Shown here: positions 1-64,000 of the stretch, piece after piece
Layout of the letters: every line of letters starts with the position of its first letter
Position numbering within the stretch: the first letter of the stretch is position 1
Origin: Halobacteria archaeon
GTDB taxonomy: Archaea > Halobacteriota > Syntropharchaeia > JACQPP01
Assembly (NCBI GenBank): GCA_038869515.1
Contig: JAWCQZ010000001.1
Location: 242,534 to 306,533, forward strand
Reading direction: 5' to 3'
Length of the DNA stretch: 64,000 nucleotides
Made by a program: the position numbers and the translations under genes
Notes under the pieces: generated by a model
What the model was told of the DNA's origin: nothing
Seen by the model: only the letters and a program-made list of their open reading frames with translations
Database searches by the model: none

Positions 1-222
1 GGTCCTGCTGGCGGACGCAGCGGCGCTCCTGGAGAAACTTGTTTTGGAGCGGAAGGCGCAGCGGAGGGGCGACCTCTTCGCGGGTCCGAAAGCCTGAGTT
101 GCCGGCCCCCTCCGGCACCGCCCGCGTTCCGTCGGCGACGACGGAGCGCGGGAGGGCGGGCCTGTGGAACGGCCCTGCCCGGAGGGATGGGGGCCCCTCT
201 CAGCGGAGCCGCGTCGCTCCTC

Positions 223-420
223 TCAGGAGTCCTCTCGCTCCGCCGGCAACGAAGCGGGTTCGGCGGCCTCCAGGGTCAATTTCCGGTACTTTCCGTAGGG
301 ATCCCTGGGGGAGAAGCGCGGCGGCATGGGGTTCCGGGTCGCCCCTCCGCACCGGGGGCACGCCTCCCTCAAGGTGTAGAGGTTGCAGGCGGGGCACTTC
401 CAGAACTTGGTCCGGACCAT
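223..420 (-). CDS. nop10: H/ACA ribonucleoprotein component Nop10
   Basis: Starts MVRTKFWKCPACNLYTLREACPRCGG...PPRFSPRDPYGKYR: Nop10 zinc-ribbon and PPRFSP motif. ATG at 420..418 lies 2 nt after the aIF2-alpha stop, the classic aIF2alpha-nop10 arrangement. Confidence 0.8.
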   Translation of the reverse strand: MVRTKFWKCPACNLYTLREACPRCGGATRNPMPPRFSPRDPYGKYRKLTLEAAEPASLPAEREDS

Positions 421-421
421 C

Positions 422-1216
422 TCACTTGGCCCGGAGGAGCTGCCCCTTTCCCGAGGCCTTCTGGACCACCGCGAGGGCGGCGTCGGAGGACTTCCGGAGG
501 GCCGCCTCCGCCTTCTTGAAGTCGGGGGCACGGGCCGCGACCCGGTAGCGGGGGGCCCCCAGGCAGGCCACCTCGACCCCCGGGGAGGCCCGGGCGGCCT
601 CGGTGAGCGCCTTCCGGAGCACCTCCACCCCCCGGGGGCCCGGGACCGTCAGCTCCAGCACGCCCGAAATCCGGGCCTCGGGGATGACGATGCTCTCCCG
701 GGCGATGGCGTGGAGCGCCTCCGCGGTCTTGGGGTCGAGGCCGGCGCCGGTGAAGGTCTGGCTCCCCTTCGCGAGGGACTCCTCCAGGGCGGGGTGCAGG
801 CCCCCCACGGCCGCCCGGAGTTTGGCCCGGATCGCCTCCGCCCTCTCCGCGGGGAACTTCTGGGTGAGCCACCGGACCGCCTTCTCCTCATTCTTCCACG
901 CCTTCACCTTGTCCTTCCGCTGGTGCTCGTTCACGTCCTTCAGCGAGAGGTCGATGCGCCCCCGGCCGGGGTCGGCCGCGAGCACGCGGGCCACCACCTT
1001 CCCCCCCTTCCGGACGTGCTCCCGGATGTTCCGGATCCACCCCCGCGCGATGTGGGAGATGGGGATGAACCCCTTCCGCTCCCCGAACTCGTCGAGGGTG
1101 ACGAAGGCGCCGAATTCCTGGACGTCCCGGACCGTGCAGAGCACCAGTTCGCCGGCGGTGGGCCACCCCTCGGCCGGACCGCGGGCGGCCCGGGCCCCGG
1201 GAGGTCTCCCGTTCAT
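422..1216 (-). CDS. eif2a: translation initiation factor 2 alpha subunit (aIF2-alpha)
   Basis: S1 domain (GELVLCTVRDVQEFGAFVTLDEFGERKGFIPISHIARGWIRNIREHVRKGGKVVARVL) followed by the typical eIF2-alpha helical and C-terminal domains. Internal ATG at 1216 chosen because it overlaps the rps27e stop (ATGA). Confidence 0.85.
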   Translation of the reverse strand: MNGRPPGARAARGPAEGWPTAGELVLCTVRDVQEFGAFVTLDEFGERKGFIPISHIARGWIRNIREHVRKGGKVVARVLAADPGRGRIDLSLKDVNEHQRKDKVKAWKNEEKAVRWLTQKFPAERAEAIRAKLRAAVGGLHPALEESLAKGSQTFTGAGLDPKTAEALHAIARESIVIPEARISGVLELTVPGPRGVEVLRKALTEAARASPGVEVACLGAPRYRVAARAPDFKKAEAALRKSSDAALAVVQKASGKGQLLRAK

Positions 1217-1395
1217 AGCTCGGCCAGAATCGTCACCCTGGGAGCGATCCGGGCCTTTCCCCCCGAGGGCTCGGCGAGGGTCGCCTCGCACTGCAGGCAC
1301 GTCACCAGGCCCGAGGCGCGGTCGAAGAGCACCTGCTCCTGGCCGCAGCCGGGGCACCGGACCTTGAGGAAACGGGAGCGGACGGAGGGCTTCAT
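1213..1395 (-). CDS. rps27e: ribosomal protein S27e
   Basis: C4 zinc finger KVRCPGCGQEQVLFDRASGLVTCLQCEATLAEPSGGKARI, typical of S27e. Sits in the L44e-S27e-aIF2alpha cluster. Confidence 0.85.
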   Translation of the reverse strand: MKPSVRSRFLKVRCPGCGQEQVLFDRASGLVTCLQCEATLAEPSGGKARIAPRVTILAEL

Positions 1396-1471
1396 CGTTG
1401 ACCGGCCGGGACGCGGCCGAATGCCGCGGCCGGCACGCCAGACGACGCGCTTGTCGCTTCGAAAGTCATCC

Positions 1472-1756
1472 TCATTGCTCTTGGATCTCGAACTTCCCCG
1501 CCCGGGGCATGGGGCGGGTGTGGGCCTTCTTGCACTTCGAGCACCGGAACCGGACGGGGGTCCGCTTCGTGGGCTTCTCGCCGCCGGGGACCTTGGAGAA
1601 CTTGCCCCGGTTGCCCACGTAGGACTGGCGCAGCTTCTGGCGGGTGATGCGGACCATGGAGCGCGCCTGCCCCTTCTTCACCTTCTCCACGTTGTGCGGG
1701 GTGTGGGTCTTGCAGTGGGGGCAGTGGGTCTTCACCGACTTCGGGACGGTCGCCAT
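1472..1756 (-). CDS. rpl44e: ribosomal protein L44e
   Basis: [30 protein letters not shown]...[11 protein letters not shown] matches the L44e zinc-ribbon pattern. Internal ATG at 1756; the ORF upstream of it is Arg/Pro-rich junk. Confidence 0.8.
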
Positions 1757-1838
1757 GGGCGGAGATGGGCCACCTCCCGCATAAGAACCTCTCGGGAAGC
1801 GGCGAACCCCATATAAGGCCGGGGGGCCCGGGAGAGGG

Positions 1839-2960
1839 ATGGCCGCCCAGCTCCCCGGACCCAACGAGGGTCCCCACCCCGTAGCGCCCGGCGAGGCCGA
1901 CCGCATCATCCGGAACATGGCGGGAGTCAAGCACGTCCTGGTGGTGATGAGCGGGAAGGGGGGGGTCGGCAAGTCCACCGTGGCGGCACACCTCGCGCTC
2001 GGCCTCGCCCTCCGCGGCCTCCGGGTGGGGGTGGTGGACGCCGACTTCCACGGCCCCAGCATCCCCAAGATGCTCGGGGCGGACCGGGAGAAGCTCGCCT
2101 ACGTGGAGACGGCGTCGGGCCCGAAAATCAAGCCGGTGTTCGTCCCCCCGAACGTCGAGGTCATCTCCATCGCCTACATGCTCCAGACCTACGACACGCC
2201 GGTGGTGTGGCGGGGCCCCATCAAGATGAAGGCGATCCGCCAGTTCCTGGAGGACGTCGCGTGGGGCGAGCTGGACTGCCTCATTTTCGACCTCCCCCCG
2301 GGGACCGGCGACGAGCCCCTCTCCATCGCGCAGGTGCTCCCCAGGGCCGACGGGGCCGTGATCGTCACCACCCCGCAGGAGATCTCGACGCAGGCGGTCC
2401 GGAAGTCCGTCCGTTTCGCCGAACTCCTCCACCTTCCGGTCCTGGGAGTGGTGGAGAACATGAGCGGGTCCACCTGCCCCCACTGCGGCAAGCCGGTGGA
2501 CCTCTTCGACCCCGGGGGCGGGGAGAGACTGGCGAAGGATTTCGGCCTCCCCCTCCTGGGCCGCATCCCGCTCCTCCGGGAGGTGGCGGACGGATGCGAC
2601 CGGGGGCGTCCGGTGCTGCTGAGCGGAGGGCCCGCCTCGAAGGCCTTCGAGGAGATGGTGGAGTCGGTGCTCTCCCGGGTGCGCGCGAAGCCGCCTCCAG
2701 GCCCCGCCCCCGCGGAGCCCGAGCCCCGAACTCCGGGGGCCGCGGTCTCCCCGGAGGCGGTCGCGAAGTGCATCGAGGCCCTCAAGCCCGCCGTGAAGGC
2801 GGAGGGGGGCGGTCTCGACCTCCTCGGGGTCCAAGGGGACGTCGTGACGCTCCGCCTCGACTTCTCCGGGGCCCCGGCGGCCCGGGTCGCCCTCCTCTCC
2901 TCCCTGGAGAAGACCCTCAAGTCCAGGGTTCCGGGAGTCCGGGCCGTGGTGGCCGCTTAA
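1839..2960 (+). CDS. apbC: Mrp/NBP35 (ApbC) Fe-S cluster carrier ATPase with a C-terminal NifU-like domain
   Basis: Walker [14 protein letters not shown], Mrp signature region and CPHCGK motif. C-terminal about 80 aa ([33 protein letters not shown]) resembles a NifU/Nfu domain. TATA-like 'ccatataagg' about 25 bp upstream. Confidence 0.75.
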
Positions 2961-2983
2961 AGCGCGCTCACCTCGCGCGCTTT
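2959..2983 (+). terminator. perfect 9-bp stem/7-nt loop hairpin immediately 3' of the apbC stop
   Basis: aaagcgcgc-tcacctc-gcgcgcttt, followed by T/A-rich ttatttaa. Confidence 0.3.
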
Positions 2984-3022
2984 AGCGTGGGTTATTTAAG
3001 GGGCCCGGCCCAAGGAGTGGAG

Positions 3023-3313
3023 ATGGCCAACGACGCGGTCTCGGAGTTCCAGAAGAACCTCCAGGAGGCGAAGGGGGCGGTCCCCGACCTCTACGCCAAG
3101 GTGGACCAGGCGCTCGACCGCATCCGCCCCGCGGTCCAGGCGGACGGTGGCAACGTGGAGATTGCCAACATCGACGCCGAGAAGGGGGTCCTCTACCTCC
3201 AGATGCAGGGGGCGTGCGGCGGCTGCCCCTCCTCCCGGATGACCCTCCGGGCGGGGATCGAGAGAATCGTCCGGGAGATGGTCCCGGAGATTCAGCGGGT
3301 CGAAGCGGTCTGA
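3023..3313 (+). CDS. nfu: NifU-like (Nfu) Fe-S cluster assembly domain protein
   Basis: MANDAVSEFQKNLQEAKGAVPDLYAKVDQALDRIRPAVQADGGNVEIANIDAEKGVLYLQMQGACGGCPSSRMTL shows the Nfu CxxC motif. Only the last 96 codons of a longer Arg/Gly-rich ORF look coding. Confidence 0.7.
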   Translation: MANDAVSEFQKNLQEAKGAVPDLYAKVDQALDRIRPAVQADGGNVEIANIDAEKGVLYLQMQGACGGCPSSRMTLRAGIERIVREMVPEIQRVEAV

Positions 3314-3356
3314 GGAGTTTTCCGGAACCCGCGCCCGGGAGTGGCTTGAACATAGG

Positions 3357-3393
3357 CCCCTTTACGCGCGGGCGGAGCCCGCGCGTAAAGGGG
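3357..3393. repeat. 17-bp perfect inverted repeat (hairpin, 3-nt loop)
   Basis: cccctttacgcgcgggc-gga-gcccgcgcgtaaagggg. Confidence 0.6.
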
Positions 3394-3450
3394 CGGCCCT
3401 ACCCCCGGGGCCTCCCCCCGCGCGACGGGGTCCCCGGGGGTCGGCCCTCC

Positions 3451-3501
3451 CGGAACCCCGCCCTCCGCTCGCGCTTCGCGCTCGCTTCGGGCGGGGTTCC
3501 G
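3451..3501. repeat. 13-bp inverted repeat arms enclosing a GC-rich direct-repeat core
   Basis: cggaaccccgccc ... tccgctcgcgcttcgcgctcgcttc ... gggcggggttccg. Confidence 0.5.
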
Positions 3502-3597
3502 CGCCATAATCTCCTTGCATAATACACAACAAGTACTTAACGATTGTCCGTTCTGAATCTGTAAAATTTAAAACTGGGGGTGCGGCGGGATTTGGGG

Positions 3598-3936
3598 ATG
3601 GACGTGGTCGGCGGTCCCGGGAGGTCCCAGGCCCCCCCTCCCGCCTCCATCCGCCACCGCATCGCCCGCCACCTCGCCGACGAGCTCCTCCGGGGGCGCC
3701 GCTTCTTCAAGGCGAAGGAGATCGCCTCCCAGGTCGGCGCCACCAGCCAGCAGGTAGCGAGCCACCTCCGAACCCTGAGGGAGTCCTCGGTCTTCTCCAT
3801 CTCGGAGCAGGCCCGCTCCAGCCACTCCACCACGTGGCGCATCGAGTTCAAGACCGACCCGTGGGAGGTTTTCCACCAGATGCGTGGGCTGCTCCTCCTC
3901 TTCGACTCCTGGGTCTCCCCGCGGGCGGCTACTTGA
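3598..3936 (+). CDS. hypothetical small DNA-binding (winged-helix-like) protein
   Basis: Follows an AT-rich promoter-like tract ('gtaaaatttaaaact' about 25 bp upstream, compatible with a leaderless start). Contains a helix-turn-helix-like segment ([26 protein letters not shown]). No confident family assignment. Confidence 0.45.
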
Positions 3937-4399
3937 GGCCTGCGAGGACCTTCTGAACCTCAGGGTAGTTGGGCTCGACCCCGGGGTTCGGGGCCACCCA
4001 CTTGTAGCGGACAACCCCCGACCTGTCCACGATGAAGACGGCCCGGTTGGCCGCCACGTACCTCGGGAGCCCCGCCAGGTTCGGGAATGCGACTCCGTAG
4101 CGGTTCACCACGTTCCGCTCGTAGTCGCTGAGAAGGGTGAAGGGGAGTTTGTGCTGGTCGGCCCACGCCTTGTTGGCGAAGGGCGGGTCGACGCTGACGC
4201 CGACCACCTCGGCGCTCGCCCCTTTGAGCCTCTCCAGAGAGTCCCGGAAGGTACACATCTCCTTGGTGCAGACGCCGGTGAAAGCCCCGGGGTAGAAGGC
4301 GAGGAGGACGTTCTTCCCGAGGAACTCGCTCAGTTTCCGCGGCTTCCGGTCGGCGTCGAAGAGGGTGAAATCGGGGGCCGGGTCGCCGACGTTGACCAT
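3929..4399 (-). CDS. bcp: peroxiredoxin (Bcp / AhpC-TSA family)
   Basis: [15 protein letters not shown] peroxidatic-Cys motif; about 155 aa, typical of thiol peroxidase Bcp. Confidence 0.8.
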
Positions 4400-4482
4400 G
4401 GCCCTCTCGATTTTGAAACCGGGTAAAAAGCCTCGCTTTTCGGCGCGGAAAAAGATTTAAGGGGGGCGTCCGACCTCTGGCC

Positions 4483-5169
4483 ATGGCCGCCGAAACGAAT
4501 CCCGCGAAGACCTTCGAGCAGAGGCACGTCCCGATGGTCCTGGGGCTCGCGGTCCTGGTTCTGGCGCTGGCCGCGGCGGCTCCGGCGCTCCCCGCGCTCG
4601 CCCCGGTAGTGCGCCTCTTCCACCTCTTCTTCGGCGTCCTCTGGATCGGCCTCCTCTACTTCTTCAACATCGTCAACGTGCCCGCCGTCAAACTCTACGA
4701 CGCGCCCACCCGCCAGCACCACGTCACGAAACTGATGCCTATGGCCCTCTTCTGGTTCCGCTACGCCGCCCTGATGACCGTGGTGGCGGGCTTCGGAATC
4801 TACTACACCAACTACATCGCCACCGGCGCCATGGCGAGCAACGCCGGCTACACCATCCTGGCCGGGATGGTCATGGGCCTCATCATGTTCGTCAACGTCT
4901 GGGCCATCATCTGGCCCATGCAGAAGAGGGTCATCGCCGCGACCAAGGAGACCGTGGAGAAGGGGACGCCCGCCCCGGCCGACCAGCCGAAGTGGGCGAG
5001 GAGGGCGCTCCTCGCCTCCCGCTTCAACTTCATCCTCTCCGTCCCGATGCTCTTCATGATGGGGGCGGCCTCCCACGGCTTCATGCCGCCCGTCTCCTCC
5101 ATCAGCACCCTCGTCGCTTCCATCGCCGTCGCGGGCGCCATCGTCGCCTACCTGGCGAGGAAGAAGTAG
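4483..5169 (+). CDS. integral membrane protein (HemJ/CopD/PuuD-N-like helix bundle)
   Basis: Multiple TM helices. Motif LFHLFFGVLWIGLLYFFNIVNVP resembles the conserved H/W-containing first helix of the HemJ/CopD-like family. Assignment tentative. Confidence 0.5.
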   Translation: MAAETNPAKTFEQRHVPMVLGLAVLVLALAAAAPALPALAPVVRLFHLFFGVLWIGLLYFFNIVNVPAVKLYDAPTRQHHVTKLMPMALFWFRYAALMTVVAGFGIYYTNYIATGAMASNAGYTILAGMVMGLIMFVNVWAIIWPMQKRVIAATKETVEKGTPAPADQPKWARRALLASRFNFILSVPMLFMMGAASHGFMPPVSSISTLVASIAVAGAIVAYLARKK

Positions 5170-5209
5170 CGGCAGAAGGTTTTTAATCGCCCTTTTCCCG
5201 TGGGGAGCC

Positions 5210-5911
5210 ATGGCCCTCAACTACCGCGCCTGGGTGGCCGAGTCCATCGCCGTCTTCGCCCTCGTCTTCTTCGGGACCATGGCCGTCACCGGCGCCATTG
5301 ACCTCCTCGGCAACAAGACCGCCCCCGACGCGGGGGGCCTCTGGGTCATCTCCATCGCCCACGGCCTCGCCATCATGCTGATGGCCTTCGCAACGGGCCA
5401 CATCTCCGGGGGCCACATCAACCCCGCCGTGACAGTGGCGATGATGGCGACGAAGAGGCTCGACGCGAAGAACGGCGCCGGATACATCCTGTTCCAATTG
5501 ATCGGCGCCACGGTCGCCGCCGCGCTCCACGCCGCCATCCTCCCCGCCTCCCAGTTCCCGCACACGGGGGCCCACGGCCTCAACGCGGCCATCGGCGTCA
5601 CTCCGGCGACGGGCTTCCTGGTGGAAGTCGCCCTCACCTTCTTCCTCCTCTTCGTCATCTTCGCCACCGCCGTGGATCCCCGGGCCCCGGCGGGCTTCGC
5701 GCCCCTCGCCATCGGCCTCACCATCTGCATGATCCACCTCGTCGGGGTTCCCCTCACGGGGGCCTCGGTGAACCCCGCCCGCACCTTCGGGCCGGCGCTG
5801 GTCTTCGGGGCGTGGGGCGACCACTGGCTCTACTGGGCGGGCCCCATCCTCGGGGGGCTCATCGCAGCCCTCCTCTACGACCGGGTCTTCCTGAAGAAGA
5901 CGGGCGCCTAG
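5210..5911 (+). CDS. aquaporin / MIP-family channel (copy 1)
   Basis: Two NPA boxes (GGHINPAVT and GASVNPART) and six predicted TM segments. Confidence 0.85.
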   Translation: MALNYRAWVAESIAVFALVFFGTMAVTGAIDLLGNKTAPDAGGLWVISIAHGLAIMLMAFATGHISGGHINPAVTVAMMATKRLDAKNGAGYILFQLIGATVAAALHAAILPASQFPHTGAHGLNAAIGVTPATGFLVEVALTFFLLFVIFATAVDPRAPAGFAPLAIGLTICMIHLVGVPLTGASVNPARTFGPALVFGAWGDHWLYWAGPILGGLIAALLYDRVFLKKTGA

Positions 5912-7047
5912 GGCGCCCCCGCGCGCTCCGGGGACCCCTCACGGTCGGGGGTGTACCACCGCTGGGCGACGAGGGTCGGCACGATGGCGGTGAGGAGGAC
6001 CGCGGTCACCAGCACGCTGAACTGCTCGCGGCTGACGATTCCCGCCTGGAGGCCGTAGGTGGAGGAGATGGTGCCGAAGGTCAGGCCGGTGCTCATGAGA
6101 AGTGTGGCGTAGATGGCGTCTTTCGGGAGGTAGCGCCGTGCGAGGGGGAGGACCCCGGCGAACTTGGCCCCGACCTTCACCCCGAAGAGGAGCCCGAGGA
6201 GGCCGAGGTTGGCCGCGACCGCGGCGAGGGAGACGTTGAGCCCCGCGTGCAAGAAGAAGAAGGGGGTGAGGAGGGCGAAGGTGAGCCCCCGGAGGCGCAG
6301 GAGGACGCCCCGGTGGCCCTGGAAGGTCCGGGCGGCGATGAGACCCACCACGTAGGCCGGGAGGACTCCGTGGGACCCCCCGACCTCGGCAGAGAGGCCG
6401 AGCAGCAGGACCATGAGGAGGAGCATCTTCAACTCCATCTGGCCGACCCCCTCCCGGAACCGGGAGAGGAACCAGTCGAGGAGCCGGGGCACGGCGACCA
6501 CCGAGACCCCCAGGCCCGCGAATGTCAGGAGGATGAGCCCGTTGGGCGGAATGAACAGGACGCTGAGCGCAACGGCGGTTCCCAGATCGGTCACGAAGCA
6601 GGAGGAGAGGATGAGCTTTCCCGCCGGGGTGGAGGTGAGCCCCGTCTCCACCAGGACCACGTAGACGACGGCGACTGAGGTCGTGGAGAGGGCCACCCCT
6701 GCCAGAAGGGACGCGGCGCGGGTCCATCCGAGAAATCCCTCAGAGAACCACCACGCTCCCAGAAAGGGGGCACCGAAGGAGGCGACGCCGATGAGGGTGC
6801 TTGCCTTCCAGCGGGCCCGGAAGGCGTCGGGGTCGATCTCGGCCCCGGCCAGGAAGGTGAGGAAGAGCGAACCGAGCCCGGCCAGGAAGGGGAGCCAGTC
6901 GTGGCCTGCGGGGGAGAGGCCCGGGACGCTCCCGAGGAGCATCCCCATGACGATTTCGGCGATGGCGACCGAGACCCCCAGCCGGAAAGAGACGAACGAG
7001 GCGGCCAGGGCCGCGGCCAGAAGGGCGATGAGGTAGGGGTCGATCAT
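5908..7047 (-). CDS. cation:proton antiporter (CPA2/Kef-type membrane domain)
   Basis: About 12 TM helices, Gly-rich helices typical of the Na+/H+ exchanger family. No C-terminal TrkA domain. Confidence 0.7.
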   Translation of the reverse strand: MIDPYLIALLAAALAASFVSFRLGVSVAIAEIVMGMLLGSVPGLSPAGHDWLPFLAGLGSLFLTFLAGAEIDPDAFRARWKASTLIGVASFGAPFLGAWWFSEGFLGWTRAASLLAGVALSTTSVAVVYVVLVETGLTSTPAGKLILSSCFVTDLGTAVALSVLFIPPNGLILLTFAGLGVSVVAVPRLLDWFLSRFREGVGQMELKMLLLMVLLLGLSAEVGGSHGVLPAYVVGLIAARTFQGHRGVLLRLRGLTFALLTPFFFLHAGLNVSLAAVAANLGLLGLLFGVKVGAKFAGVLPLARRYLPKDAIYATLLMSTGLTFGTISSTYGLQAGIVSREQFSVLVTAVLLTAIVPTLVAQRWYTPDREGSPERAGAP

Positions 7048-7172
7048 GGGGTTCGCCTGGCGGGGGGGTAGGAGCTATCAGCCCCAGGCGGGGCGGTTGG
7101 CGGCGAGCCCCATCGCCTGGGCCCCCCGTGGGCCGCTGGAAATATAAATTCTGCGCGCAGAAGCCCCGCGTC

Positions 7173-7877
7173 ATGGCCACCGCGCTGCGGGCCTGTGTCG
7201 CCGAAGCGTTCGGGACCGCGGTCCTGACTCTCTTCGGCTCCCTCTCGGTGGCGATGGCTGCCCTTCCGGGCTACGCCGCAGGGCCCATTGGCCCCGCTCT
7301 GGCCCACGGTCTCGTCATCGCGGTGATGGTCTACGCCATCGGCCCCGTGTCGGGGTGCTGCATCAACCCCGCCATCACCCTGGCCATGGCGGCCCACGGG
7401 AAAATCGGCGGAAAGACCGCCGCACTCTACATCCTGTTCCAACTCATCGGGGCCGCGGGGGCGGGCCTCCTCCTCTACGGCTCTCTCCACGGGACTCCCA
7501 TGGCGGCCCAGACCTACTACGGCGGGAACCGGCCCGACGGCGGGCTCGGCGTCGGGGAGTTCCAGACCGCCTTCATCGAGGCCTTCGGCACCGCCCTCCT
7601 CGCCTTCGCCGTCTTTGCCGTGCCGGGCCGCGCCCCCGCCGGCGTCGGCGGCTTCGCCATCGGGACGTCGGTCGCGGTCGCGGTCCTGGCGGTCGGGCCC
7701 CTCACCGGCGCCTCTCTCAACCCCGCGCGCACCTTCGGCCCCGCCCTGGTGAGCGCCCTCGCGGGGCTGCCGAACGCACTCCCCGCCCACTGGGCCTACT
7801 GGATGGGCCCCATCGCGGGGGCGCTCTTCGGCTCCTTCATCGCCATGAGGGTCATCGGCGAGAAGGAGACTCAGTAA
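7173..7877 (+). CDS. aquaporin / MIP-family channel (copy 2)
   Basis: NPA boxes CINPAIT and ASLNPART. Start moved to ATG 7173 (MATALRAC) because the TATA-like 'ggaaatataaattc' sits about 25 bp upstream. Confidence 0.8.
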   Translation: MATALRACVAEAFGTAVLTLFGSLSVAMAALPGYAAGPIGPALAHGLVIAVMVYAIGPVSGCCINPAITLAMAAHGKIGGKTAALYILFQLIGAAGAGLLLYGSLHGTPMAAQTYYGGNRPDGGLGVGEFQTAFIEAFGTALLAFAVFAVPGRAPAGVGGFAIGTSVAVAVLAVGPLTGASLNPARTFGPALVSALAGLPNALPAHWAYWMGPIAGALFGSFIAMRVIGEKETQ

Positions 7878-7908
7878 GCCACATAAGTCCCGCGCGGTCA
7901 TCCCTGGG

Positions 7909-9576
7909 ATGGCCTCGCAACCCCGTCGCGAGCCGTCCCCTGCTTCGCACGGGACTGCCCGGTCGGCTCCACCACCCGCCGCCTCCCCGCGCCGCGTCGA
8001 GCCGGCATTCGAAATCCTCGCCAAGGACATGGCGGGCCGCTTCGGCAGGCTCGAGACCCCTCACGGCGTTCTGGAGACCCCCGCCCTCTTCCCGGTGGTG
8101 AATCCCCACATCCCCCTCCTTCCTCTCTCTCGAATCCAGGAGTGCGGGGCCAAGGCCCTCATCACCAACGCATCCATCCTTTTCAAGGACCCGGAGTTGC
8201 GGGCCCGGGCCGAGACGGAGGGGGTCCACCGGCTTCTCGGGTTCGACGGGCCCGTGATGACCGACTCGGGGGCCTTCCAACTCTCGCGCTACGGCGACGC
8301 CGGGGTGACCAACGCCGAGATTGTCGGGTTCCAGAGGCGCATCGGCGTGGACATCGCGGTTCCCCTCGACCTCCCCACGCCCCCGGACGCCCCCGCGGAA
8401 GAGGCGGCCCGCCAGTGGGACGGGACCCTCGCCCGCATTCGCGAGGCCAAGGAGCTCTGGGACGATGGGCCCGGCTTGCTGGCGATGCCGGTCCAGGGTG
8501 GGCTCCACCCCGCCCTGCGGCGCAAAGCCGGTGAAGCGGTGGCGGCCCTCGGCCCCGGGGTCGCGCCCGTCGGCGCCGTCGTCCCGCTGATGGAATCCCA
8601 GCGCTACGCCGACCTGGTGGACGTGGTGGTGGCCGCGAAGCAGGGCCTCGGCCCCGGAGTCCCGGTCCACCTCTTCGGCGCGGGCCACCCGGCCACCTTC
8701 CCGCTGGCCGCGGCCCTCGGGTGCGACCTCTTCGACTCCGCCTCCTACGCCCTCTACGCCAAGGAGAGGCGCTACATGACGCCGACCGGGACGCTCCGCC
8801 TCGACGAGGTGCGGGAGCTGCCGTGCGCCTGCCCGGTCTGCGCCTCCCGCGGGCCCGGGGACCTCGACGGGGCGCTGCTGGCGGAGCACAACCTGCGGGC
8901 GACCCTCGCGGCGGTCCGGGAGGTGCGGCAGGCGATCCGCTCCCACGCCCTGCCCGACCTGGTGGAGATGCGCTGCCGGAGCCACCCCGCCCTCCTGGCG
9001 GGCTACCGGAGGCTCCTGGAGGAGCACGGCGACTGGCTGGAGCGGAACCACCCGAACGGTCCCGAGCCCTTCCACCACCGGGGCCCCGAGTCGGCCCTCC
9101 GGCCCGAGATCCGGCGACACCTCCGCTCGATGGCCCGGTGGCCCCTGAAGGGGCACATCCTGGTGACCTGCTTTCCAACCGAAGCGGGGGGAGGGGTCAA
9201 GCGGGCGCCACCTGCGGCTGCGCCCGGCAGCGAAGAGCAGAGCGAGACCCGCAACGCGACCCCGCTCCACAGCGGAAGACGAACGTCGCGGGCCGAGAGG
9301 GGGGCTTCGCCCCGCTCCCCGGGTCCTTCGTTCGACCGCGTCCTGACTCTCAAGCCCCTCTTCGGCCCCGTTCCCCCGGAGCTGGAGGAGAGCGCCCCCG
9401 CGGGCCAGGCCCTTCTCCTGGAGGATCGGGAGTCGTGGCGGGCGGCCCTGGAGAGCCTCTGGGCCCTCATGGAGGCGCGGCCCGAGGTGCGGTGGACCAT
9501 CCACGGGCCCGCCTCCTGGGAGCCGGCGTGGGTGGAGAGGCTCGAGGGGCGCGCGGAGGTGGTCCTGCGTGGCTAG
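7909..9576 (+). CDS. tgtA: archaeosine tRNA-guanine transglycosylase
   Basis: FEILAKDMAGRFGRLETPHGVLETPALFPVVNP, TIM-barrel TGT motifs, zinc site CACPVCA. The C-terminal 120 aa are compositionally odd. Confidence 0.8.
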   Translation: MASQPRREPSPASHGTARSAPPPAASPRRVEPAFEILAKDMAGRFGRLETPHGVLETPALFPVVNPHIPLLPLSRIQECGAKALITNASILFKDPELRARAETEGVHRLLGFDGPVMTDSGAFQLSRYGDAGVTNAEIVGFQRRIGVDIAVPLDLPTPPDAPAEEAARQWDGTLARIREAKELWDDGPGLLAMPVQGGLHPALRRKAGEAVAALGPGVAPVGAVVPLMESQRYADLVDVVVAAKQGLGPGVPVHLFGAGHPATFPLAAALGCDLFDSASYALYAKERRYMTPTGTLRLDEVRELPCACPVCASRGPGDLDGALLAEHNLRATLAAVREVRQAIRSHALPDLVEMRCRSHPALLAGYRRLLEEHGDWLERNHPNGPEPFHHRGPESALRPEIRRHLRSMARWPLKGHILVTCFPTEAGGGVKRAPPAAAPGSEEQSETRNATPLHSGRRTSRAERGASPRSPGPSFDRVLTLKPLFGPVPPELEESAPAGQALLLEDRESWRAALESLWALMEARPEVRWTIHGPASWEPAWVERLEGRAEVVLRG

Positions 9577-11296
9577 GCCGCCGCCGGCGTTCGAGGTGGT
9601 GCGGAGGGACGGCCCCGCCCGCCTCGGGAGGCTCCGCCTCGACGGGACCTCGCTCCCCACTCCGGGCATCCTCCCGGTCTCCCGGACCCCCTGGATGGGG
9701 GAGTTCCGGCGCCGCTGGCAGTTCCGCGGCGAGGAGGCCTTCGAAGCCGGAGGGCTCCGGGTCTCCACCTCCCCCCGGGCCGAGGCCGACCTCTACCTCC
9801 TCCCCAAGTCGCGGGCCCTGGAGGGGCGCCCGCGGAGGTTCATGGAGGGGGTGGCGGAGTTCCGGGAGGCGGTCGGCCCGGACGGGGCGCTCTACCTGCC
9901 GGCCCTCGCCACGCCCGCGAACGCCGCGCTCCTCGCCTACGCGGGCGTCGACCTGGTGGACGATGTCCAGCCGCTCCTCGCGGCCCGCCAGGGGCTCTAC
10001 ATGACGCCGGCCGGCAGCCGCCCCCTCGGCGGGATGGAGGAGATGCCCTGCCCCTGCGACGCCTGTCGCCGGGGGGAGGGGGTTCGCGTAGGCGACGGCC
10101 CCCTCCCCCCGCCCACAGGCCCGCCCCCCGCCCCCCCCTCAAGGATGGACGCCGAGGCCCTGGCGCGCCACAATACGACCGCCCTGGAGATGGAGCTGCG
10201 GGCCGCGCGCGCCGAAATCCGCCGGGGGCGGATGCGGGAGCGCGCCGAGGAGCGGGTCCGGGCCGAGGCGTGGCAGGTGGCGGCCCTGAGGAACTTCGAC
10301 GCCCAGGGGAGCTACCTGGAGCGGAGGAGCCCGGTGAGCCGGGAGGCGCGCCTCGACGCCAACTCCATGGAGTCGCTCTTCAGGCCCGAGGTCCGCCGGT
10401 TCGCCGCGCGGGTCCGGGAGCGGTTCACCCCCGCGCCGGGACCCTGGGTCCTCCTCCCCTGCTCCGCCCGGAAGCCCTACTCCAACTCCCAGAGCCACCG
10501 GAGGTTCCGGCGCGCCCTGGAGCCGTGGCGCGGCTCCCTGCAGGAGGTGGTCCTGACCTCGCCCCTCGGGGTCGTCCCGCGGGAGCTGGAGCGGACCTAC
10601 CCGGCGGCCCACTACGAGACGCCGGTGACCGGAAGGTGGGACGGGGAGGAGCGCCTGTGGCTCCAGGAGTGCCTTCGGCCGCTCCTCGAGAAACACCGCC
10701 CCCCGCTCCTCTTCATCCACATCCCCGGGACGCCCGGGGAGGTGGCGCGGGAGGAGGGGCGGAGGCTCGGAATCGAGACCGTCGAGACCGCCGGGGCCGA
10801 CCCGGCCGGCGACGCGGCCCTCCAGGCGCTCCACAACGCGGTCGCCTCGGCGGGCCTCCCGAGGGCGCCCCACCGCCTCGGGCGCCACCTCCGGGCCGTG
10901 GCCGATTTCCAACTCGGCCCGGGGGCGGGGGAGCTCCTGATGAAGCACGGGAAGCCCACGATGCGGGGCGCGCGGTCGGGGCCCCCGGTGGCTGCGATCC
11001 GGAGCGTGGCGACGCTGACCCCGTCGGGGCTCCTCGCCCTCACCCTGAAGGGGGCCCGCGCCCTCGCCGGCGCGAGGTGGCCCGGACTGCGGGTCGAGAT
11101 CGACGACTTCCTCCCCACCGGCTCGGTCCTCGCCCCGGGGGTGACCCGGGCCGACGAAGCCCTCCGGCCGGGCGACGAGGCGGTCTTCGAGGGGCCCCGC
11201 GCCTTCGGGGTCGGGAAGGCCGCCATGGCGGGGTGGGAGATGGAGCGCGCCCGCCGGGGGGTCGCGATCCGGGTCCGGGAAGTGGAGCCGAAATAG
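9569..11296 (+). CDS. arcS: archaeosine synthase ArcS (TGT-like N-domain plus C-terminal PUA)
   Basis: N-terminal TGT-like FEVVRRDGPARLGRLRLDGTSLPTPGILPV, Cys cluster CPCDACRRG, C-terminal PUA-like segment (VEIDDFLPTGSVLAPGVTRADEALRPGDEAVFEG). Overlaps the tgtA 3' end by 8 nt. Confidence 0.75.
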   Translation: MARPPPAFEVVRRDGPARLGRLRLDGTSLPTPGILPVSRTPWMGEFRRRWQFRGEEAFEAGGLRVSTSPRAEADLYLLPKSRALEGRPRRFMEGVAEFREAVGPDGALYLPALATPANAALLAYAGVDLVDDVQPLLAARQGLYMTPAGSRPLGGMEEMPCPCDACRRGEGVRVGDGPLPPPTGPPPAPPSRMDAEALARHNTTALEMELRAARAEIRRGRMRERAEERVRAEAWQVAALRNFDAQGSYLERRSPVSREARLDANSMESLFRPEVRRFAARVRERFTPAPGPWVLLPCSARKPYSNSQSHRRFRRALEPWRGSLQEVVLTSPLGVVPRELERTYPAAHYETPVTGRWDGEERLWLQECLRPLLEKHRPPLLFIHIPGTPGEVAREEGRRLGIETVETAGADPAGDAALQALHNAVASAGLPRAPHRLGRHLRAVADFQLGPGAGELLMKHGKPTMRGARSGPPVAAIRSVATLTPSGLLALTLKGARALAGARWPGLRVEIDDFLPTGSVLAPGVTRADEALRPGDEAVFEGPRAFGVGKAAMAGWEMERARRGVAIRVREVEPK

Positions 11297-11298
11297 GG

Positions 11299-11508
11299 TC
11301 AGGCCTTCGCGGCCTTCCCCTTCTTGGGTCCGCGGCCGGGGGCCTTCCGGACCCACGTCATGCGCCTCGCGATGCGCCCCAGGGCGAGGTTCTTCTCGCA
11401 CTTCGAGGAGCAGAAGTAGAAGAGGGAGCCGTCGCGCCTCACCAGCATCTTCCCGGTCCCGGGCTCGAACGGCTGGGCGCAGAAGGAGCAGGTCTTCCAG
11501 TCTGGCAC
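11299..11508 (-). CDS. rpl24e: ribosomal protein L24e
   Basis: KTCSFCAQPFEPGTGKMLVRRDGSLFYFCSSKCEKN zinc-binding L24e signature. Confidence 0.85.
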   Translation of the reverse strand: MPDWKTCSFCAQPFEPGTGKMLVRRDGSLFYFCSSKCEKNLALGRIARRMTWVRKAPGRGPKKGKAAKA

Positions 11509-11518
11509 GGGGGGACTC

Positions 11519-11734
11519 CTACCGGGAGAGGAGCTTCTTCGCCTCCCGGGCGGTCTCCATCAGGATGAGGACGTCGCCGACCTGAACCGGGCCGTAGCAG
11601 TTCCGGGTGATCACCATGCCGCGGCTCTGGCCTTCCAGGACCCTCACCCGCACCTGGGTCACCTCGCCGTGCATGCCGGTCCGTCCCACCACCTCGACCA
11701 CCTCGGCGGGGGAGGGGGCCTCCTCGGCCGGCAT
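11519..11734 (-). CDS. rps28e: ribosomal protein S28e
   Basis: [59 protein letters not shown], canonical S28e. Confidence 0.85.
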
Positions 11735-11740
11735 CGCCCC

Positions 11741-12142
11741 TCAGGACTCCTTGGCCCCTTCGCCGCCCTTCTTCAACCTGGCCAGCCCCTTCAACGCGTC
11801 GTCGAAGGCGGCCTTCGCCTTGGCCCCCGAGTCGAGGATGGCCGCGCCGGCGCACGACTTGGCGGTGAGGCCGCACGCCTTGCCGAGGTCCTCCTGCTTC
11901 TTCACGTAGCCGTAGGGGACCTTCTTCTCCTCGCAGAGGGCGGGGAGGTGCATCGCCACCTCGGGGGGGTCCACATCCTCGCTCACGACGACCAGCTTCG
12001 CGAGGCCCCGCTCCACCGACTTGGTGGTCTCGTTGATGCCCTTCTTCAGCTTCCCGGTCTCCTTGACCTCGGCCAGGAGCTCCAGGAGCGAGTTCTCCAG
12101 GGCCGGAGGGACGTCGAACTTCACATGGGGCGACTTGGCCAT
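11741..12142 (-). CDS. rpl7ae: ribosomal protein L7Ae (kink-turn RNA-binding)
   Basis: MAKSPHVKFDVPPALENSLLELLAEVKETGKLKKGINETTKSVERGLAKLVVVSEDVDPPEV; rpl7ae-rps28e-rpl24e is a conserved archaeal cluster. Start set at the internal ATG; the upstream ORF extension is junk. Confidence 0.85.
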   Translation of the reverse strand: MAKSPHVKFDVPPALENSLLELLAEVKETGKLKKGINETTKSVERGLAKLVVVSEDVDPPEVAMHLPALCEEKKVPYGYVKKQEDLGKACGLTAKSCAGAAILDSGAKAKAAFDDALKGLARLKKGGEGAKES

Positions 12143-12236
12143 GGGACCCATGAGACCCCCCGCCGGGTATAAAGTTTCAGAGGCGGGGGGACGGAAACGG
12201 TTAAAATTGGGGCGGCGACCTCCCCCGCGGCCACCC

Positions 12237-12590
12237 ATGGAGGAGCCCCGTCTCGACGCCCTCGAACATCGAATCCGGGCCCTGGAGGCCCGCCTCCGCG
12301 CAGTGGAGGGGCGCCTCTCCTCCTCCCTCGGAGGGGCGATCGAGGGGGCCCCGCCGGGTCCCGGGGAGGCCCCGCAGGGCGCGGACGGGGAGGCGCTGCG
12401 GGAGCGGCTCCAGGGGCTGGGGGAGAGGGTCTACGCCCTGGAGGCCCACGCCCCCGCGCGGATGGCCGAAGCGCTCCTGCGGGTCGAGGCGCGCCTGGCG
12501 GAGCTGGAGCGCTCCCGGGCGGAGGCGGCCGCGGCCCCTGCTCCCCCGGCGGGGGGGCGCTCCCGGGGCCGGGGTCTCCGGCTCCTCTAG
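12237..12590 (+). CDS. hypothetical coiled-coil protein, 2 nt upstream of the E1 gene
   Basis: Ala/Leu/Arg/Glu-rich heptad-like repeats (LEHRIRALEARLRAVEGRL...LRVEARLAELERSRAEAAAA). Stop is 2 nt before the E1 ATG. Could be a spurious high-GC ORF. Confidence 0.35.
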   Translation: MEEPRLDALEHRIRALEARLRAVEGRLSSSLGGAIEGAPPGPGEAPQGADGEALRERLQGLGERVYALEAHAPARMAEALLRVEARLAELERSRAEAAAAPAPPAGGRSRGRGLRLL

Positions 12591-12592
12591 CC

Positions 12593-13669
12593 ATGGCCGG
12601 GAGGGGGGGACGCTACGACCGCCTCCGCGCCCTCGCGGGGTACGACCGGGAGCGTCTCGCCTCCTCGACCTTCCTCGTGGCCGGGGTCGGCGCCCTCGGC
12701 AACGAGGTGGCGAAGGACCTCGCCCTCCTCGGCGCGGGGCGGCTCCTCCTGGTGGACTTCGACCGGGTCGAGCCCTCCAACCTCTCCCGCTCGCTCCTCT
12801 TCCGGGAGGCGGACGTCGGGCTCCCGAAGGTCCGGGCGGCCGCGCGCGCCCTGCGCAACATCAACCCCGGAGCCGAAGTGGAGGCGGTCGAGGGGGACCT
12901 CCGGTGGGACCTCGGCCTCGGGACCCTCCGCCGCTGCGCCGTGGCCTTCGGGTGCCTGGACAACCGGGAGGCGCGCCTCGCCCTCAACCGCATGTGCCGC
13001 TCTGCGGGGGTCCCGTGGGTGAACGGGGGGCTCGACGGCTGGGACGGCGTGGTCGAGCTCTACCCGCCCCGGGGCGCCTGCTACGAGTGCTCCTTCACCG
13101 GGGCTGACTACGCGGCGGTCGCGGAGCGCTACTCCTGCCCGGCCCGTCCGCCGGCAGCGGGAGGCGTCCCCACCGCCCCCACTGCGGCCGCCATCGTGGG
13201 CGGGATGGCGGTCGAGGCGGGGCTCTTCGCCCTCCCGCGCGAGGCGGAGGCGCTCTACTACCGCGGCGGAGAGGTGGTCCGCTCCCGCCTCCAGCGGAGG
13301 CCCGGCTGCCCCGCCCACCATGCCCCGGGGCCGGTGAAGAGGTCGGGCCTGACGCCGGAGAGCCGGGTCCGGGAGTTGCTGGCGGCCCATCCGGGGACCC
13401 TCTTCCTCGACCGGGAGGTGGTCACCGCCCTCCGCTGCCTCTGCGGGCGGGGCCGGCGCCTCCGGGTCCCGCGCCTCCGGATGGACGGCGCCCTCCGCTG
13501 CCGGTGCGGCCGGGAGATGGCTTCCGAGACGGTGCGACGGGTCGGGACGGGGGACCCGCTGGCGGAGCGCTCCCTGAAGGAGTTGGGAATCCCGCCGGGC
13601 CATATCGTCGAGGTGGCCCGGGGGAACCGGTCCGTGTTCGTGGAGTTGAAGGAGGGCCGCCGTGGGTAA
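12593..13669 (+). CDS. E1-like ubiquitin-like-protein activating enzyme (ThiF/MoeB/UbaA family) with a Cys-rich C-terminal extension
   Basis: Rossmann nucleotide motif FLVAGVGALGNEVAKDLALLGAGRLLLVDFDRVEPSNLSRSLLF, a CxxC pair (CYEC), a crossover-loop Cys (YSCPARP), then about 100 extra residues containing CLCG...CRCG. Confidence 0.85.
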   Translation: MAGRGGRYDRLRALAGYDRERLASSTFLVAGVGALGNEVAKDLALLGAGRLLLVDFDRVEPSNLSRSLLFREADVGLPKVRAAARALRNINPGAEVEAVEGDLRWDLGLGTLRRCAVAFGCLDNREARLALNRMCRSAGVPWVNGGLDGWDGVVELYPPRGACYECSFTGADYAAVAERYSCPARPPAAGGVPTAPTAAAIVGGMAVEAGLFALPREAEALYYRGGEVVRSRLQRRPGCPAHHAPGPVKRSGLTPESRVRELLAAHPGTLFLDREVVTALRCLCGRGRRLRVPRLRMDGALRCRCGREMASETVRRVGTGDPLAERSLKELGIPPGHIVEVARGNRSVFVELKEGRRG

Positions 13670-14444
13670 ACTGGTCGTCGAGGTCGTGGACCACACCGCC
13701 TCCCGGCGGCGGAAGGCGGAGATTCCCGACTCGATGACCGCGGAGCGCGTCCTCGCAACGCTCGTGGAGAAAATGGGACTCCCCGCGGCGGACCCGGCGG
13801 GCCAGCCCATCACCTACCACCTCGACCACAAGCAGTCGGGCAAGAGGCTGAGGCCGGACCAGACCCTCAAGCAGGCGGGGGTCCAGAACGGCGACGTGCT
13901 GCGGGTCTTCCCGCGCATCGAGGCTGGCGCACCCTCCGGCGGACCCTCACCGCGCCTGCGCCGCCTGAAGAACGAGAGGCTCCGGCTGGGACGGCTCCGC
14001 TCCCCCCTCGTCACTTTCCGGACCGGGGGGGACCCGCCCGACGAGTACCGGGTGGAGTTTCTCTGCACGGGGCTGGCGAAGTCGGACGGAAAGATGGAGA
14101 GGCGAGGGCGCCACGAGGCGCACATCCTCCTTCCCGCCGACTACCCCGTGCGGCCTCCGGAGGTCCGGTGGCTCACGCCGCTGTTCCATCCCAACATCCT
14201 CGGGAGCGACCACCCCTACCACCCGGGAAAGGTCTGCCTCGGCCCCTGGACGCCCGCCCAGTTTTTGGACGACGTCGTGGTCCGCCTCGCCGAGATGGTG
14301 CAGTTCAAGGACTACGGCCTCCAGAGCCCGCTGAACCCCGAGGCCGCCGTGTGGGCGAAGGAGCACGAGGCGGAACTGCCGGTGGACCCGAGGGAGGTCC
14401 GGGAGCCCCAGGCGCGGGGGGAGGACATCGCGATTCTGGAGTAG
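13662..14444 (+). CDS. ubiquitin-like beta-grasp domain fused to a ubiquitin-conjugating enzyme E2 (UBC) domain
   Basis: GTG start overlapping the E1 stop. N-terminal about 95 aa has a ubiquitin-like pattern (KLVVEVVD...ITYHLDHKQSGKRLRPDQTLKQAGVQNGDVLRVFPRIEAGAPSGG). C-terminal about 150 aa has UBC hallmarks: DYPVRPPEVRWLTPLFHPNILGSDHPYHPGKVCLGPWTPAQ (HPN plus catalytic Cys) and SPLNPEAA. Confidence 0.8.
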   Translation: MGKLVVEVVDHTASRRRKAEIPDSMTAERVLATLVEKMGLPAADPAGQPITYHLDHKQSGKRLRPDQTLKQAGVQNGDVLRVFPRIEAGAPSGGPSPRLRRLKNERLRLGRLRSPLVTFRTGGDPPDEYRVEFLCTGLAKSDGKMERRGRHEAHILLPADYPVRPPEVRWLTPLFHPNILGSDHPYHPGKVCLGPWTPAQFLDDVVVRLAEMVQFKDYGLQSPLNPEAAVWAKEHEAELPVDPREVREPQARGEDIAILE

Positions 14445-14466
14445 GCCTGTGCTCTGCGGCCCCTGC

Positions 14467-15327
14467 TCAGAAGATTGAAAATGATAATCCGTCCCCCATC
14501 CTTTCAAGGAACCCCTCCACCAACCTCGCCAGTTCCCCCGGCCTCTCCACCGACGGCAGGTGGCCGCACTCCTCGATGATTTCGAGCCGCGCCCCCGGGA
14601 TGGTCCGCGCGAGCCGCTCCCCGAGTTTCAGCGACACCAGTCTGTCCTGCCGCCCCCACACCACCAGCGTCGGGGCGCGGATTTCGGCCGCCCGCTTCCG
14701 GTAACTGGTCGCGATGACGTGCATCATCGAGTTGAACCGGGTCCGTCGCCGCGCCCGCTCCTTCGGGTCCTCCCGCAACGCGGCGGCCCGCGCCTTCATC
14801 TCCTCGATGCCGGGGCGGTGGTCGTGGAAGGCGCGCTTCATCATGGAGCGCCCGATGACCGGCTCGAGCGCCTTGTAGATGGCGAAGGCGAAGTCGCTGC
14901 GGGCGCGCCTCCGGGCGAACCCCCGGGGGCGCCACATGCCCCCGGAATCGACCAGGACGAGCGCCTCGACCCGCTCGGGCCACCGGAGGGTGAACTCCAT
15001 CGAGACCATCCCCCCCATCGAGGAGCCGACCGGGACCGCGCGTCGCACCCCGATGGAGTCGAGCAGTTGGAGCGCCGAGCGGGCGAAGAACTCCAGGGTG
15101 TAGTCGGTGACCGGCACCTCCGATTGCCCGTAGGAGGGCAGGTCCACCGCGACGCAGCGCCACTTCTTCGACAATCGCTCCACCACCGCGCTCCACTGCT
15201 CGTGGGTCGAGGCCCAGCCGTGGAGGAAGAGGAGGGCGTCGGCGTCGCGCGGCCCTTCATCCACGTATGCGAGCCGGAAGGGGGGTGGGCCCGGGAGGTC
15301 GGCGAATTTGACCTGGAACCCGGCCAC
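14467..15327 (-). CDS. alpha/beta-fold hydrolase
   Basis: LFLHGWAST...GSSMGGMV nucleophile elbow (GxSxG) and C-terminal His region (ECGHLPSVE). Confidence 0.75.
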   Translation of the reverse strand: MAGFQVKFADLPGPPPFRLAYVDEGPRDADALLFLHGWASTHEQWSAVVERLSKKWRCVAVDLPSYGQSEVPVTDYTLEFFARSALQLLDSIGVRRAVPVGSSMGGMVSMEFTLRWPERVEALVLVDSGGMWRPRGFARRRARSDFAFAIYKALEPVIGRSMMKRAFHDHRPGIEEMKARAAALREDPKERARRRTRFNSMMHVIATSYRKRAAEIRAPTLVVWGRQDRLVSLKLGERLARTIPGARLEIIEECGHLPSVERPGELARLVEGFLERMGDGLSFSIF

Positions 15328-15960
15328 TTACACGCCTCGCCGGTCGCCCCAAAGAATCTTGTGCAATTGCAGCCCGTAGCGCGCCCCGGGGAACTCCGTC
15401 TTCACCCGTTCCGCGAATTCGAACTTCGAGTAGCAGTCCTTCTGCAGAATCAGGTTCGGGAGGTGGGCCCACTCCTTGGCGAAGGCGAGGTCCTCCGGCC
15501 CGCTCACCACGATTTTGAACTGGACCTTGGACCCGTGCTCGCGGAGGATGCGGCCGACGGCTTCCCGGTTGGGCGCGACGCCGCTGCTCGGCCCCTTGAC
15601 GTCGCAGGAGACGAAATCCACGGCCGTCATCACTTCGGGCTCGAAGTATTGTCCGCTCGTCTCGAGGCAGACCCAGTAGCCCCGCTCCTTCAGGAGCCGG
15701 ACCAGCCTCCGGATGTCCTGCTCGAGAGGCTCGCCGCCGGTGATGGAGACCCGCCGGCAGGGGAAGGCGGCCACGCGCCCCAGGACCTCCTCCTCGGTGA
15801 GGGCCGCCGAGCCCTTCGCCCTCTCGGGCCAGGTGTACTTGGTGTCGCACCAGGAGCAGCCGACCCTGCACCCCTGGAGCCGGATGAAGACCTGGGGGAG
15901 GCCCATGTGAAGCCCTTCGCCCTCCAGGCTGTGGAAAATCTCCGAAATCCGCAGGGCCAT
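15328..15960 (-). CDS. queE: 7-carboxy-7-deazaguanine synthase QueE (radical SAM)
   Basis: MALRISEIFHSLEGEGLHMGLPQVFIRLQGCRVGCSWCDTKYTW (CxxxCxxC). ATG overlaps the queC stop (ATGA). Confidence 0.8.
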   Translation of the reverse strand: MALRISEIFHSLEGEGLHMGLPQVFIRLQGCRVGCSWCDTKYTWPERAKGSAALTEEEVLGRVAAFPCRRVSITGGEPLEQDIRRLVRLLKERGYWVCLETSGQYFEPEVMTAVDFVSCDVKGPSSGVAPNREAVGRILREHGSKVQFKIVVSGPEDLAFAKEWAHLPNLILQKDCYSKFEFAERVKTEFPGARYGLQLHKILWGDRRGV

Positions 15961-16649
15961 CAGCGGCCCCTCCCGCTGGCCAGGAGCGGGTCCTCGACGC
16001 CCGCCTCCTCGAACCCCTTCGCCCGCAAGAGGCAGGAGTCGCAGCGGCCGCAGGGGCGCGCCCCCCCGGCGTAGCAGGACCAAGTGAGATGGAAAGGGAC
16101 GCCGAGGGCGAGCCCCCTCCGCACGATCTGGGCCTTCGTCATCCCGATGACCGGCGTCCAGATTCCGAGCGGCCTCCCCCCGGCGCCGCGCTTCGAGCCG
16201 AGGGCGATGGCCCGGGCCATGGCCCGGTAGTATTCGGGGCGGCAGTCGGGGTAGTGGGAGTAGTCCACCGCGTTCGCCCCCAGGACCAGCCGGTCGGCCG
16301 CCGCGACTTCGGCGCGGGCGGCGGCGAGCACCAGGAAGATGGTGTTCCGGAGGGGGACGTAGGTGCTCGGGATGCGCGGGTCGCGCAGGATCTCCCGCGC
16401 GCTCCGGCGGCGCTCCAGGGGGAGGCGGGCGGTGAGCGCGCTCCCGCCGATCTGCCGCAGGTCGACCCTCAGGACCCCGTGGCTCCGCGCCCCGAGGGCC
16501 CGCGCCACCGCCCGGGCCGACCGCAGCTCGCGCCGGTGGCGCTGGCCGTAGTCGAAGGAGAGGGCGTGGAGCTCGCCCCCCCGGGCGCGGGCGATGGCGG
16601 CCGCGACCGCCGAGTCCATGCCGCCCGAGAGGAGGCAGAGGGCCTTCAC
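15960..16649 (-). CDS. queC: 7-cyano-7-deazaguanine synthase QueC
   Basis: PP-loop LLSGGMDSAV plus C-terminal Cys cluster (CYAGGARPCGRCDSC). GTG start at 16649 inferred; the upstream part of the long ORF is Arg/Pro-rich junk. Confidence 0.75.
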   Translation of the reverse strand: MKALCLLSGGMDSAVAAAIARARGGELHALSFDYGQRHRRELRSARAVARALGARSHGVLRVDLRQIGGSALTARLPLERRRSAREILRDPRIPSTYVPLRNTIFLVLAAARAEVAAADRLVLGANAVDYSHYPDCRPEYYRAMARAIALGSKRGAGGRPLGIWTPVIGMTKAQIVRRGLALGVPFHLTWSCYAGGARPCGRCDSCLLRAKGFEEAGVEDPLLASGRGR

Positions 16650-16963
16650 GGCGCGAGCCTTCCTCCCGCCAGCTCCTCGAGCGTCTTCCGGAGGGAGTGG
16701 AGCCCGGCGAGCGCCTCTTTCGGGAGCGCGCAGCCGCACCCGCCGCAGGAGGGGCAGGAGAGCCACCCGCACTTCGCGCAGGTCCGGCCCCGGGAGGCTC
16801 CGAAGGGGGCGGAGCAGGCGAAGCAGTGGAGGCGGGGATCGGAGGCCCAGTCGAGGAATCCCTCGACCAGGCGGGAGAGGGGAATCCGCCGCGCGCGGGA
16901 GGCCCGCTTGGCCCGGGCGAGGGCCTTCGGGTCCACGGTGAGGGTCAACTTGGCCTTGGCCAC
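16646..16963 (-). CDS. ribbon-helix-helix (CopG/Arc-like) domain plus Cys-rich zinc-ribbon protein
   Basis: N-terminal MAKAKLTLTVDPKALARAKRASRARRIPLSRLVEGFL (RHH-like). C-terminal CFACS...CAKCGWLSCPSCGGCGC. Stop overlaps the queC GTG by 4 nt. Confidence 0.55.
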   Translation of the reverse strand: MAKAKLTLTVDPKALARAKRASRARRIPLSRLVEGFLDWASDPRLHCFACSAPFGASRGRTCAKCGWLSCPSCGGCGCALPKEALAGLHSLRKTLEELAGGRLAP

Positions 16964-17062
16964 GGCCGTGGATACGTGTGAATACGTATTTATGTTTGCC
17001 CGGGGCCCGGGCGGGCCGAGGGCGGAGAAGCCTCAAGGCGGCCCGGCGACGCAGGGGTAGGA

Positions 17063-18376
17063 ATGGCCATCGAGTCCTCCTGGGTCCTCCTGCTGGGGGG
17101 CTTCATCCTCGCCTCGGGGTTCGTGGTCCACTCCCTCTTCCGGAGGCTGGGCGCCCCGGACATCCTCTTCCTGCTCTTCCTCGGGCTCCTCCTGGGCCCT
17201 GTCCTGGGGGTCCTCGACCGCGGCCTCCTCCTGGCGGTCTCGCCCCTCGTCTCTGCCATCGCCCTCGTCGTCCTCCTCTTCGAGGGCGGCCTGAGTGTGA
17301 GGTCCACCGACGTCGCGCAGGGGGGGGTCCGGGGCTCCCTCCTGGGCGTCGCCAGCGTCCTCCTCACGGCGGCGGCGATTGCGGCGGCGACCCATCTCCT
17401 CTTCGCCTGGGAGCCGCTGTTCGGGCTGCTCTTCGGGTTTGCCGTGGCGCCCTCGGGGACCGTCGTCCTGATGTCCCTCCTCCGCCACCTGCCCCTTCGC
17501 CGCGACGTCGCCGCGCTCCTCACCTTCGAGAACGCCGTCGACGACGTGATTGGAATCCTGCTGTCCCTGGCCCTCCTCGACTTCTTTCTCCCGGGAGGCG
17601 CCTCCCCGTCCTGGGTCGCGGCGGCGGTCGTGGCCGGGTTCCTCGTCGGCGCCGCCCTGGGTCTGGCGGGGGGCCTCCTCTCCCTCCTCCTCCTTGAGCG
17701 GGTGAGGCGCCAGCCCTACTTCTACATGCTGGTCCTCGCCCTCGCGTTCATCCTCTACAGTGGAGCCGAAATCGCCCAGGGCAGCGGCCCCATGGCCGTC
17801 CTGACCTTCGGGCTCCTGCTTGGCAATCCGAACTCGGTGCTGCGCAGGTTCGGCCGCATGGTGCGGGTCGGGGAGTTCCAGCGGGCCGTCGGCGCCTACC
17901 ACGCCGAAATCACCTTCCTGGTCCGCTCCTTCTTCTTCGTCTACATGGGCGCCCTGGTCTCCGTCTCCCAACCCGGGAACTTCCTCTACGGCGGCCTGCT
18001 CCTCCTCCCCTTCTTCGGGACCCGCTACCTCGCCGTCCTCCTCTGCACGCTCCGGAGCTCCCTGGCGGGCCAGCGGGCGCTCATCACTCTCCTCTCTCCG
18101 AAGGGCCTCTCCACCGCGGCCGTGGTCACCGCGGTTCTGGGGTTCTCGGCCGGGAATCCCGCCGCCCTCCCCCCCGCAGCGGTCGGGAGGATGGTGGACC
18201 TCGCCTTCTCGATTCTGATTCTGTCCATCGTCGTCGCCACGGTCGGGGGGTACCTGCTGACCCGGAGGGGAGTCCCCGTGGCCGAGGAGTCCTCCCCCGA
18301 GGTCGCGGCTGCCGAAGAGGAGACGCGTCGCAAGATGCGGGAGGCTGCGTTCGACTGGTGGCGGTCGGGGAAGTAG
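17063..18376 (+). CDS. nhaP: Na+/H+ antiporter, NhaP/CPA1 type
   Basis: 12-13 TM helices with a CPA1-like FENAVDDVIGILL region and a cytoplasmic tail. Confidence 0.75.
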   Translation: MAIESSWVLLLGGFILASGFVVHSLFRRLGAPDILFLLFLGLLLGPVLGVLDRGLLLAVSPLVSAIALVVLLFEGGLSVRSTDVAQGGVRGSLLGVASVLLTAAAIAAATHLLFAWEPLFGLLFGFAVAPSGTVVLMSLLRHLPLRRDVAALLTFENAVDDVIGILLSLALLDFFLPGGASPSWVAAAVVAGFLVGAALGLAGGLLSLLLLERVRRQPYFYMLVLALAFILYSGAEIAQGSGPMAVLTFGLLLGNPNSVLRRFGRMVRVGEFQRAVGAYHAEITFLVRSFFFVYMGALVSVSQPGNFLYGGLLLLPFFGTRYLAVLLCTLRSSLAGQRALITLLSPKGLSTAAVVTAVLGFSAGNPAALPPAAVGRMVDLAFSILILSIVVATVGGYLLTRRGVPVAEESSPEVAAAEEETRRKMREAAFDWWRSGK

Positions 18377-18439
18377 GCGAAAGTGCTACATCCGGGGAGA
18401 TGCGGGGGAAGGAGTGAGGTCCCGCCCTCCCTCCGACCC

Positions 18440-18524
18440 GCGGGGGTGGCCGAGCCTGGTCAATGGCGCAGGGCTTAGGACCCTGTCTCGCAGGAGTTCG
18501 CAGGTTCAAATCCTGCCCCCCGCA
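18440..18524 (+). tRNA. tRNA-Leu (anticodon UAG), type II with long variable arm, no encoded CCA
   Basis: Hand-folded. Acceptor GCGGGGG/CCCCCGC, anticodon stem CAGGG/CCCTG with loop CTTAGGA (anticodon TAG), T-arm GCAGG-TTCAAAT-CCTGC, 14-nt variable arm, discriminator A. Confidence 0.8.
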
Positions 18525-18595
18525 TCTGTCGCCGGGGGGAGGGGGCTTCGCCCCCTTCCCCTGTCCGCAGGCACGCCCCCGCCCCCGGACCCTCT

Positions 18596-19366
18596 CTACG
18601 AAGCGAGGAATCCTTCAATCGCCTTCGCGTCCTCGTCGGTGTGGTCGGCCATCAGCTCATGGCTCCCCCCCTCAACGGCGACGAACCGCGCCCCCGGAAT
18701 CCGTTCCGCGAGCTTCCGCCCCATCCTCCACGGCAGCAGCCGGTCCCTCGTCCCCGACACCACGAGGGTCGGCGCCCGGATGCGCCCCAACTCCTCCAGG
18801 GCGTTGTGGCGGAGCAGGGCCCCGTAGGCCCCGCGGACGGTCCGCGGGCCGGTGGCAAGGTGCTTGGCGATGGTCTCGGGCGTGGCCTTGTGGTAGGCGA
18901 GCCGGATGTTGACCGCCATCGCCTTGATGGTGAGCCGGAGGAGGAGCCAGTTGATGGCGGTGAGGAGGATCATCTTGGGGCCGTCCACCACCTTTCCGCT
19001 GGTGGCCGAGAGGATGAGCCTCTCCACGCGGTCGGGGAACATCAGGGCGAACCTCTGGGCGACCATGCCCCCCATGGAGTGGCCGCCGAGGATGCACTTG
19101 GGAATCTTCAGCGCGTCGAGGAGGCCCGCCAAGTCCCGCGCCATCTCCTCGATGGCGAACCTCCCGTCGGGCGGCACCCCGCTCCGGCCGTGCCCCCGGT
19201 GCTCCGGCAGGACCACCCGCCGGCTGCGGGCGAGCCGCTGGGCCACCGGGAGCCACTCGGTGGCGTCGGCGGTCCAGCCGTGGAGCAGCACCACGGGGGT
19301 CCCCGGGGCGCCCGGGTTCAACTCGTCGTAGCCGAGCCTCAAGCCGCGGACTTCGACCTCAGCCAT
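18596..19366 (-). CDS. alpha/beta-fold hydrolase
   Basis: VVLLHGWTAD...GGHSMGGMVAQ nucleophile elbow plus C-terminal His. Start set at the internal ATG (MAEVEV). Confidence 0.7.
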   Translation of the reverse strand: MAEVEVRGLRLGYDELNPGAPGTPVVLLHGWTADATEWLPVAQRLARSRRVVLPEHRGHGRSGVPPDGRFAIEEMARDLAGLLDALKIPKCILGGHSMGGMVAQRFALMFPDRVERLILSATSGKVVDGPKMILLTAINWLLLRLTIKAMAVNIRLAYHKATPETIAKHLATGPRTVRGAYGALLRHNALEELGRIRAPTLVVSGTRDRLLPWRMGRKLAERIPGARFVAVEGGSHELMADHTDEDAKAIEGFLAS

Positions 19367-20804
19367 CCCCTCTCCAGGCCCGGACAACCTCTAAAGCCCT
19401 CCGCCACCGGGCCCGCTCCCGGGCGCGCGGGAAGCCCCGCCGGGGTCGGAACCCCCGCTCCGCCCGGACCCGGTTCCGGGCCTCCCCGGCGTCCCACATC
19501 CCCGCCTCCAGCCCCGCCAGGAGCCCGACCCCCAGGGCGGTGGCCTCGGCCTCCGCGCTCCGGAGGACCGGAACTCCCAGAATGTCGGCCTGCATCTGCA
19601 TCCAGAGGGCGTTCCGGGAGCCTCCGCCCCCGGCCCGGAGGGAGCGGAGGGGGACCGCGCGCCCCATCACTTCGGCCCCGTCGGCGACCCGGTGGGCCAC
19701 TCCTTCGAGGACCGCCCGGACGATCTGCCCCCGCGCCGTCGCGCGGCTCAACCCGAGGAGTGCCCCGCGGGCCTCCGGGTCCCAGTGGGGCGCGCCGAGG
19801 CCCGAGAGGGCGGGCACGAAGAGCACCTCGCCGGAGTCGGGGACCTGGCGGGCCACCCGCTCCGACTGGCCGGCGGCCTCGAGGAGCCCGACGTTGTCCC
19901 GCAGCCACCGGAGCGCGTCGCCCGCGGTGAATATGGAGGCCTCGAGGCAGTAGGCGGGCCGGCCGGGCCGCTCCCACGCGACCGAGGCGGCCAGTCCAGG
20001 GACCGGTTTCGGCTTGGGCCCGGTGTTCGCCAGCAGGAACGCCCCGGTCCCGTAGGTGCACTCCGCCTCCCCGGGGCGCCAGCAGCCGTGGCCGAAGAGG
20101 GAGGCCTGCTGGTCCCCGAGGACCGCGGCGACCGGAACCCCCCCGACCTCCCCGAAGGGGCCGGTGCTGGGGCGGACCTCCGGGAGCAGGTCCTCAGGGA
20201 CCCCGAAGAGGTCGAGCAGGCCGTGGTCCCACCGACGAGTCCGGAGGTTGAGCAGGAGCGTCCGGGACCCGTTGCTCGGCTCGGTCGCGTGGAGCCCGGC
20301 AAGCCGGTCGAGGAGCCAGGCGTCCACCGTCCCGAACCGGAGGCGGCCCCTCCGGGCGTCGCGGCGGAGATCCGCGTCGCGCAGGAGAAGGGCGAGTTTG
20401 GTGGCGGAGAAGTAGGGGTCCACAGGGAGGCCGCTCCTCCGCCGGACCCACTCCCGCCTCCGCGACGGCATCGCGGCGCAGAACCCCGCGCTCCTCCGGT
20501 CCTGCCACACCACCGCCCGGGTCCGGGGGCGGCCTCCGGGCTCCCAGAGGAGAAAGGTCTCCCGCTGGTTTGTGAGGCCGAGGGCCCGCACCCTGACCCC
20601 CCGGCGCCGGGCCTCCGCCAGGGCGCGCCGGAGGACCCGCCGGCTCTTCGCCTCGATCTCCCGAGGGTCCTGCTCCGCCCTCCCCGGGGTGGGGGTGCGG
20701 AGCGCCAGTTCGAGGGCGGCCCCGGCCGCCACCTTGCCCCGCGCGTCGAACACCAGCGCCCGGGTGGAGGTGGTGCCCGCGTCGAGGACGGCGACCCCCT
20801 CCAT
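19359..20804 (-). CDS. glpK: glycerol kinase / FGGY-family carbohydrate kinase
   Basis: N-terminal VAVLDAGTTSTRALVFD, FGHGCWRPGEAECTYGTGAF, C-terminal GGGSRNALWMQMQADILGVPV: FGGY signatures. Confidence 0.8.
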   Translation of the reverse strand: MEGVAVLDAGTTSTRALVFDARGKVAAGAALELALRTPTPGRAEQDPREIEAKSRRVLRRALAEARRRGVRVRALGLTNQRETFLLWEPGGRPRTRAVVWQDRRSAGFCAAMPSRRREWVRRRSGLPVDPYFSATKLALLLRDADLRRDARRGRLRFGTVDAWLLDRLAGLHATEPSNGSRTLLLNLRTRRWDHGLLDLFGVPEDLLPEVRPSTGPFGEVGGVPVAAVLGDQQASLFGHGCWRPGEAECTYGTGAFLLANTGPKPKPVPGLAASVAWERPGRPAYCLEASIFTAGDALRWLRDNVGLLEAAGQSERVARQVPDSGEVLFVPALSGLGAPHWDPEARGALLGLSRATARGQIVRAVLEGVAHRVADGAEVMGRAVPLRSLRAGGGGSRNALWMQMQADILGVPVLRSAEAEATALGVGLLAGLEAGMWDAGEARNRVRAERGFRPRRGFPRARERARWRRALEVVRAWRGDG

Positions 20805-21349
20805 CAGCGGATGAGGAGCCGGAGGGCATAGAGGTTCTCGAACTCCCGGTAGCACCCAGGGGCGGAGGCGGTCAGTTTCAGGTGCCCCTCCTCCCGATCC
20901 TCGGCCACGAGGCGGGCCCAGACCGGGAGGGGGTCGATGAGGAGGGTGGCGTTCCCCTGTCCGTCGGTCCGGTTCGCGGCGGCGGTCCCGGGGCCGGCGG
21001 ACCCCGCGCCCGTCAGGACCACCGTGGCGTCGCGGACCCCCTGCCCTTGGGCTGTGACCCGGACCCCGATTTGGGCGGGCCGGCTCCCCCGGAGGAGGTC
21101 GCCGGCTTTCCCGTCCACCGACACCACCTCGGCGGCCAGCGGGGCCGGGACTGCGCAGGAGGGGAGGGCGGAGAGGAGGGCGGCGAGGCCTGCGACGCCG
21201 ACCACGGTGAGGACGGCGAGTTTCAACGGGAGGTCGAGGGCGGCGCCGTCATCCCTGCGGAGGGTGTCGACTCGCGTCGGAGGCATGAGGGGGAGGGGGC
21301 GGGCCTGTCGACGGGGGATGGGGACTCCGTCCCCCCCGGAGACAGTCAC
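20804..21349 (-). CDS. hypothetical membrane-anchored protein (paralog A)
   Basis: Single N-terminal hydrophobic helix (DLPLKLAVLTVVGVAGLAALLSAL), then a beta-rich region (VRDATVVLTGAGSAG...GNATLLIDP) resembling a carboxypeptidase-regulatory/prealbumin-like fold. Confidence 0.5.
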   Translation of the reverse strand: MTVSGGDGVPIPRRQARPLPLMPPTRVDTLRRDDGAALDLPLKLAVLTVVGVAGLAALLSALPSCAVPAPLAAEVVSVDGKAGDLLRGSRPAQIGVRVTAQGQGVRDATVVLTGAGSAGPGTAAANRTDGQGNATLLIDPLPVWARLVAEDREEGHLKLTASAPGCYREFENLYALRLLIR

Positions 21350-21837
21350 GCCACGACGACAGTGACGGTCCGGGTCTCGGGCTTCAGGTATCCAGACGGG
21401 ACCTGGTCGCAGACGACGGAGAGGCTCCCCTCCGTGGCCCCGGCGATGGACATCTTCGAGGCCCCCGGGGACATCCCGTCGAACTCATACTCCCCCGCGG
21501 CGGCTCCGGCCTTCGAGACCAGGACCGTCCCGAACCCCCGGAGGAGGCAGGTGGCGTCGCGCACCGGCTTCCCCTCCTTGTCCGCCAACTGGATTTTCAC
21601 CTTGACCCACGACTCGCGCGCGCTGGAGGGCAGCTTCAGGATGAGGGCCGCCTGGCGCTCGTAGGTCCCCGGAGTCCCGTCGAACTCCGCGTCCACCCCG
21701 GTCACCGTGACGAAGGTCTGGAGGGCGGGCTTCGGGAGCATGAGGAGGAGAGCGGAGAGGGCGGCGAGCCCCACGACGACCATCACCACGATGTTGATGG
21801 GCAACTCCATTCCCGATTCGTCGGCCCTCAGCGCCAT
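21346..21837 (-). CDS. hypothetical membrane-anchored protein (paralog B)
   Basis: Same architecture and conserved N-terminal motif (MELPINIVVMVVVGLAALSALLLML) as 20804..21349. TATA-like 'tctttaaaatg' about 30 bp upstream on the minus strand. Confidence 0.5.
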   Translation of the reverse strand: MALRADESGMELPINIVVMVVVGLAALSALLLMLPKPALQTFVTVTGVDAEFDGTPGTYERQAALILKLPSSARESWVKVKIQLADKEGKPVRDATCLLRGFGTVLVSKAGAAAGEYEFDGMSPGASKMSIAGATEGSLSVVCDQVPSGYLKPETRTVTVVVA

Positions 21838-21987
21838 GGGCGATGGGAGGTCGGAGAGGTCATTTTAAAGATTACTGGGCACGCGCTCCGGGTTCCCCAC
21901 GGCTCCCCGCCCCCTCCGCCGCGGGGCGCGCGGTTCGGGCCCGCGCATCAGAGGCCTTATGCCCTGCCGGACCCAAAGCCGCCCCCC

Positions 21988-23064
21988 ATGGTCCGCATCC
22001 GCCCCGTCGTGGAGGAGATGGAGGGCTACGCCGGGGGCCGCTCCATCGAGGAGGCCGCCCGCGCCCTCGGCCTCGACCCCCGGAACGTGGTGAAACTCAA
22101 CTCCAACGAGAGCCCCCTGGGGCCAAGCCCCCGTGCTCTCCGGGCTCTGAGAGTGTTGAGGGACCTCCAACGCTACCCTCCCCCCCGCCCCCGGGACTTG
22201 GTGGCGGCCATCGCCCGCCGCGAGCGCCTGCCGGAGGGGTGCGTGGCGGTCTGCGGCGGCTCCGACGCCGCCGTGGAGACCCTCCTCCGGCTGGTCGTCG
22301 AGCCCGGGGACCGGACCGTGGCCCCCGTCCCCACCTTCCCCTACTACGCCATCGCCACCCGTCTCGCGAGCGGCGTCCCGGTGGCGGTCCCCCGCGACCG
22401 GAACCTCCGGATCTCGGCCCGCGTCCTCCTCGCCCGCGCGAACCGCCGGACCCGCATCGTCTGGCTCGCCTCCCCGAACAATCCGACCGGGGACACGGTG
22501 GACCGCAAGGACGTCCGCGCCCTCCTCGAAGGGCTCCCCGGCGCCCTCGTGGTGGTGGACGAGGCTTACGGGGAGTTCGCGGGGACGACCGTCGCTCCGT
22601 GGGTCCGGCGCTACGGCAACCTTGTGGTGCTCCGGACCTTCTCGAAGGCCTACGGCCTCGCCGGGTTGCGGCTCGGATATGCGCTCCTCCCGGAGTCCCT
22701 CCGCCCTCTGTTCGACAAGGTCGCGACCCCCTTCCCGGTGAGCGCGCCCGCGGTCGCGGCGGGGCTGGCGGCCCTCGCGGACCGGGCCCACCTCCGGCGC
22801 ACCATAGAAACGGTCCGGCGGGGCCGGGCGCTCCTGCGGAAGAGGGTCCCCTTCACCACCTATCCATCGGAGGCGAACTTCGTCCTGGCGGACCTCTCGC
22901 CTCTCCGGGCCCCCGGGGTCGCGGAGGCCCTCTTCCGGAAGGGGATTCTCGTCCGCGACTGCTCCCGGACGGAGGGGTGCGGGCCCGGCCACCTTCGCAT
23001 CACGGTCGGGACCCCGGAGCAAAACCGGAAGCTGCTGGCGGCATTGAAGGAACTGCGGATTTGA
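21988..23064 (+). CDS. hisC: histidinol-phosphate aminotransferase
   Basis: Class II aminotransferase motifs: NSNESPLGPSP, SPNNPTG, FSKAYGLAGLRLGY (PLP lysine region). Confidence 0.8.
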   Translation: MVRIRPVVEEMEGYAGGRSIEEAARALGLDPRNVVKLNSNESPLGPSPRALRALRVLRDLQRYPPPRPRDLVAAIARRERLPEGCVAVCGGSDAAVETLLRLVVEPGDRTVAPVPTFPYYAIATRLASGVPVAVPRDRNLRISARVLLARANRRTRIVWLASPNNPTGDTVDRKDVRALLEGLPGALVVVDEAYGEFAGTTVAPWVRRYGNLVVLRTFSKAYGLAGLRLGYALLPESLRPLFDKVATPFPVSAPAVAAGLAALADRAHLRRTIETVRRGRALLRKRVPFTTYPSEANFVLADLSPLRAPGVAEALFRKGILVRDCSRTEGCGPGHLRITVGTPEQNRKLLAALKELRI

Positions 23065-23138
23065 CCGCCACGCGTGACGGGGCGCGGGGAGCGCGAGGGG
23101 AGCGGCAACGAGGGCGCAGCCCCCCCTCCCGGCGGCAG

Positions 23139-23654
23139 TCAGCCGTAGGCGGGCCCCAGCGACTCCCGCTCCTGCCGGAGCAGCGAGCGGACCAGTCCGA
23201 GGAGGTCAAACCCCTCTCCACCCTCCTTCTTCGGGGCCTCCGCCTCTCCGCCGCCTCCCGACTCTCCCGCTGCGGGGGCGAAGACGGGGCGAGCCGGGGA
23301 ACTCGCCCGCCGGTGGACGTAGCCCGGGGCGAGGGCGACCGGGAGCCCGCGGCGGTCCGCCTCCCGCACCATCTCCTTGAACCGGAAGAGGTCCACCCAC
23401 TCCCGGACCCCGCGCCCTCTCGACCCGGGACCCCCGTGCTCCGATGTGCCGGCGGGGCGGGTCTCGGGCCTCGCATCCACCCAGGAGACCTCCACCTCCA
23501 CCGCCGCGTAGGCGACGCCCCGGGGGTCGCCGGGCTCCCCGTCGGCGAGCCGCGTCTCGCGGGAGCTCTCCACCCGGAGGCCGTGGCCGGGGTCGGCGCG
23601 GGAGAGGTCCGCCATCTCCCTGGATGGAGGGCGTCCGCCCGGGCAAAACACCAT
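23139..23654 (-). CDS. hypothetical protein
   Basis: ORF with reasonable composition in its C-terminal half (EWVDLFRFKEMVREADRRGLPVALAPGYV). Start uncertain; no family recognised. Confidence 0.3.
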   Translation of the reverse strand: MVFCPGGRPPSREMADLSRADPGHGLRVESSRETRLADGEPGDPRGVAYAAVEVEVSWVDARPETRPAGTSEHGGPGSRGRGVREWVDLFRFKEMVREADRRGLPVALAPGYVHRRASSPARPVFAPAAGESGGGGEAEAPKKEGGEGFDLLGLVRSLLRQERESLGPAYG

Positions 23655-23663
23655 CGCACCGCC

Positions 23664-24476
23664 TCAGCGGATGTAGTCGGGGGAGGGGGGAGCGCCCCCG
23701 GGCCCCTCCGGCTGGGCGCGCTTCAGCAACTGCTCGATCATCTTCCGCTCCATCGCCTGCCGCTCCGCCGCGGCCTTCTCCTGGCTCTTGATGCGCTTCT
23801 CCAGCCCCTTCAGGTCGAGCGAGAGGCCGAGCCACTTCGCGGCCACCTCCAGGACCGCCCGCGCGGCCCTGGGGTCCTCCGTCTGGGGGGTCGAGGACTC
23901 CCCGAGGAGGCAGGCCCCCGCGAGGGAGCGCTGCGCCGCGATGCCGAGGACGAGGCCGTTCAGGCCGGTGATGGAGCCCTCCCTCATGACTTGGACCCCG
24001 ATTTGCTTGAGTTCCCCGAGGGTCTTGGGATCGGTCGCCACCGCCCAGACCCGAGGGTCCTCCACGGGCCGCTCCAGGATGTAGGCCGCGGTGGCGACGA
24101 GCCGCGCCGCCCCCAGGCGCAGGGCCAGGCCGAGGACCGCCTCGGCAATCTCGTAGTGCGCCCGGACAGCCCCGGGGTTGGAGTTCTCCGGCTGGGTGTT
24201 GCCGGTGTAGATGATGAGGTCGGGGTCGCCCTTCCAGTAGTAGAGTTCGTTCTGGGTCGCCTCCACCATGCCGTCGTGGCAGACGATGTAGGGGGGGAAG
24301 GCGGGGGAGAGGAGGCGCAGGAAGGGCCTGGCCCCGAGCTGCTCGACGAGGTATTCGGCCGAGAGTTTCGCCACGTGGCCCATCCCCGGCAGCCCCACCA
24401 GGAGGGTGGGCGCCTTCAACCTGGGTTCGGGGGCGAGGGCCTGGAAAAAGAGGTTGGGTCCCGCCCGCTCCAGCAT
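23664..24476 (-). CDS. PAC2-family proteasome assembly chaperone (PbaA/PbaB-like)
   Basis: N-terminal LLVGLPGMGHVAKLSAEYLVEQLGA motif and overall PAC2 (COG1938) layout with a C-terminal helical tail. Confidence 0.7.
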   Translation of the reverse strand: MLERAGPNLFFQALAPEPRLKAPTLLVGLPGMGHVAKLSAEYLVEQLGARPFLRLLSPAFPPYIVCHDGMVEATQNELYYWKGDPDLIIYTGNTQPENSNPGAVRAHYEIAEAVLGLALRLGAARLVATAAYILERPVEDPRVWAVATDPKTLGELKQIGVQVMREGSITGLNGLVLGIAAQRSLAGACLLGESSTPQTEDPRAARAVLEVAAKWLGLSLDLKGLEKRIKSQEKAAAERQAMERKMIEQLLKRAQPEGPGGAPPSPDYIR

Positions 24477-24554
24477 CCCGGTTCTCTCGGCCGGACGGGG
24501 AAGAAGTTTGCCCGAGCAGGACTCTGGAGATTTCGCCTCGATACCTTCGCCGGA

Positions 24555-24734
24555 CTACGCCTTGCAGGGCTTCCCGCAGTGCTGGGGGAGCGCCTGGCTC
24601 GCACCGCAGCCCATGGCGCACGCCAGCTTCTTGCTGAACAGGCCCTTGATTTTCATGGCCTTGCCGCAGTGCTGGGGCGTGTCCATGGTCGCGTTGCAGC
24701 CGGGGGCGGCGCAGTGGAGTTTTCCGCTGGCCAT
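24555..24734 (-). CDS. small Cys-rich protein (59 aa) with duplicated PQHCGK motif, not in the ORF track
   Basis: Hand translation of the minus strand: MASGKLHCAAPGCNATMDTPQHCGKAMKIKGLFSKKLACAMGCGASQALPQHCGKPCKA. 8 Cys and 3 His. Locally lower GC than the flanks. Confidence 0.45.
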   Translation of the reverse strand: MASGKLHCAAPGCNATMDTPQHCGKAMKIKGLFSKKLACAMGCGASQALPQHCGKPCKA

Positions 24735-24783
24735 GGGGAAGCCTGAGCGGCTCGTTTAAAAGCGTTTCGGGGTCACTCTTCCG

Positions 24784-25578
24784 ATGGAGCGACTCCTCGG
24801 GCGCCACGCGGTTCTCGAAGCCCTTCGCGCCGGCCGCACCCTGGGCAAGGTCTACCTTGTCGAGGGGATCCGCCCGGCTCCCGAGGTGGAGGAGATTCTC
24901 CGGAGGTGCCGCTTGCACTCGGTTCCGGTCGTCCGGGTCGGCCGGCGCGCCCTCGACCGGATGGCGGGCTCCCTGCCCCACCAGGGGCTCCTCGCCCTGG
25001 CGGCGGCGCGCCCCCCCCTCGACCTGACCGGCCTCCTGGAGAGATCGGGCGCCGAGCCCTGCCTGGTCCTCCTCGACGGCCTGCAGAGCCCCCAGAACCT
25101 CGGAGCCATCCTCCGGAGCGCCGAGGCGGCGGGGGCCGCGGGGGTCGTCATCCCCGAGCGGCGGTCCGCGGGCCCCTCGGAGGGGGTCGCCCGCGCCTCA
25201 GCGGGGGCGGTGGAGCGGCTCCCGGTGGTCCGGGTGAGCAGCCTCCCCGCAGCCCTCCTCGCCCTCGACCGGAGGGGGTTCCGGGTGGTGGGCGCCGTCC
25301 CCACGGGCGGGACCCCCCACACCCGGGCTCGGCTGGCGGGCCCCCTCGCCCTGGTGATCGGCTCCGAGGCGCGCGGGCTCGGGGCCCTGGTGCGGGAGAG
25401 GTGCCATGAACTCGTCTCCATCCCGATGCGGGGGCGGGCCGCCAGCCTGAACGCGGCGGTTGCGGCCTCGGTTCTTCTCTTCGAACGGCTGCGCCAACTG
25501 TCGCCGCGGGGGGAGGGGGCGGAGCCCCCTCCCCCCGGCCCCCGGCTCGGCCCGCGACCTCCGCGTTTCGATGGGTGA
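24784..25578 (+). CDS. SpoU/TrmH-family RNA 2'-O-methyltransferase (RlmB-like)
   Basis: SPOUT motifs LVLLDGLQSPQNLGAILRSAEAAG, ALVIGSEARGL, ASLNAAVAASVLLFE. Confidence 0.8.
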   Translation: MERLLGRHAVLEALRAGRTLGKVYLVEGIRPAPEVEEILRRCRLHSVPVVRVGRRALDRMAGSLPHQGLLALAAARPPLDLTGLLERSGAEPCLVLLDGLQSPQNLGAILRSAEAAGAAGVVIPERRSAGPSEGVARASAGAVERLPVVRVSSLPAALLALDRRGFRVVGAVPTGGTPHTRARLAGPLALVIGSEARGLGALVRERCHELVSIPMRGRAASLNAAVAASVLLFERLRQLSPRGEGAEPPPPGPRLGPRPPRFDG

Positions 25579-25711
25579 GCGGGGCCGCGTCGGGGGGGTT
25601 CTCGCCCCGTCCCGCAGGCCCGCCCCCCGTGGCCGATCGGGCCCACCACTCTCTCCGAAAACTCTTCGTGGCGCTCCCCACTCCGGGCGCCAGGGCGATT
25701 TCGGCCGGCGC

Positions 25712-25810
25712 TCAATCGAGGTCCTCTTCGTCCTCGTCGTCCTCGTCCAGTTCGTCCTCGTCCAGTTCGTCCTCGTCCTCCTCGTCCTCGTCATATTTCC
25801 GGCCGTCCAT
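25712..25810 (-). repeat. imperfect GAC/GAG trinucleotide repeat tract (acidic mini-ORF MDGRKYDEDEEDEDELDEDELDEDDEDEEDLD on minus, poly-Ser on plus)
   Basis: gtcctc-type hexamer repeated about 12 times; 'gtccagttcgtcctc' duplicated. Confidence 0.5.
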
Positions 25811-25914
25811 GGGGGAGCAAAAAACCCGGGAGGGATAAAGGTTTAGGGGGGGTCGTGTCGGCGGGCCCTTGCGCGGGTCCGAAGGATTTAGACCCGGGAA
25901 CCGAACACGGTGGG

Positions 25915-26835
25915 ATGTCCGTGGAGAACCTCGTCGTCCTGGGCTCCGGCCCCGCCGGCCTCACCGCCGCCATCTACGCCTCCCGGGCGCGCCTCGCCCC
26001 CGTGGTCCTCGCGGGGACCCAGGCGGGGGGCCAGTTGATGCTCACCAGCGACGTGGAGAACTACCCCGGGTTCCCCGAGTCCATCCTCGGCCCGGAGCTG
26101 ATGGCGAGGATGCGGGCCCAGGCGGAGAGGTTCGGCTCGCGCATCCTCGACACCGAGGCCACCGCCGTGGACCTGCGCAAGAGCCCCTTCCGTGTCGAGA
26201 CCGGGGACGGGAAGTTCGACACGAAGGCCCTCATCGTGGCGACCGGGGCGAGCGCGAAGTGGCTCGGCGTCCCCGGCGAGGAGAATCTGAGGGGCCGGGG
26301 GGTCTCGTCGTGCGCCACCTGCGACGGCCCCTTCTTCAAGGAGAGGGCGCTGGTGGTGGTGGGCGGCGGCGACTCCGCGATGGAGGAGGCGCTCTTCTTG
26401 ACCAAGTTCGCGACCCGCGTCACCGTGGCCCATCGGCGCGAGGCGCTGCGGGCGAGCAAAATCATGCAGGAGAAGGCGGAGAGGAACCCGAAAATCACCT
26501 TCCGCTGGAACACCGTGGTGGAGGAGGTCCTCGGGGACGGGAAGGTGGAGGGGGTCCGCTTCAAGGAGCTGAAGAGCGGGAAAACGGAGACGTTCAAATG
26601 CGACGGCCTCTTCGTCGCCATCGGCCACCGGCCCAACACCGCGGTTTTCAAAGGAGCCATGGACCTGGACCCCCGGGGATACGTCGTGGTGAGGAACCAC
26701 ACCCGGACGAGCGTCGAGGGGGTCTTCGCGGCGGGGGACGTCCACGACCACCACTACCGGCAGGCGGTCACCGCGGCCGGGTTCGGGTGCATGGCGGCCC
26801 TGGACGCCGAGCGATGGCTGGAGTCGCAGGAGTGA
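25915..26835 (+). CDS. trxB: thioredoxin-disulfide reductase
   Basis: FAD motif VLGSGPAGLTAAIY, redox-active CATCDG, NADPH motif VVGGGDSAMEEA. Confidence 0.85.
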   Translation: MSVENLVVLGSGPAGLTAAIYASRARLAPVVLAGTQAGGQLMLTSDVENYPGFPESILGPELMARMRAQAERFGSRILDTEATAVDLRKSPFRVETGDGKFDTKALIVATGASAKWLGVPGEENLRGRGVSSCATCDGPFFKERALVVVGGGDSAMEEALFLTKFATRVTVAHRREALRASKIMQEKAERNPKITFRWNTVVEEVLGDGKVEGVRFKELKSGKTETFKCDGLFVAIGHRPNTAVFKGAMDLDPRGYVVVRNHTRTSVEGVFAAGDVHDHHYRQAVTAAGFGCMAALDAERWLESQE

Positions 26836-27206
26836 CGGCCACCTTGCTGTATGACGGCGCCTGCGGCCCCTGCTCGGCCTTTGCGAGATGGGTGAAGGCG
26901 GCCGACGTTCGGGGGCGCATCGAGGTGCGGCGGCTGGAGGAGCCGGAGATGGAGCGGCGCTACGGTAGGCGGCTCGGGGAGAGATACATGGAGTCTTTCC
27001 ACCTCGACACCGGGCGGGGGGTGGCGTCGGGGGCCGAGGCCCTGCCCGACCTCCTCGCCCTCTTCCCGGGCGGCCTCCTCTGGGGGCCGGCGGCCCGCCT
27101 GCCCCCCGTCCGGGGCGCTCTCGCCGCGGGATACCGGGCGATGAGCCGGCTCCGGGACCGGGCCGCGTGCGGCCGCGCCGCGGCGGGCCGCCCGGGAGCA
27201 TTTTAG
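26814..27206 (+). CDS. thiol-disulfide oxidoreductase DCC family (DUF393)
   Basis: LLYDGACGPCSAFARWV: DUF393 CxxC motif. Start ambiguous (ATG 26814 overlapping trxB, or GTG 26832 overlapping the trxB stop). Confidence 0.6.
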   Translation: MAGVAGVTATLLYDGACGPCSAFARWVKAADVRGRIEVRRLEEPEMERRYGRRLGERYMESFHLDTGRGVASGAEALPDLLALFPGGLLWGPAARLPPVRGALAAGYRAMSRLRDRAACGRAAAGRPGAF

Positions 27207-27228
27207 CCCCCTGCGGCCACAGCTCTCC

Positions 27229-28077
27229 ATGGGCGGCCGGAGAACCCTGCTCTTCCTGCTCCTCTTCGCCGGAACCTTTCTCCCGGCGGCCGCGGCCCTC
27301 TTCGACCGCTACGAGGTGCGGTTCGACATCGGCGCCGACGGGCGGGTGGCGGAGACCCTCCGGCTCGGCCTCCCGAACGCGACCGCGGAGGACGCCCTCA
27401 TCCCTCTCTCGGGCCTCCCGGCTCCCGACCTGGCGCTGACCAACAGCAGCGCCCAGCTGAAATCGGAGACCGGCCCCGGGGGCGTGCGGCGCGTCCTCCT
27501 CCCCCGCAACTCGACGGAGCTGGTCCTCTCCTTCACCGCCGCCGACCTCGTCTTCTCCCGGGGGGAGGAGTCGGTCTTCACCACCGTCCTCCGCCCCCCC
27601 GCGGGGGTCGGGTCGGTCCGGGTCGAGGTCCTCCTCCCCGAGGGGTTCGTCCTCACCCGGGAGAGCCTCTCGCCCCCCGACCCCGCCCGGGGCTCCGACG
27701 GACGGCGCATCACGCTGAACTGGTCGCTGCCGGGCAGCGGGTCGCTCGCGGTGGTGGTCCCGTTCGGCCCCCCGCGCTCCTCCGCGCCTCCCTGGGCCCT
27801 CTTCGGGGGCTTCGGGGCCGCCGCGGCTGCAGTCGTGGCCGCCCTCCACTACCGGACCCGCGCCTCCTCCGCGCGCCTGGAAGGCTACACCGAGGACCAG
27901 CAGAAGGCGATTCTCCTCCTCCGGGAGAAGAGGACCCTCGACCAGGACGACCTGCGCGATGCGCTCGGCTTCTCCAAGGCGAAGGCGACCCGGGTGGTCC
28001 AGGCGCTGGAGTCGAGGGGCCTCGTCGGGAAGGAGAAATCGGGGAAGACCAACCGGCTCACCTGGAAGGGCGGGTGA
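27229..28077 (+). CDS. membrane-tethered winged-helix (MarR/TrmB-like) transcriptional regulator with an extracytoplasmic domain
   Basis: Signal peptide/TM (MGGRRTLLFLLLFAGTFLPAAAALF), about 170-aa Ser/Pro-containing extracytoplasmic region, second TM (WALFGGFGAAAAAVVAAL), C-terminal wHTH (EDQQKAILLLREKRTLDQDDLRDALGFSKAKATRVVQALESRGLV). Confidence 0.55.
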   Translation: MGGRRTLLFLLLFAGTFLPAAAALFDRYEVRFDIGADGRVAETLRLGLPNATAEDALIPLSGLPAPDLALTNSSAQLKSETGPGGVRRVLLPRNSTELVLSFTAADLVFSRGEESVFTTVLRPPAGVGSVRVEVLLPEGFVLTRESLSPPDPARGSDGRRITLNWSLPGSGSLAVVVPFGPPRSSAPPWALFGGFGAAAAAVVAALHYRTRASSARLEGYTEDQQKAILLLREKRTLDQDDLRDALGFSKAKATRVVQALESRGLVGKEKSGKTNRLTWKGG

Positions 28078-28153
28078 GGCAACCCGCCTCCTCTTTCGCG
28101 AAGGTCGCCTTGGGATAACCTTTAAACGGCGCACTCACCTGAAGTGAGTCCCG

Positions 28154-29125
28154 ATGTCCCTCTGGAAACTCCGCGGCCGGATGTATCTCGCCGTATTCCT
28201 CCTCTTCTCCCTCCTTTTCGCGTTCTTCAGTGCCATCGGCTTCTTCGCCTTCCGGGGGACCTCCTTCGTCCTCTTCTCGTTTGTCCTCTCCGTCTCGATG
28301 ATTTTCCTCCAGTTCCTCCTCGGACCCCGCATCGTGGGGTGGTCCATGAAGGTGAAGTATGTCAACGAGTCCCAGGAGCCCCGCCTCCACGCCATGGTGG
28401 ACGAGCTCTCCCGCCAGGCGAACATCCCGAAGCCCCGGGTCGGGGTCTCGGAATTGCCCATCCCGAACGCGTTCGCCTTCGGCCGGTGGAGGTCCGACGG
28501 GCGCGTCTGCGTGACGCGGGAGTTGATGGCCCGGGTGGACGAGGCCGAACTCAAAGGAGTCTTGGGGCACGAGCTGTCCCACCTGAAGCACCGGGACGTG
28601 GTCTTCATGATGGTGCTCCAAGTCATTCCCATGGTCCTCTACCACATCTACCTCTCCCTTTTCTGGTCGAGCATGTTCGGAGGTCGGGACCGGAACACGG
28701 GCGCGGCCATGGCCGTCGCCATGCTGGCCTTCGCGGTCTACTTCGTCTCCAACCTCTTCGTCCTCTACGCCAACCGGCTCCGGGAGCTCTACGCCGACCA
28801 GGGGGCCATCCAGCTGACCGGTGAACGGGCGCCCCTGGCCAGCGCCCTCTACAAGATCGCCTACGGCTCCGCCCGCCACAAGCCCCAGGAGATCAAGTCG
28901 GTCGAGGGGTGCCGGGCGCTCTTCCTCGCCGACCCCGCGACCGCGCGCCGGGACGTCCTCGACTTCCGCGCCGCCGACATCAACCGGGACGGCAAGATTG
29001 ACGAGTTCGAGCTGGAGGCCTTCTCCCGGGAGCCCGGAAAGATGAGCCGCAGCGACCGCATGATGGAGCTCTTCACCACGCATCCGGCCCTGGTGCGGCG
29101 GATCCGGATTCTGGCCCAGTCCTAA
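28154..29125 (+). CDS. htpX: HtpX-like M48 zinc metalloprotease
   Basis: TM helices, HELSHLKH (HExxH) and a downstream Glu-containing helix. Confidence 0.8.
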   Translation: MSLWKLRGRMYLAVFLLFSLLFAFFSAIGFFAFRGTSFVLFSFVLSVSMIFLQFLLGPRIVGWSMKVKYVNESQEPRLHAMVDELSRQANIPKPRVGVSELPIPNAFAFGRWRSDGRVCVTRELMARVDEAELKGVLGHELSHLKHRDVVFMMVLQVIPMVLYHIYLSLFWSSMFGGRDRNTGAAMAVAMLAFAVYFVSNLFVLYANRLRELYADQGAIQLTGERAPLASALYKIAYGSARHKPQEIKSVEGCRALFLADPATARRDVLDFRAADINRDGKIDEFELEAFSREPGKMSRSDRMMELFTTHPALVRRIRILAQS

Positions 29126-29880
29126 GCGCGGGGCCGCCCCAGCATCCCGAACAGGGCGTCGTGGAGTTCCCGGCTCCGCGCCGCCACCAAATTGAACCCC
29201 TCCTCCCGCGCCCCGGGGTTGAACTCCTTTCCCTCCGAGTCGCTCACCACGCACCCCGCCTCCCGGGCGATGAGGAGCCCCGCCGCCACATCGAAGGAGC
29301 GGAGCAGCCCCCGCAGGTCCACCACGGCGTCGAAGGCCCCCCGGGCGAGGAGGCAGAGGTCGAGGGAGATTGCGCCCGGAGTCCGGACCAGGCACCCCTC
29401 CAGGAGGGGCTGGAGGTCCGGCAGGGGCCCCTTGGCCCCGTAGGCGTAGAGGGCGATGAGAGGCTTGGGCAGGCGCGGCCCCGACGCCCCCGGCCCAAGG
29501 GCGCGGCCGTCCCACGCCGCCCCCTTCCCCTTCCGGGCCCAGTAGAGCTCGCCCCGGGGGATTTCGAGGACCACCCCCTCCTCGACGCCGCCCAGGGTCT
29601 CCGGGCTCCCGTTGGGGACCCAGGCGAGCGAGGTCGCGTAGTAGGGGATGGCGCGGAGGAGGTTGTTGCTCCCGTCCACCGGGTCGTAGAGGAGGAGCCC
29701 CGACGGCGTCCCGCTCCCCACGGTCCGGCCCCCCCGCTCCTCCGAGAAGACCCTGGCGCAGAACCCGCGCCCCTTCAGGGCCGCCTCGAGCGCGTCCTCG
29801 GCCGCCTCGTCGTGGCGGATCGCCGTGAGGCGGACCCCGTCGGCGACCTCCCGGGCCACGGCGGTCCAGTCTATTGCCAT
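29122..29880 (-). CDS. suhB: inositol monophosphatase / archaeal FBPase-IMPase family
   Basis: LLYDPVDGSNN metal-binding motif and WDVAAG-like region (FDVAAGLLIAREAG). Internal ATG 29880 chosen. Confidence 0.75.
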   Translation of the reverse strand: MAIDWTAVAREVADGVRLTAIRHDEAAEDALEAALKGRGFCARVFSEERGGRTVGSGTPSGLLLYDPVDGSNNLLRAIPYYATSLAWVPNGSPETLGGVEEGVVLEIPRGELYWARKGKGAAWDGRALGPGASGPRLPKPLIALYAYGAKGPLPDLQPLLEGCLVRTPGAISLDLCLLARGAFDAVVDLRGLLRSFDVAAGLLIAREAGCVVSDSEGKEFNPGAREEGFNLVAARSRELHDALFGMLGRPRA

Positions 29881-30488
29881 CTCCGCCCCTTCAGAAACTT
29901 CGCGACGAGTTCCGCCCCCTCCTCCGGCGTGAGCCCCTCGGTCTCGACCACCACCTCGGGCCTCCGGGGGGCCTCGTAGGCCGCGGTGAGCCCCGGGACC
30001 GGAGCCCGTCCCCGGCGGGCCTTCCGGTAGATGCCGGTCCCCCGCCTCCCCTCCCGGGCCATGGCGACCTCCGGGGGGCACTTCACGTAGACCTCCGCGA
30101 AGCGGGGGACGAGCGAGCGCGCCAGATCGCGGTAGCGGCGCCGGTTGGCGGTGCCGTCCACGATGACGTTGCGCCCCTCGGAAGCGAGGAGGTGGGCCAT
30201 GGTGGCGAGGGCGGAGTAGGCGAGGTCGCGCTCCGCTTCGGAGTAGGTGGGTCGCGGCGTCACGACCCTCCGGATCTCGTCCATCGAGAGGACCCGGGCC
30301 CCGGTCCGGCGGGCGAGGGCGCGCGCCACGGAGGACTTGCCCGAGCCCGGGATGCCGGTGAGCCAGACGACCCAGCCCTGTCGCCGGGGGGGAGGGGCGG
30401 AGCCCCGGGGACGTCGCCCCCGAGACCCCCCCGTCCGCAGGCCCGCCCCCCCTCGCGGGGAGCGTGTTTTATTTCCAGGCACCGCCAT
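29871..30488 (-). CDS. P-loop kinase (adenylylsulfate kinase / AAA-kinase family)
   Basis: [19 protein letters not shown] Walker A. The N-terminal about 35 aa are Arg/Gly-rich; the true start may be internal. Confidence 0.55.
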
Positions 30489-30496
30489 CCCCCCCC

Positions 30497-30988
30497 ATGG
30501 CGCAGCAGGTCAAAGTCCTCGTCCCGGGCGGCAAGGCCTCCCCGGGTCCCCCCCTCGGGCCCACCCTGGGCCCCCTCGGGGTGAACATCAAGCAGGTGGT
30601 GGACACCATCAACAACAAGACCAAGGAGTTCGACGGCATGACGGTTCCGGTCATCCTCACCGTCAAGGACGACCGCTCCTTCACCATTGATGTGGGAACC
30701 CCCCCCGCCAGCGCCCTCATCCTGAAGGAGTTGGGCCTGGAGAAGGGCTCCAAGGAGGCGGGCAAGACGACGGTGGGGGACTTGAGCCTCGAGAAGGCGC
30801 TGGCGGTGGCGCGGAGGAAGGTGGACTCCATGCCGAGCCCCTCCCTCAAGGCAGCCGTGAGCCAGGTCGTCGGAACCTGCGTCTCCATGGGGGTCACGGT
30901 CGAGGGAAAGCCCCCCAGGGAGGTTCAGAAAGAGATTGCCGAGGGGAAACATGACGCGCTCTTTGCGAAAGGCGGGAAGGCGGGATAG
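30497..30988 (+). CDS. rpl11: ribosomal protein L11
   Basis: [56 protein letters not shown]: canonical L11 N-terminal domain. Confidence 0.85.
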
Positions 30989-31013
30989 GGCTCCGCCTTT
31001 CGGGCGGCCAACG

Positions 31014-31586
31014 ATGATGGAGAGACCCTCGCGAAGGCGTCGCGCCCTTTCCTCGTCGAGGGGCAACTCCCGCCGGACGCCGGTCATCGCGGTCTGCGGT
31101 TCCGACGGGGACGACCGCGCCCTGACGCGGAGGACCCTCCGGTGGGCGGAGGAGGTCGGGAGCCTCCTGGCCCGGGAGGGGGCGGTCCTGGTGTGCGGCG
31201 GCAAAGGCGGCATCATGGAGGCGGCCTCCCGCGGGGCGCGGAACGGGGGCGGAATCGTGGTGGGGCTCCTGCCCCGCGGGCGGGAGGAGGCCAACCCCTA
31301 CGTCTCGATCCCGCTGGCGACCCACATCGGCCACGTCCGGAACTTCATGGTCGCCTCGATGGCCGACGTCGTCATCGGCATCGGGGGGCGCTGGGGAACC
31401 CTGAACGAGGTCTCCTATGCGCTGAACATCCAGAAGCCCGCCGTGGTCCTCAAGGGGAGCGGCGGGTGGGCCGACCTCCTGGCGCGCCACGGCAGGAAAT
31501 TCGACGGCCCGCCCCTCATCGCCCGCAACCCCGCCGAAGCGGTCTCCCTCGCCCTGAGGGCGGCCCGGGCCCGTCTCGGGGAGTGA
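31014..31586 (+). CDS. TIGR00725-family Rossmann-fold protein (LOG/DprA-like nucleotide-binding)
   Basis: VIAVCGSDGDD...VVCGGKGGIMEAASRGA...GIVVGLLP...SMADVVIGIGGRWGTLNE. Confidence 0.65.
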   Translation: MMERPSRRRRALSSSRGNSRRTPVIAVCGSDGDDRALTRRTLRWAEEVGSLLAREGAVLVCGGKGGIMEAASRGARNGGGIVVGLLPRGREEANPYVSIPLATHIGHVRNFMVASMADVVIGIGGRWGTLNEVSYALNIQKPAVVLKGSGGWADLLARHGRKFDGPPLIARNPAEAVSLALRAARARLGE

Positions 31587-32167
31587 CTCCCTCCTTTTTT
31601 CCGGATGACCGCGCGGTCGCCGAACTTCCCCTCCGCCTGGTGGCCTACGGCCTCCTCGCCGCCGCCTTCACCGCCGTCGCCCTGGTCGGCCTCTCCCACA
31701 CCGCGCCCGGGGCGGAGCGGGCCTCCCTGGAGCGCGGACTCAGCGGCCTCGCGGCGGCCCTCGAGGGGCTCCGCCACGGCGCCGCCCGGAACCCCCTCGA
31801 CCCCTCCTCCGCGGGGGCGGTCCGGAGCGTCGTGCTCGAGGTTCCCGACGGGGCGTGGCTCGCGCTCGGGGGGGACCCCGACCCCGACGGGGACGGTAGG
31901 TTGGAGAACGGGACCCCCGTCGCCTCCGAAGCGGCCGCGCTCTACCGCGTCGGCGGGGATGCCAAACGGCGCCTCCCCATCCCCCTCGGAATCCGGGAGG
32001 GCGTCCCGGGGCCGGGAGGATGGCTCCCCGCCTCCGAACCCCTCGTTCTGGGCCCGGGAAACCACCTCCTCGGACTTGAGGCCATCCTCGACCCGGCCTC
32101 CGGGGAGCGGGCGGCTCTCGTCCGGGCCGGCGACAACCTGACCCTGCCCTATCTGCGGCCGTCGTGA
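31583..32167 (+). CDS. hypothetical membrane-anchored protein
   Basis: GTG start overlapping the upstream stop (GTGA). N-terminal TM helix LRLVAYGLLAAAFTAVALVGL. The other reading frame is Pro/Ser/Arg junk. Confidence 0.4.
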   Translation: MTPSFFPDDRAVAELPLRLVAYGLLAAAFTAVALVGLSHTAPGAERASLERGLSGLAAALEGLRHGAARNPLDPSSAGAVRSVVLEVPDGAWLALGGDPDPDGDGRLENGTPVASEAAALYRVGGDAKRRLPIPLGIREGVPGPGGWLPASEPLVLGPGNHLLGLEAILDPASGERAALVRAGDNLTLPYLRPS

Positions 32168-32180
32168 AGGGGGACCCGGC

Positions 32181-32582
32181 TCAAATGAAGAGGAAGACCT
32201 CGGCCCCCTGGGCGCGGTCGAGGAAGGCGGCGGTCCCGAGGACCTCGTCCGCCACCTTTCGCGCCTCCGCCTCCGTGACCCCGAACAGTTTCATCGAGGT
32301 CGAGCAGGCGTAGACCGTGACCGGCCCGATCGACTTCGCGTCCTCCAGCATCTTCCGGAGGGGCGGGAGGCGCGCCTCCTTGCGCCCCCGCTCCAGCTCC
32401 TCGCGGCGGGCCGCCGCGTAGGCCGGGACATCCACCCGGTCGGCATCTTCCTTGGCCAGCCGCCGGAGGGCCCAGAAGGAGAGGAAGATGTGGACCTCGA
32501 ACCCCATCGCCGCCCCCGACGCGGCCAGCGCGACCGTCTGGTAGAGGTGGTCGTAGGTCCCGGAGTGGGCGAAGAGCGCCAT
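32181..32582 (-). CDS. DsrE/DsrF-like sulfur-relay family protein
   Basis: MALFAHSGTYDHLYQTVALAASGAAMGFEVHIFLSFWAL...VYACSTSMKLFG...AEVFLFI: DsrE-like fold signature. Start set at the internal ATG. Confidence 0.6.
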   Translation of the reverse strand: MALFAHSGTYDHLYQTVALAASGAAMGFEVHIFLSFWALRRLAKEDADRVDVPAYAAARREELERGRKEARLPPLRKMLEDAKSIGPVTVYACSTSMKLFGVTEAEARKVADEVLGTAAFLDRAQGAEVFLFI

Positions 32583-32738
32583 CTTGCGCGCGGGGTGGTC
32601 CACCGCCTCGCGGCTCCGGGTCACCTGGGCCGTCGCCATCGAGGGACTAGGGGGAGGAGGTCCCATCTTTAACTTGTTCCGAAGATGGAGCGAACGTCCG
32701 CTCCCGCTCTCCCTTCGAACCCTTCACCCCCGCCTCGG

Positions 32739-32978
32739 CTATGCCTTTTTGATCCAGAAGGTCAGGCGGTCCCCGTCGGCCCCCATCCCCAGGTAGTCGT
32801 TGCCCGTCCTGCGGCACCAGGCGGGCACATCCTCCTTCGCGGCGGGGTCGTCGGCCAGCAGTTCGACCACCTTCCCCCCCTCCACCTCGCGGACCCTCTC
32901 CGCCAGCATCACGATCGGCACAGGGCACATGTAGCCGAGCGCGTCCACGGTCTCGTCCGGTCTCGGGCGCGGCGCCAT
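32739..32978 (-). CDS. tusA: TusA-like sulfurtransferase
   Basis: DALGYMCPVPIVM CPxP motif; about 80 aa. Confidence 0.8.
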   Translation of the reverse strand: MAPRPRPDETVDALGYMCPVPIVMLAERVREVEGGKVVELLADDPAAKEDVPAWCRRTGNDYLGMGADGDRLTFWIKKA

Positions 32979-33010
32979 TCTTCATCCCTGGGAAGGGGCA
33001 GGGGAAAGGG

Positions 33011-33754
33011 ATGCCGCAGACCCTCCGGGCCGCCCTCCTCCAGACCCGCGTCCGCCCCTCTCTTGAATCGAACTTGGAGGCGGCGGCGGAGATGGCGGCC
33101 GGGGCGGCGCGCTCCGGCGCGGAGATTCTCCTCCTCCCCGAATACTTCTTCCGCCTCCCCTACGGCGAGCCCTGCGCCAAGTTCGCAACGGCGACGGAGG
33201 GTCCGGTGCGTCGTTTCTTCGAGCGGGTCTCGGCGGAGTCCGGGGCCCTCCTGGCGGGAAACGCCGTCTCCCGAGGCAGGAACCTCGGCCTCCTCTACCG
33301 GGACGGCGACCTCCTCGGCACCCAGCCCAAGGTCCACCCGACCCTCCTGGAGCGGAGGTGGGGCATCCGCCCAGGCCGCCGCCTCCGCCGCTGGAGGGCG
33401 GGAGGGGCCACCGCCGGGATGCTGGTCTGCGCCGACATCCTCCACCCCCGGACCGCCATGGGCCTCGCCGGGGCCGACCTCGTCCTGAACCCGGTGGTTT
33501 CTCGACGCCGGCCGCGGGACGACACCGGGGAGGCGCGGCGGGCGATGTATGTGGCCCGCGCCTTCGACCTCGGCTCCTTCGTCCTCAAGGCGGGCTCGGT
33601 CGCCCCCGGTTTCTGGGGGCGGAGCCTGGCTGCGGCGCCGTGGGGCACGGTCGCCTCCGCGGGGGACCAGGACCGGGAGGAGGCCCTCGTCGTGGAGCTC
33701 GACCTGGAGCGGCTCCGGAAGATTCGCAGGGAGTTGGAGAGGCTGCGCGGCTGA
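33011..33754 (+). CDS. carbon-nitrogen hydrolase (nitrilase superfamily)
   Basis: LRAALLQ..., EILLLPEYFF (Glu), catalytic Cys in AGMLVCADILHP. Confidence 0.75.
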   Translation: MPQTLRAALLQTRVRPSLESNLEAAAEMAAGAARSGAEILLLPEYFFRLPYGEPCAKFATATEGPVRRFFERVSAESGALLAGNAVSRGRNLGLLYRDGDLLGTQPKVHPTLLERRWGIRPGRRLRRWRAGGATAGMLVCADILHPRTAMGLAGADLVLNPVVSRRRPRDDTGEARRAMYVARAFDLGSFVLKAGSVAPGFWGRSLAAAPWGTVASAGDQDREEALVVELDLERLRKIRRELERLRG

Positions 33755-33756
33755 GG

Positions 33757-34197
33757 CTATCCCGGGAGGAGGGAGCGGAGCCCGGCCCAGGCGAGCTGCG
33801 CCCCGGCGGTGAGCGCGGCCGAGGCGACAGCGACGCCGAGCCCGGTCCAGAGGAGGAGAGGGCCGCGCGGGGCCCCGAGGGCGACCCCGAGGGCCGCCCC
33901 GAGGGGGGCGGTCGCGAGCAGGGGTGAGAGGAGGCCGACGCCCGCCACCCCGTACCTCTCCCAGATGCTCCGGAGCCGCCCGCGCCGCCCCTCGCCCTTG
34001 GAGGTCCGCCGCGCCTCCCACCGCCGGCGGACCCACCCCCCGGCCACCACGACCGCCGCGCTCCCCGCGAACGCCCCGGAGCCCGAGGCCGCCCCGACGA
34101 CCTGGGGCGGGAGTCCGAGGCCGAGCCCCGCCGGGACCGCCAGCCAGAGATCGAGAGCTCCGAGGGCGGCAATCAGGAGGAGGGTCCAGAGCTCCAT
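33757..34197 (-). CDS. small integral membrane protein
   Basis: Four predicted TM helices, Gly/Ala-rich. Confidence 0.45.
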   Translation of the reverse strand: MELWTLLLIAALGALDLWLAVPAGLGLGLPPQVVGAASGSGAFAGSAAVVVAGGWVRRRWEARRTSKGEGRRGRLRSIWERYGVAGVGLLSPLLATAPLGAALGVALGAPRGPLLLWTGLGVAVASAALTAGAQLAWAGLRSLLPG

Positions 34198-34203
34198 GGG
34201 CCC

Positions 34204-34896
34204 CTAGAGGAGCCCCGCCGCCTTGAGGAAGTTGGCCGCCATCCGCTCCCCGCACCTCCCGATGGCCCGGGCTCGCCTCCGGTAGGCCGCGACCATCCTC
34301 CCCGGCTCCACCCCCGCCCTCCTCAACTCTGCCGCCCCTGCCCCCGCCCACCGCTCCACCATCGGCGGAGTCGCCTCGTTGTGGAACTGGACGCCCCACG
34401 CCCTCCCGACCCTGAACGCCTGGCGGGGGCACGCGGTCCCCTTCGCCAGGAGGACGCCCCTCGGGGGGACTCCGAAGGTCTCCCCGTGCCACTGGAGGAC
34501 CGGCAGCCGCGCCGGCACCCCCCGGAAGAGCGGGTCGCGCCTCCCCGCGGAGGTCAAGCGGACCACACCGCCCCCATATTCGGGCGCCGGCGCCCGGGCC
34601 ACCGGGGCGCCCAGGGCCCGGGCCAGCATCTGGGCGCCGAGGCAGATGCCGAGGAAGGGGGTCCCGGCCCGGGCGACTCGGCGGATGGCGCGCAGGGCCT
34701 GGCGCGTGGGGGCGTCGCGGTCGTTGGCGCTCTGGGGCCCCCCCAGCACCACCACCGCGCCGAAGCCGCGCGGGTCGAGGGGCTGGCCCCGCCCCCGTTC
34801 CGCCACGGTGTAGGGGACCCCCCGCCGGTCCATCACATCCGCCAGGATTCCAGGCCCCTCGGTGGGGAAGTTCTTGTAGAGCAGGACGGGGCGCAC
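34204..34896 (-). CDS. class I glutamine amidotransferase-like protein
   Basis: Catalytic Cys in FLGICLGAQMLA and His in VQFHNEA. Confidence 0.75.
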   Translation of the reverse strand: MRPVLLYKNFPTEGPGILADVMDRRGVPYTVAERGRGQPLDPRGFGAVVVLGGPQSANDRDAPTRQALRAIRRVARAGTPFLGICLGAQMLARALGAPVARAPAPEYGGGVVRLTSAGRRDPLFRGVPARLPVLQWHGETFGVPPRGVLLAKGTACPRQAFRVGRAWGVQFHNEATPPMVERWAGAGAAELRRAGVEPGRMVAAYRRRARAIGRCGERMAANFLKAAGLL

Positions 34897-35502
34897 TCAG
34901 GCCGCCCCCTCGGGAACGCAGAAGCCTCCCGCGTCGGGAAGGGTTCCCGCGGGGACGCACCGGTGCCCCGCGAGGCAGGGGAGGCGTGCGCTCCCGCCGC
35001 ACGCGGGGGCGCGCTCGTCGGGCCCCGGGACGTAGAGGGTGGCGTTCGCGAGTTCACTCCCGTTGACCACGACCCGGACCGCTGTGACCCCGCGCTCCAG
35101 ACTCCCGACGCTGGCCGCGAAGGGGATGGCGCCGACGCACTGGACGCAGGCGGAGGGAGAGGGGTGCCGGGTGATGTCGAGAACCACCTCTCCCGGGGCA
35201 GTGCGGGGCCAGGCGGCGAGTTTGTGGCAGGGGTTCGGGACCCAGACCTCCCCGGCGACCCGAACCTCTCCCGGATTCGCCTTCAGGACAACGGGCGCCG
35301 CGCCCGCGGAGCAGTTGCCGAAGTCGTGGGCGAAGGAGAAGTTGGGGAGCGGCGTCCCGGCGGGCGTCGGAGGCGCGGGCGGGGAGGGGACCGAGGCGCA
35401 GGCGGCCGCGAGGAGGGGCAGGAGGACGAGGGCGGCGGCCCGCGGCGCGTCCATCCGGGGGGAGGACCGTCGCGGGATGAAGCCTTTCCGACTACCGGAC
35501 AT
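34897..35502 (-). CDS. secreted/lipoprotein-like hypothetical protein (paralog 1)
   Basis: Signal peptide with lipobox-like LLAAACAS; 8 Cys. Confidence 0.5.
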   Translation of the reverse strand: MSGSRKGFIPRRSSPRMDAPRAAALVLLPLLAAACASVPSPPAPPTPAGTPLPNFSFAHDFGNCSAGAAPVVLKANPGEVRVAGEVWVPNPCHKLAAWPRTAPGEVVLDITRHPSPSACVQCVGAIPFAASVGSLERGVTAVRVVVNGSELANATLYVPGPDERAPACGGSARLPCLAGHRCVPAGTLPDAGGFCVPEGAA

Positions 35503-35920
35503 AGACCCCCTGCCGGTCCACCTCCAGGCCGTCCACCAGGACGCGGACCGTGTAGAGGTCGGGGGCGACCCCCTTGAGCCGCGCCGCGAATCCCACCGCT
35601 CCCGGGCAGGGCCCGCAGGGGGCGCGGGGCTCCCGCGTCTCGATCTCGAGGCGGATGTGCCCCTGTGCGAAGCCGGCCCGCGCCGAGAGCAGGGGGCAGG
35701 AGTCGCCGGTCGCGACGCTGCCGGTCAGGGTCACCTCCCCCGCTCCCGCGACGAGCCGGACGGAGGGCGGCCCGGGGACGCACCCCGGGGAGGCGTCGAA
35801 GGAGAGGTCGAAGGCCGGAACCGCGGGGGAGAGCGGGGGCCCGGAGGGGGCGGAGGCGCAGGCGGTGAGGAGCGCCAGGAGGGCAGCGGGCCAGACCCGG
35901 AGGGGCGGGGCGACGCTCAT
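35492..35920 (-). CDS. secreted/lipoprotein-like hypothetical protein (paralog 2)
   Basis: MSVAPPLRVWPAALLALLTACAS signal; shares Cys spacing and a LYVxxxVxxVxG-like C-terminus with paralog 1. ATG overlaps the GH51 stop. Confidence 0.5.
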   Translation of the reverse strand: MSVAPPLRVWPAALLALLTACASAPSGPPLSPAVPAFDLSFDASPGCVPGPPSVRLVAGAGEVTLTGSVATGDSCPLLSARAGFAQGHIRLEIETREPRAPCGPCPGAVGFAARLKGVAPDLYTVRVLVDGLEVDRQGVYVR

Positions 35921-37338
35921 GGCGCGAAGTCGAACCTGGTCGCCGACGCGGCGGGGAAGGAGAACGTGAACCGGGACCTCCCGGGGGCCTCCACAGCCTT
36001 CACCGCGACCCGGTCGGACTCCCCGGCGGTGTTGCCCGCCCACGCCCCCGGGGCCACTTGGCGCGCCTCCACCCGCCCGAACTCCCACGCCACGAGGTCC
36101 ACCTCCGCCGCAACGGGCGCTGCGGGGTGGCGGTTGATGACGAAGAGCCGCAGCGTCCCCCCCTCCCGGACGGCCGAAGCGTCCAGCAGCGGGACCCCCT
36201 TCCGGGCGGGAAGCCCCTCGAGGCGGGATACGTTGCAGGTCGGCCCGCGGACCTCGGCGGCCACCCCCTCGCCGAAGCCATCCCGGTAGAGCTGGAACGC
36301 CGAGTAGACCGGCGAGGTGAAGACCCCGGAGTCCGAGGCCCGGATGAGCCCCAGGAGGTTCACCAGTTGGGCGTAGTTTCCGAGGGAGACCGCCGGCCCG
36401 AGCCGGTGGAGGGCGTGGAACATCCCGGCGGCCCAGAGCCCCTCCTGCCAGGTCCAGTCCCACCTCCAGTGGTCCCAGAGCGACCAGAGGACGTTCCACT
36501 CGTCGAGGGCGAGTTTGGCCCGCGCGCCCGACGCCTCCACGGTCCGGGCCGCGGCCCGCAGCCGCTCCTCCGCCGCGAGGGGGGAGGCGTTCAGGGAGAG
36601 GAACGCCGCGCGGCTCCGGCGCCGGGGCCTCCCGAGCAGGACCCACAGGGAGTTGTCCACCGGGAAGTAGAAGTGGACCGCCAGGTGGTCCGCCTCCCGC
36701 CCCGCGCCCTCGAGGACGGCCCGGTTCCAGTCGGGCCAGTGGCGGGGGTCGGCGCCCACCGCCACCAGTTCGGCGTCCGGGTCCACCGCGCGCATGGTCT
36801 TCGAGAACTCGACGAAGCGGCGGACGTACTCTCCGGCCCCCATGTGGCCCGTGGCCCACCAGCCGTAGAGTTCGTTGCCTATCCCCCACAGTTTGACCCG
36901 CGGCTTCCGCCCCTTCGCATACTCGACCCACCGGCCCGCCTCCTCCGGACTCCCGGTGCCCACGTTCACGTTGACGTAGGGCTCGGTCCCGACGTCGCGG
37001 CAGAACCCGAGGAACTCGTCCGTGCCGAATTGGTTCGGTTCGGGGGGCCCCATGTTGCGCCCGAGCCGCCGCCAGTAGCTCTTCCGGACCGGCCGCCTCT
37101 CCGGAGCCCCGATGCCGTCCTCCCAGTGGTACTCGTCGGCGAAGAGTCCCCCGGGCCACCGGACGACCGGGGGGTGGAGGGCGCGGATGAGGTCGAGTAC
37201 CTCCCGCCGGGGCCGGAACTTCGAGTCGAGGAGGCCCCCGTAGACGCAGCCGTCCACGTGCTCGATGAAGTGGGAGTAGATGCGGGGGTCCACGGGGCCG
37301 GTGGAGCGGACGGGGTCCACGCGGATGCGGGCGTTCAC
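35917..37338 (-). CDS. abfA: alpha-L-arabinofuranosidase (glycoside hydrolase family 51)
   Basis: VVRWPGGLFADEYHWEDGIG, WGIGNELYGWW (catalytic acid/base Glu region), EWNV nucleophile region, C-terminal beta-sandwich. Confidence 0.8.
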   Translation of the reverse strand: MNARIRVDPVRSTGPVDPRIYSHFIEHVDGCVYGGLLDSKFRPRREVLDLIRALHPPVVRWPGGLFADEYHWEDGIGAPERRPVRKSYWRRLGRNMGPPEPNQFGTDEFLGFCRDVGTEPYVNVNVGTGSPEEAGRWVEYAKGRKPRVKLWGIGNELYGWWATGHMGAGEYVRRFVEFSKTMRAVDPDAELVAVGADPRHWPDWNRAVLEGAGREADHLAVHFYFPVDNSLWVLLGRPRRRSRAAFLSLNASPLAAEERLRAAARTVEASGARAKLALDEWNVLWSLWDHWRWDWTWQEGLWAAGMFHALHRLGPAVSLGNYAQLVNLLGLIRASDSGVFTSPVYSAFQLYRDGFGEGVAAEVRGPTCNVSRLEGLPARKGVPLLDASAVREGGTLRLFVINRHPAAPVAAEVDLVAWEFGRVEARQVAPGAWAGNTAGESDRVAVKAVEAPGRSRFTFSFPAASATRFDFAP

Positions 37339-37460
37339 GACGGTCTATCGTGGGGTCGCCCGCCTTTCAATTTTGCCTGAGAACCTCCCGTCACCCGAAC
37401 CCGCGGGCAACCAAGCAGGGACGGGAAAATGATTCGCCGGCGAGCATGTTGGATCGGGCC

Positions 37461-38630
37461 CTATCCCCCGAGCGTCCCCTCGGTGATGACCGTCTCCCGG
37501 GCCGTGAACCGCCGCTTGACCATCTCCCGGATGAGGAACTCGATGTGGCCCGGTTCCACCGCCCCCTCGGGCGGAACCGCCCCCTTCACGGCGATTTTCC
37601 CGGTCGCAACCATCTGGGCCGCGATGGACATCGGGGTCCCGGTCCCCTCGTTCATTCGCCCCACGCCGGAGTAGGCCATCGTCGTCGGCCTCCCCTCCTT
37701 CTCCCCCTTCACGGTCACGCGGATCGCCGACTCCTTAGGGAAGGCGGCGAGCATCGGGTCGTTCCCCATCTTCGAGAGGAAGGCGACGACGAAGTCCACG
37801 GGCGCAATCTTGGTGCCGCGAATCTCCATCGGTTCCGAGGAGCCGAGGCCGAAGTTGCCGAGCTGGACCACCATGTCCTTGACCATGGGCGGGTTGAGGT
37901 TCAGTTTCATGCAGACGTGCTTCACCCCGGGGACGTATTTAGGCAGGGTCAGCGGCTCGGGGTGTCCGATGTGGAACACCTCCAGCGCCCCGACCGGCTT
38001 GGGAAACTCCGCGACCTCCTTGCCGGAGACGAACGCCTTGACCTCCTGGATTTTCCCGCCGTGCCAGGTGGGGACGGTCCCAGTCATCGAGTGGAAGACG
38101 TGGTAGGCCACGGCGGGCCCGCCGTTGGGGTCGGCGGCCGACTGGACGCAGTGGATGTGGATGTCGTCGACGCGATCGAGTTTCGAGGCGCCATACTTGG
38201 CGAGGAGGTTGGTGATGCCCGGGGAGCCCCCCATCCCGGTGATGAGGGTGATTCCGGCCTTCTTCGCCTTCGCGTCGAGGTCGAGCACCTTCATCGCGAC
38301 GTCGTAGTCGTCGCAGATGTCGACGAAGTTCGCCTTCGCCTCGATGGCCGCCTCGCAGACCGGGAGGGCGAAGCGGTAGAAGGGGCCGACGGCCGAGACG
38401 CAGACGTCGTGGCCCTTCATCAGTTTCACCAGCGCCCCGCGGTCGGTGACGTCCACCGCGTGGGGGACGACCCTGGTCCTCCCGCCGCACTCCTTCGCCA
38501 CCTTCTGCGCCGCGGCGAGGTTGATGTCGGCGACGTCGAGGGTGTCGAAGACGCCCGACGCGGCCATGTCCTTGATGGCGATGGAGCCCATCTCGCCGCA
38601 TCCGAGAGCGAGGGCGGTGCGGGGCATCAA
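37461..38630 (-). CDS. saccharopine dehydrogenase family protein (NAD(P)-binding)
   Basis: LGCGEMGSIAIKDMA Rossmann motif plus saccharopine dehydrogenase C-terminal region. Confidence 0.7.
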   Translation of the reverse strand: MMPRTALALGCGEMGSIAIKDMAASGVFDTLDVADINLAAAQKVAKECGGRTRVVPHAVDVTDRGALVKLMKGHDVCVSAVGPFYRFALPVCEAAIEAKANFVDICDDYDVAMKVLDLDAKAKKAGITLITGMGGSPGITNLLAKYGASKLDRVDDIHIHCVQSAADPNGGPAVAYHVFHSMTGTVPTWHGGKIQEVKAFVSGKEVAEFPKPVGALEVFHIGHPEPLTLPKYVPGVKHVCMKLNLNPPMVKDMVVQLGNFGLGSSEPMEIRGTKIAPVDFVVAFLSKMGNDPMLAAFPKESAIRVTVKGEKEGRPTTMAYSGVGRMNEGTGTPMSIAAQMVATGKIAVKGAVPPEGAVEPGHIEFLIREMVKRRFTARETVITEGTLGG

Positions 38631-38722
38631 AGCGGGATGGCCCCGGGCGGTTTAAAGGCTCCCGACCTGACCTTTCAGTCGGGGCGATTGGACTCCAGGG
38701 CTCCCGGAATAGGGCGCGGTTC

Positions 38723-38932
38723 CTACCTGAGCACCGCCACCAGCATCACCACCATCACCGCGAAGGCGCACGCCACCGCCAGGAGGAGGCCGTATATCAG
38801 TTTCTCCCGCAGGCCCATCACGTCCTCCCACGTGATTTTCTGCAAATCCTCCCACCGGCGGTCGAGCGCCCGCTTGCGGACCGCCTCCTTGTGGCGCGCT
38901 TCGTCGGCCGGGGTCCAGGGCTCGCCCGCCAT
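38723..38932 (-). CDS. small tail-anchored membrane protein (69 aa)
   Basis: MAGEPWTPADEARHKEAVRKRALDRRWEDLQKITWEDVMGLREKLIYGLLLAVACAFAVMVVMLVAVLR. ATG overlaps the fen1 stop (ATGA). Confidence 0.4.
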   Translation of the reverse strand: MAGEPWTPADEARHKEAVRKRALDRRWEDLQKITWEDVMGLREKLIYGLLLAVACAFAVMVVMLVAVLR

Positions 38933-39948
38933 CAGAATTGGAAGAGCGTCTTCTGCGCCTTCGCCCCGGCCGCCTCCTTGAGGCGCTCGACCGCCTTCTC
39001 GACCCGCTCGCGGGAGAAGTCGTGCTCGTCGCACAGAATCCGGAGGATGTCGTCCGGCCTCGGAGCCCGGGGCTTCAGGTCGTAGTCGTCGGCCACGTCG
39101 GGGTTGCGGAAGAACTCCTCGATGAGTCTCCCGTTCTCGATCTCCTGGCCGAGGGCCGCGAGGCACTTTTCAAGGGTCCCGTGCTCCTTCACCAGCTTCA
39201 GGGCCTTCTTCGGCCCGACGCCGCGGATGCCGGGGTGGAAGTCGGTCCCGACGAGGACGCCGAGGGCGATGAGTTGCTCCCGCGTGATTCCATGCGCCCC
39301 CAACCCCTCCTCAAGGACCACCTCCTCCGGCTCGACGTTGACGTAGAGGTTTCGGCGCGGGAGTTTCCTCCGCCCGGTGACCGCGAGGTTCCGGACCAGC
39401 CGGGGGGCCCCGAAGAGCAGGGAGTCGAAGTCCTGGGAGACCGCCGCCCAGGCGTCCCCCTTGCGCGCCATGTGGGCCGCCTGCGCCTCCCCCTCCGAGG
39501 GAGCCTGGACGGTGGCGACCCCCATCGCCTCCAGGAGACCCTTAGACTCGGCCACGGTGTCCCGGGTGACGCGGCTGCTCGCCTGGGCCCACCGGAAGGC
39601 CTCCTCGTCATCACCCGCTCGGGCGGCCGCTTCCCACCTGACCTCGGCTTCCTGGCGGAGGGCGGCCCGGGCTTCGAGCGTCGCCCTCTTCAGGGGCGGG
39701 GGTCTCCCGTCGAAGACGAAGACCGGCCGGACGCCCGCCTCGACGAGATTGGTCGTCCGGTAGATGAGGCCGGAGAGGTGGGAGGTGACCCGCCCCTGCG
39801 AGTCGCGGAGCGGGGTGCCGTCGGGCTGCCGGATGATGCTCAGGAACTGGTAGAGGACGTTGTGGGCGTCCACGGCCACCGTGCGCCCCTTGAGACTCTC
39901 CAGGGCGAGGGGGCGCTTCGGGAAGAGGTCGCCCAGGTCGACGCCCAT
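38932..39948 (-). CDS. fen: flap endonuclease 1
   Basis: XPG-N (VAVDAHNVLYQFL), XPG-I and H3TH motifs (GVLVGTDFHPGIRGVGPKKAL). Confidence 0.85.
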   Translation of the reverse strand: MGVDLGDLFPKRPLALESLKGRTVAVDAHNVLYQFLSIIRQPDGTPLRDSQGRVTSHLSGLIYRTTNLVEAGVRPVFVFDGRPPPLKRATLEARAALRQEAEVRWEAAARAGDDEEAFRWAQASSRVTRDTVAESKGLLEAMGVATVQAPSEGEAQAAHMARKGDAWAAVSQDFDSLLFGAPRLVRNLAVTGRRKLPRRNLYVNVEPEEVVLEEGLGAHGITREQLIALGVLVGTDFHPGIRGVGPKKALKLVKEHGTLEKCLAALGQEIENGRLIEEFFRNPDVADDYDLKPRAPRPDDILRILCDEHDFSRERVEKAVERLKEAAGAKAQKTLFQF

Positions 39949-40065
39949 CGGTCAAACGGGGAAGGGATGGAAAAAAGAAGGCCCCGGGCCCGAAGGCCCG
40001 GGGCCTGGGGGGTTGGGGGGTCCACTCCGCGGCCCGGAGGCCGCGGGAGGAGTGGAAAAGGCCCT

Positions 40066-40392
40066 CTAGGAGAGGGTCTTGACGCTGAACCGGATGGTCC
40101 CGGTGGCGGTGACCTTGCGGTCCTCGCCGAGGTCGACGCCCACGTCGTCGAGGTTCAGCTCGACGGCGGACTCCTTGCCGGTGACCCGGTCGAGGACTTC
40201 GTTGACCGCCTTGCGCGCGTTCGTGGCGGCCTCCTCGACCGCCTTGCGGGCGTTCTCGGTGGCCTCCTCGAAGGCGTTCCGGGCGTTCTCCGAGGCCTCC
40301 GTGATGGCCTCGTTGATCCGCTCCACGAGGTTCAACTCCTGCTCTGCCATGGTGGTGCTCACCTCCTGTTCGCGCCTTTTAGACGCCATCAT
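40066..40392 (-). CDS. hypothetical small protein with internal NAR(N/K)A(F/V)EEA repeats
   Basis: ENARNAFEEATENARKAVEEAATNARKAVNE triple repeat. TATA 'aaacctttatatat' about 30 bp upstream on the minus strand (leaderless). Confidence 0.55.
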   Translation of the reverse strand: MMASKRREQEVSTTMAEQELNLVERINEAITEASENARNAFEEATENARKAVEEAATNARKAVNEVLDRVTGKESAVELNLDDVGVDLGEDRKVTATGTIRFSVKTLS

Positions 40393-40503
40393 AACGTCTT
40401 AATTCGGAGGGGATATATAAAGGTTTCGACGGCGACGATACAGTCTCTACCTCTCCCCGGCGGGGGGCGCTGCCCCCTCTCCCCCGGCCACGGCCGGAGG
40501 CGG

Positions 40504-41262
40504 CTACCTGAAAATCTGGTGGATCCTGCGCGCCCTCTCCTTGCCGATTCCGGGGACCTTGAGGAGGGCCTTCTCATCGGCCTGGGCGACCGCCTGGAGG
40601 GAGCCGAAGTGCTCCAGCAGGGCCCCCGCCACCTCCTCGCCGATGAGGGGGATGGCCGAGAGGAGGAGGCGCCGGTCGTCCTTGGTGGGGGCCTCCCACT
40701 TCCGCTTCCGCCAGTCCCGGAACCAGCGCGCCTCGGGGCTCGAGTCGTTGGCCCCCTCCGCCTCCCGCTTGAGGAGGTTCCGGAGGAGGGCCTCCAAGGC
40801 CTCGTCGCTCTCGGCGACCAACGGCGGGACTCCGTAGACCCAGAGCGCCTCCTGGAACGCCCCCAGGACCGACGACCAGAAGCGGCGGTAGTCGCCGTCC
40901 ACGTCGAAGAGGGAGAGGGTGTCGAGGTACTCGGAGAAGGAACCGTGGACCACGAGGAGGGAGCGCGCGAGCGGCGCGCCGAGGACCTTTTCGGCCCTGG
41001 CGAAGCGGAGCAGCTGCTCCCAGAGGCGGTTGTCGCGGATGGAGCGGACGAAATCGGCGACCGTCTTGCGCTCGATGGCGACGCCACCCCCCTCGTTCCG
41101 GACGATGAGGAGGTCCCCCAGCTCCAGTTCCGCCCGGGCCGCCTCGAAGGGCTCCACCCCGCGCAGTCGCCCCTCCTCGATATCCCGGTTCAGGCCGGCG
41201 ACCACATCCTTCGCCATCTCCAGGAGGAAGGGGCCCTCCCGTCGGTCCACCAGGATGCGCAT
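40504..41262 (-). CDS. ERCC4-type nuclease XPF/Hef, short form (nuclease plus (HhH)2, no helicase domain)
   Basis: MRILVDRREG...GDLLIVRNEGGGVAIERKTVADFVRSI (ERCC4 GDxnERKx3D motif) and C-terminal (HhH)2 LKVPGIGKERARRIHQIF. Confidence 0.8.
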   Translation of the reverse strand: MRILVDRREGPFLLEMAKDVVAGLNRDIEEGRLRGVEPFEAARAELELGDLLIVRNEGGGVAIERKTVADFVRSIRDNRLWEQLLRFARAEKVLGAPLARSLLVVHGSFSEYLDTLSLFDVDGDYRRFWSSVLGAFQEALWVYGVPPLVAESDEALEALLRNLLKREAEGANDSSPEARWFRDWRKRKWEAPTKDDRRLLLSAIPLIGEEVAGALLEHFGSLQAVAQADEKALLKVPGIGKERARRIHQIFR

Positions 41263-41293
41263 CCAGAGGGGTCGCCCGGGACTCAAAAAGGGA

Positions 41294-41752
41294 TTAGGCC
41301 CCGAACCCCTTCAGCACCCCGAGGACCACCAGGGAGACGACCGCGACCTCCTGGAGCACCCCCAGGGCGATGATGGGCACCGAGGTCCGCATCCGGAGGT
41401 TGAAGAGGTAGGCCACGAGGCACCCGGTCCACGCGCCGGTGAAGGGGGCGGGGATGGCGGCGGTCAGGATGAGTCCAGCGGTCCCCACCCTCCTGGAGCC
41501 GTGGCGCTCCCGGGTCCAGGCGAAGAGGCGGGTGACGATGCGGTCCAAGAAACCGAAGCGGCGGGCGAAGCGGGTGGCGGAGTCGAGGAAGAGGAGGAGG
41601 GGCAGAACAGGGACGAGGTTGCCCACCAGAGAGAGAGCGACGGCCTGCTCCAGGGGGAGGCCGAGGGCGAGGCCGATGGGGATGGCCCCCCGCGACTCCA
41701 CGAAGGGGCTCATGGCGATGAGGAGGACCCAGAGTTCCGGGGGCAGGACCAT
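41294..41752 (-). CDS. small multidrug-export-like membrane protein (COG2426-like)
   Basis: Four TM helices, 152 aa. Confidence 0.45.
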   Translation of the reverse strand: MVLPPELWVLLIAMSPFVESRGAIPIGLALGLPLEQAVALSLVGNLVPVLPLLLFLDSATRFARRFGFLDRIVTRLFAWTRERHGSRRVGTAGLILTAAIPAPFTGAWTGCLVAYLFNLRMRTSVPIIALGVLQEVAVVSLVVLGVLKGFGA

Positions 41753-41755
41753 GGC

Positions 41756-42373
41756 TCAGACCATCCCGGCGCCTTGAAGGAGTTTCCGGGCCCACTCGAG
41801 TTTCTTCCGCTTCACCGGTCCGGCCGAGGGGTCGTCGAAGTCGAACCCGAGGAGCCGGATGGAGGCCGCTCCGTAGGCCCGGGCGAGGAAGACGCACCGG
41901 TCGCCGTCGGTGAAGCCGCCGAAGTTCCTCAGGGAGCCGAAGGGCTCCGCCTGGGTCGTCCCGAGGACGCGCTCCATCCGGGCCACGGCCGGCAGCCGCT
42001 CCATGTTGTCCCCGTGGGCGTGGACCACCATCGCCGCCCCGCGCCGGTTCGCCTCCAGGAGGTCCTCCATCCGGCCGTCGAGGTCGGTGACGACCACCGC
42101 CGGCACCACCCCCCGGGCCAGGAGGCGCGTGGTGGCCCCGTTGGCCGAGACCACGACCTCCTCGGGTTCGAGGGTGGCGATGGCCTTATCGAGGGAGGGG
42201 CCCTTGCCGCAGACCGCGACCCGCATTCCCGCGAGGAGGGGGCGCAGGTCCGGGGCGGGCCGCCCCCTCAGCAGCCCGTCCAGCCTCCGGGCCGACTCCT
42301 CGTCCCGGGAGCGGTCGAAGCCGAAGTCGGCGAGGATTTCCCGGTAGAGCGGCTCCCACTCCCGCCAATTCAT
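41756..42373 (-). CDS. mptE: 6-hydroxymethyl-7,8-dihydropterin pyrophosphokinase, archaeal MptE type (DUF115)
   Basis: MRVAVCGKGPSLD...VVVSANGATTRL...VVVTDLDGRMEDLL...VHAHGDNMERL. ATG overlaps the ileS stop (ATGA). Confidence 0.65.
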   Translation of the reverse strand: MNWREWEPLYREILADFGFDRSRDEESARRLDGLLRGRPAPDLRPLLAGMRVAVCGKGPSLDKAIATLEPEEVVVSANGATTRLLARGVVPAVVVTDLDGRMEDLLEANRRGAAMVVHAHGDNMERLPAVARMERVLGTTQAEPFGSLRNFGGFTDGDRCVFLARAYGAASIRLLGFDFDDPSAGPVKRKKLEWARKLLQGAGMV

Positions 42374-45300
42374 TTCCGTATCCCGACGGCGAGTCTCCAC
42401 TCCTCCAGGTCCCACTCCTTCGTCCGGCCCGCCGTCTTCCCGAAGGCGAGGCGCGACGCCCGGACCCCGGCGGCGATGCGCGCCGGCCAGGGCGGGCGGG
42501 AGAGGGCGGCGGCGACCCTCGGGTCGGAGATGCGGAGGGAGATCTCGGCCCTCGCCGCGGGGGTGAGGCCGAACGTCTTCCGGGTCTCCTGGACCCGCCG
42601 GACCACCTCCCGGGCCCACCCCTCCGCCTCCAGTTCGGGGGTGAGGCGGCCGTCGACGACCACCTGGCCCCCCTCGAAGGGCTCGACGGCCACCCCCTCC
42701 GGGGCGCGCTCCCGCATCTCGAACATCTCCGGGGGAATCCGCACCCTCTCGCCGCCGAGCGTGATTTCGATTCCCCTCCCCCCCGCGTCGGAGGGCACCA
42801 GCCGGGCCGCCTTCAGCGCCTCGATGACCTCCTGCGCCCGCTGCTTGAAGGCGGGCCCGATTCTCCCCGGCAGCGGCCTGACTTCGACCTCCCGGTCGGG
42901 GAGTGGCGCGCCCGGGGGGAGGAGAGCGACCTCCTTGGCGTTGGTCTGCTCCCCCAAGACGCCGCGCAGCGGGACGAGGGCGCGGTGTGCCCCGGAGACG
43001 AGGGTGACGCGCGCCACGGGCCAACGCAGCTTCCGGCCGGTCTTCTGCCGCGCCCGCCACGCAGCCTCCACCGCGCGCCGGGCGACCGCCATCGCCTCCT
43101 CGATGCGGGGCTGCCGCTTCGCGGGCTTCGGCCACGGCGCGAGGTGGACCGACGGGGCCCGCCGACCGGGCAGGGCCCCGTAGAGCCGCTCGGCGAGGAA
43201 GGGGGCGAAGGGGGCGAGGAGACGCACGGCGGTGTCGAGGGCGGTGGCGAGGGACCACGCGGCGGCCGGGTCCCCCTCACCCAGCCGCTTCCGGACCAGG
43301 GGGATATACCAGCGGGAGAGGTCCTCCTCGTAGAATCCCTGCAGGGCGCGGGTCGCCTTGTGGAGGTGGAACGACTCCAGGCCTGCGGTCACCTCGGCGG
43401 TCGCGGCGTGGAGACGGGAGAGGAGCCACCGGTCCTCGACCCGGAGTTTCGCCGGGGCCCGGGCCGGAGCCGGGACCCCGGCGCTCTGGAGGAACCGGAC
43501 CGCGTTGTAGAGGATGTTCAAACTCCGGAAGGCCCCCTCCGCCATGGCCATGGAGAAGCGGAGGTCCTCCCACGGGGCGCCGGCCGAGAGGACGGCCCAC
43601 CGCAGCGCGTCGGCCCCGAACTTGCCGGCGACCTCGCCCGGCTCGACGACGTTCCCCAGGCTCTTCGACATCTTCCGGCCCGCCTCGTCGAGGGTGAATC
43701 CGTGCATGAGGACCGTCTTGTAGGGGGCGCGGCCGAAGGCCGAGACCGAGGCGCCGAGTTGGGAAAAGAACCAGCCCCGGGTCTGGTCGTGCCCCTCGCA
43801 GACGAAATCGGAGGGTAACGGTTTCCCGCCCATGGCGGGCCAGCCCTGGACCGCCCACGAGGCCACCGCGGAGTCGAACCAGACATCGAAGATGTCGGGG
43901 ACGCGCTTCATGGCTCCGCCGCAGCCCGGGTTCCCGCACTTCCAGGTCAACGGGTCCACGCTGGGCCGGTGGAGGTCCGCCACTTTGCGACCGGTCTTCT
44001 TTTGCAACTCCCGGCGAGTTCCCACAACCTCGATTCTGTGACATTTGTCGCAACGCCAAATCGGCAGCGGGATGCCCCAGTAGCGCTGGCGGGAGATGCA
44101 CCAGTCGCGGGCCTCCCCGATGAAGTCGGCGAAGCGGGCCGAGCCCGCCCAGTCGGGGACCCATTGCGCCCTGCCGGCTTCGGCTTTCATTTTGTCCCGG
44201 AGCCGCGAGACCTTCAGGAACCACTGGTCAGTGGCGAGAAAAAGCAGGGGATTCTTGCACCGCCAGCAGTGGCCGTAGCGGTGGGACACCGGTTCCTCGC
44301 GGAATAGGGCCCCGGTCTGCCTGAGGCTCTCGACGATGGCCCGGTTGCCCTCTCGGAAATCCTGTCCTTCCAGCGCCGGAACGAGATTTGTGAAACGCCC
44401 CCGTCCGTTGACGGTATGGAAGAACGGCACCTGCTTCTGGTTTTCCCGCACCCAGCGCCGAATGGCCCGATAATCGTCCTCGCCATGCACCGGGGCGATG
44501 TGGACGCACCCCGTGCCCTCGGTGGTTTGAACGAAGTCGGCAGCAAGAACGGAATAGGGAGGGGGATTCGCCCGAAGGCGGGGGTCGGCGTCGAGATTGA
44601 GAAGTGGTTGGACGGGGCTTCGGTAGTGCAGGCCCACCAGCTCCCGGCCCTGACGGCGGCGGGTGACCCGGGCGCCGTCGGCCAAAAGACCCGGAACCTT
44701 TTCCAGGAGGGAGGAGGCCACAATCAAAACCTCGTTTCCCCGCCGAACCTCGGCATACTCGATGTCCGGGCGCACGGCGACGGCCATGTTCCCCGGAAGG
44801 GTCCACGGGGTCGTTGTCCACACCAAGAGCGAGGCGTTCAGATTCTCGCCAAAGCAGCTCGGGACGATGGGGAACTTCACATAAATCGAAGGGTCGGTGA
44901 TGGTTTCATACTCCACCTCCGCCTCCGCCAACGCGGTCTCACAGCGGGGGCATTGGTTCACAACGCGATAGTTCTGCTCCAGGAGGGGCTCTTCCCTTCG
45001 AAGTCCCGCTTCATATGCGGCCTTCAGCGTGGACCAGGCCGCCTCCATGTAACCGGGCTCCACGGTCCGGTAGGGCCGCTCCCAGTCCATCCAGACGCCG
45101 AGGCGCTGGAACTGGCGGGTCATCTCCTTCCGGTTCTTCTCGGCGAATGCCTTGCAACGGGAGACGAACCTCCCGACCCCGAGCTCCTCGATCTGCTTCT
45201 TGGAGGTGAACCCCAACTCCTCCTCCACCTTCACCTCGATGGGGAGGCCGTGCATGTCCCACCCCGGGGTGTCGGAGACCCGGAACCCCGCCATCGTCCG

Positions 45301-45516
45301 GTGGCGCAGCACCGCGTCCTTGATGACCTTGTTCCAGGCGGTGCCGAGGTGGATGGCGCCGGTGGTGTAGGGGGGGCCGTCCACGAAGAAGAAGGGGGGG
45401 CCGGGCCGCTTGCGGACCTTCTCGCAGATGCGGTTCCGGTCCCAGAGCGCCTGGACCTCCCGCTCCAGGTCGGCGGGGCGGTAGGCGGGCTCCAGGGCTC
45501 GGATGGGGCCGGGCAT
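42370..45516 (-). CDS. ileS: isoleucyl-tRNA synthetase
   Basis: HLGTAWN (HIGH-class motif), KMSKSLGN, CP1 editing domain, zinc-binding C-terminus; 1048 aa. Confidence 0.9.
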   Translation of the reverse strand: MPGPIRALEPAYRPADLEREVQALWDRNRICEKVRKRPGPPFFFVDGPPYTTGAIHLGTAWNKVIKDAVLRHRTMAGFRVSDTPGWDMHGLPIEVKVEEELGFTSKKQIEELGVGRFVSRCKAFAEKNRKEMTRQFQRLGVWMDWERPYRTVEPGYMEAAWSTLKAAYEAGLRREEPLLEQNYRVVNQCPRCETALAEAEVEYETITDPSIYVKFPIVPSCFGENLNASLLVWTTTPWTLPGNMAVAVRPDIEYAEVRRGNEVLIVASSLLEKVPGLLADGARVTRRRQGRELVGLHYRSPVQPLLNLDADPRLRANPPPYSVLAADFVQTTEGTGCVHIAPVHGEDDYRAIRRWVRENQKQVPFFHTVNGRGRFTNLVPALEGQDFREGNRAIVESLRQTGALFREEPVSHRYGHCWRCKNPLLFLATDQWFLKVSRLRDKMKAEAGRAQWVPDWAGSARFADFIGEARDWCISRQRYWGIPLPIWRCDKCHRIEVVGTRRELQKKTGRKVADLHRPSVDPLTWKCGNPGCGGAMKRVPDIFDVWFDSAVASWAVQGWPAMGGKPLPSDFVCEGHDQTRGWFFSQLGASVSAFGRAPYKTVLMHGFTLDEAGRKMSKSLGNVVEPGEVAGKFGADALRWAVLSAGAPWEDLRFSMAMAEGAFRSLNILYNAVRFLQSAGVPAPARAPAKLRVEDRWLLSRLHAATAEVTAGLESFHLHKATRALQGFYEEDLSRWYIPLVRKRLGEGDPAAAWSLATALDTAVRLLAPFAPFLAERLYGALPGRRAPSVHLAPWPKPAKRQPRIEEAMAVARRAVEAAWRARQKTGRKLRWPVARVTLVSGAHRALVPLRGVLGEQTNAKEVALLPPGAPLPDREVEVRPLPGRIGPAFKQRAQEVIEALKAARLVPSDAGGRGIEITLGGERVRIPPEMFEMRERAPEGVAVEPFEGGQVVVDGRLTPELEAEGWAREVVRRVQETRKTFGLTPAARAEISLRISDPRVAAALSRPPWPARIAAGVRASRLAFGKTAGRTKEWDLEEWRLAVGIRK

Positions 45517-45566
45517 CGAGGGGGATGGGGGCAGCCTCTATAAAGTCTCCAGGGGGGTTTCTCTCC

Positions 45567-46532
45567 ATGGACCCGGCGGCGAGCCACCTCCCGTGGGTGG
45601 AGAAATACAGGCCCAAAAGCCTGGAGGAGGTGGTCGGCCAGGAGGAGACGGTGGCGCGGCTCGTCGCCTACCGGGACTCGAAGGAGATGCCCCACCTCCT
45701 CTTCGCCGGCCCCCCCGGGACCGGAAAGACCGCCTGCGCCGTCGCCCTCGTCCGGGGGATGTTCCCGGAGGAGTGGAGGGCCAACTTCCTCGAACTGAAC
45801 GCTTCCGACGAGCGGGGCATCGACGTGGTCCGGGAGAACATCAAGAACTTCGCCCGGAGCTCCGCCTCGGGGAGTGCCGGCTTCCGGACCCTCTTCCTGG
45901 ACGAGGCCGACATGCTCACCGCCGACGCCCAGGCCGCCCTCCGGCGCACCATGGAGCGCTTCTCCTCCACCTGCCGTTTCATCCTCTCGGTGAACTCCTC
46001 GGCGCGGGTCATCGAGCCCATCCAGTCCCGGTGCGCCCTCTTCCGGTTCCGGCCCCTCCCGGACGGGGCGGTGGCCAAGCGCATCCAAAAGGTGGCGGAT
46101 GCCGAAGGAGTGGAGATCACGAAGGACGGCCTTGACGCCCTGGTCCGCATCGCGGAGGGGGACCTCCGGAGGGGCATCAACTCCCTCCAGGGCGCCTCCC
46201 TCCTCGGGAAGCGGGTGGACTCCGCCCGGGTCTACGAGACCTCCGCCGAGGCGCGGCCCGAGGAGGTGCGGGAGATGGTGGAGTTCGCCCTGGGGGGAAA
46301 GTTCCTCAAGGCGCAGAGGCTCCTGGGGACCCTTCTGGAGCGGGGGGTCGGGGGGGAGGATCTCCTCCGGCGCATCCACCGCGTCCTGGTGGAGAGGGAG
46401 ATGGAGGACGGCGAAAAGGCCCGGCTCATGGACCTGACAGGGGAGGCCGATTTCCGTCTCGCGGAGGGGGCGGACGAGAGGATCCAGTTGGAGGCCCTTC
46501 TGGCGCAGATGGCGCTCCGCGCCCACCCGTGA
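45567..46532 (+). CDS. rfcS: replication factor C small subunit
   Basis: [36 protein letters not shown]-like [11 protein letters not shown] motif ([10 protein letters not shown]). TATA 'ctctataaag' about 25 bp upstream. Confidence 0.85.
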
Positions 46533-46627
46533 TGCGATGGCGGGCGCGGTCCGCAGAGCATTGACTCTCGCTTCGCTCGGGCCGGGTTCCGCGCCAAACT
46601 TATACGCTCTCGAAGAGAGGGGGGGCC

Positions 46628-47173
46628 ATGACCACCGTCCGGGACGTCCCCGCGGAGCCCCTCCTGGAGATCCTGAGGGAGCGCCTGAAAGGGAGCCTGA
46701 AGCCCCCCGCCTGGGCCCCCTTCGTGAAGACCGGCGCCAGCCGGGAGCGCGCCCCGGTCCAGCCCGACTGGTGGTTCATCCGGAGCGCCTCGCTCCTCCG
46801 GCGCATCTACCTCGACGGACCCGTCGGCGTCTCCCGCCTCCGGACCCACTACGGGGGGCGCCGCCGCCGGGGATCCGCGGGCCCCCACTTCCGGCCCGGC
46901 TCCGGCAACATCCTCCGCAAGGCCCTCCAGCAGATGGAGGCGCAGGGCCTCGTCCGGAGCCTCCCCGGCCGGGGGAGGGACCTCACCCCGAAGGGGCGCG
47001 CGCTCCTCGACAAACTGGCCCGGGAGGCGGCCGCGGCGCCCCCCAAGGTCCCGGCCCGGAAAGCCCCCCGGGAGAGCGGACTCCCCTCGCGGACCCCGAA
47101 GGAGGAGCGGGGGCCCAAGGAGACCAGGGGGGCCGGCCCCGCCCCTCCGGCCGGGGGCAAGCCCGCTTCCTGA
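46628..47173 (+). CDS. rps19e: ribosomal protein S19e
   Basis: [15 protein letters not shown]...[22 protein letters not shown]...YGG: S19e signature. Leaderless TATA 'aaacttatacg' 25 bp upstream. Confidence 0.8.
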
Positions 47174-47180
47174 GCCGCCG

Positions 47181-47522
47181 ATGGCCGACGACGAACTGGA
47201 GGCGATCCGGCGAAAGAAGATGGAGCAATTGGCCGCCCAGCAGCATGCGGCCCAGGCCCAGGCGGTCCAGCAGCAGGCGGCCCAGCAGGAGTTCGAGGCC
47301 CAGAAGGCGTCCATCCTCCGGCAGATTCTCACTCCGGAGGCGCGGGAGCGGCTCAACTCCCTCAAGATGGCCCGGCCCGACTTCGGGGCCCGGGTCGAGC
47401 TGCAGCTCATCTCCCTCGCCCAGAGCGGGCAGATCCGGACCGCCATCACCGACGAGCAGCTCCGGGTCATCCTGGAGCGGCTCAGCCCCCAGAAGCGGGA
47501 CATTAAAATCCGGAGGCTGTAA
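47181..47522 (+). CDS. PDCD5/TFAR19-like dsDNA-binding protein
   Basis: Conserved archaeal neighbour of rps19e/rpl39e. QQQ-rich helix then [24 protein letters not shown]... Confidence 0.7.
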
Positions 47523-47529
47523 TTGGACC

Positions 47530-47685
47530 ATGGGCAAAAAACCGGCCCCGAAGAAACTCCGCCTCGCCAAGAAGGGGAAGCAGAACCGCCGCGTTCCCGT
47601 CTGGGTCATCATGCGGACCAACCGGGGGTTCACGGCCCACACCAAGCGCCGGCAGTGGCGCCGCCGCCGGCACCTCGAAGGGTAA
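47530..47685 (+). CDS. rpl39e: ribosomal protein L39e
   Basis: [51 protein letters not shown]. Confidence 0.85.
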
Positions 47686-49337
47686 TGGGGGGCCCGGGGG
47701 CCTCCCGCCCCCTCGACGACCTGCTCGCCGCCGGGGAGCGGGAGAACGTGGAGTTCAAGGAGTTCCTGTCGCCGGAGGTCCACCTCGCCCGGGACCGCAA
47801 GGAGACCCTCGCCTGCCAGATGAACCACCGGCTCCTCGCCGGGGAGGGGACCGCCCTCTACGTCATCGGCATCTCCGACGACGGGGCGCCCGCCAATCTC
47901 GACGCCGCCAAGGCCGAGGGGACGGTGCGGGTCCTGGAGGCTGTGGCCGCCGAGGTCGGGGCGCGGGTGGCGTCGGTGGAACTGGCGCCGGTGAACGGGG
48001 GGCGGGCGGGGCTGGTCACGATTGAAAGACTCCGGGGGGAGGGGGGCGGGCCTGTGGACGGGGGGAGGAGGGCGATCGGCCCCCCTCCCCCCGGCGACAG
48101 CGCCCGCATCCTCGTCGGCACCGCGGGCCACGTCCACCACGGGAAGTCCACTCTCGTCGGGACCCTGACGACCCGCCACCGGGACGACGGGGCGGGGCGG
48201 ACCCGCCTCTACCTCGACCTCCTGCCCCACGAGGTGGAGCGGCTCCTCAGTGCGGAGCTCTCCTACGGCGTCTACGGCTTCCGGGAGGGGCGCCCCCTCC
48301 GGGTCCGGAACCCCCGCGACAAGCGGGAGAAGGCGGTGGTGGTCGAGCGGGCCGAGAGGCTCGTCTCCTTCCTCGACACGGTGGGCCACGAGCCCTGGCT
48401 CCGGACGACCATCCGGGGGATCGTGGGGCAGCGCCTCGACTACGGGCTGCTGGTCGTCGCGGCGGACGACGGGGTGACCCACATCACCCGGGAGCATCTC
48501 GGCGTCCTCCTGGCGATGGAGCTGCCGGTCCTCATCGTGGTGACCAAGGTGGACCGGGTGGAGGCGCCGCGGCGGGCGGAGGTCCTCCAGGAGGTCTCAG
48601 ACCTGCTCGCCCGCATCGGCCGCGCCGCGCGCCCCGTGACCCGGCTGGAGGAGATGGAGGACCTGCTGCGGGACCCGGGCCGGATGCGCGCTGTCTTCCC
48701 GGTCCTCCAGGCGAGCGCGGTGACCCTGGAGGGGTACGACCTGCTCGACGCGCTCTTCGGGGCCCTGCCGCCCCGGGCCGCCCCCGGCGGGGGGCCTTTC
48801 GAGCTCTACGTGGACAAGGTCTACTCGGTGGCGGGGGTCGGGGCGGTCCTCAGCGGCACCGTCAAGCAGGGGACGGTCCGGCCCGGCGAGGTCCTCCGCC
48901 TGGGGCCGAGGGAGGACGGCTCCTTCACCGAGGTGCGGGTCCAGTCGATCGAGGTCCACTACTTCCGGGTGGACCGGGCCCGCGCGGGCGACGTGGTGGG
49001 AGTCGCCGTCCGGGGCGTGCGGCCCTCCGAGGTCCGGCGGGGAATGCTCCTCGCCTCGGAGCCCCCGCGGCCCGCCCGGGAGTTCGAGGCGGACGTCACC
49101 ATCCTGAACCACCCCACCCGCATCAAGCGCGGCTACGAGCCGGTGGTCCACCTCGAGACGGTCTGCGAGTCGGCCCGCTTCACCTGGATGGAGCGGCCCT
49201 ACATGATGGCGGGGCAGCGGGGGCGGGCGCGGCTCGCGTTCAAGTTCCGGCCCTACGCGGTCGCCCCGGGGCAGAAGTTCCTCTTCCGGGAGGGGAAAAG
49301 CAAGGGAATCGGGAAAGTGGTCCGGGTCGTGAACTGA
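47685..49337 (+). CDS. GTPBP1-family translational GTPase (EF-Tu-like, with N-terminal extension)
   Basis: G1 GHVHHGKSTL, G3 DTVGHE, G4 VTKVD, then EF-Tu-like beta-barrel domains 2/3 (GDVVGVAVRGV...). ATG overlaps the rpl39e stop (TAATG). Confidence 0.75.
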   Translation: MGGPGASRPLDDLLAAGERENVEFKEFLSPEVHLARDRKETLACQMNHRLLAGEGTALYVIGISDDGAPANLDAAKAEGTVRVLEAVAAEVGARVASVELAPVNGGRAGLVTIERLRGEGGGPVDGGRRAIGPPPPGDSARILVGTAGHVHHGKSTLVGTLTTRHRDDGAGRTRLYLDLLPHEVERLLSAELSYGVYGFREGRPLRVRNPRDKREKAVVVERAERLVSFLDTVGHEPWLRTTIRGIVGQRLDYGLLVVAADDGVTHITREHLGVLLAMELPVLIVVTKVDRVEAPRRAEVLQEVSDLLARIGRAARPVTRLEEMEDLLRDPGRMRAVFPVLQASAVTLEGYDLLDALFGALPPRAAPGGGPFELYVDKVYSVAGVGAVLSGTVKQGTVRPGEVLRLGPREDGSFTEVRVQSIEVHYFRVDRARAGDVVGVAVRGVRPSEVRRGMLLASEPPRPAREFEADVTILNHPTRIKRGYEPVVHLETVCESARFTWMERPYMMAGQRGRARLAFKFRPYAVAPGQKFLFREGKSKGIGKVVRVVN

Positions 49338-49507
49338 GGGGGCTCGGCGCGGTTCGGATTTGGATCATTCGGTCGGGCGCCGTGTGATTCGGGTCTCGGT
49401 TACGGACTCTCGGCCTGCGCCCCCAGTGCGGGCTCCTCCTTCTTCCGCGCCTCCTCGGGGAGGACCGAGACCATCTCCGCCCCTCGCGCTCCCCGACTTG
49501 AATTTTG

Positions 49508-50350
49508 CTACCCGCCGCCCGGTCTCGCCTTGCGCCGGAACCCGGGCAGGAACTCCCCGACCACCTCGCGGACGAACTCGGCGGTCTCGGGGAGGATGCG
49601 GAAGAGGATGTAGGCGAGGGCGATGAGGGCGAGGGTGGAGCCGACCTTCGCCATCGCCGCGTGGGCCGTCTCGAACGACTCCTCGGCGGTGCCGTACCAG
49701 GAGTAGGCGTAGGCGGCGGTCACGAACATGTTGCGGATGAGGTTGAGGAGGTAGATGGCGGGCAGGGTGGCCGCGGCGGCCAGGAACTGGCGGCGCCGGT
49801 TCTCCCCCACGGCGAGGATGACCCCGCCGAAGAGGGCGATCGACTCCACCGCGGTGCAGGCGAGGATGATCTCCACGATGGGGATGCCGTCGGGGAGGAT
49901 GGTGGGGTTGGTGGTGTGGACCCAGAGGTAGGGCGGAGAGAAGGAGGCGGGGACGCCGAAGAGCCCGAGGGCCCCCACGGTCAACTGGTCGGTGAATCCG
50001 ATGAGGGCCGCGCGGAGCGGCGCGATCTCGGTGAAGGGGAAGTAGACGAGCCCGACGAACGCGGTGGCCCGGGTCAGCTTCCAGAGGGCGGGGGAGCCGC
50101 CGCGGAGGATTTTCGCCATGACGAAGAGGCAGAAGAAGACCATCACCAGGGAGAGAGTCCCGTCCACGGCGTCCACCCGCGCCTCGACGCCCCCGGTGTA
50201 GCCGCGGAAGAAGAGGGCCATGGAGCCCCAGAAGGGGGCGAAAACGCCCCAGCCCGCTGCGGATAGGGCGCGGCGGGCCTCGGGGCTCCGGACCAGCGAA
50301 GCGGCCACCAGGAGCGCGAGGGCGAGCCAGAGGATGGGGGAGGCCATCAC
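49508..50350 (-). CDS. archaeosortase/exosortase-family membrane protein
   Basis: Eight TM helices. Candidate active-site Cys in IVEIILACTAVESIALF and conserved NLIRN (NxxR) motif. Confidence 0.5.
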   Translation of the reverse strand: MMASPILWLALALLVAASLVRSPEARRALSAAGWGVFAPFWGSMALFFRGYTGGVEARVDAVDGTLSLVMVFFCLFVMAKILRGGSPALWKLTRATAFVGLVYFPFTEIAPLRAALIGFTDQLTVGALGLFGVPASFSPPYLWVHTTNPTILPDGIPIVEIILACTAVESIALFGGVILAVGENRRRQFLAAAATLPAIYLLNLIRNMFVTAAYAYSWYGTAEESFETAHAAMAKVGSTLALIALAYILFRILPETAEFVREVVGEFLPGFRRKARPGGG

Positions 50351-50412
50351 GGGTTTTTCGGGAGGAGCGGCTTATCTATCTTTGGCCCTTCCCGACAGGC
50401 AGAACCGGATTC

Positions 50413-50919
50413 CTACCCCTTCTCCATCCGCCCCAGGATATCTGCGACCCTTTTCCGGAACGCCTCATCCACCCGCACCAGCACCACCCCTTCGTTGGGC
50501 TGACCGTAGAGAACCACGGTCCCCGTCGGGGCCGACTCGCCCACCGCCAGGACCGCCAAGTCCTCCTCGCCGTAGACGAAAATGCGGGTCCGGACGTCGT
50601 AGAGCGCCTTTCGGACCGCGTCCCTGAGCCCCTGGGTGAGCCGACCCGCCGGGTTGTCAAGCCGGATCTCCTTTTGAGCCACCTTGTATTTCCGGTCGGG
50701 GGCGAACAGTTCCCGCTGCGCCTTGCCGTCGATGACGCTCAGGTCGGGGAGGGCGTTCCGCTTCAGCAACTCGTAGGAGACGACGTCCCCCACGGCCGCG
50801 ACTTTCGGGGGCCTCAGTTTCCGGACTTCGGCCAGGGCCGCGTCCATCTCCTTGAAGAGGGGGCCGAAGGGGCGCTTCAATTCCTCGCGCATTGGCTCCG
50901 GCAAAACCAAATCGGCCAC
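50413..50919 (-). CDS. GTP-dependent dephospho-CoA kinase (DUF359/COG1909)
   Basis: 168 aa; layout MADLVLPEPMREELKRPFGPL...VAAVGDVVSYELL...IDGKAQR. Conserved position downstream of rpoE'-spt4. Confidence 0.6.
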   Translation of the reverse strand: MADLVLPEPMREELKRPFGPLFKEMDAALAEVRKLRPPKVAAVGDVVSYELLKRNALPDLSVIDGKAQRELFAPDRKYKVAQKEIRLDNPAGRLTQGLRDAVRKALYDVRTRIFVYGEEDLAVLAVGESAPTGTVVLYGQPNEGVVLVRVDEAFRKRVADILGRMEKG

Positions 50920-50929
50920 AGGCGCGCTC

Positions 50930-51115
50930 CTACCGGACCTTGAGCGCGAACTTCCCCTTCTCCTTGATGTTCAGCCGCCGGGCGATCTCGCTCTTTTCGG
51001 GGTCGAGGATGACCACGAACCCCTTCCAGTCGGGGCTCACGTCCTCGCTCCCGCAGTGGGGGCACGACTTGCCAACAAGGACACGGTGGCACATGCGACA
51101 GACCAGCTCAGCCAT
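50930..51115 (-). CDS. spt4: transcription elongation factor Spt4 (RpoE'')
   Basis: CRMCHRVLVGKSCPHCGSEDVSPDWKGFVVILDPEKSEIARRLNI zinc ribbon. Confidence 0.85.
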   Translation of the reverse strand: MAELVCRMCHRVLVGKSCPHCGSEDVSPDWKGFVVILDPEKSEIARRLNIKEKGKFALKVR

Positions 51116-51124
51116 GGGTCCGTC

Positions 51125-51771
51125 CTACGCTCCGCCGGCCGAGGGCTTCGGTTCGCCGGCGGGCGCCTTGGGGGGCCTGGGCGCGGGCTCCGCGGGGGCC
51201 TCGCCGGCCGCCCTGGGGCGGGGGCCCGCAGGCCGCTTCCCCCCGACCCACTCCAGTTTCCCGAGGGTCGGCTGGCGCATGGTGAGGCCGATTTTGCTCG
51301 CCCGGGGGTCCGCCTCGTTCAGGCTCACCGCGACGATGCGGGCCCGGACGAGGTCCCCCTCCTGGAGGACCTTCGACTCGTTGCGGCCGACGAGCCGGGC
51401 GTTCTTCTCGTCGTAGGTCATGAAGTCGTCCGAAATCTGGGAGACGTGGAGGAGGGCGTCCATAGGCCCGATGGAGACGAAGGCCCCGAACTCGACGACC
51501 TCCACCACCCGGCCTTCGACAATCTCCTGGATGACGGGCCGGAAGGCGATGCAGTCGAAGGTGACGTCGTAGTAGACGCCCCCGTCGCCGGTGAGGATGC
51601 GCCCCTCGCCCACCGCGGAGATTCCGATGATCGCCACCACCATGCCGACCCGGCGGTCGATCTTCCCCTCCAGCTTCTCCCGGAGGAGGGAGTCGAGGAC
51701 CCTCTCCTGGGAGTCCCCGAGTTTCTCCGGGGGGACGCGGACGGTGTCGGTCAGTTTGGCTTTGACGTACA

Positions 51772-51772
<1 letters not shown>
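51125..51772 (-). CDS. rpoE: DNA-directed RNA polymerase subunit E' (Rpb7 homolog)
   Basis: MYVKAKLTDTVRVPPEKLG... with S1 domain (GRVVEVVEFGAFVSIGPMDALLHVSQI). Start at internal ATG 51772, which overlaps the hppA stop. Confidence 0.85.
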
Positions 51773-53820
<2,048 letters not shown>

Positions 53821-55822
53821 GGAGGACGCGTCCCCGTGAAAGGAACGTTCTTTATAAAGGTTTGCGAACCCGCGCGCCCGTGAAACCGCGGGGAGGGGGC
53901 CTCCCGCGGGCGGGCCGGGGTCCGGTCGCCCATGCGGGAGACGCGGTCGAGGAGGCTGCGCGGAGCCTCGGTGGTCCGCACCTCGATGAGGGGGATGGCG
54001 AGCCGGTCGAGCCTCCGGCGCAGCCGGGCCCGGAGCTCCCGGGCGGCCGCCCGGTAGTCGCGGTGGAGGCGGGCGTCGGAGGTGTTCACCAGCTTGGCGG
54101 AACCGGTCTCGGGGTTCTCGATACAGGCGACCCCCAGGTCGGGCAACTCCTCGTCCAGCGGGTCCACGACCCGCACCGCGACCAGTTTCTGCCCCCGGGA
54201 GCGGAAGGCCTGGACCGCCGCCTCGAACTCGGGCGGGGGCTCCTCGGTGAAGTCGGAGATGAGGAAAATCGTCCCCGGACCCCGGAGGTGGCGGCCGAGC
54301 CCCTCCAAGGCGCGCGGGAGGTCGGTCCCGACCTCCCGGGAGGCGTGGGCGGATAGGGCGGTCGCCACGCGCTCCGCCTGGCCCTTGCCCACCTGGGGCT
54401 GCACCACCTTCTCGAGGCCGGTGGTGAAGAGGGCGAGGCCGAAGCGGTGGTCCCCCAGCGATGCGGAGCGGGCAAGGGTGGAGACGAGTCGGGCCATGTG
54501 GTCCCGCTTCTCCCCCTGGATGCCGGAGTGGGTGCTCGCCGAGCAGTCCACCGCGAGCCACATCGAGGACTCGGCGTCGGGCGCGGAGAGTTTGGTGTAC
54601 ATCTTCCCCGTCCGGGCGGTGGCCCTCCAGTCGACGGCCCGGATGTCGTCGCCGGCCGCATACTCCCGGCGGTCCTCCGGGTCGTGGCCCCCCGCGACGA
54701 GGTGGGGGCCTCCGGAGCCGCCGAGGTCGAGGCGGGGGAGGGTCATGTCGAAGGAGCCGGGGCGGAACGACCCCGCGCCCGGAGCGGAGGGGGCCGCGGC
54801 TGCGCCGGGGGCGGTTCCCACGACGGCGAGGCCGATGGCCCGGCCGAGGACCGACTCCCAGTCGAGGGTGTCCCCGGCGGGGCGCGGGAGGATTTCCCAC
54901 AGGGTGAGGCCGGAGAGGAGGAGGAGGGCCGCGGCGGCGAGTGGGAGGCGGTTCTCCTCGCCGAGAGCCCCCGCCATGGCCAGGAGGAGGACGAGGGAGG
55001 CGAGCCCCATGGCCGAGACCGAGACCCAGCGGCGGCCGGAGCCCCCGGCCAGGGCGGCGGCCAGCACGGCGAGGGGGCGGTGGCGCAGCAGTCTCTCCGA
55101 GAGCCCCTGCGCCCACCGGGAGGCGAAGGGGCGGCGGATGGCGAGGAGGAGGGAGGAGAGGAGCAGGAGGGTCGAGGCGAGGAGGAGGGGATCGATCCAC
55201 CGGGAGGCGAGGAGGGCTCCGGCGAGACCGAGCATGGCCGCCACCCGCAGGAGGGGCTGGATGATTGGGGGCGATGGGCCCCGGAGAGTGGCGACGTCGT
55301 AGAGGGCGCCGCTCAACTGGACCGATGGGAAGGTCCTCCGCCGGACCCAGAGCGCGGCGAGGACGAGCGCCGGGGCCGAGGCGACCGGGAAGAGCCAGAG
55401 GGGGGCGGGAGCGGAGCCCGACACCGAGACGGTGACCACGGAGGAGCCCCACTCCGCGCCCTGCCGGAGGAGGTGGGCGGCGAGGCCCGTCCCTCCCCGC
55501 TCCCCCGGCACGAACGGGGGGGGAATCCCCTCCTCGGAGCCGTTCTCGAGCGAGTTTCCGGCCGCGATAAAGCTCTGGCCGAGGATTTTCAGCATGTCGG
55601 CGGCCATGGAGCGCCGGTAGTGGGCGGTCTGCTCCTGCGCCTGGTCGAAGGACGCCTTGTCCACCGGGGGGTCCGCGACCGCCCCCGGGGCGAGCAGAAG
55701 CAGACCGAGGGCCAGGACGGAGACCCGCCTCCAGCTCCTTCCTCCCATGAATCCATGTCTCCGTCCCAACGATTAAACTCGACGGCCACGGCCGCAGGCT
55801 CCCGGCCGGCGCGGGGCCGCGC

Positions 55823-55999
55823 TCAGGCTCGCGGGAACTCCGTGTAACCGCACTTCCCGCACGACTTCCGCCCTTCGTGGGCCGCCATGAAGACGCCTGG
55901 GCCGCAGCGGGGGCAGTTGTCTCGCTGCCGGCCGATCTTCCCGCCCTCGGTCTTGTAGGCCCGGGTGATGCGCCGCTCCCTCTCCTTCTTGTCGCCCAT
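55823..55999 (-). CDS. rps27ae: ribosomal protein S27ae
   Basis: Hand translation: [55 protein letters not shown] (C4 zinc ribbon). Absent from the ORF track (58 aa). Confidence 0.8.
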
Positions 56000-56422
56000 C
56001 TACTTCTTCTCGGCGGGTTTCTTCTCCGCGGGCTTCGCCTCCGGCTTCTTCTCCTCCTTGGCCTCCTCCTTCTTCGGCGCCTCCCTCTTCCCCGCCGGGG
56101 CCGCCTTCTCACTCTTCTCGCCGCTGAGCCGCTTCAGGATGTGGGGGGCCTCGACCTTCCTGAGGGCCTCGGGAGTGGAGTAGACCCGGGCGAGGCCGGA
56201 AGCGCCGGGCCTCCCGTAATCGACCCGCAGGCGGCGGATGGCCACCCGCTCCGGGGGGACCTGGAGGGAGCCGGCGAGGGCCTGGAGGGCCCGGGCCCGG
56301 GGGACCATGGGGCCCGCGAAGTCGAGCCGGAAGGCGACCTCCTCCCGGTCCAAGAGGGGGTTGGGCCTCCGCTCCACCACGGTGACCGAGAGGGGCGCCG
56401 CGGGCGCGGGCTCGGGGGTCAT
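56000..56422 (-). CDS. rps24e: ribosomal protein S24e
   Basis: [35 protein letters not shown] plus Lys/Glu/Ala-rich tail. rps24e-rps27ae is a conserved pair. Confidence 0.85.
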
Positions 56423-58311
56423 ACCAGCCGGACCGTCTCGAGGTTCATGGGGCTACGGGTCTCGATGCGGAACCTCTTGTAGATAAAACTGGCGAGTTCG
56501 ATGCACTTGGAGCCGTCCCCGTGGGCGGTGATGACCCGCTCGGGGCGGGGGGAGCACCGGTGGACGTACTCCACCAGCTCCTCCCAGTCGCTGTGGCCCG
56601 AGAAGCCGTCCACGGTCTCCACCTGGAGGCCGATTTTGATGCTCTCCCCCTCCCGCTGGACCTCGTTCCACCCCTTCTGGATGCGGCGCCCCATCGTCCC
56701 CTCCGCCTGGTAGCCCACGAAGACGAGGGTGTTCTTCTCGCTCGGGGCGAAGTTTCGGAAGTGCTCCATGACCGGGCCGCCGTTCATCATGCCCGAGGTC
56801 GCGAGGACGATCGCCTGGCCCCTTTCGGCGATTTCGGCGCGCCGGGCCGGGCTCTCGACCTGGATGAAGAGGTCGGAGAGGAAGGGGTTCTCCCCCCGGT
56901 GGAAGATGCGGTCCCGGAGGTCGCTGTTCAGGTATTCGGGGTAGGCGGTGTGGATGGCGGTCGCCTCGGAGATCATCCCGTCGGTGTAGATGGGGACCTC
57001 GGGGATGCGTTTCCGCCGGAGGGAGTCCTCGAGGACCAGCATGACCTCCTGGGAGCGGCCCACCGCGAAGGCGGGGATGAGCACCTTGCCGCCCCGGGCG
57101 AGGCTTCTCTGGATGATGGCCTCCATCTTCTCCTGGGCCTCCCGGCGGGTGGGCTGGAGATCTCCGTGGGCGCCGTAAGTCGCCTCCATGACCAGCGTCT
57201 CCAGGCGGGGGAACCGGAAGGAGGCGCCGTCGAACAGGAGGGAGCGCTCCAGCTTGAAGTCCCCCGTGAAGGCGACGTTGTAGGAGCCGTCGCCGATGTG
57301 GAAGTGGACCACCGAGGAGCCGAGGATGTGGCCCGAGTTCTGGAGGGTGATTTTCACGTCGGGGGCGATGTCGGTGACCTCGCCGAAGTCGATGGGGATG
57401 GTGTGCTTGATCGCCTCCCGGATGTCTCCCGAGTCGTAGGGGACCTTGCGCCCCTCGCGGGCCGCCACCTCGAGGAAGTCGAGGGTCAGGAGGGCCATGA
57501 GGTCCCGGGTCGGCGGCGAGCAGTAGACCGGGCCGTCGTAGCCGTACTTGAAGAGGTAGGGGACGAGGCCGCAGTGGTCGAGGTGGGCGTGGGTGAGGAC
57601 GACCGCGTCGAGCTGGGTGAGGGGCGAGGCCTCGGGGACGTAGAGGTATGGGGTGGAGTTTTTGTCGGAGCCCGCGGTGATGCCGCAGTCCACCAGGATG
57701 CGGGACTCGGGGGTGGAGAGGAGGTAGGCGTTCCGCCCCACCTCCCGGAACCCGCCGAGGGGGGTGAGGCGCACCCACTGGTCCCGGGGGGCCGAAGGGC
57801 GGTGGATTTTCTGGCCGATGCGGTGGAGGAGGACCTTCCGCTCGTCGGCGAAGGTGCGCAGGAGGGTCCGGATCTGCCGGACCGTCGAGGAGGCGAGGGG
57901 CGGGGTGCGGACCACCCGGGGGGACCACCCGATCGCCTTGGTGACCTCCCGGAGCGTCGAGCCCTGGCGGCCGATGACCAGGCCCGGCTTCTGGGCCTCG
58001 ATGACCACCTCCCCGGTCTCCGCGTTGAAGAAGAGGTCGCTGATGCCGCTGTCGGGGGGCACCATGGCGCGGAGGGTCTTCTCGGCGGCCTCGGGAGCGA
58101 TGAGGTTCTTCGGGTCGGGTCGGATGGCGATGCGCTTCTTGAGCTCCCGGGCCAGGGTCCGGACCAGCTCGTGGTCCTCGGCGAGGCGGCGGGACTCGGG
58201 GGTGTAGATGACCAGCGTGGGGCCCTCGAACTGGACCGCGCTGACGGGGACCTCCCTGGGGAGCCTCCGCTGGACCTCCTGCCGCAGTTGGGCGATGACT
58301 TCCGATGCCAT
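56419..58311 (-). CDS. aCPSF1 (FttA) beta-CASP ribonuclease with N-terminal KH domains
   Basis: KH region (GLVIGRQGSTLREVTKAIGW), metallo-beta-lactamase HAHLDHCG, beta-CASP motifs; 630 aa. Confidence 0.85.
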   Translation of the reverse strand: MASEVIAQLRQEVQRRLPREVPVSAVQFEGPTLVIYTPESRRLAEDHELVRTLARELKKRIAIRPDPKNLIAPEAAEKTLRAMVPPDSGISDLFFNAETGEVVIEAQKPGLVIGRQGSTLREVTKAIGWSPRVVRTPPLASSTVRQIRTLLRTFADERKVLLHRIGQKIHRPSAPRDQWVRLTPLGGFREVGRNAYLLSTPESRILVDCGITAGSDKNSTPYLYVPEASPLTQLDAVVLTHAHLDHCGLVPYLFKYGYDGPVYCSPPTRDLMALLTLDFLEVAAREGRKVPYDSGDIREAIKHTIPIDFGEVTDIAPDVKITLQNSGHILGSSVVHFHIGDGSYNVAFTGDFKLERSLLFDGASFRFPRLETLVMEATYGAHGDLQPTRREAQEKMEAIIQRSLARGGKVLIPAFAVGRSQEVMLVLEDSLRRKRIPEVPIYTDGMISEATAIHTAYPEYLNSDLRDRIFHRGENPFLSDLFIQVESPARRAEIAERGQAIVLATSGMMNGGPVMEHFRNFAPSEKNTLVFVGYQAEGTMGRRIQKGWNEVQREGESIKIGLQVETVDGFSGHSDWEELVEYVHRCSPRPERVITAHGDGSKCIELASFIYKRFRIETRSPMNLETVRLV

Positions 58312-58391
58312 GGGAGTGGGAAAGGGCCCGCCGGCCCGGGGGGCGGAGGGGGCGTGCCTGTGAACGGGGGACGGGGCCCCCCCGGAGAGAG

Positions 58392-59051
58392 TCAGGAGAG
58401 GCGGTCCCGGACGCGCCGGATCGCCTCTTCGGGGACGACCTCGACGGTCCCGGAGGTGACCTTGACGGCCTCGATGCCCTCCCCCGACGCCGCGTCCCGC
58501 TTCATGGCGGCGTGGAGGGCCTGGACGGCGAGGGCGACGCCGTCGTCGAGGCTCATGTCCTTCTTGAAATGCTCCTCGAGGACGCCGTAGGCGATGGGGC
58601 TGCCGCTGCCGGTGGAGACGATGGTCTTCTCGTCCAACTGCCCGCCGACGGCGTCGATGGAGTAGACCGCGGGCCCGGTCCGGTCCACGCCGCCCGCGAG
58701 CAGTTGCACGTAGTAGGGGAAGTAGCGGTTCCCGTTGAGAATGTTGGCGAGGAGGCTCGACATGGCCCGGACCGACATCGGTTCGCCGCGGCGGAGGCGG
58801 TAGAGGCGCGCCTCGACGGCGACGATGCGGGCGAGGGTCTGGGCGTCCCCCACGAGACCCGCGGTGGTGAGGGCCATCCGGTCGTCCACGGTGTAGATTT
58901 TCTTGGCGCTCTTCGAGGCGATGAAGTGGCCCATGGTGGCCCGCCTCTCGCTCGCCAGGACCACGCCGTCCTTGCAGACGAGGCCGACGGTGGTGGTGCC
59001 GTGGTAGAGCTGCTGCTTCAGGTTCTCCAGGTCGGGTTTGGCGACTTCCAT
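58392..59051 (-). CDS. psmB: proteasome beta subunit
   Basis: Propeptide then HGTTTVGLVCKDGVVLASERRAT (Thr1 after processing). Confidence 0.85.
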   Translation of the reverse strand: MEVAKPDLENLKQQLYHGTTTVGLVCKDGVVLASERRATMGHFIASKSAKKIYTVDDRMALTTAGLVGDAQTLARIVAVEARLYRLRRGEPMSVRAMSSLLANILNGNRYFPYYVQLLAGGVDRTGPAVYSIDAVGGQLDEKTIVSTGSGSPIAYGVLEEHFKKDMSLDDGVALAVQALHAAMKRDAASGEGIEAVKVTSGTVEVVPEEAIRRVRDRLS

Positions 59052-59174
59052 CGAAAACTCGTGCGGTGTTGGGGCCGGTGGCTATATAAGACTTGCGGGC
59101 CGAGGTTTCGGCCCCTCCCCCGGGAGGCCGCCCGATTCGAAAAGCGTTATCTCCCGGCCCGGGGAAAGGGGTTC

Positions 59175-59930
59175 ATGGCGAGCGAGGAGGGCAACACCCG
59201 CGACGACGAGCGGGCCCGGACGGGCGTCGAGGGGTTCGACGACCTCTGCGGAGGCGGCCTCCTCCGGGACCACACCTACCTCGCCGCCGGGGCCGCGGGG
59301 TGCGGCAAGACCCTCTTCGCCCTCCAGTTCCTCTACAACGGCGCCACGAAGTTCGACGAACCCGGCGTCTTCCTCGCGACCGAGGAGCGACCCGGGAGAA
59401 TCCGGAGGAACGCCAAGCGGTTCGGCTGGGACTTCGAGGCCCTGGAACTGAAGAGCAAAATCGCCTTCCTCGACGGCACCTCGACCCGCGTGGGGCTCCC
59501 CTCCACGGAGAAGTACGTCGAGGTCCGCGGCCTCGACATGGACTCCCTGCTCGACGACCTCGTCCGCATCCAGGAGGAGATCGGCGCGGTCCGGGCCGTG
59601 GTGGACTCCTGGTCCTCCCTCTCCTACATCTACGGCGACCCCGCCAAGGCGCGGGCCGAGGCGCTGCGGCTCGCGGCCACCCTGGAGGCCCTGGGCATGA
59701 CCGCCCTGGTGACCTCCGAGTGGTCCGACGAGAACCGGGTCCTACTCGAGTCCTTCCTGGTGGACGGCGTCATCCTCTTCTACAACTCCCGGAAGGAGAA
59801 CTTCCGGACCCGCTCCCTGGAGGTCTACAAGATGCGGGGCTCCGACCACAGCCGGAAAATCCACCCGTTCGAGATCACCCCCCGGGGCATCGTGGTCCAC
59901 GCCCGGGAAGAGGTCTACGGAGAGATTTGA
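59175..59930 (+). CDS. KaiC-like / RecA-superfamily ATPase (single domain)
   Basis: GFDDLCGGGLLRDHTYLAAGAAGCGKTLFALQF Walker A plus Walker B (AVVDSWS). Start at the internal ATG; the upstream ORF part is junk. Confidence 0.7.
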   Translation: MASEEGNTRDDERARTGVEGFDDLCGGGLLRDHTYLAAGAAGCGKTLFALQFLYNGATKFDEPGVFLATEERPGRIRRNAKRFGWDFEALELKSKIAFLDGTSTRVGLPSTEKYVEVRGLDMDSLLDDLVRIQEEIGAVRAVVDSWSSLSYIYGDPAKARAEALRLAATLEALGMTALVTSEWSDENRVLLESFLVDGVILFYNSRKENFRTRSLEVYKMRGSDHSRKIHPFEITPRGIVVHAREEVYGEI

Positions 59931-59985
59931 GGCCCTGCGGATTCTCCGTTCGAAACCTCTTTGTGTCCCGGAACGCCTTCGAAGT

Positions 59986-60450
59986 GTGGCCCCCGCCGAG
60001 AAGCGCCTGAAGGAGCTGGGTCTCCAGCTCCCCCCCGCCCCCGAGCCCATCGCCGCCTACGTCCCCTGCGTCCTGACCGGGAACCTCCTCTTCGTTTCGG
60101 CCCACATCCCGAAGGAGGGGGCGAGGATGCTCTACCGAGGCCAGGTGGGCGCCGACCTGACCCCCGAGCAGGGGGCGGAGGCGGCGAAGGTCGCGCTGCT
60201 GAACGCGCTGGCCAGCGTGAAAAAAGCCCTCGGTTCCCTCGACAGGGTGAAGCGGGTCGTGAAACTGACCGGGTTCGTCGCCTCCGCTCCGGGGTTCAAC
60301 GACCAGCCGCGGGTGGTCAACGGCGCCTCCCGCCTGCTCATCGACCTCTTCGGGGAGAGGGGCAAGCACGCGCGGGCCGCGGTGGGGGTGGCGGAGCTGG
60401 CGATGGACTCGCCGGTCTACATCGAGATGGTGCTGGAGGTGAAGGAGTAG
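59986..60450 (+). CDS. ridA: RidA/YjgF-family protein
   Basis: GTG start. Chorismate-mutase-like fold motifs: AAYVPCVLTGNLLFVSAHIP...ARAAVGVAELAMDSPVYIEMVLEV. Confidence 0.7.
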   Translation: MAPAEKRLKELGLQLPPAPEPIAAYVPCVLTGNLLFVSAHIPKEGARMLYRGQVGADLTPEQGAEAAKVALLNALASVKKALGSLDRVKRVVKLTGFVASAPGFNDQPRVVNGASRLLIDLFGERGKHARAAVGVAELAMDSPVYIEMVLEVKE

Positions 60451-60537
60451 CGGGGCCAATGAACGGGCTGGGGGGTTTCTTGCCCGGCCGCGCGCTCCGC
60501 GCCTCGTCGGCGGCGGGGACGCGATAGACCGGCGCCA

Positions 60538-62523
60538 ATGGCCACCGCCCCCTCCCCGGACCTCCAGAGGCGGATGCTCCGCACGATGATTCTCATCCGG
60601 AGATTCGAGGAGAAGACGAAGGCGGAATACATGAAGGGGACCATGTATGGATGGTATCACTCCTGCATCGGCCAGGAGGCCGTCGCCGCAGGGGTCTGCG
60701 CGGTGCTGGAAAAGGATGACTGGGCCACCACCACCCACCGCGCCGACGGCCACTGTGTCGCGAAGGGCGCGGACCTGAAAAAACTGATCGCGGAGGCCTT
60801 CGGGCGCGAGGGGGGCACATTCAAGGGGCGCGGGGGGCAGGACCACTTCGGGGCGCCCGAGGTGAACATCCCGGTCGCCCTCGGCATCGTCGGCTCGCCG
60901 ACCCTCCAGGCGGCGGGGCTCGCCCTCGCTTGCAAGCGCGAGAAAAATGGAAGAGCCGTCGCCTGCTTCACCGGCGACGACGCGACCAACATCGGCTTCT
61001 TCCACGAGGCGGCCAACCTCGCCTCCCTCTGGGACCTGCCGGTGGTCTTCGTCTGCGAGAACAACGGCTACGGCTGGACGACGCCGCAGCAGAAGCACAC
61101 GAAACTGAAGCGGCTGGCCGACCGGGCCGCCGCCTACGCCATGCCCGGAGTCACGGTGGACGGCAACGACGCGGTCGCGGTCTGGTCGGCCGCGAAGGAG
61201 GCGTTCGAGCGGGCGCGCTCGGGCGGGGGGCCCACATTCCTCGAGTGCCTCACCACCCGCTGGGAGCCCCACGCCATCGGCGACCCCGACACCTACCGCA
61301 CGAGGGAGCAGAAGGCGGAGTTGAGAAAGAACGACCCCATCCAGCGGCTGAGAGAAAAATTGGGGAGGGGGGGAGTCGTCACATCGGAGGCGGTCGAGGC
61401 CATGACCGCCGAGGCCGACCGCGCCCTCGACGAGGCCATCGCCTGGGCGAAGGCGAGCCCCGAGCCGAAGGTGGAAGACCTGACCGAATATGTCTACGCC
61501 CCCGAGCCGCCGGAGGTCCTGGAGGGCAAACCGCCCCCCAAGGAGGCGAAGTGGTCCAACATGGCGGTGAACGCGGCCATCCGGACGACGCTCGAAGAGG
61601 AGATGGCGAAGGACCCCCGGGTCTTTCTCCTCGGGGAGGATGTCTCCAACTCCATCTTCGAGACCGCCAAGGGGCTCGCCGAGAAGTTCCCGGAGCAGGT
61701 CCTGGACACCCCCATCTCGGAGTCGGCCATCGCGGGGGCGGCCATGGGGGCGGCGCTCGCGGGCCAGCGGCCCGTGGCCGAAATCATGTTCCAGGACTTC
61801 ATGTTCGTCGCCATGGACATGATTTTCAACGCCATCCCGAAGATGCGCTACATGAGCGGCGGGGCCCATAAGGTCCCGCTCGTCATTCGAAGCCCCGGCG
61901 GTGCGGGGCTCAACTCCGGCGCCCAGCACAGCCAATCCATCGAAGCGCTCTTCATGCACGCCCCGGGCCTCCGGGTGGTCTGCGCCTCCAACGCCTACGA
62001 CGCCAAGGGGCTCCTCCGGGCGAGCCTCCTCAGCCCCAACCCGGTCCTCTTCTTCGAGCACAAAATCCTCTACCTGAGCATGGGAAAGGTGCCGCAGGCG
62101 GACTACGTGGTCCCCTTCGGGGTGGCCGACGTGAAGCGGGCCGGGAAGGACGTGACGGTCGTGGCGGTCCTCGGCATGGTCCCCGTGGCCCTGAAGGCCG
62201 CGGACCAGCTGGCGAAGGAGGGGATCGAATGCGAGGTGATTGACCCGAGGACCCTCAACCCCCTCGACATGGAGACGATACTCGCCAGCGTCCGGAAGAC
62301 GGGGCGCTTGGTGACCGTCGAGGAGGGGTGCTTCACGGGGGGCATCGGAGCCGAAATCGCCGCGCGGGTGGCGGAGCGGGGACTGGAGCTCCTCAAGGCG
62401 CCCCCGGCGCGGGTCGCGGCGCCCGACAGCCCGGTTCCCTACAGCCGGCCCCTGGAGAGGGCGTTCGTGCCGAAGGCGGAGAGGGTGGCGGAGGCGGTGA
62501 GGGGGGTTGTGACGGGGAAGTGA
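60538..62523 (+). CDS. 2-oxoacid dehydrogenase E1 component, fused alpha and beta subunits (TPP-dependent; acetoin/pyruvate/BCKDH type)
   Basis: Alpha-part TPP motif GDDATNIGFFHEAANLASLWDLPVVFVCENNGYG. Beta-part from about residue 330 (ISESAIAGAAMGAALAG...) with transketolase C-terminal domain. Single 661-aa ORF. Confidence 0.8.
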   Translation: MATAPSPDLQRRMLRTMILIRRFEEKTKAEYMKGTMYGWYHSCIGQEAVAAGVCAVLEKDDWATTTHRADGHCVAKGADLKKLIAEAFGREGGTFKGRGGQDHFGAPEVNIPVALGIVGSPTLQAAGLALACKREKNGRAVACFTGDDATNIGFFHEAANLASLWDLPVVFVCENNGYGWTTPQQKHTKLKRLADRAAAYAMPGVTVDGNDAVAVWSAAKEAFERARSGGGPTFLECLTTRWEPHAIGDPDTYRTREQKAELRKNDPIQRLREKLGRGGVVTSEAVEAMTAEADRALDEAIAWAKASPEPKVEDLTEYVYAPEPPEVLEGKPPPKEAKWSNMAVNAAIRTTLEEEMAKDPRVFLLGEDVSNSIFETAKGLAEKFPEQVLDTPISESAIAGAAMGAALAGQRPVAEIMFQDFMFVAMDMIFNAIPKMRYMSGGAHKVPLVIRSPGGAGLNSGAQHSQSIEALFMHAPGLRVVCASNAYDAKGLLRASLLSPNPVLFFEHKILYLSMGKVPQADYVVPFGVADVKRAGKDVTVVAVLGMVPVALKAADQLAKEGIECEVIDPRTLNPLDMETILASVRKTGRLVTVEEGCFTGGIGAEIAARVAERGLELLKAPPARVAAPDSPVPYSRPLERAFVPKAERVAEAVRGVVTGK

Positions 62524-62798
62524 GGAAAGCATACCGCGCGGCCGTGTCCCGCAATCGCTGAAAACCCCCGACCCGTGTCCCATCGAATCGGTGACGAACA
62601 GAGCGGGCTCCGCCCACCCCCTTGAACCCCCAAGTTTTTCAGGAGGAGTCCCCCGGTGGAAGATGGGGCGGGCTCTCCCGGGTGGTTCCTTCATCCGCTT
62701 CCAGTCGCGGGCTCGCCCCTCCCCCATCCCCGCAGGCAGCCGGGCCGGAGGGCGTTGCAGCACGCGACCCTCAGCAGCGCCTCGGGCCTCTGGTCTTC

Positions 62799-63992
62799 TT
62801 ACTTCCCATGCGGCCTCACCAGCCGCTTGAGGTCGAGCATCTTGTTGATTTTATCCTTCGAGACCCCCTCCTTCGCCAGAGCCTCCTTGACGCTCAAATC
62901 CTCGTCCACCACCCTCCGCGCCACCTTCGCCGCCCGGTCATACCCCAAGTCGTGCGCCAGAGCCGTCACCAGCGCCATGCTCGACTCCGCCTGCCGCAGG
63001 CAGCGCTCCGGGTGGGCCGTGATGCCCTTGACGCACCTCTCCGCCAGGACCCGGCTGGCTCCTGCGAGGAGTTGAATCGACTCCAGCAGGTCGTAGGCAA
63101 TCAGGGGCATCATCATGTTCAGTTCCAAGAACCCCCCCATGCCGCCGAGGGTGATGGCGGCGTCGTTCCCGATGACCTGGGCGCACGCCATCGTCACCGC
63201 CTCCGGGACCACCGGGTTCACCTTTCCCGGCATGATGGAGGAGCCTGGCTGGATGGCGGGGAGGTCGATTTCGCCGAGGCCCGCCCTCGGGCCCGACGAC
63301 ATCAGCCGCAGGTCGTTGGCGATTTTCGTGAGGCTCACCGCGACCGTCTTCAGCGCCCCGCTCGCCTCGACCGCGGCATCCTTCGCCCCGAGAGCCTCGA
63401 AGGGGTTCTCGGCGCGGCGCAGGTCCTCGATGCCGGTCATCTTCCGCAACTCCGAGACGACCTCCTCGGCGAACTCGGAGTGGGCCCCGACGCCGGTCCC
63501 CACCGCGGTGCCGCCGATGGCCAGCTCCTGCAGGTGGTTGCGGGCCGACTCGACCCTCCGGATGCGGTGGTCCAACTGGGCGGCGTAGGCGGAGAACTCC
63601 TGGCCCAGGGTGACCGGCAGGGCGTCCTGCATGTGGGTCCGGCCCGCCTTCACCACATCCTTGAACTGGCGCGCCTTCTCTTCGAGGCGCTTCTTCAGGA
63701 GCCGGAGGGCGGGGAGGAGGTCGTTTTCAATCTCTTCGAGGGCCGAGAGGTGGAGGGCGGTCGGAATCACGTCGTTGCTCGACTGGCCCAGGTTGACGTG
63801 GTCGTTCGGGTGGACCGGGGACTTGCCGCCGCGCTTCCCGGTGAGCATTTCGTTGGCCCGCCCCGCGACTACCTCGTTGGAGTTCATGTGGGTCGAGGTG
63901 CCGGAGCCGGTCTGGAAGAGGTCCACGACGAACTGGGAGTCGTGCTTCCCCGAGGCGACCTCCTTCGCGGCCGCCTCGATCGCCCTCCCCAA
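62799..63992 (-). CDS. class II fumarate hydratase / aspartate ammonia-lyase family enzyme (5' end beyond the window)
   Basis: GSSIMPGKVNPVVPEAV signature and TGSGTSTHMNSNEVVA; the N-terminus lies outside the window. Confidence 0.8.
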   Translation of the reverse strand: MGRAIEAAAKEVASGKHDSQFVVDLFQTGSGTSTHMNSNEVVAGRANEMLTGKRGGKSPVHPNDHVNLGQSSNDVIPTALHLSALEEIENDLLPALRLLKKRLEEKARQFKDVVKAGRTHMQDALPVTLGQEFSAYAAQLDHRIRRVESARNHLQELAIGGTAVGTGVGAHSEFAEEVVSELRKMTGIEDLRRAENPFEALGAKDAAVEASGALKTVAVSLTKIANDLRLMSSGPRAGLGEIDLPAIQPGSSIMPGKVNPVVPEAVTMACAQVIGNDAAITLGGMGGFLELNMMMPLIAYDLLESIQLLAGASRVLAERCVKGITAHPERCLRQAESSMALVTALAHDLGYDRAAKVARRVVDEDLSVKEALAKEGVSKDKINKMLDLKRLVRPHGK

Positions 63993-64000
63993 CTTCGGGT

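Follow-up and report, generated by a model that had tools for sequence, protein, structure and literature searches.

A reduced archaeal member of a mainly planctomycete operon family, with a ubiquitin-like domain fused to its E2 and no linked JAB peptidase

Organization and surroundings of the locus

Within the 64,000-nucleotide stretch of archaeal DNA analysed here, which we refer to as the window, two overlapping genes on the forward strand encode the catalytic proteins of a ubiquitin-like (Ubl) system. The first (12593-13669, + strand) specifies a 358-aa E1 with a ThiF-type adenylation domain, a crossover loop containing Cys182 and a C-terminal domain, and the second (13662-14444, +), which opens with a GTG start codon, specifies a 260-aa protein in which a Ubl domain is fused to an E2 domain. 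The two reading frames share 8 nt, GTGGGTAA, and the coordinates that a preliminary description of the region had given for a ThiF/MoeB-type E1 gene and its 8-nt-overlapping successor hold, the E1 matching Pfam ThiF at 5e-45 and 153.9 bits (cut-off 28.1). Ahead of the pair lies a gene for a small, lysine-free coiled-coil protein of 117 aa (12237..12590, +), with 2 nt between its stop codon and the E1 start, and it is probably co-transcribed with E1. This gene occupies the same position in three archaeal genomes, has a dN/dS of ~0.31-0.34, matches DUF7310 at 26.9 bits, which is under the cut-off of 40, and was not found in the bacterial or Methanoperedens relatives examined. A TATA-like, AT-rich box read from the sequence, TTAAAATT (12201..12208, +), lies ~30 nt 5' of the coiled-coil ATG and has no AT-rich counterpart elsewhere on the + strand from rpl7ae to the end of the Ubl-E2 gene; it is the putative promoter of what is probably a three-gene operon made up of the coiled-coil protein, E1 and Ubl-E2.

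The module is placed between an rpl7ae-rps28e-rpl24e cluster and genes for tRNA modification, with TGT/ArcS-like genes (7909-11296) to its left and QueE/QueC-like genes (from 15328) to its right. The left-hand synteny is common to three genomes, conservation of the right-hand tRNA genes does not extend to the relative L004, Pfam annotation of the neighbours returns housekeeping genes only, and the GC content of the module is in line with that of its flanks in this high-GC archaeon. No defence or mobile-element genes were found in the 64 kb, no DUF6527/BubE appears in the Pfam annotation of the neighbours, and a comparison with PHROGs gave no informative match. The housekeeping surroundings that had been described earlier therefore stand, now across three genomes, while the housekeeping conjugation role that had been drawn from them is unproven, being based on genomic position. 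At least one relative, the operon L007/L008, has a defence island as its setting, where its company includes GmrSD, an SLFN-like helicase and toxin-antitoxin pairs.

It had also been remarked that no JAB peptidase, RING protein or separate GG-ending small protein lies nearby, and this extends to the whole window: searches of all six frames with related-locus HMMs, phmmer and motif regexes recovered no JAB, no RING, no second Ubl and no second E2 in the 64 kb. Two matches to the JAMM regex both fall in non-coding frames, the best E-value in the RING search of the window (HMM and regex) was 1.7, and the window holds no GG-ending small ORF of coding-like composition. Neither a trypsin-like protease (phmmer, HMM and regex, six frames) nor a recognizable DUB of any kind was found in the 64 kb, and ~20 kb of the relative L004/L020 contained no JAB/JAMM by HMM or JAMM regex.

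The E1 protein

The GxGxxG, C163xxC166, S181-C182 and C239xxH242 motifs of the E1 are invariant among 44 homologs, and at the level of single residues the homolog alignment gives G31/G33/G36, D55, D57, N63, R66, K79, R128, C163/C166 and C239/H242 as invariant. Cys182, which belongs to an 'RYSC' motif (codon 13136..13138, +) and is itself unchanged in the 44 homologs, falls within the only disordered loop (residues 181-190) of the AF2 model (pLDDT 89.5); it is the candidate thioester-forming cysteine, and we infer that its role is catalytic, as the site of a crossover-loop thioester. The model contains a single adenylation domain. The Cys-rich, beta-rich C-terminal domain that follows (residues ~248-358; 13334..13666, +), with its CxC...CxC pattern and 'LGIPP' motif, is kept in all full-length homologs and is a candidate E2-recruiting ubiquitin-fold domain (UFD). 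The terminal '...RRG' of the protein was considered as a possible fused Ubl tail and ruled out, the final Gly not being kept beyond the close lineage.

A PDB profile search with the E1 ranked UBA7, UBA1, UBA6 and SAE2 best, above MoeB/ThiF, and the top Foldseek match was UBA3. The longest Foldseek alignments were to UBA3 and SAE2, both of which possess a C-terminal UFD, but at a high rmsd of 11-15 A. Against the NCBIfam models of the sulfur-transfer and sampylation relatives the protein scores far below the cut-offs, at 89.5 bits for UbaA (cut-off 450), 117.2 for ThiF (275.25) and 99.7 for MoeB (266). These low scores, combined with relatives that always lie beside E2, Ubl or JAB genes, rule out a plain MoeB/ThiF/UbaA with its partners elsewhere, which the preliminary description had left as an alternative.

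The Ubl-E2 fusion protein

All the UBC hallmarks that had been quoted for the second gene, DYPVRPP, HPN, HPGKVC192LGPW and SPLNPEAA, are found in its product, and Pfam UQ_con (PF00179) matches residues 149-237 at 4.4e-10 and 39.8 bits, over the cut-off of 27. The UBC-fold domain spans residues 97-245 (13950..14396, +), with HPN at positions 176-178 (14187-14195) and the catalytic Cys192 at 14235-14237, the two separated by a 6-residue insertion; all 82 homologs retain H176, P177, N178 and C192. As read from its sequence, the E2 has a canonical and intact HPN/Cys catalytic site. The AF2 model of the entire protein (pLDDT 91.8) bears out the suggested combination of a beta-grasp and a UBC fold, with residues 3-85 in a strand-strand-helix-strand-strand arrangement and residues 97-234 forming a UBC core. 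Its top Foldseek matches are UbcH5, Ubc13 and Rad6 (target-normalized TM 0.64-0.71, probability 1.0), and Ubc13 is the best hit of a PDB profile search with the E2 (3.5e-17). The C-terminal tail of the E2 (14397..14444, +), which ends in EDIAILE and the stop codon, is modelled as a strand at residues 257-259, and similar hydrophobic/acidic tails occur in homologs.

The N-terminal ubiquitin-like domain, also foreseen in the preliminary description, comprises residues 1-89 (13662..13928, +) and is a beta-grasp of the YukD type (Pfam YukD on residues 12-81: 1.7e-13, 51.6 bits, cut-off 27) that ends in Arg-Ile-Glu-Ala-Gly; a weak match to ubiquitin aligns this RIEAG with ubiquitin's RLRGG. Free Ubl homologs match the fused domain at 1e-22 to 1e-30. 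The Ubl is under the tightest constraint in the module, with a dN/dS of 0.06-0.09, or about 0.07, against 0.18 for the E2 and 0.28 for the E1.

Its last two residues, Ala88-Gly89 (codons GCT GGC, 13923..13928, +), form the predicted cleavage and activation site. This junction Ala-Gly is invariant in all 67 homologs of fusion length (67/67), aligns with the C-terminal 'AG*' of stand-alone Ubls and is followed by positions that vary; in a few distant fusions Ala-Ala takes its place. The Gly/Pro/Ser linker that comes next, APSGGPS (residues 90-96; 13929..13949, +), carries indels even among proteins that are otherwise 81-90% identical, and pLDDT falls to 73-75 there. The possibility that 'PSGG' within the linker is the true di-Gly site was ruled out, as it is missing in the three closest homologs, in contrast to the invariant 'RIEAG'. 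As encoded, Gly89 is internal, with 171 residues after it, and would become free only upon cleavage. Because the fused Ubl has no free C-terminus, a point not raised in the preliminary description, its activation requires such a cut, and the main puzzle of the locus is therefore the missing peptidase.

An internal start that would let the E2 be translated by itself is ruled out, the linker containing no in-frame ATG or GTG; with no in-frame start codon near its N-terminus, the E2 is always made fused. The fusion is likewise no decaying or frame-shifted artefact, being present in at least five independent assemblies with a dN/dS of 0.06-0.18.

Relatives and the origin of the fusion

Related loci, retrieved with an E1 alignment, were found in at least 562 species genomes, a count that is a lower bound. 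The E1 relatives are full-length, share 36-47% identity and lie within Ubl-E2-E1-JAB(-RING) operons, where they associate with E2, JAB and RING genes and never with sulfur-pathway genes. The module belongs to this large, mainly planctomycete operon family as a reduced archaeal representative, and the locus is a real yet reduced version of a tagging system common among bacteria. Prokaryotic 'eukaryote-like' Ubl-E2-E1-JAB-(Prok-RING) operons were reportedly described by bioinformatic means by Burroughs, Iyer and Aravind in 2011 (Mol Biosyst), and the planctomycete-centred family appears to be experimentally uncharacterized within the literature that we searched.

Unfused relatives have the gene order E1-Ubl-E2, as here, and their Ubl ends exactly in '...EI(T/I)AG*'. 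One such locus, an unfused E1-Ubl-E2-RING in Candidatus Methanoperedens, lies beside Cdc48 and HSP20 genes, and its Ubl stop codon, 6-nt spacer and E2 ATG share one frame, so that the loss of a single stop codon would give a Ubl-E2 fusion. Exhaustive and profile searches identified full-length Ubl-E2 fusions in about 67 clusters in bacteria, and the fusion arose several times in the operon family. The earlier judgement that the architecture looks unusual thus fails for the fusion itself, which recurs, has several origins, is known from BubAB (PMC11601596) and here belongs to a module from a widespread family. What is unusual is the lack of a JAB or RING in the 64-kb window, against a linked JAB in 49 of the 50 comparable bacterial loci that have an E2. 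The HMM applied to the window detects JAB in 50 of 55 well-flanked loci from a genome scan and in six other bacterial relatives; 33 of the 55 comparison loci include a RING, and no bacterial fusion locus was seen without a linked JAB.

Canonical E2 systems in archaea

The archaeal operon so far shown to carry out canonical, E2-dependent Ubl conjugation is that of the Caldiarchaeum type, which is also reported in Asgard archaea. In haloarchaea and related lineages, E2-independent sampylation is taken as the model, and to our knowledge E2-less sampylation is the only form known from the Halobacteria-affiliated lineage. Together with the Methanoperedens E1-Ubl-E2-RING genes, the present locus shows that a canonical HPN/Cys E2 system exists in Halobacteria- and Methanoperedens-labelled lineages. 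The module has a stable place among ribosomal and tRNA-modification genes, strong purifying selection acts on it, and with its catalytic genes reduced to two it would be a very small target for reconstitution. One sharp question that it raises is who separates the Ubl from the E2 when no JAB is linked.

Comparison with characterized systems

The Ub/E1/E2/srfp/Rpn11 cluster of Caldiarchaeum subterraneum has been reconstituted biochemically; its pro-Ub is refractory to E1 until it is cut by the JAMM, the same JAMM cuts a linear Ub-GFP, and broad specificity is reported for archaeal JAMMs (PMC5654768). Like this operon and those of planctomycetes, the module encodes Ubl, E2 and E1 together: its Ubl is a single beta-grasp domain ending in Gly, its E2 is a canonical HPN/Cys UBC protein that Pfam UQ_con recognizes directly, and its E1 is one ThiF-type chain that has a Cys in the crossover loop and an additional domain at the C-terminus. 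Unlike them, it has neither a linked JAB/Rpn11 nor a RING, and it departs further from the Caldiarchaeum-type operon in that the Ubl is fused to the E2 and ends in Ala-Gly, not Gly-Gly, in the lineage-specific coiled-coil gene ahead of E1, and in its host, a Halobacteria-labelled archaeon and not a member of the Aigarchaeota or Asgard.

An analogous domain layout is found in the Type I Bub operon, which consists of BubAB (a Ubl-E2 fusion), BubCD (a JAB-E1 fusion) and BubE (PMC11601596, PMC11601603). BubAB is an experimentally established pre-protein, cut by the JAB domain after a conserved Gly to give an activatable Ubl (PMC11601596), and the protein described here shares its N-terminal Ubl, C-terminal E2 and conserved junction Gly on one polypeptide. 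In Bub, however, the E2 is without the C-terminal UBC helices and relies on a catalytic Ser, and the E1 uses a Tyr, with oxyester chemistry (PMC11601596), whereas E2 HPN/Cys192 and E1 Cys182 are invariant here, the E1 has no JAB domain and the neighbours include no DUF6527/BubE. In Bil systems (BilABCD, Types I and II) the Ubl, E2, JAB and E1 functions are separate or linked, pre-processing by the JAB is often needed to expose the Ubl Gly, as when BilC pre-processes BilA, and the E2 works without an E3 (PMC10557695). BilD is a large E1 of IAD-AAD-CYS architecture, unlike the 358-aa, single-adenylation-domain E1 of this locus, which gives a partial BilD match (8e-12); the Ubl-E2 matches no PADLOC Bil model and there is no BilC. 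PADLOC, the architecture of the E1, the Cys residues and the absent JAB fusion and DUF6527 together rule out membership of Bil or Bub.

The SAMP/UbaA system of haloarchaea is an archaeal Ubl-E1 system of the same broad lineage, and its SAMPs are taken off by HvJAMM1, a JAMM that is not linked (cited in PMC5654768). Sampylation proceeds without an E2, unlike the system proposed here, whose E1 remains at 89.5 bits against the UbaA cut-off of 450 and whose Ubl is of the YukD type and ends in AG. Among eukaryotes, Ub-L40, Ub-S27a and polyubiquitin are N-terminal fusions from which a DUB exposes the C-terminal Gly, with stoichiometric co-production of ubiquitin and partner (PMC11354881); the partner at this locus differs in being the cognate E2.

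A proposed pathway and its alternatives

We read the locus as a compact Ubl-conjugation module in which the 260-aa pre-protein is cut after Gly89 and the Ubl then enters an E1-to-E2-to-target cascade, a reading to which we assign a probability of roughly 0.55. A trans-acting peptidase encoded outside the locus, for which the likeliest candidate would be a JAMM/MPN+ metalloprotease elsewhere in the genome, would cut after Ala88-Gly89, so that a Ubl of 89 aa with ...EAG at its end and a canonical E2 of ~165 aa are released in a 1:1 ratio. The E1 would adenylate Gly89, load the Ubl on crossover-loop Cys182 and recruit the E2, probably via its C-terminal domain; the Ubl would then be handed to Cys192 of the E2, which would move it onto target lysines without a locus-encoded RING E3. 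In its favour are the domain identities, the invariant E1 Cys182 and E2 HPN/Cys192, the unfused relatives whose Ubl stops where the junction lies, the constant Ala-Gly beside a varying linker, the repeated origin of the fusion and the linked JAB of the bacterial fusion loci seen, the constraint on the Ubl, an E2 that is only made fused, and the precedents of BubAB, BilA and Caldiarchaeum pro-Ub. Against it, no recognizable DUB was found in the window or in ~20 kb of L004/L020, whereas 49 of the 50 comparable bacterial loci have a linked JAB, and processing would therefore depend on an enzyme from elsewhere. The lack of a RING/E3 or of any target found, and the Ala-Ala junctions of a few distant fusions, also speak against a cascade of this kind.

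The same observations enter into the reading, unlikely in our view, that the fusion stays uncleaved and the E2 keeps its beta-grasp for good, for example to dock it non-covalently at the E1 adenylation site or to regulate it, with another Ubl from elsewhere in the genome (SAMP-like, for instance) being transferred or the function being non-conjugating. A peptidase missing from locus and window when nearly all bacterial relatives have one, the absent RING and the AA for AG at the junction of a few distant family members would suit such a protein, and in the model the SIM-like strand of the E2 tail could bind the beta-grasp in cis. It is harder to see, if nothing is cut, why Ala-Gly is kept in every one of the 67 fusions beside a linker that varies freely, and the orthologs of the Ubl domain include free Ubls that end in AG and come from the same operon type. 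The 64 kb hold no second Ubl, an E1 lacking an activatable Ubl partner would be left with no substrate in the operon, and conservation of the E1 C-terminal domain whether or not Ubl and E2 are fused implies that a Ubl tether is not needed. That the module is a reduced remnant of a Bil/Bub/CBASS-like antiviral or conflict system, applying the same chemistry to viral protein targets, we think distinctly unlikely, even though the bacterial E1/E2/Ubl/JAB operons that have been characterized defend against phage (PMC10557695, PMC11601596), the related operon L007/L008 sits in a defence island and the E1 matches the E1-E2 and BilD models of PADLOC weakly. The Ubl-E2 has no PADLOC match at all; ribosomal and tRNA-modification surroundings with left-hand synteny in three genomes, GC content like that of the flanks, 64 kb free of defence and mobile-element genes, and a Methanoperedens relative adjoining Cdc48 and HSP20 genes also argue against it.

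The flanking TGT/ArcS-like and QueE/QueC-like genes (archaeosine/preQ0), the TusA and DsrE genes 18 kb from the module and the frequency of sulfur transfer among ThiF-family E1s would accord with E1 and Ubl acting mainly as a sulfur-carrier pair (Urm1, SAMP2, TtuB-like) for tRNA modification, conjugation being secondary. We regard this as very improbable, given a fused E2 that is intact, under selection and equipped with HPN and Cys, and an E1 that has no rhodanese domain, stays far under the ThiF, MoeB, MoeZ and UbaA cut-offs and in profile fits eukaryotic conjugating E1s better than MoeB/ThiF. The right-hand tRNA genes, moreover, are not kept in L004, and the company of the relatives is E2, JAB and RING genes, never those of sulfur pathways.

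A more radical reading, which we hold to be quite doubtful, is that the ubiquitin-like cascade of this lineage has been freed from a dedicated JAB and RING. The Ubl-E2 might then be matured by a non-JAB enzyme (an alpha/beta-hydrolase, or autoprocessing) or might work uncleaved, and with the coiled-coil protein would form a minimal, constitutively encoded, E2-dependent tagging machine. A convergent alpha/beta-hydrolase gene of the S33 type (14467..15327, - strand; Pfam Abhydrolase_1 6e-34, Hydrolase_4 2.4e-16) follows the module and is, speculatively, a candidate for the peptidase; as a syntenic neighbour it still adjoins the module in L004, though the genes beyond it differ there.

The E1 and the Ubl-E2 fusion protein

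The preliminary description had placed an E1 gene followed by a Ubl-E2 gene at 12593-14444 in this 64 kb of archaeal DNA (GC ~72%), and both are found there as co-directional ORFs, E1 at 12593-13669 (+; 358 aa) and Ubl-E2 at 13662-14444 (+; 260 aa, GTG start), overlapping by 8 nt (GTGGGTAA). All of the E2 motifs that it quoted are present in the second protein, and its reading of a ubiquitin-like beta-grasp fused to a UBC E2 is borne out by profiles, model and structural matches alike: YukD (ubiquitin-like beta-grasp) covers residues 12-81 and UQ_con (UBC E2) residues 149-237, both above the Pfam cut-off, and an AlphaFold2 model based on 82 homologues (mean pLDDT 91.8) consists of a beta-grasp at 3-85, a lower-confidence linker and a UBC core at 97-234, which Foldseek groups with UbcH5, Ubc13 and Rad6 (TM 0.64-0.71 across whole target chains). 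A sequence profile of the protein also matches Ubc13 at 3.5e-17. The identical protein is encoded in NCBI assembly GCA_038869095.1 ('Halobacteria archaeon'), where its sole annotation is 'EsaB/YukD family protein'. Relative to canonical E2s, residues 179-191 (14196-14234) contain a six-residue insertion, GSDHPY..., between HPN and the catalytic Cys, which is common to P0005 and resembles one in the second E2 of the Ca. Methanoperedens locus L019.

The E1 belongs to the ThiF family (153.9 bits vs a Pfam cut-off of 28.1), with the GxGxxG nucleotide loop, the Asp/Asn/Arg/Lys catalytic set, C163xxC166, C239xxH242 and the 'RYSC' Cys182 invariant in 44 full-length homologues. Its AlphaFold2 model (pLDDT 89.5) has Cys182 at the start of the sole disordered loop (181-190), a predicted placement and disorder that match an E1 crossover loop. 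The conserved C-terminal domain of ~110 residues pairs a Cys-rich ribbon with a beta-rich 'LGIPP' unit, and the best Foldseek matches are UBA3 and SAE2, both with a C-terminal ubiquitin-fold domain, in alignments that are long but of high rmsd, which makes this domain at most a candidate ubiquitin-fold domain.

A recurrent fusion in a widespread family

A word-indexed search, with four full-length matches, suggested that the fusion was nearly unique; this was a sensitivity artefact. When phmmer was run exhaustively against 1.84 billion representatives it returned 2255 relatives, and of the best 150 some 20 were fused end to end. Profile searching added ~60 clusters of 280-315-aa fusions, many already named 'ubiquitin-conjugating enzyme E2', and the fusion clusters come from Pyrinomonadaceae, Anaerolineae, Candidatus Magnetomorum, Candidatus Magnetoglobus and others. 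Where an E2 relative stands alone, its operon also encodes a free YukD-type Ubl, an E1 of this type and JAB peptidases, to which Prok-RING, FHA or trypsin-like protease genes are often added.

The E1 alignment matched at least 562 species-representative genomes; Planctomycetota are overwhelming among the matches listed, with some Chloroflexota, Clostridia and one cyanobacterium, and the sole archaeon in the best 80 of these is the window's own close relative. Five component HMMs were built and used to classify every locus, and in the 55 loci whose E1 has 3 kb or more on either side they identified E2 in 50, JAB in 50, Ubl in 46, Prok-RING in 33 and a fused Ubl-E2 in three. The usual planctomycete order is Ubl-E2-(JAB)-E1-JAB-(E2)-RING, and many planctomycete loci (L021-L099) have a pair of JABs as well as another E2 and between one and three Prok-RING genes downstream of E1. 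These operons, much richer than the archaeal module, we take to be the RING-associated prokaryotic ubiquitin-like systems reportedly described by Burroughs, Iyer and Aravind in 2011.

Free Ubls of this family end in '...EITAG*' or '...EIIAG*' and stand-alone E2s start at 'SPRLRRL'; the fusion reads VFPRIEAG-APSGGPS-PRLRRL, in which the end of a Ubl is joined by a short linker to the start of an E2. RIEAG falls in register with ubiquitin RLRGG in a weak match, by which Gly89 would correspond to ubiquitin Gly76. The Methanoperedens locus is ordered E1-Ubl-E2, and its E2 ATG follows the Ubl stop codon in the same frame after a 6-nt spacer, so losing one stop codon would give the fused architecture. 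E2 domains, arranged in a rough neighbour-joining tree without support values, fall into one large bacterial clade that is all fused and a second, mostly unfused, in which fusions arise several times and where unfused E2s are the nearest neighbours of the archaeal lineage. The repeated origins and the single stop-codon route together indicate that the fusion is recurrent and easily made.

A locus lacking JAB and RING

JAB is encoded in every bacterial fusion locus inspected, including two where the precomputed Pfam annotation does not show it: L017 (7927-8625; 232 aa, with GWFHTHPGFPPFLSEQD and an intact JAMM motif) and L018 (7897-8571; degenerate JAMM motif, GWFHTHLFKGSERFGLSDLD). The family HMM, which recovered both, also found a JAB with an intact JAMM motif and no precomputed Pfam match in the related operon L007 (11010-12077). 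The preliminary description had found no JAB, RING or GG-ending small protein nearby, and this extends to all 64 kb: six-frame HMM, phmmer and regex scans detected no JAB, Prok-RING, second Ubl, second E2 or trypsin-like protease in the window, and an ORF screen of it yielded no GG-ending small ORF with coding-like composition. That description had also called the architecture unusual, which does not hold for the fusion, recurrent in many bacterial clusters, and does hold for the absence of JAB and RING, since only one of the 55 well-flanked loci, that of the close archaeal relative (L020), has an E2 without a JAB. At the Methanoperedens locus (L019 594-9572) an unfused archaeal E1-Ubl-E2 operon, with Cdc48 and HSP20 genes just upstream, precedes a gene for a WD40/PEGA/Prok-RING protein of 499 aa and then a second, convergent E2; a linked JAB is absent there.

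Genomic setting

Directly upstream of E1, a gene at 12237-12590 (+) encodes a lysine-free coiled-coil protein that is also present in two further archaeal genomes (L004 8515-8868; L100 7006-7335), its stop lying 2-5 nt from the E1 start codon in all three. The core GERVYALEAHAPARMAEALLRVEARL and the C-terminus RGLRLL are kept throughout, and the match to DUF7310 is below cut-off. A TATA-like box lies ~30 nt upstream of the coiled-coil ATG and no further AT-rich element occurs between it and the Ubl-E2 stop, so coiled-coil, E1 and Ubl-E2 probably form one operon. The left-hand order TGT, ArcS, rpl24e-rps28e-rpl7ae, coiled-coil, E1, Ubl-E2 is kept in 3/3 archaeal genomes, and the right side diverges past an alpha/beta-hydrolase; L004 carries, between Ubl-E2 and the hydrolase, an additional ORF of 154 aa (10812-11276, +) that matches no Pfam family and is absent in the window.

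The housekeeping surroundings proposed earlier, with rpl24e-rps28e-rpl7ae on the left and QueE/QueC on the right, extend to all 54 Pfam-annotated neighbours in the window. These include ribosomal proteins, eIF2-alpha and IleRS; RFC, FEN1 and XPF; a proteasome beta subunit (58392-59051, -) and a PAC2-family proteasome assembly chaperone (23664-24476, -); TGT/ArcS and QueC/QueE; a TusA and DsrE-like sulfur-relay pair (32739-32978 and 32181-32666, both -); and an M48 membrane peptidase. Archaeosine/preQ0 genes flank the module: on the left (7909-11296, +) are TGT and an ArcS-like TGT/DUF5591/PUA protein, and on the right (15328-16541, -) a QueE-like radical SAM protein with QueC, the latter pair not being conserved in L004. 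An Na_H_Exchanger-family gene (5908-7047, -) is immediately preceded by a fluoride riboswitch (7062-7126, -; Rfam RF01734, 47.8 bits vs a gathering score of 34). The window proteome is basic (median predicted pI ~9.2 over 57 rough gene calls) and its DNA ~72% GC; the host is not a salt-in halophile, despite the NCBI MAG label 'Halobacteria archaeon'.

Relation to known systems

The module would work like a Caldiarchaeum/planctomycete-type cascade, and its fusion resembles BubAB. It lacks the defining features of Bub (Ser/Tyr chemistry, a JAB-E1 fusion and BubE) and of Bil (an IAD-AAD-CYS E1), the Ubl-E2 giving no match to Bil models and the E1 no more than a partial one, and it differs from SAMP/UbaA, a system with no E2; membership of all three is therefore rejected. 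A member of the RING/JAB operon family without its JAB and RING, it is classified as a reduced archaeal version, an E1 and a probable Ubl-E2 pre-protein with a lineage-specific coiled-coil partner. Neither parts nor fusion will surprise a specialist; what stands out is the lineage of the host, the setting among housekeeping genes and the absence of a peptidase, and the module is small enough for easy reconstitution.

Proposed mechanism and alternatives

E1 enzymes adenylate only a free C-terminal carboxylate. In the experimental reference, the reconstituted Caldiarchaeum cascade, the E1 cannot use uncleaved pro-Ub before a JAMM has trimmed the extension, and this JAMM cuts a linear Ub-GFP fusion too (PMC5654768). 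BilC likewise pre-processes BilA (PMC10557695), and in BubCD it is the JAB domain that cleaves the BubAB Ubl-E2 fusion, after a conserved Gly (PMC11601596). For the archaeal protein, a pre-protein cleaved after Gly89 is the best-supported reading of the sequence, because Ala88 and Gly89 are invariant in 67 fusion-length homologues, the linker that follows is variable and flexible, the Ubl is orthologous to free AG-terminated Ubls and Ubl-E2 has no internal start codon for separate E2 translation. Cleavage would release equimolar Ubl and E2; the Ubl would then be adenylated by the E1, form a thioester with Cys182, be handed to Cys192 of the E2 and reach lysines of its targets with no E3 from the locus. 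The leading candidate for the cleaving peptidase is an unlinked archaeal JAMM, because archaeal JAMMs are reported, citing HvJAMM1, to be broadly specific (PMC5654768).

The Ubl domain might instead stay uncleaved in a docking or regulatory role, which the lack of a linked peptidase would favour and the invariant Ala-Gly beside a variable linker would not; among the four archaeal proteins (81-90% identical), indels occur solely directly after Gly89. A sulfur-carrier role tied to the neighbouring tRNA-modification genes has their proximity in its favour but is very unlikely, the E1 being no sulfur-carrier enzyme by the tests applied here: the protein scores far under the NCBIfam cut-offs for ThiF, MoeB, MoeZ and UbaA, and its family profile matches UBA7 at 4e-53, UBA1, UBA6 and SAE2 at 1e-44 to 1e-39 and MoeB/ThiF at 1e-38, eukaryotic conjugating E1s thus scoring at least as well as MoeB/ThiF. 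That the E1 is not simply MoeB/ThiF, a point on which the preliminary description had turned, agrees also with the Ubl, E2 and JAB in relatives' operons. The module could, finally, be the remnant of a defence system. Its GC content is that of its flanks, and in pairwise Nei-Gojobori comparisons of three archaeal genomes (dS ~0.3-0.7) dN/dS is 0.06-0.09 for the Ubl domain, 0.18 for the E2 domain, 0.28 for E1 and ~0.31-0.34 for the coiled-coil gene. The Ubl domain is the most constrained part of the module, which fits a modifier meeting several partners, not a relic.

The E2 tail (residues 246-260; 14397-14441) is hydrophobic and acidic, ends in EDIAILE and is predicted to form a short beta-strand, reminiscent in sequence of a SIM-type motif binding beta-grasp; similar tails (IVILDD, ILFLD, IMILDDGL) occur in both fused and unfused homologues.

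What the first reader, a model, noticed from the sequence alone, without database searches (positions are those of the whole stretch)
13662..13960. Ubiquitin-like domain ends in ...RIEAGAPSGG immediately before the E2 domain: possible self-encoded, processable modifier
The beta-grasp segment aligns in pattern with ubiquitin: a hydrophobic first strand KLVVEVVD, a conserved central Pro/Gly region, and a terminal VLRVFPRIEAG compared with LHLVLRLRGG. A diglycine (APSGG) follows a few residues later, directly before the helix that begins the UBC domain (PSPRLRRLKNERL). This mirrors polyubiquitin and Ub-fusion precursors that are cleaved after GG to release an activatable modifier. If processed, the E2 would deliver its own Ubl; if not, the fused Ubl could act as a non-covalent E1-recruiting domain.
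Basis: inference. Interest (0 to 1): 0.7.

Follow-up and report, generated by a model that had tools for sequence, protein, structure and literature searches.

The report
Archaeal ubiquitin-like protein fused to E2

Summary
Window 13662-14444(+) encodes a 260-aa protein with a ubiquitin-like beta-grasp domain (aa 1-89), a 6-residue linker (APSGGP) and a canonical UBC E2 (HPN motif, Cys192). It overlaps the stop codon of a ThiF-type E1 (12593-13669).

- The Gly-Gly (aa 93-94) is a chance feature of a hypervariable linker. It is absent from two of the three close orthologs, and the third has a different Gly-Gly formed by G89 itself.
- The conserved feature is Ile-x-Ala-Gly ending at G89. All 85 free-standing homologous Ubls examined contain this Ala-Gly at the end of the domain; 73 stop right after it and 12 carry a short tail.
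- All 42 Ubl-E2 fusions examined keep the Ala-Gly before a variable linker.
- G89 aligns with ubiquitin G76.

Cleaved Ubl-E2 precursors are already known: Type I Bub BubAB by experiment, and the 'Ubl with E2' proteins of Kaur et al. 2020 by prediction.

The unusual point is the minimal archaeal version: E1 plus the fusion only. No JAB peptidase, E3 or free Ubl was found in 64 kb of housekeeping genes, yet both fused domains are under strong purifying selection.

My best explanation is a precursor cleaved after G89 by a protease encoded elsewhere, followed by a canonical E1-to-E2 thioester cascade. Cleavage has not been shown.

The parts
12593..13669 (+). E1-like activating enzyme (358 aa). It has a ThiF adenylation domain, a CxxC motif (C163/C166) with C239/H242, the candidate catalytic Cys182 in the crossover region, a C-terminal zinc ribbon (C282/C284/C303/C305) and a small C-terminal domain.
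   Evidence: Pfam ThiF E=5e-45. It falls below every NCBIfam equivalog cutoff. Invariant residues come from the alignment with E1s of operons that have free Ubls. A profile of this family hits eukaryotic UBA7, UBA1, UBA6 and SAE2 (5e-46) more strongly than MoeB (2e-35). dN/dS is 0.28 against L014.
13136..13138 (+). Codon of E1 Cys182, the predicted thioester-forming cysteine.
   Evidence: Invariant Cys in the motif R-(R/Y)-(S/P)-C, downstream of the CxxC, in all six E1s aligned. Coordinates. The catalytic role is inferred from its position, not tested.
13662..14444 (+). Ubl-E2 fusion gene (260 aa). The GTG start overlaps the E1 stop by 8 nt, and a GGAGG lies 6 nt upstream.
   Evidence: ORF list and sequence. 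Pfam YukD plus UQ_con. An identical protein exists in NCBI, named 'EsaB/YukD family protein [Halobacteria archaeon]'. AlphaFold with 22 sequences gives mean pLDDT 88.6.
13662..13928 (+). Ubiquitin-like beta-grasp domain, aa 1-89, ending in R-I-E-A-G.
   Evidence: Free 89-aa Ubls from L001 and L006 align end to end with residues 1-89 at 45-48% identity. I86, A88 and G89 are invariant. The fold matches ubiquitin, SUMO, BilA and CsUb. dN/dS is 0.07.
13926..13928 (+). Codon of Gly89, the predicted C-terminal (activatable) glycine and predicted cleavage site. It is homologous to ubiquitin G76.
   Evidence: All 85 free Ubls contain the homologous ..AG at the end of the domain: 73 stop directly after it and 12 have short tails. 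All 42 fusions keep it. The Ubl profile aligns positions 59-87 to ubiquitin 46-74.
13929..13946 (+).
   Evidence: The linker varies in length and sequence in all four close orthologs and is 3-14 residues long in 42 fusions. pLDDT is below 50 at aa 88-91.
13947..14441 (+). UBC-type E2 domain, aa 96-260, with HPN (14187-14195) and catalytic Cys192 (14235-14237).
   Evidence: Pfam UQ_con. Eukaryotic E2s in the PDB match by sequence and by fold. Free-standing homologous E2s begin at the SPRLRRL motif. P177 and C192 are invariant and H176 and N178 are at least 90% conserved in 22 fusions. dN/dS is 0.17.
12237..12590 (+). Small Lys-free coiled-coil protein (117 aa) that ends 3 nt before the E1 start. 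Whether it belongs to the system is uncertain.
   Evidence: The same gene sits in the same position in L009. It gives only a sub-threshold Pfam DUF7310 match, 27 bits against a cutoff of 40. It is absent upstream of the E1 in L012. My earlier queries at 12235-12590 were out of frame.

Best explanation
The gene encodes a precursor in which a ubiquitin-like modifier (aa 1-89) is translated in one chain with its own E2. The fusion most likely arose when the stop codon between adjacent Ubl and E2 genes was lost in an ancestral E1|Ubl|E2 operon.

Proposed mechanism:
1. A peptidase encoded outside this operon, most plausibly a housekeeping archaeal JAMM/MPN+ enzyme, cuts after Gly89 (..R-I-E-A-G | A-P-S-G-G-P..).
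2. The released Ubl, ending in Ala-Gly, is adenylated by the co-translated E1 and passes as a thioester to E1 Cys182.
3. It then passes to E2 Cys192 and finally onto target proteins or onto itself, without a dedicated E3 in the operon.

Shown: the domain identities, the homology of G89 to the terminal Gly of free Ubls, conservation of the catalytic residues, and purifying selection. Inferred: the cleavage itself, the identity of the protease, both thioester steps and the targets.
For: (1) Homologous free Ubls contain the Gly that aligns with G89 at the end of the domain. Of 85, 73 stop right after it and 12 carry short tails. All 42 fusions keep ..AG followed by a variable 3-14 residue linker and then SPRxRRL.
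(2) The closest unfused relatives have the same gene order E1|Ubl|E2. L012 has a 45-nt gap between Ubl and E2. In Ca. Methanoperedens L015 the two genes are in frame, separated by TGA plus two codons. One substitution would therefore give the fusion.
(3) The E2 has no start codon of its own at the junction, so it is made only as the fusion.
(4) The fusion is maintained. Four assemblies carry it with in-frame linker indels. dN/dS is 0.07 for the Ubl, 0.17 for the E2 and 0.28 for the E1, at dS of about 0.43-0.53.
(5) The E1 keeps all residues that are invariant in E1s serving free Ubls, including Cys182. This makes sense only if some substrate with a free C-terminal Gly exists.
(6) The junction is the only disordered segment of the model.
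(7) Experimental precedents:
- BubCD cleaves the BubAB Ubl-E2 fusion after a conserved Gly (PMC11601596).
- BilC cleaves BilA after Ala-Gly (PMC10557695).
- HvJAMM1, encoded away from its substrates, cleaves a linear SAMP1-MoaE fusion exactly after the terminal Gly (PMC4443979).
- CsRpn11 processes the Caldiarchaeum ubiquitin precursor (PMC6043591).
Against: No JAB/JAMM gene was found in the operon, in the 64-kb window, or in the archaeal relatives L009, L014, L015 and L012. Every bacterial relative on a long enough contig has one or two.

Within the archaeal clade there are only four close orthologs, so their Ala-Gly conservation alone cannot separate 'cleaved' from 'uncleaved'.

Some archaeal JAMMs are strictly substrate-specific: CsJAMM does not cut CsUb-pre. 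A housekeeping JAMM may therefore not accept this Ubl.

There is no proteomic or biochemical evidence. The rest of the genome could not be searched.
Confidence: 0.55

Rival explanations
1. The fusion is never cleaved. The beta-grasp domain acts in cis as a permanent E1-docking or regulatory module of the E2. The modifier that E1 and E2 transfer is a different protein with a free C-terminal Gly, encoded elsewhere: a second YukD-like Ubl as in the Anaerolineales operons, or a SAMP.
For: No peptidase was found in the operon or the window. Anaerolineales operons carry a Ubl-E2 fusion and also a separate free Ubl, so a fused Ubl can coexist with a free one.
Against: No second Ubl was found in the 64 kb. 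In the Anaerolineales the fused copy keeps the same ..TAG tail as the free copy and a JAB is present, which suggests the fused copy is cleaved as well. A docking-only domain would have no need for the Ala-Gly that all 42 fusions retain and that is largely kept in 22 fusions of down to 29% identity (A88 at least 90%, G89 in 18 of 22). The E1 family pairs with this Ubl family in every operon seen.
Confidence: 0.3
2. One reading: the precursor is cut after the diglycine G93-G94, giving a ubiquitin-style ..SGG terminus.
For: GG is the canonical ubiquitin, SAMP and CsUb terminus. The motif lies in the flexible linker.
Against: The APSGG sequence is absent from the close orthologs, whose linkers read AGP, GA and SGM. 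P0003 has a GG only because G89 is followed directly by G. No free homolog extends to an equivalent position. G89, not G94, aligns with ubiquitin G76. A GG in such a linker is expected by chance in 3-9% of cases.
Confidence: 0.05
3. The fusion is an artefact, or a decaying gene in which a sequencing error or a recent stop-codon loss has disabled the system.
For: Only a few closely related metagenome assemblies carry this exact fusion. The operon is stripped of JAB and E3.
Against: Four different protein sequences from independent assemblies share the fusion, with different in-frame linker lengths. dN/dS is 0.07-0.28 at dS of about 0.43-0.53. All catalytic residues are intact. Fusions of the same kind recur in Chloroflexota, Planctomycetota and other lineages.
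Confidence: 0.03

Closest known systems
Type I Bub (6E.1/DUF6527) BubAB Ubl-E2 fusion with BubCD JAB-E1 (Ye, Gong, Chambers, Corbett 2024, PMC11601596)
   Same: The Ubl is N-terminal to the E2 in one polypeptide. A conserved single Gly sits at the junction. The fusion is shown by experiment to be cleaved after that Gly to give an activatable Ubl. The E1 is a single-adenylation-domain, homodimer-type enzyme.
   Different: Bub E2 and E1 lack catalytic cysteines and work through Ser/Tyr oxyesters; here the E2 has HPN plus Cys192 and the E1 has a conserved Cys182. In Bub the JAB is fused to the E1 and a DUF6527 protease is present; neither is here. Bub Ubls often have 1-3 beta-grasp domains. Bub is bacterial and associated with defence regulators; this system is archaeal and sits among housekeeping genes.
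Prokaryotic 'tri-ligase' Ubl systems with E1, UBC E2, Prok-RING E3 and JAB (Burroughs, Iyer, Aravind 2011, recalled from memory; Kaur et al. 2020, PMC7159879)
   Same: These are probably the same protein families. Relatives found here (L001, L094) combine this E2, this YukD-like Ubl, this E1, a JAB and a small Prok-RING-like protein, and sometimes a Pup ligase, vWA and patatin. [quoted passage not shown]
   Different: The window version has no JAB, no RING, no EAD1 adaptor, no effector and no free Ubl. It is a two-gene core in an archaeon. Those systems were described in multicellular bacteria as conflict systems.
Caldiarchaeum subterraneum ubiquitin operon (Ub-pre, E1, E2, srfp RING, Rpn11; PMC5654768, PMC6043591)
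   Same: It is an archaeal, eukaryote-like E1/E2/Ub set. The Ub is made as a precursor and must be cut by a JAMM to expose its terminal Gly. The Ubl fold matches CsUb (6fj7).
   Different: CsUb-pre has a 9-residue tail rather than an E2 attached. Its terminus is Gly-Gly. Rpn11 and a RING E3 are in the operon.
BilABCD (Bacterial ISG15-like) systems (PMC10557695)
   Same: The Ubl has a conserved Ala-Gly followed by up to nine non-conserved residues that the JAB peptidase BilC removes. The cascade runs through Cys thioesters. The Ubl model matches BilA (8tyx_A).
   Different: [quoted passage not shown] The Type II Bil E2 is the divergent CEHH type without HPN. The Ubl is not fused to the E2. PADLOC BilD and Cap2 models hit only the Rossmann part of this E1 weakly, and no PADLOC model hits the fusion.
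SAMP1-MoaE / MoaD-MoaE linear fusions cleaved by HvJAMM1 or DRJAMM (PMC4443979)
   Same: A beta-grasp protein is fused through its terminal Gly to its functional partner. The fusion is inactive until a JAMM encoded elsewhere cuts exactly after the Gly. The host is a haloarchaeon.
   Different: The partner is a sulfur-transfer enzyme rather than an E2. SAMPs belong to the ThiS/MoaD family. There is no E2 step.
YukD/EsaB of type VII secretion (the Pfam family that names this protein)
   Same: Sequence similarity above the Pfam gathering score.
   Different: According to Iyer et al. 2006 (PMC1779556), YukD is not covalently conjugated to other proteins and its genes sit in ESAT-6/type VII secretion clusters. 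That it also lacks a conjugatable Gly tail is my recollection. The Ubl here has an invariant Ala-Gly end and is always next to an E1 and an E2.

Membership tests
UBC-type ubiquitin-conjugating enzyme (E2, Pfam UQ_con) | UBC alpha/beta fold | tested here: met
   Pfam UQ_con 39.8 bits against a cutoff of 27. AlphaFold pLDDT is 87-97 per 10-residue block over aa 101-240. Foldseek finds UbcH5c, Rad6 and Ubc13 at E of about 3e-7 with target TM 0.65-0.72.
UBC-type ubiquitin-conjugating enzyme (E2, Pfam UQ_con) | HPN motif followed by the catalytic Cys | tested here: met
   H176-P177-N178 and C192. All four are invariant in the 10-sequence alignment. In 22 fusions P177 and C192 are invariant and H176 and N178 are at least 90% conserved. 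There are 13 residues between N178 and C192, more than I recall for classical E2s.
UBC-type ubiquitin-conjugating enzyme (E2, Pfam UQ_con) | Forms a thioester with a Ubl handed over by an E1 | not testable with these tools
   Needs biochemistry.
Ubiquitin-like conjugatable modifier (beta-grasp with activatable C-terminal Gly) | Beta-grasp fold | tested here: met
Ubiquitin-like conjugatable modifier (beta-grasp with activatable C-terminal Gly) | Conserved Gly at the position of ubiquitin G76 | tested here: met
   G89. It is invariant in the six Ubls aligned and present in all 127 Ubl domains tabulated.
Ubiquitin-like conjugatable modifier (beta-grasp with activatable C-terminal Gly) | The Gly carboxylate is free, or is exposed by processing | tested here: inconclusive
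   In this gene G89 is followed by 171 more residues. Release is inferred from relatives and precedents. No peptidase was found nearby.
Ubiquitin-like conjugatable modifier (beta-grasp with activatable C-terminal Gly) | Gly-Gly terminus, as in ubiquitin, NEDD8, SAMP and CsUb | tested here: not met
   The family terminus is Ala-Gly. The nearby SGG is not conserved.
Type I Bub (BubAB/BubCD/BubE) | Ubl-E2 fusion protein | tested here: met
Type I Bub (BubAB/BubCD/BubE) | E2 with an invariant Ser (plus His/Asp) in place of the catalytic Cys; E1 without a crossover-loop Cys | tested here: not met
   The E2 has HPN plus C192. The E1 has the invariant C182. Defining features are taken from PMC11601596.
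Type I Bub (BubAB/BubCD/BubE) | JAB fused to the E1, and a DUF6527 serine protease in the operon | tested here: not met
   The E1 is ThiF plus a zinc ribbon only. There is no JAMM motif. The neighbouring genes are ribosomal proteins and an alpha/beta hydrolase.
Prokaryotic E1/E2/RING/JAB Ubl systems (Burroughs 2011; Kaur 2020) | Homologous E1, UBC E2 and Ubl encoded together | tested here: met
   The same three families co-occur in L001, L006, L013, L016-L095.
Prokaryotic E1/E2/RING/JAB Ubl systems (Burroughs 2011; Kaur 2020) | JAB deubiquitinase in the operon | tested here: not met
   Absent from the window and from the archaeal loci L009, L014, L015 and L012.
Prokaryotic E1/E2/RING/JAB Ubl systems (Burroughs 2011; Kaur 2020) | Prok-RING E3 in the operon | tested here: not met
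   No Cys-rich small ORF lies next to the operon. The upstream 117-aa protein is a coiled coil, and I saw no Cys in its translation.
YukD/EsaB (type VII secretion accessory Ubl) | Sequence match to PF08817 | tested here: met
YukD/EsaB (type VII secretion accessory Ubl) | ESX/WXG100 secretion gene context; not conjugated | tested here: not met
   No FtsK/EssC, WXG100 or EccD-like genes in the part of the window that was annotated (about 1-29 kb). The Ubl is always paired with an E1 and an E2. The NCBI name 'EsaB/YukD family protein' is therefore functionally misleading.

The most novel reading that the evidence does not exclude
The fusion is a JAB-independent design and is never, or not conventionally, cleaved. 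In this reading a euryarchaeal lineage runs a two-gene ubiquitin-type system in which the E2 carries its own Ubl permanently. The Ubl domain would then be a built-in E1-recruitment or self-regulation module. Alternatively it would be released by a protease class not yet linked to Ubl maturation, for example the alpha/beta-hydrolase gene that is the conserved convergent neighbour at 14467-15327. Either case would be a way of wiring a Ubl to an E2 that none of the characterised systems compared here shows.
Probability: 0.2. Interest if true: 0.75.

Novelty: new variant of a known kind. Interest (0 to 1): 0.45.

Why it matters
This archaeon is labelled Halobacteria by its submitter, and its closest relative with this system is a Ca. 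Methanoperedens. It carries an E1 whose nearest solved relatives are eukaryotic UBA1/UBA7/SAE2, a canonical HPN-Cys E2 and a ubiquitin-fold modifier, reduced to two translationally coupled genes among ribosomal and tRNA-modification genes.

If the fusion is cleaved, it is a natural minimal cascade that makes one modifier per E2. That would be convenient for reconstituting ancestral ubiquitination. It would also show that a housekeeping archaeal protease can mature a non-SAMP Ubl.

If it is not cleaved, it would be a new role for a Ubl domain on an E2.

In either case the work corrects a misleading database name (EsaB/YukD). It also shows that this widespread family uses Ala-Gly, not Gly-Gly, as its conjugation end.

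Tried and rejected
- PADLOC gave no model for the fusion and only weak partial Cap2/BilD hits for the Rossmann part of the E1. NCBIfam gave nothing for the fusion, and all E1 hits were below cutoff.
- The first related-loci run, with the 22-sequence alignment, failed because no stretch was conserved enough. It worked with 9 sequences.
- JAB search in the window: tblastn with four operon JABs, a JAMM motif regex over six frames and a custom JAB HMM. The only hits were in Arg/Pro-rich wrong-frame ORFs.
- I tested whether unfused Ubl and E2 genes that are in frame across a single stop codon indicate programmed readthrough. This occurs in 19 of 43 pairs, but every E2 has its own start codon just before SPRxRRL, the loci are phylogenetically related, and 44% is not clearly above one third. 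I rejected it as evidence of readthrough and kept it as the likely route to fusion.
- Autoproteolysis by an N-to-S or N-to-O acyl shift was rejected. The residue after G89 is A, A, G or S in the four orthologs, so there is no conserved nucleophile.
- The papers by Burroughs et al. 2011 and 2012 (PMC5938088, PMC5881585) are not held. What I say about them is from memory and from citations in PMC7159879 and PMC3417536.
- My first Pfam/NCBIfam queries for the small upstream gene used 12235-12590, which is out of frame. I repeated them correctly at 12237-12590.
- The single-sequence AlphaFold run gave a usable model only for the Ubl domain. The E2 domain needed the alignment.
Full report
**What is there.** Window 13662-14444(+) is a 260-codon ORF. 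It starts at a GTG that overlaps by 8 nt the stop of the preceding ORF, 12593-13669(+), and a GGAGG lies 6 nt upstream.
- Pfam places a YukD-type beta-grasp at aa 12-81 (E=1.7e-13) and a UQ_con E2 domain at aa 149-237 (E=4.4e-10). The upstream protein is a ThiF-family E1 (E=5e-45).
- An identical protein is in NCBI as 'EsaB/YukD family protein [Halobacteria archaeon]'.
- The neighbours are archaeal housekeeping genes: L7Ae, S28e, L24e, archaeosine tRNA-guanine transglycosylase genes, QueC, a radical-SAM protein, eIF2-alpha, aquaporins and Na+/H+ exchangers. This is not a defence island.

**Structure.**
- Without an alignment, AlphaFold already folds aa 1-87 confidently (pLDDT 73-95) as beta-beta-alpha-beta-beta. 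That model matches ubiquitin, SUMO1, the bacterial Ubl BilA (8tyx_A) and Caldiarchaeum ubiquitin (6fj7) with target TM of about 0.8.
- With a 22-sequence alignment the whole protein reaches mean pLDDT 88.6. The only stretch below 50 is aa 88-91, at the domain junction, and the E2 helix starts at residue 97.
- The E2 part matches UbcH5c, Rad6 and Ubc13. By sequence it matches UBE2G1, UBE2T and Rad6.
- H176-P177-N178 and C192 are conserved.

**Where the Ubl really ends.** Word-indexed search found only three close fused orthologs (81-90% identity), plus free-standing E2s that begin exactly at the SPRLRRL motif.
- In the four fused proteins RIEAG is constant. What follows differs in each: APSGGP, AGP, GA, SGM. 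The diglycine is therefore not conserved. A GG in such a linker is expected by chance in 3-9% of cases.
- The genomic contexts of the free E2s show a separate 89-aa YukD-like gene in the same operons. Those proteins end ..PEITAG-stop and align end to end with residues 1-89 of the fusion.
- The closest unfused relative, L012 (E2 48% identical, sharing the DHPYHP insertion), has the same order E1|Ubl|E2. Its Ubl ends ..AEIIAG-stop, 45 nt before the E2.
- A profile of these Ubls aligns positions 59-87 with ubiquitin 46-74, so G89 corresponds to ubiquitin G76.

**How general this is.**
- An exhaustive phmmer search found 2255 relatives. About twenty of the top 150 clusters at 50% identity are full-length Ubl-E2 fusions at roughly 30-46% identity. 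In an alignment of 22 of them A88 is at least 90% conserved, G89 is present in 18 of 22, and the catalytic Cys is invariant.
- A scan of species-representative genomes found 595 relatives. The best 80 loci are mostly Chloroflexota (Anaerolineae) and Planctomycetota (Pirellulaceae), plus one Ca. Methanoperedens (48% identity) and an uncultured 'Halobacteria' MAG (88%).
- I built HMMs for the Ubl, E2, E1 and JAB and searched all stop-to-stop ORFs of these loci. This gave 42 true fusions and 85 free Ubls. All 127 have ..AG at the homologous position. Of the free Ubls, 73 stop right after it and 12 carry short tails (CC, RR, GR, AQ, S, LAFH, ACCACCA and longer). The fusions continue with a variable 3-14 residue linker and then SPRxRRL.
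- The pattern of invariant tail followed by unconstrained spacer is what processed precursors show in BilA (PMC10557695) and CsUb-pre (PMC6043591).

**Operon types.**
- Planctomycetes: Ubl|E2|JAB|E1|JAB|E2'.
- Many Chloroflexota: E1|Ubl|E2|JAB|JAB.
- Anaerolineales: a long E1 with an N-terminal extension, which is a GntR domain in the one I scanned (L047), followed further downstream by a Ubl-E2 fusion, a free Ubl and a JAB.
- Actinobacteria-like loci: a small RING-like protein, the E2, an FHA or trypsin-domain membrane protein, the Ubl, the E1 and a JAB.
- The nearest non-archaeal fusion (P0011, 43%) sits with a Pup ligase, a second E1 and E2, a JAB, PP2C, vWA, Prok-RING_1 and patatin. Another locus is ThiF|Ubl-E2|JAB.
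- Every bacterial locus with enough contig has at least one JAB.
- The archaeal loci (window, L009/L014, L015, L012) have none in the DNA available. The window has no JAMM motif in any plausible ORF over 64 kb.

**Is the archaeal fusion functional?**
- Between the window and L014, dS is 0.43 for the fusion gene and 0.53 for the E1. dN/dS is 0.07 for the Ubl, 0.17 for the E2 and 0.28 for the E1.
- The linker has in-frame indels in each of the four lineages.
- The E2 has no start codon of its own.
- The E1 keeps every residue that is invariant among E1s serving free Ubls, including a Cys (C182) after the CxxC. By sequence it resembles eukaryotic UBA7, UBA1, UBA6 and SAE2 (5e-46) more than MoeB (2e-35).
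- An intact adenylating, Cys-bearing E1 under selection implies a substrate with a free terminal Gly.

**Mechanism.** The best-supported reading is a precursor.
- The fusion arose by loss of the stop codon in an E1|Ubl|E2 operon. In Methanoperedens the two genes are in frame, separated by only TGA plus two codons, and 19 of 43 unfused pairs are in frame across a single stop.
- The Ubl is then released by cleavage after G89 and activated by the E1. It is passed to E2 Cys192 and conjugated.
- Experimental precedents are BubAB cut by BubCD after a conserved Gly, BilA cut by BilC after Ala-Gly, and HvJAMM1, encoded elsewhere in a haloarchaeal genome, cutting a linear SAMP1-MoaE fusion exactly after the terminal Gly in vitro and in vivo.
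- The missing piece is the protease. It is not in the operon or the window. Some archaeal JAMMs are strictly specific. I could not search the rest of the genome.
- The main rival is that the domain stays attached and serves as a cis module while another Ubl is the modifier. The Anaerolineales operons, which have both a fused and a free Ubl, keep this open.
- I put the precursor model at about 0.55, the uncleaved model at about 0.3, cleavage after the GG at about 0.05 and an artefact or pseudogene at about 0.03.

**Comparison with known systems.**
- The architecture is not new. Iyer et al. 2006 listed polyUbl proteins fused to an inactive E2-like domain (row 6e). Type I Bub shows by experiment that such a fusion is a cleaved precursor. 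Kaur et al. [quoted passage not shown]
- It is not a Bub system. The Bub E2 uses Ser and the Bub E1 lacks a Cys, whereas Cys is conserved in both proteins here.
- It is not a Bil system either. The E1 architecture differs, the Type II Bil E2 is the divergent CEHH type, and PADLOC gives only weak partial hits.
- It is not a functional YukD/EsaB, despite the Pfam match.
- What is new is the variant: an archaeal, two-gene version without JAB or E3, in a housekeeping context, with the fusion as the only source of both modifier and E2.

**Verdict.**
- I class it as a new variant of a known kind, with moderate interest (0.45).

Noticed in passing
L015 8270/8271; L016 8255/8256; L025 7069/7070; 19 of 43 loci: In many genomes the free Ubl gene and the E2 gene are in the same reading frame with nothing but the Ubl stop codon, plus 1-40 sense codons, between them. 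Each E2 still has its own ATG. This makes fusion a one-mutation event. I did not test it for stop-codon readthrough beyond checking for start codons.
   Followed up: partly
L047 2738-4417 (scanned); similar long E1s in L049, L052, L055 and other Anaerolineales loci: The E1 of the Anaerolineales operons is about 560 aa. In L047 it carries an N-terminal GntR-type winged-helix DNA-binding domain fused to the ThiF domain (Pfam GntR 3e-17). I have not seen an E1 fused to a transcription-factor domain described before. Only L047 was scanned; the other long E1s were not.
   Followed up: no
P0054 (448 aa): This protein has the reverse architecture: CHAT-like domain, then UQ_con E2, then a YukD-like Ubl at the very C-terminus ending ..VIATAG. 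Its Ubl tail is already free, so the E2 could be charged with, or conjugate, its own tail.
   Followed up: no
L094 1-16837 (context of P0011): A large gene cluster holds a Pup ligase, two ThiF E1s, a free E2, a JAB, a Ubl-E2 fusion, PP2C phosphatase, vWA, Prok-RING_1 and patatin phospholipase. It fits the Ubl systems coupled to Pup conjugation that Kaur et al. 2020 mention.
   Followed up: partly
free Ubl C-termini in L079 (ACCACCA), L022 (CC), L062/L066/L068 (GR), L041 (RR), L036 and L050 (11-16 residue tails): A minority of free Ubls carry short extensions after the Ala-Gly, some of them Cys-rich (CC, ACCACCA). They look like pro-peptides that a JAB would remove. The Cys-rich tails are unexplained.
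   Followed up: no
window 12237-12590 (+): A 117-aa Arg/Ala/Glu-rich coiled-coil protein with no Lys ends 3 nt before the E1 start and is conserved in the same position in L009. It gives only a sub-threshold DUF7310 match. Whether it is part of the system as an adaptor or substrate is unknown.
   Followed up: partly
window 7909-11296 (+) and 15328-17036 (-): The E1/Ubl-E2 pair lies between genes of archaeosine/7-deazaguanine tRNA modification: two TGT-family genes (the second with DUF5591 and PUA domains) on one side and radical-SAM and QueC genes on the other. The TGT genes on the upstream side are in the same place in L009. No functional link was tested.
   Followed up: no
window 14467-15327 (-) and 18596-19387 (-): Two paralogous alpha/beta-hydrolase (S33-like) genes are present. 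The first is the convergent immediate neighbour of the fusion gene and is also next to it in L009, where a 154-aa gene with no Pfam or NCBIfam match lies in between that the window lacks. There is no evidence that it acts on the fusion.
   Followed up: no
window 23664-24554 (-): A PAC2-family protein (Pfam 4e-36) lies about 10 kb from the Ubl operon. From memory, PAC2 is the proteasome-assembly-chaperone family. This is probably coincidental.
   Followed up: no
L015 10306-10866 (-): The Ca. Methanoperedens locus has a second paralogous UQ_con E2 on the opposite strand, 1.5 kb downstream of E1|Ubl|E2. Planctomycete operons also carry a second, more divergent E2.
   Followed up: no
window 13662-14444; NCBI record of P0001: The public name 'EsaB/YukD family protein' describes only the first third of the protein and implies type VII secretion. 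The E2 domain and the E1 neighbour are not reflected in it.
   Followed up: yes
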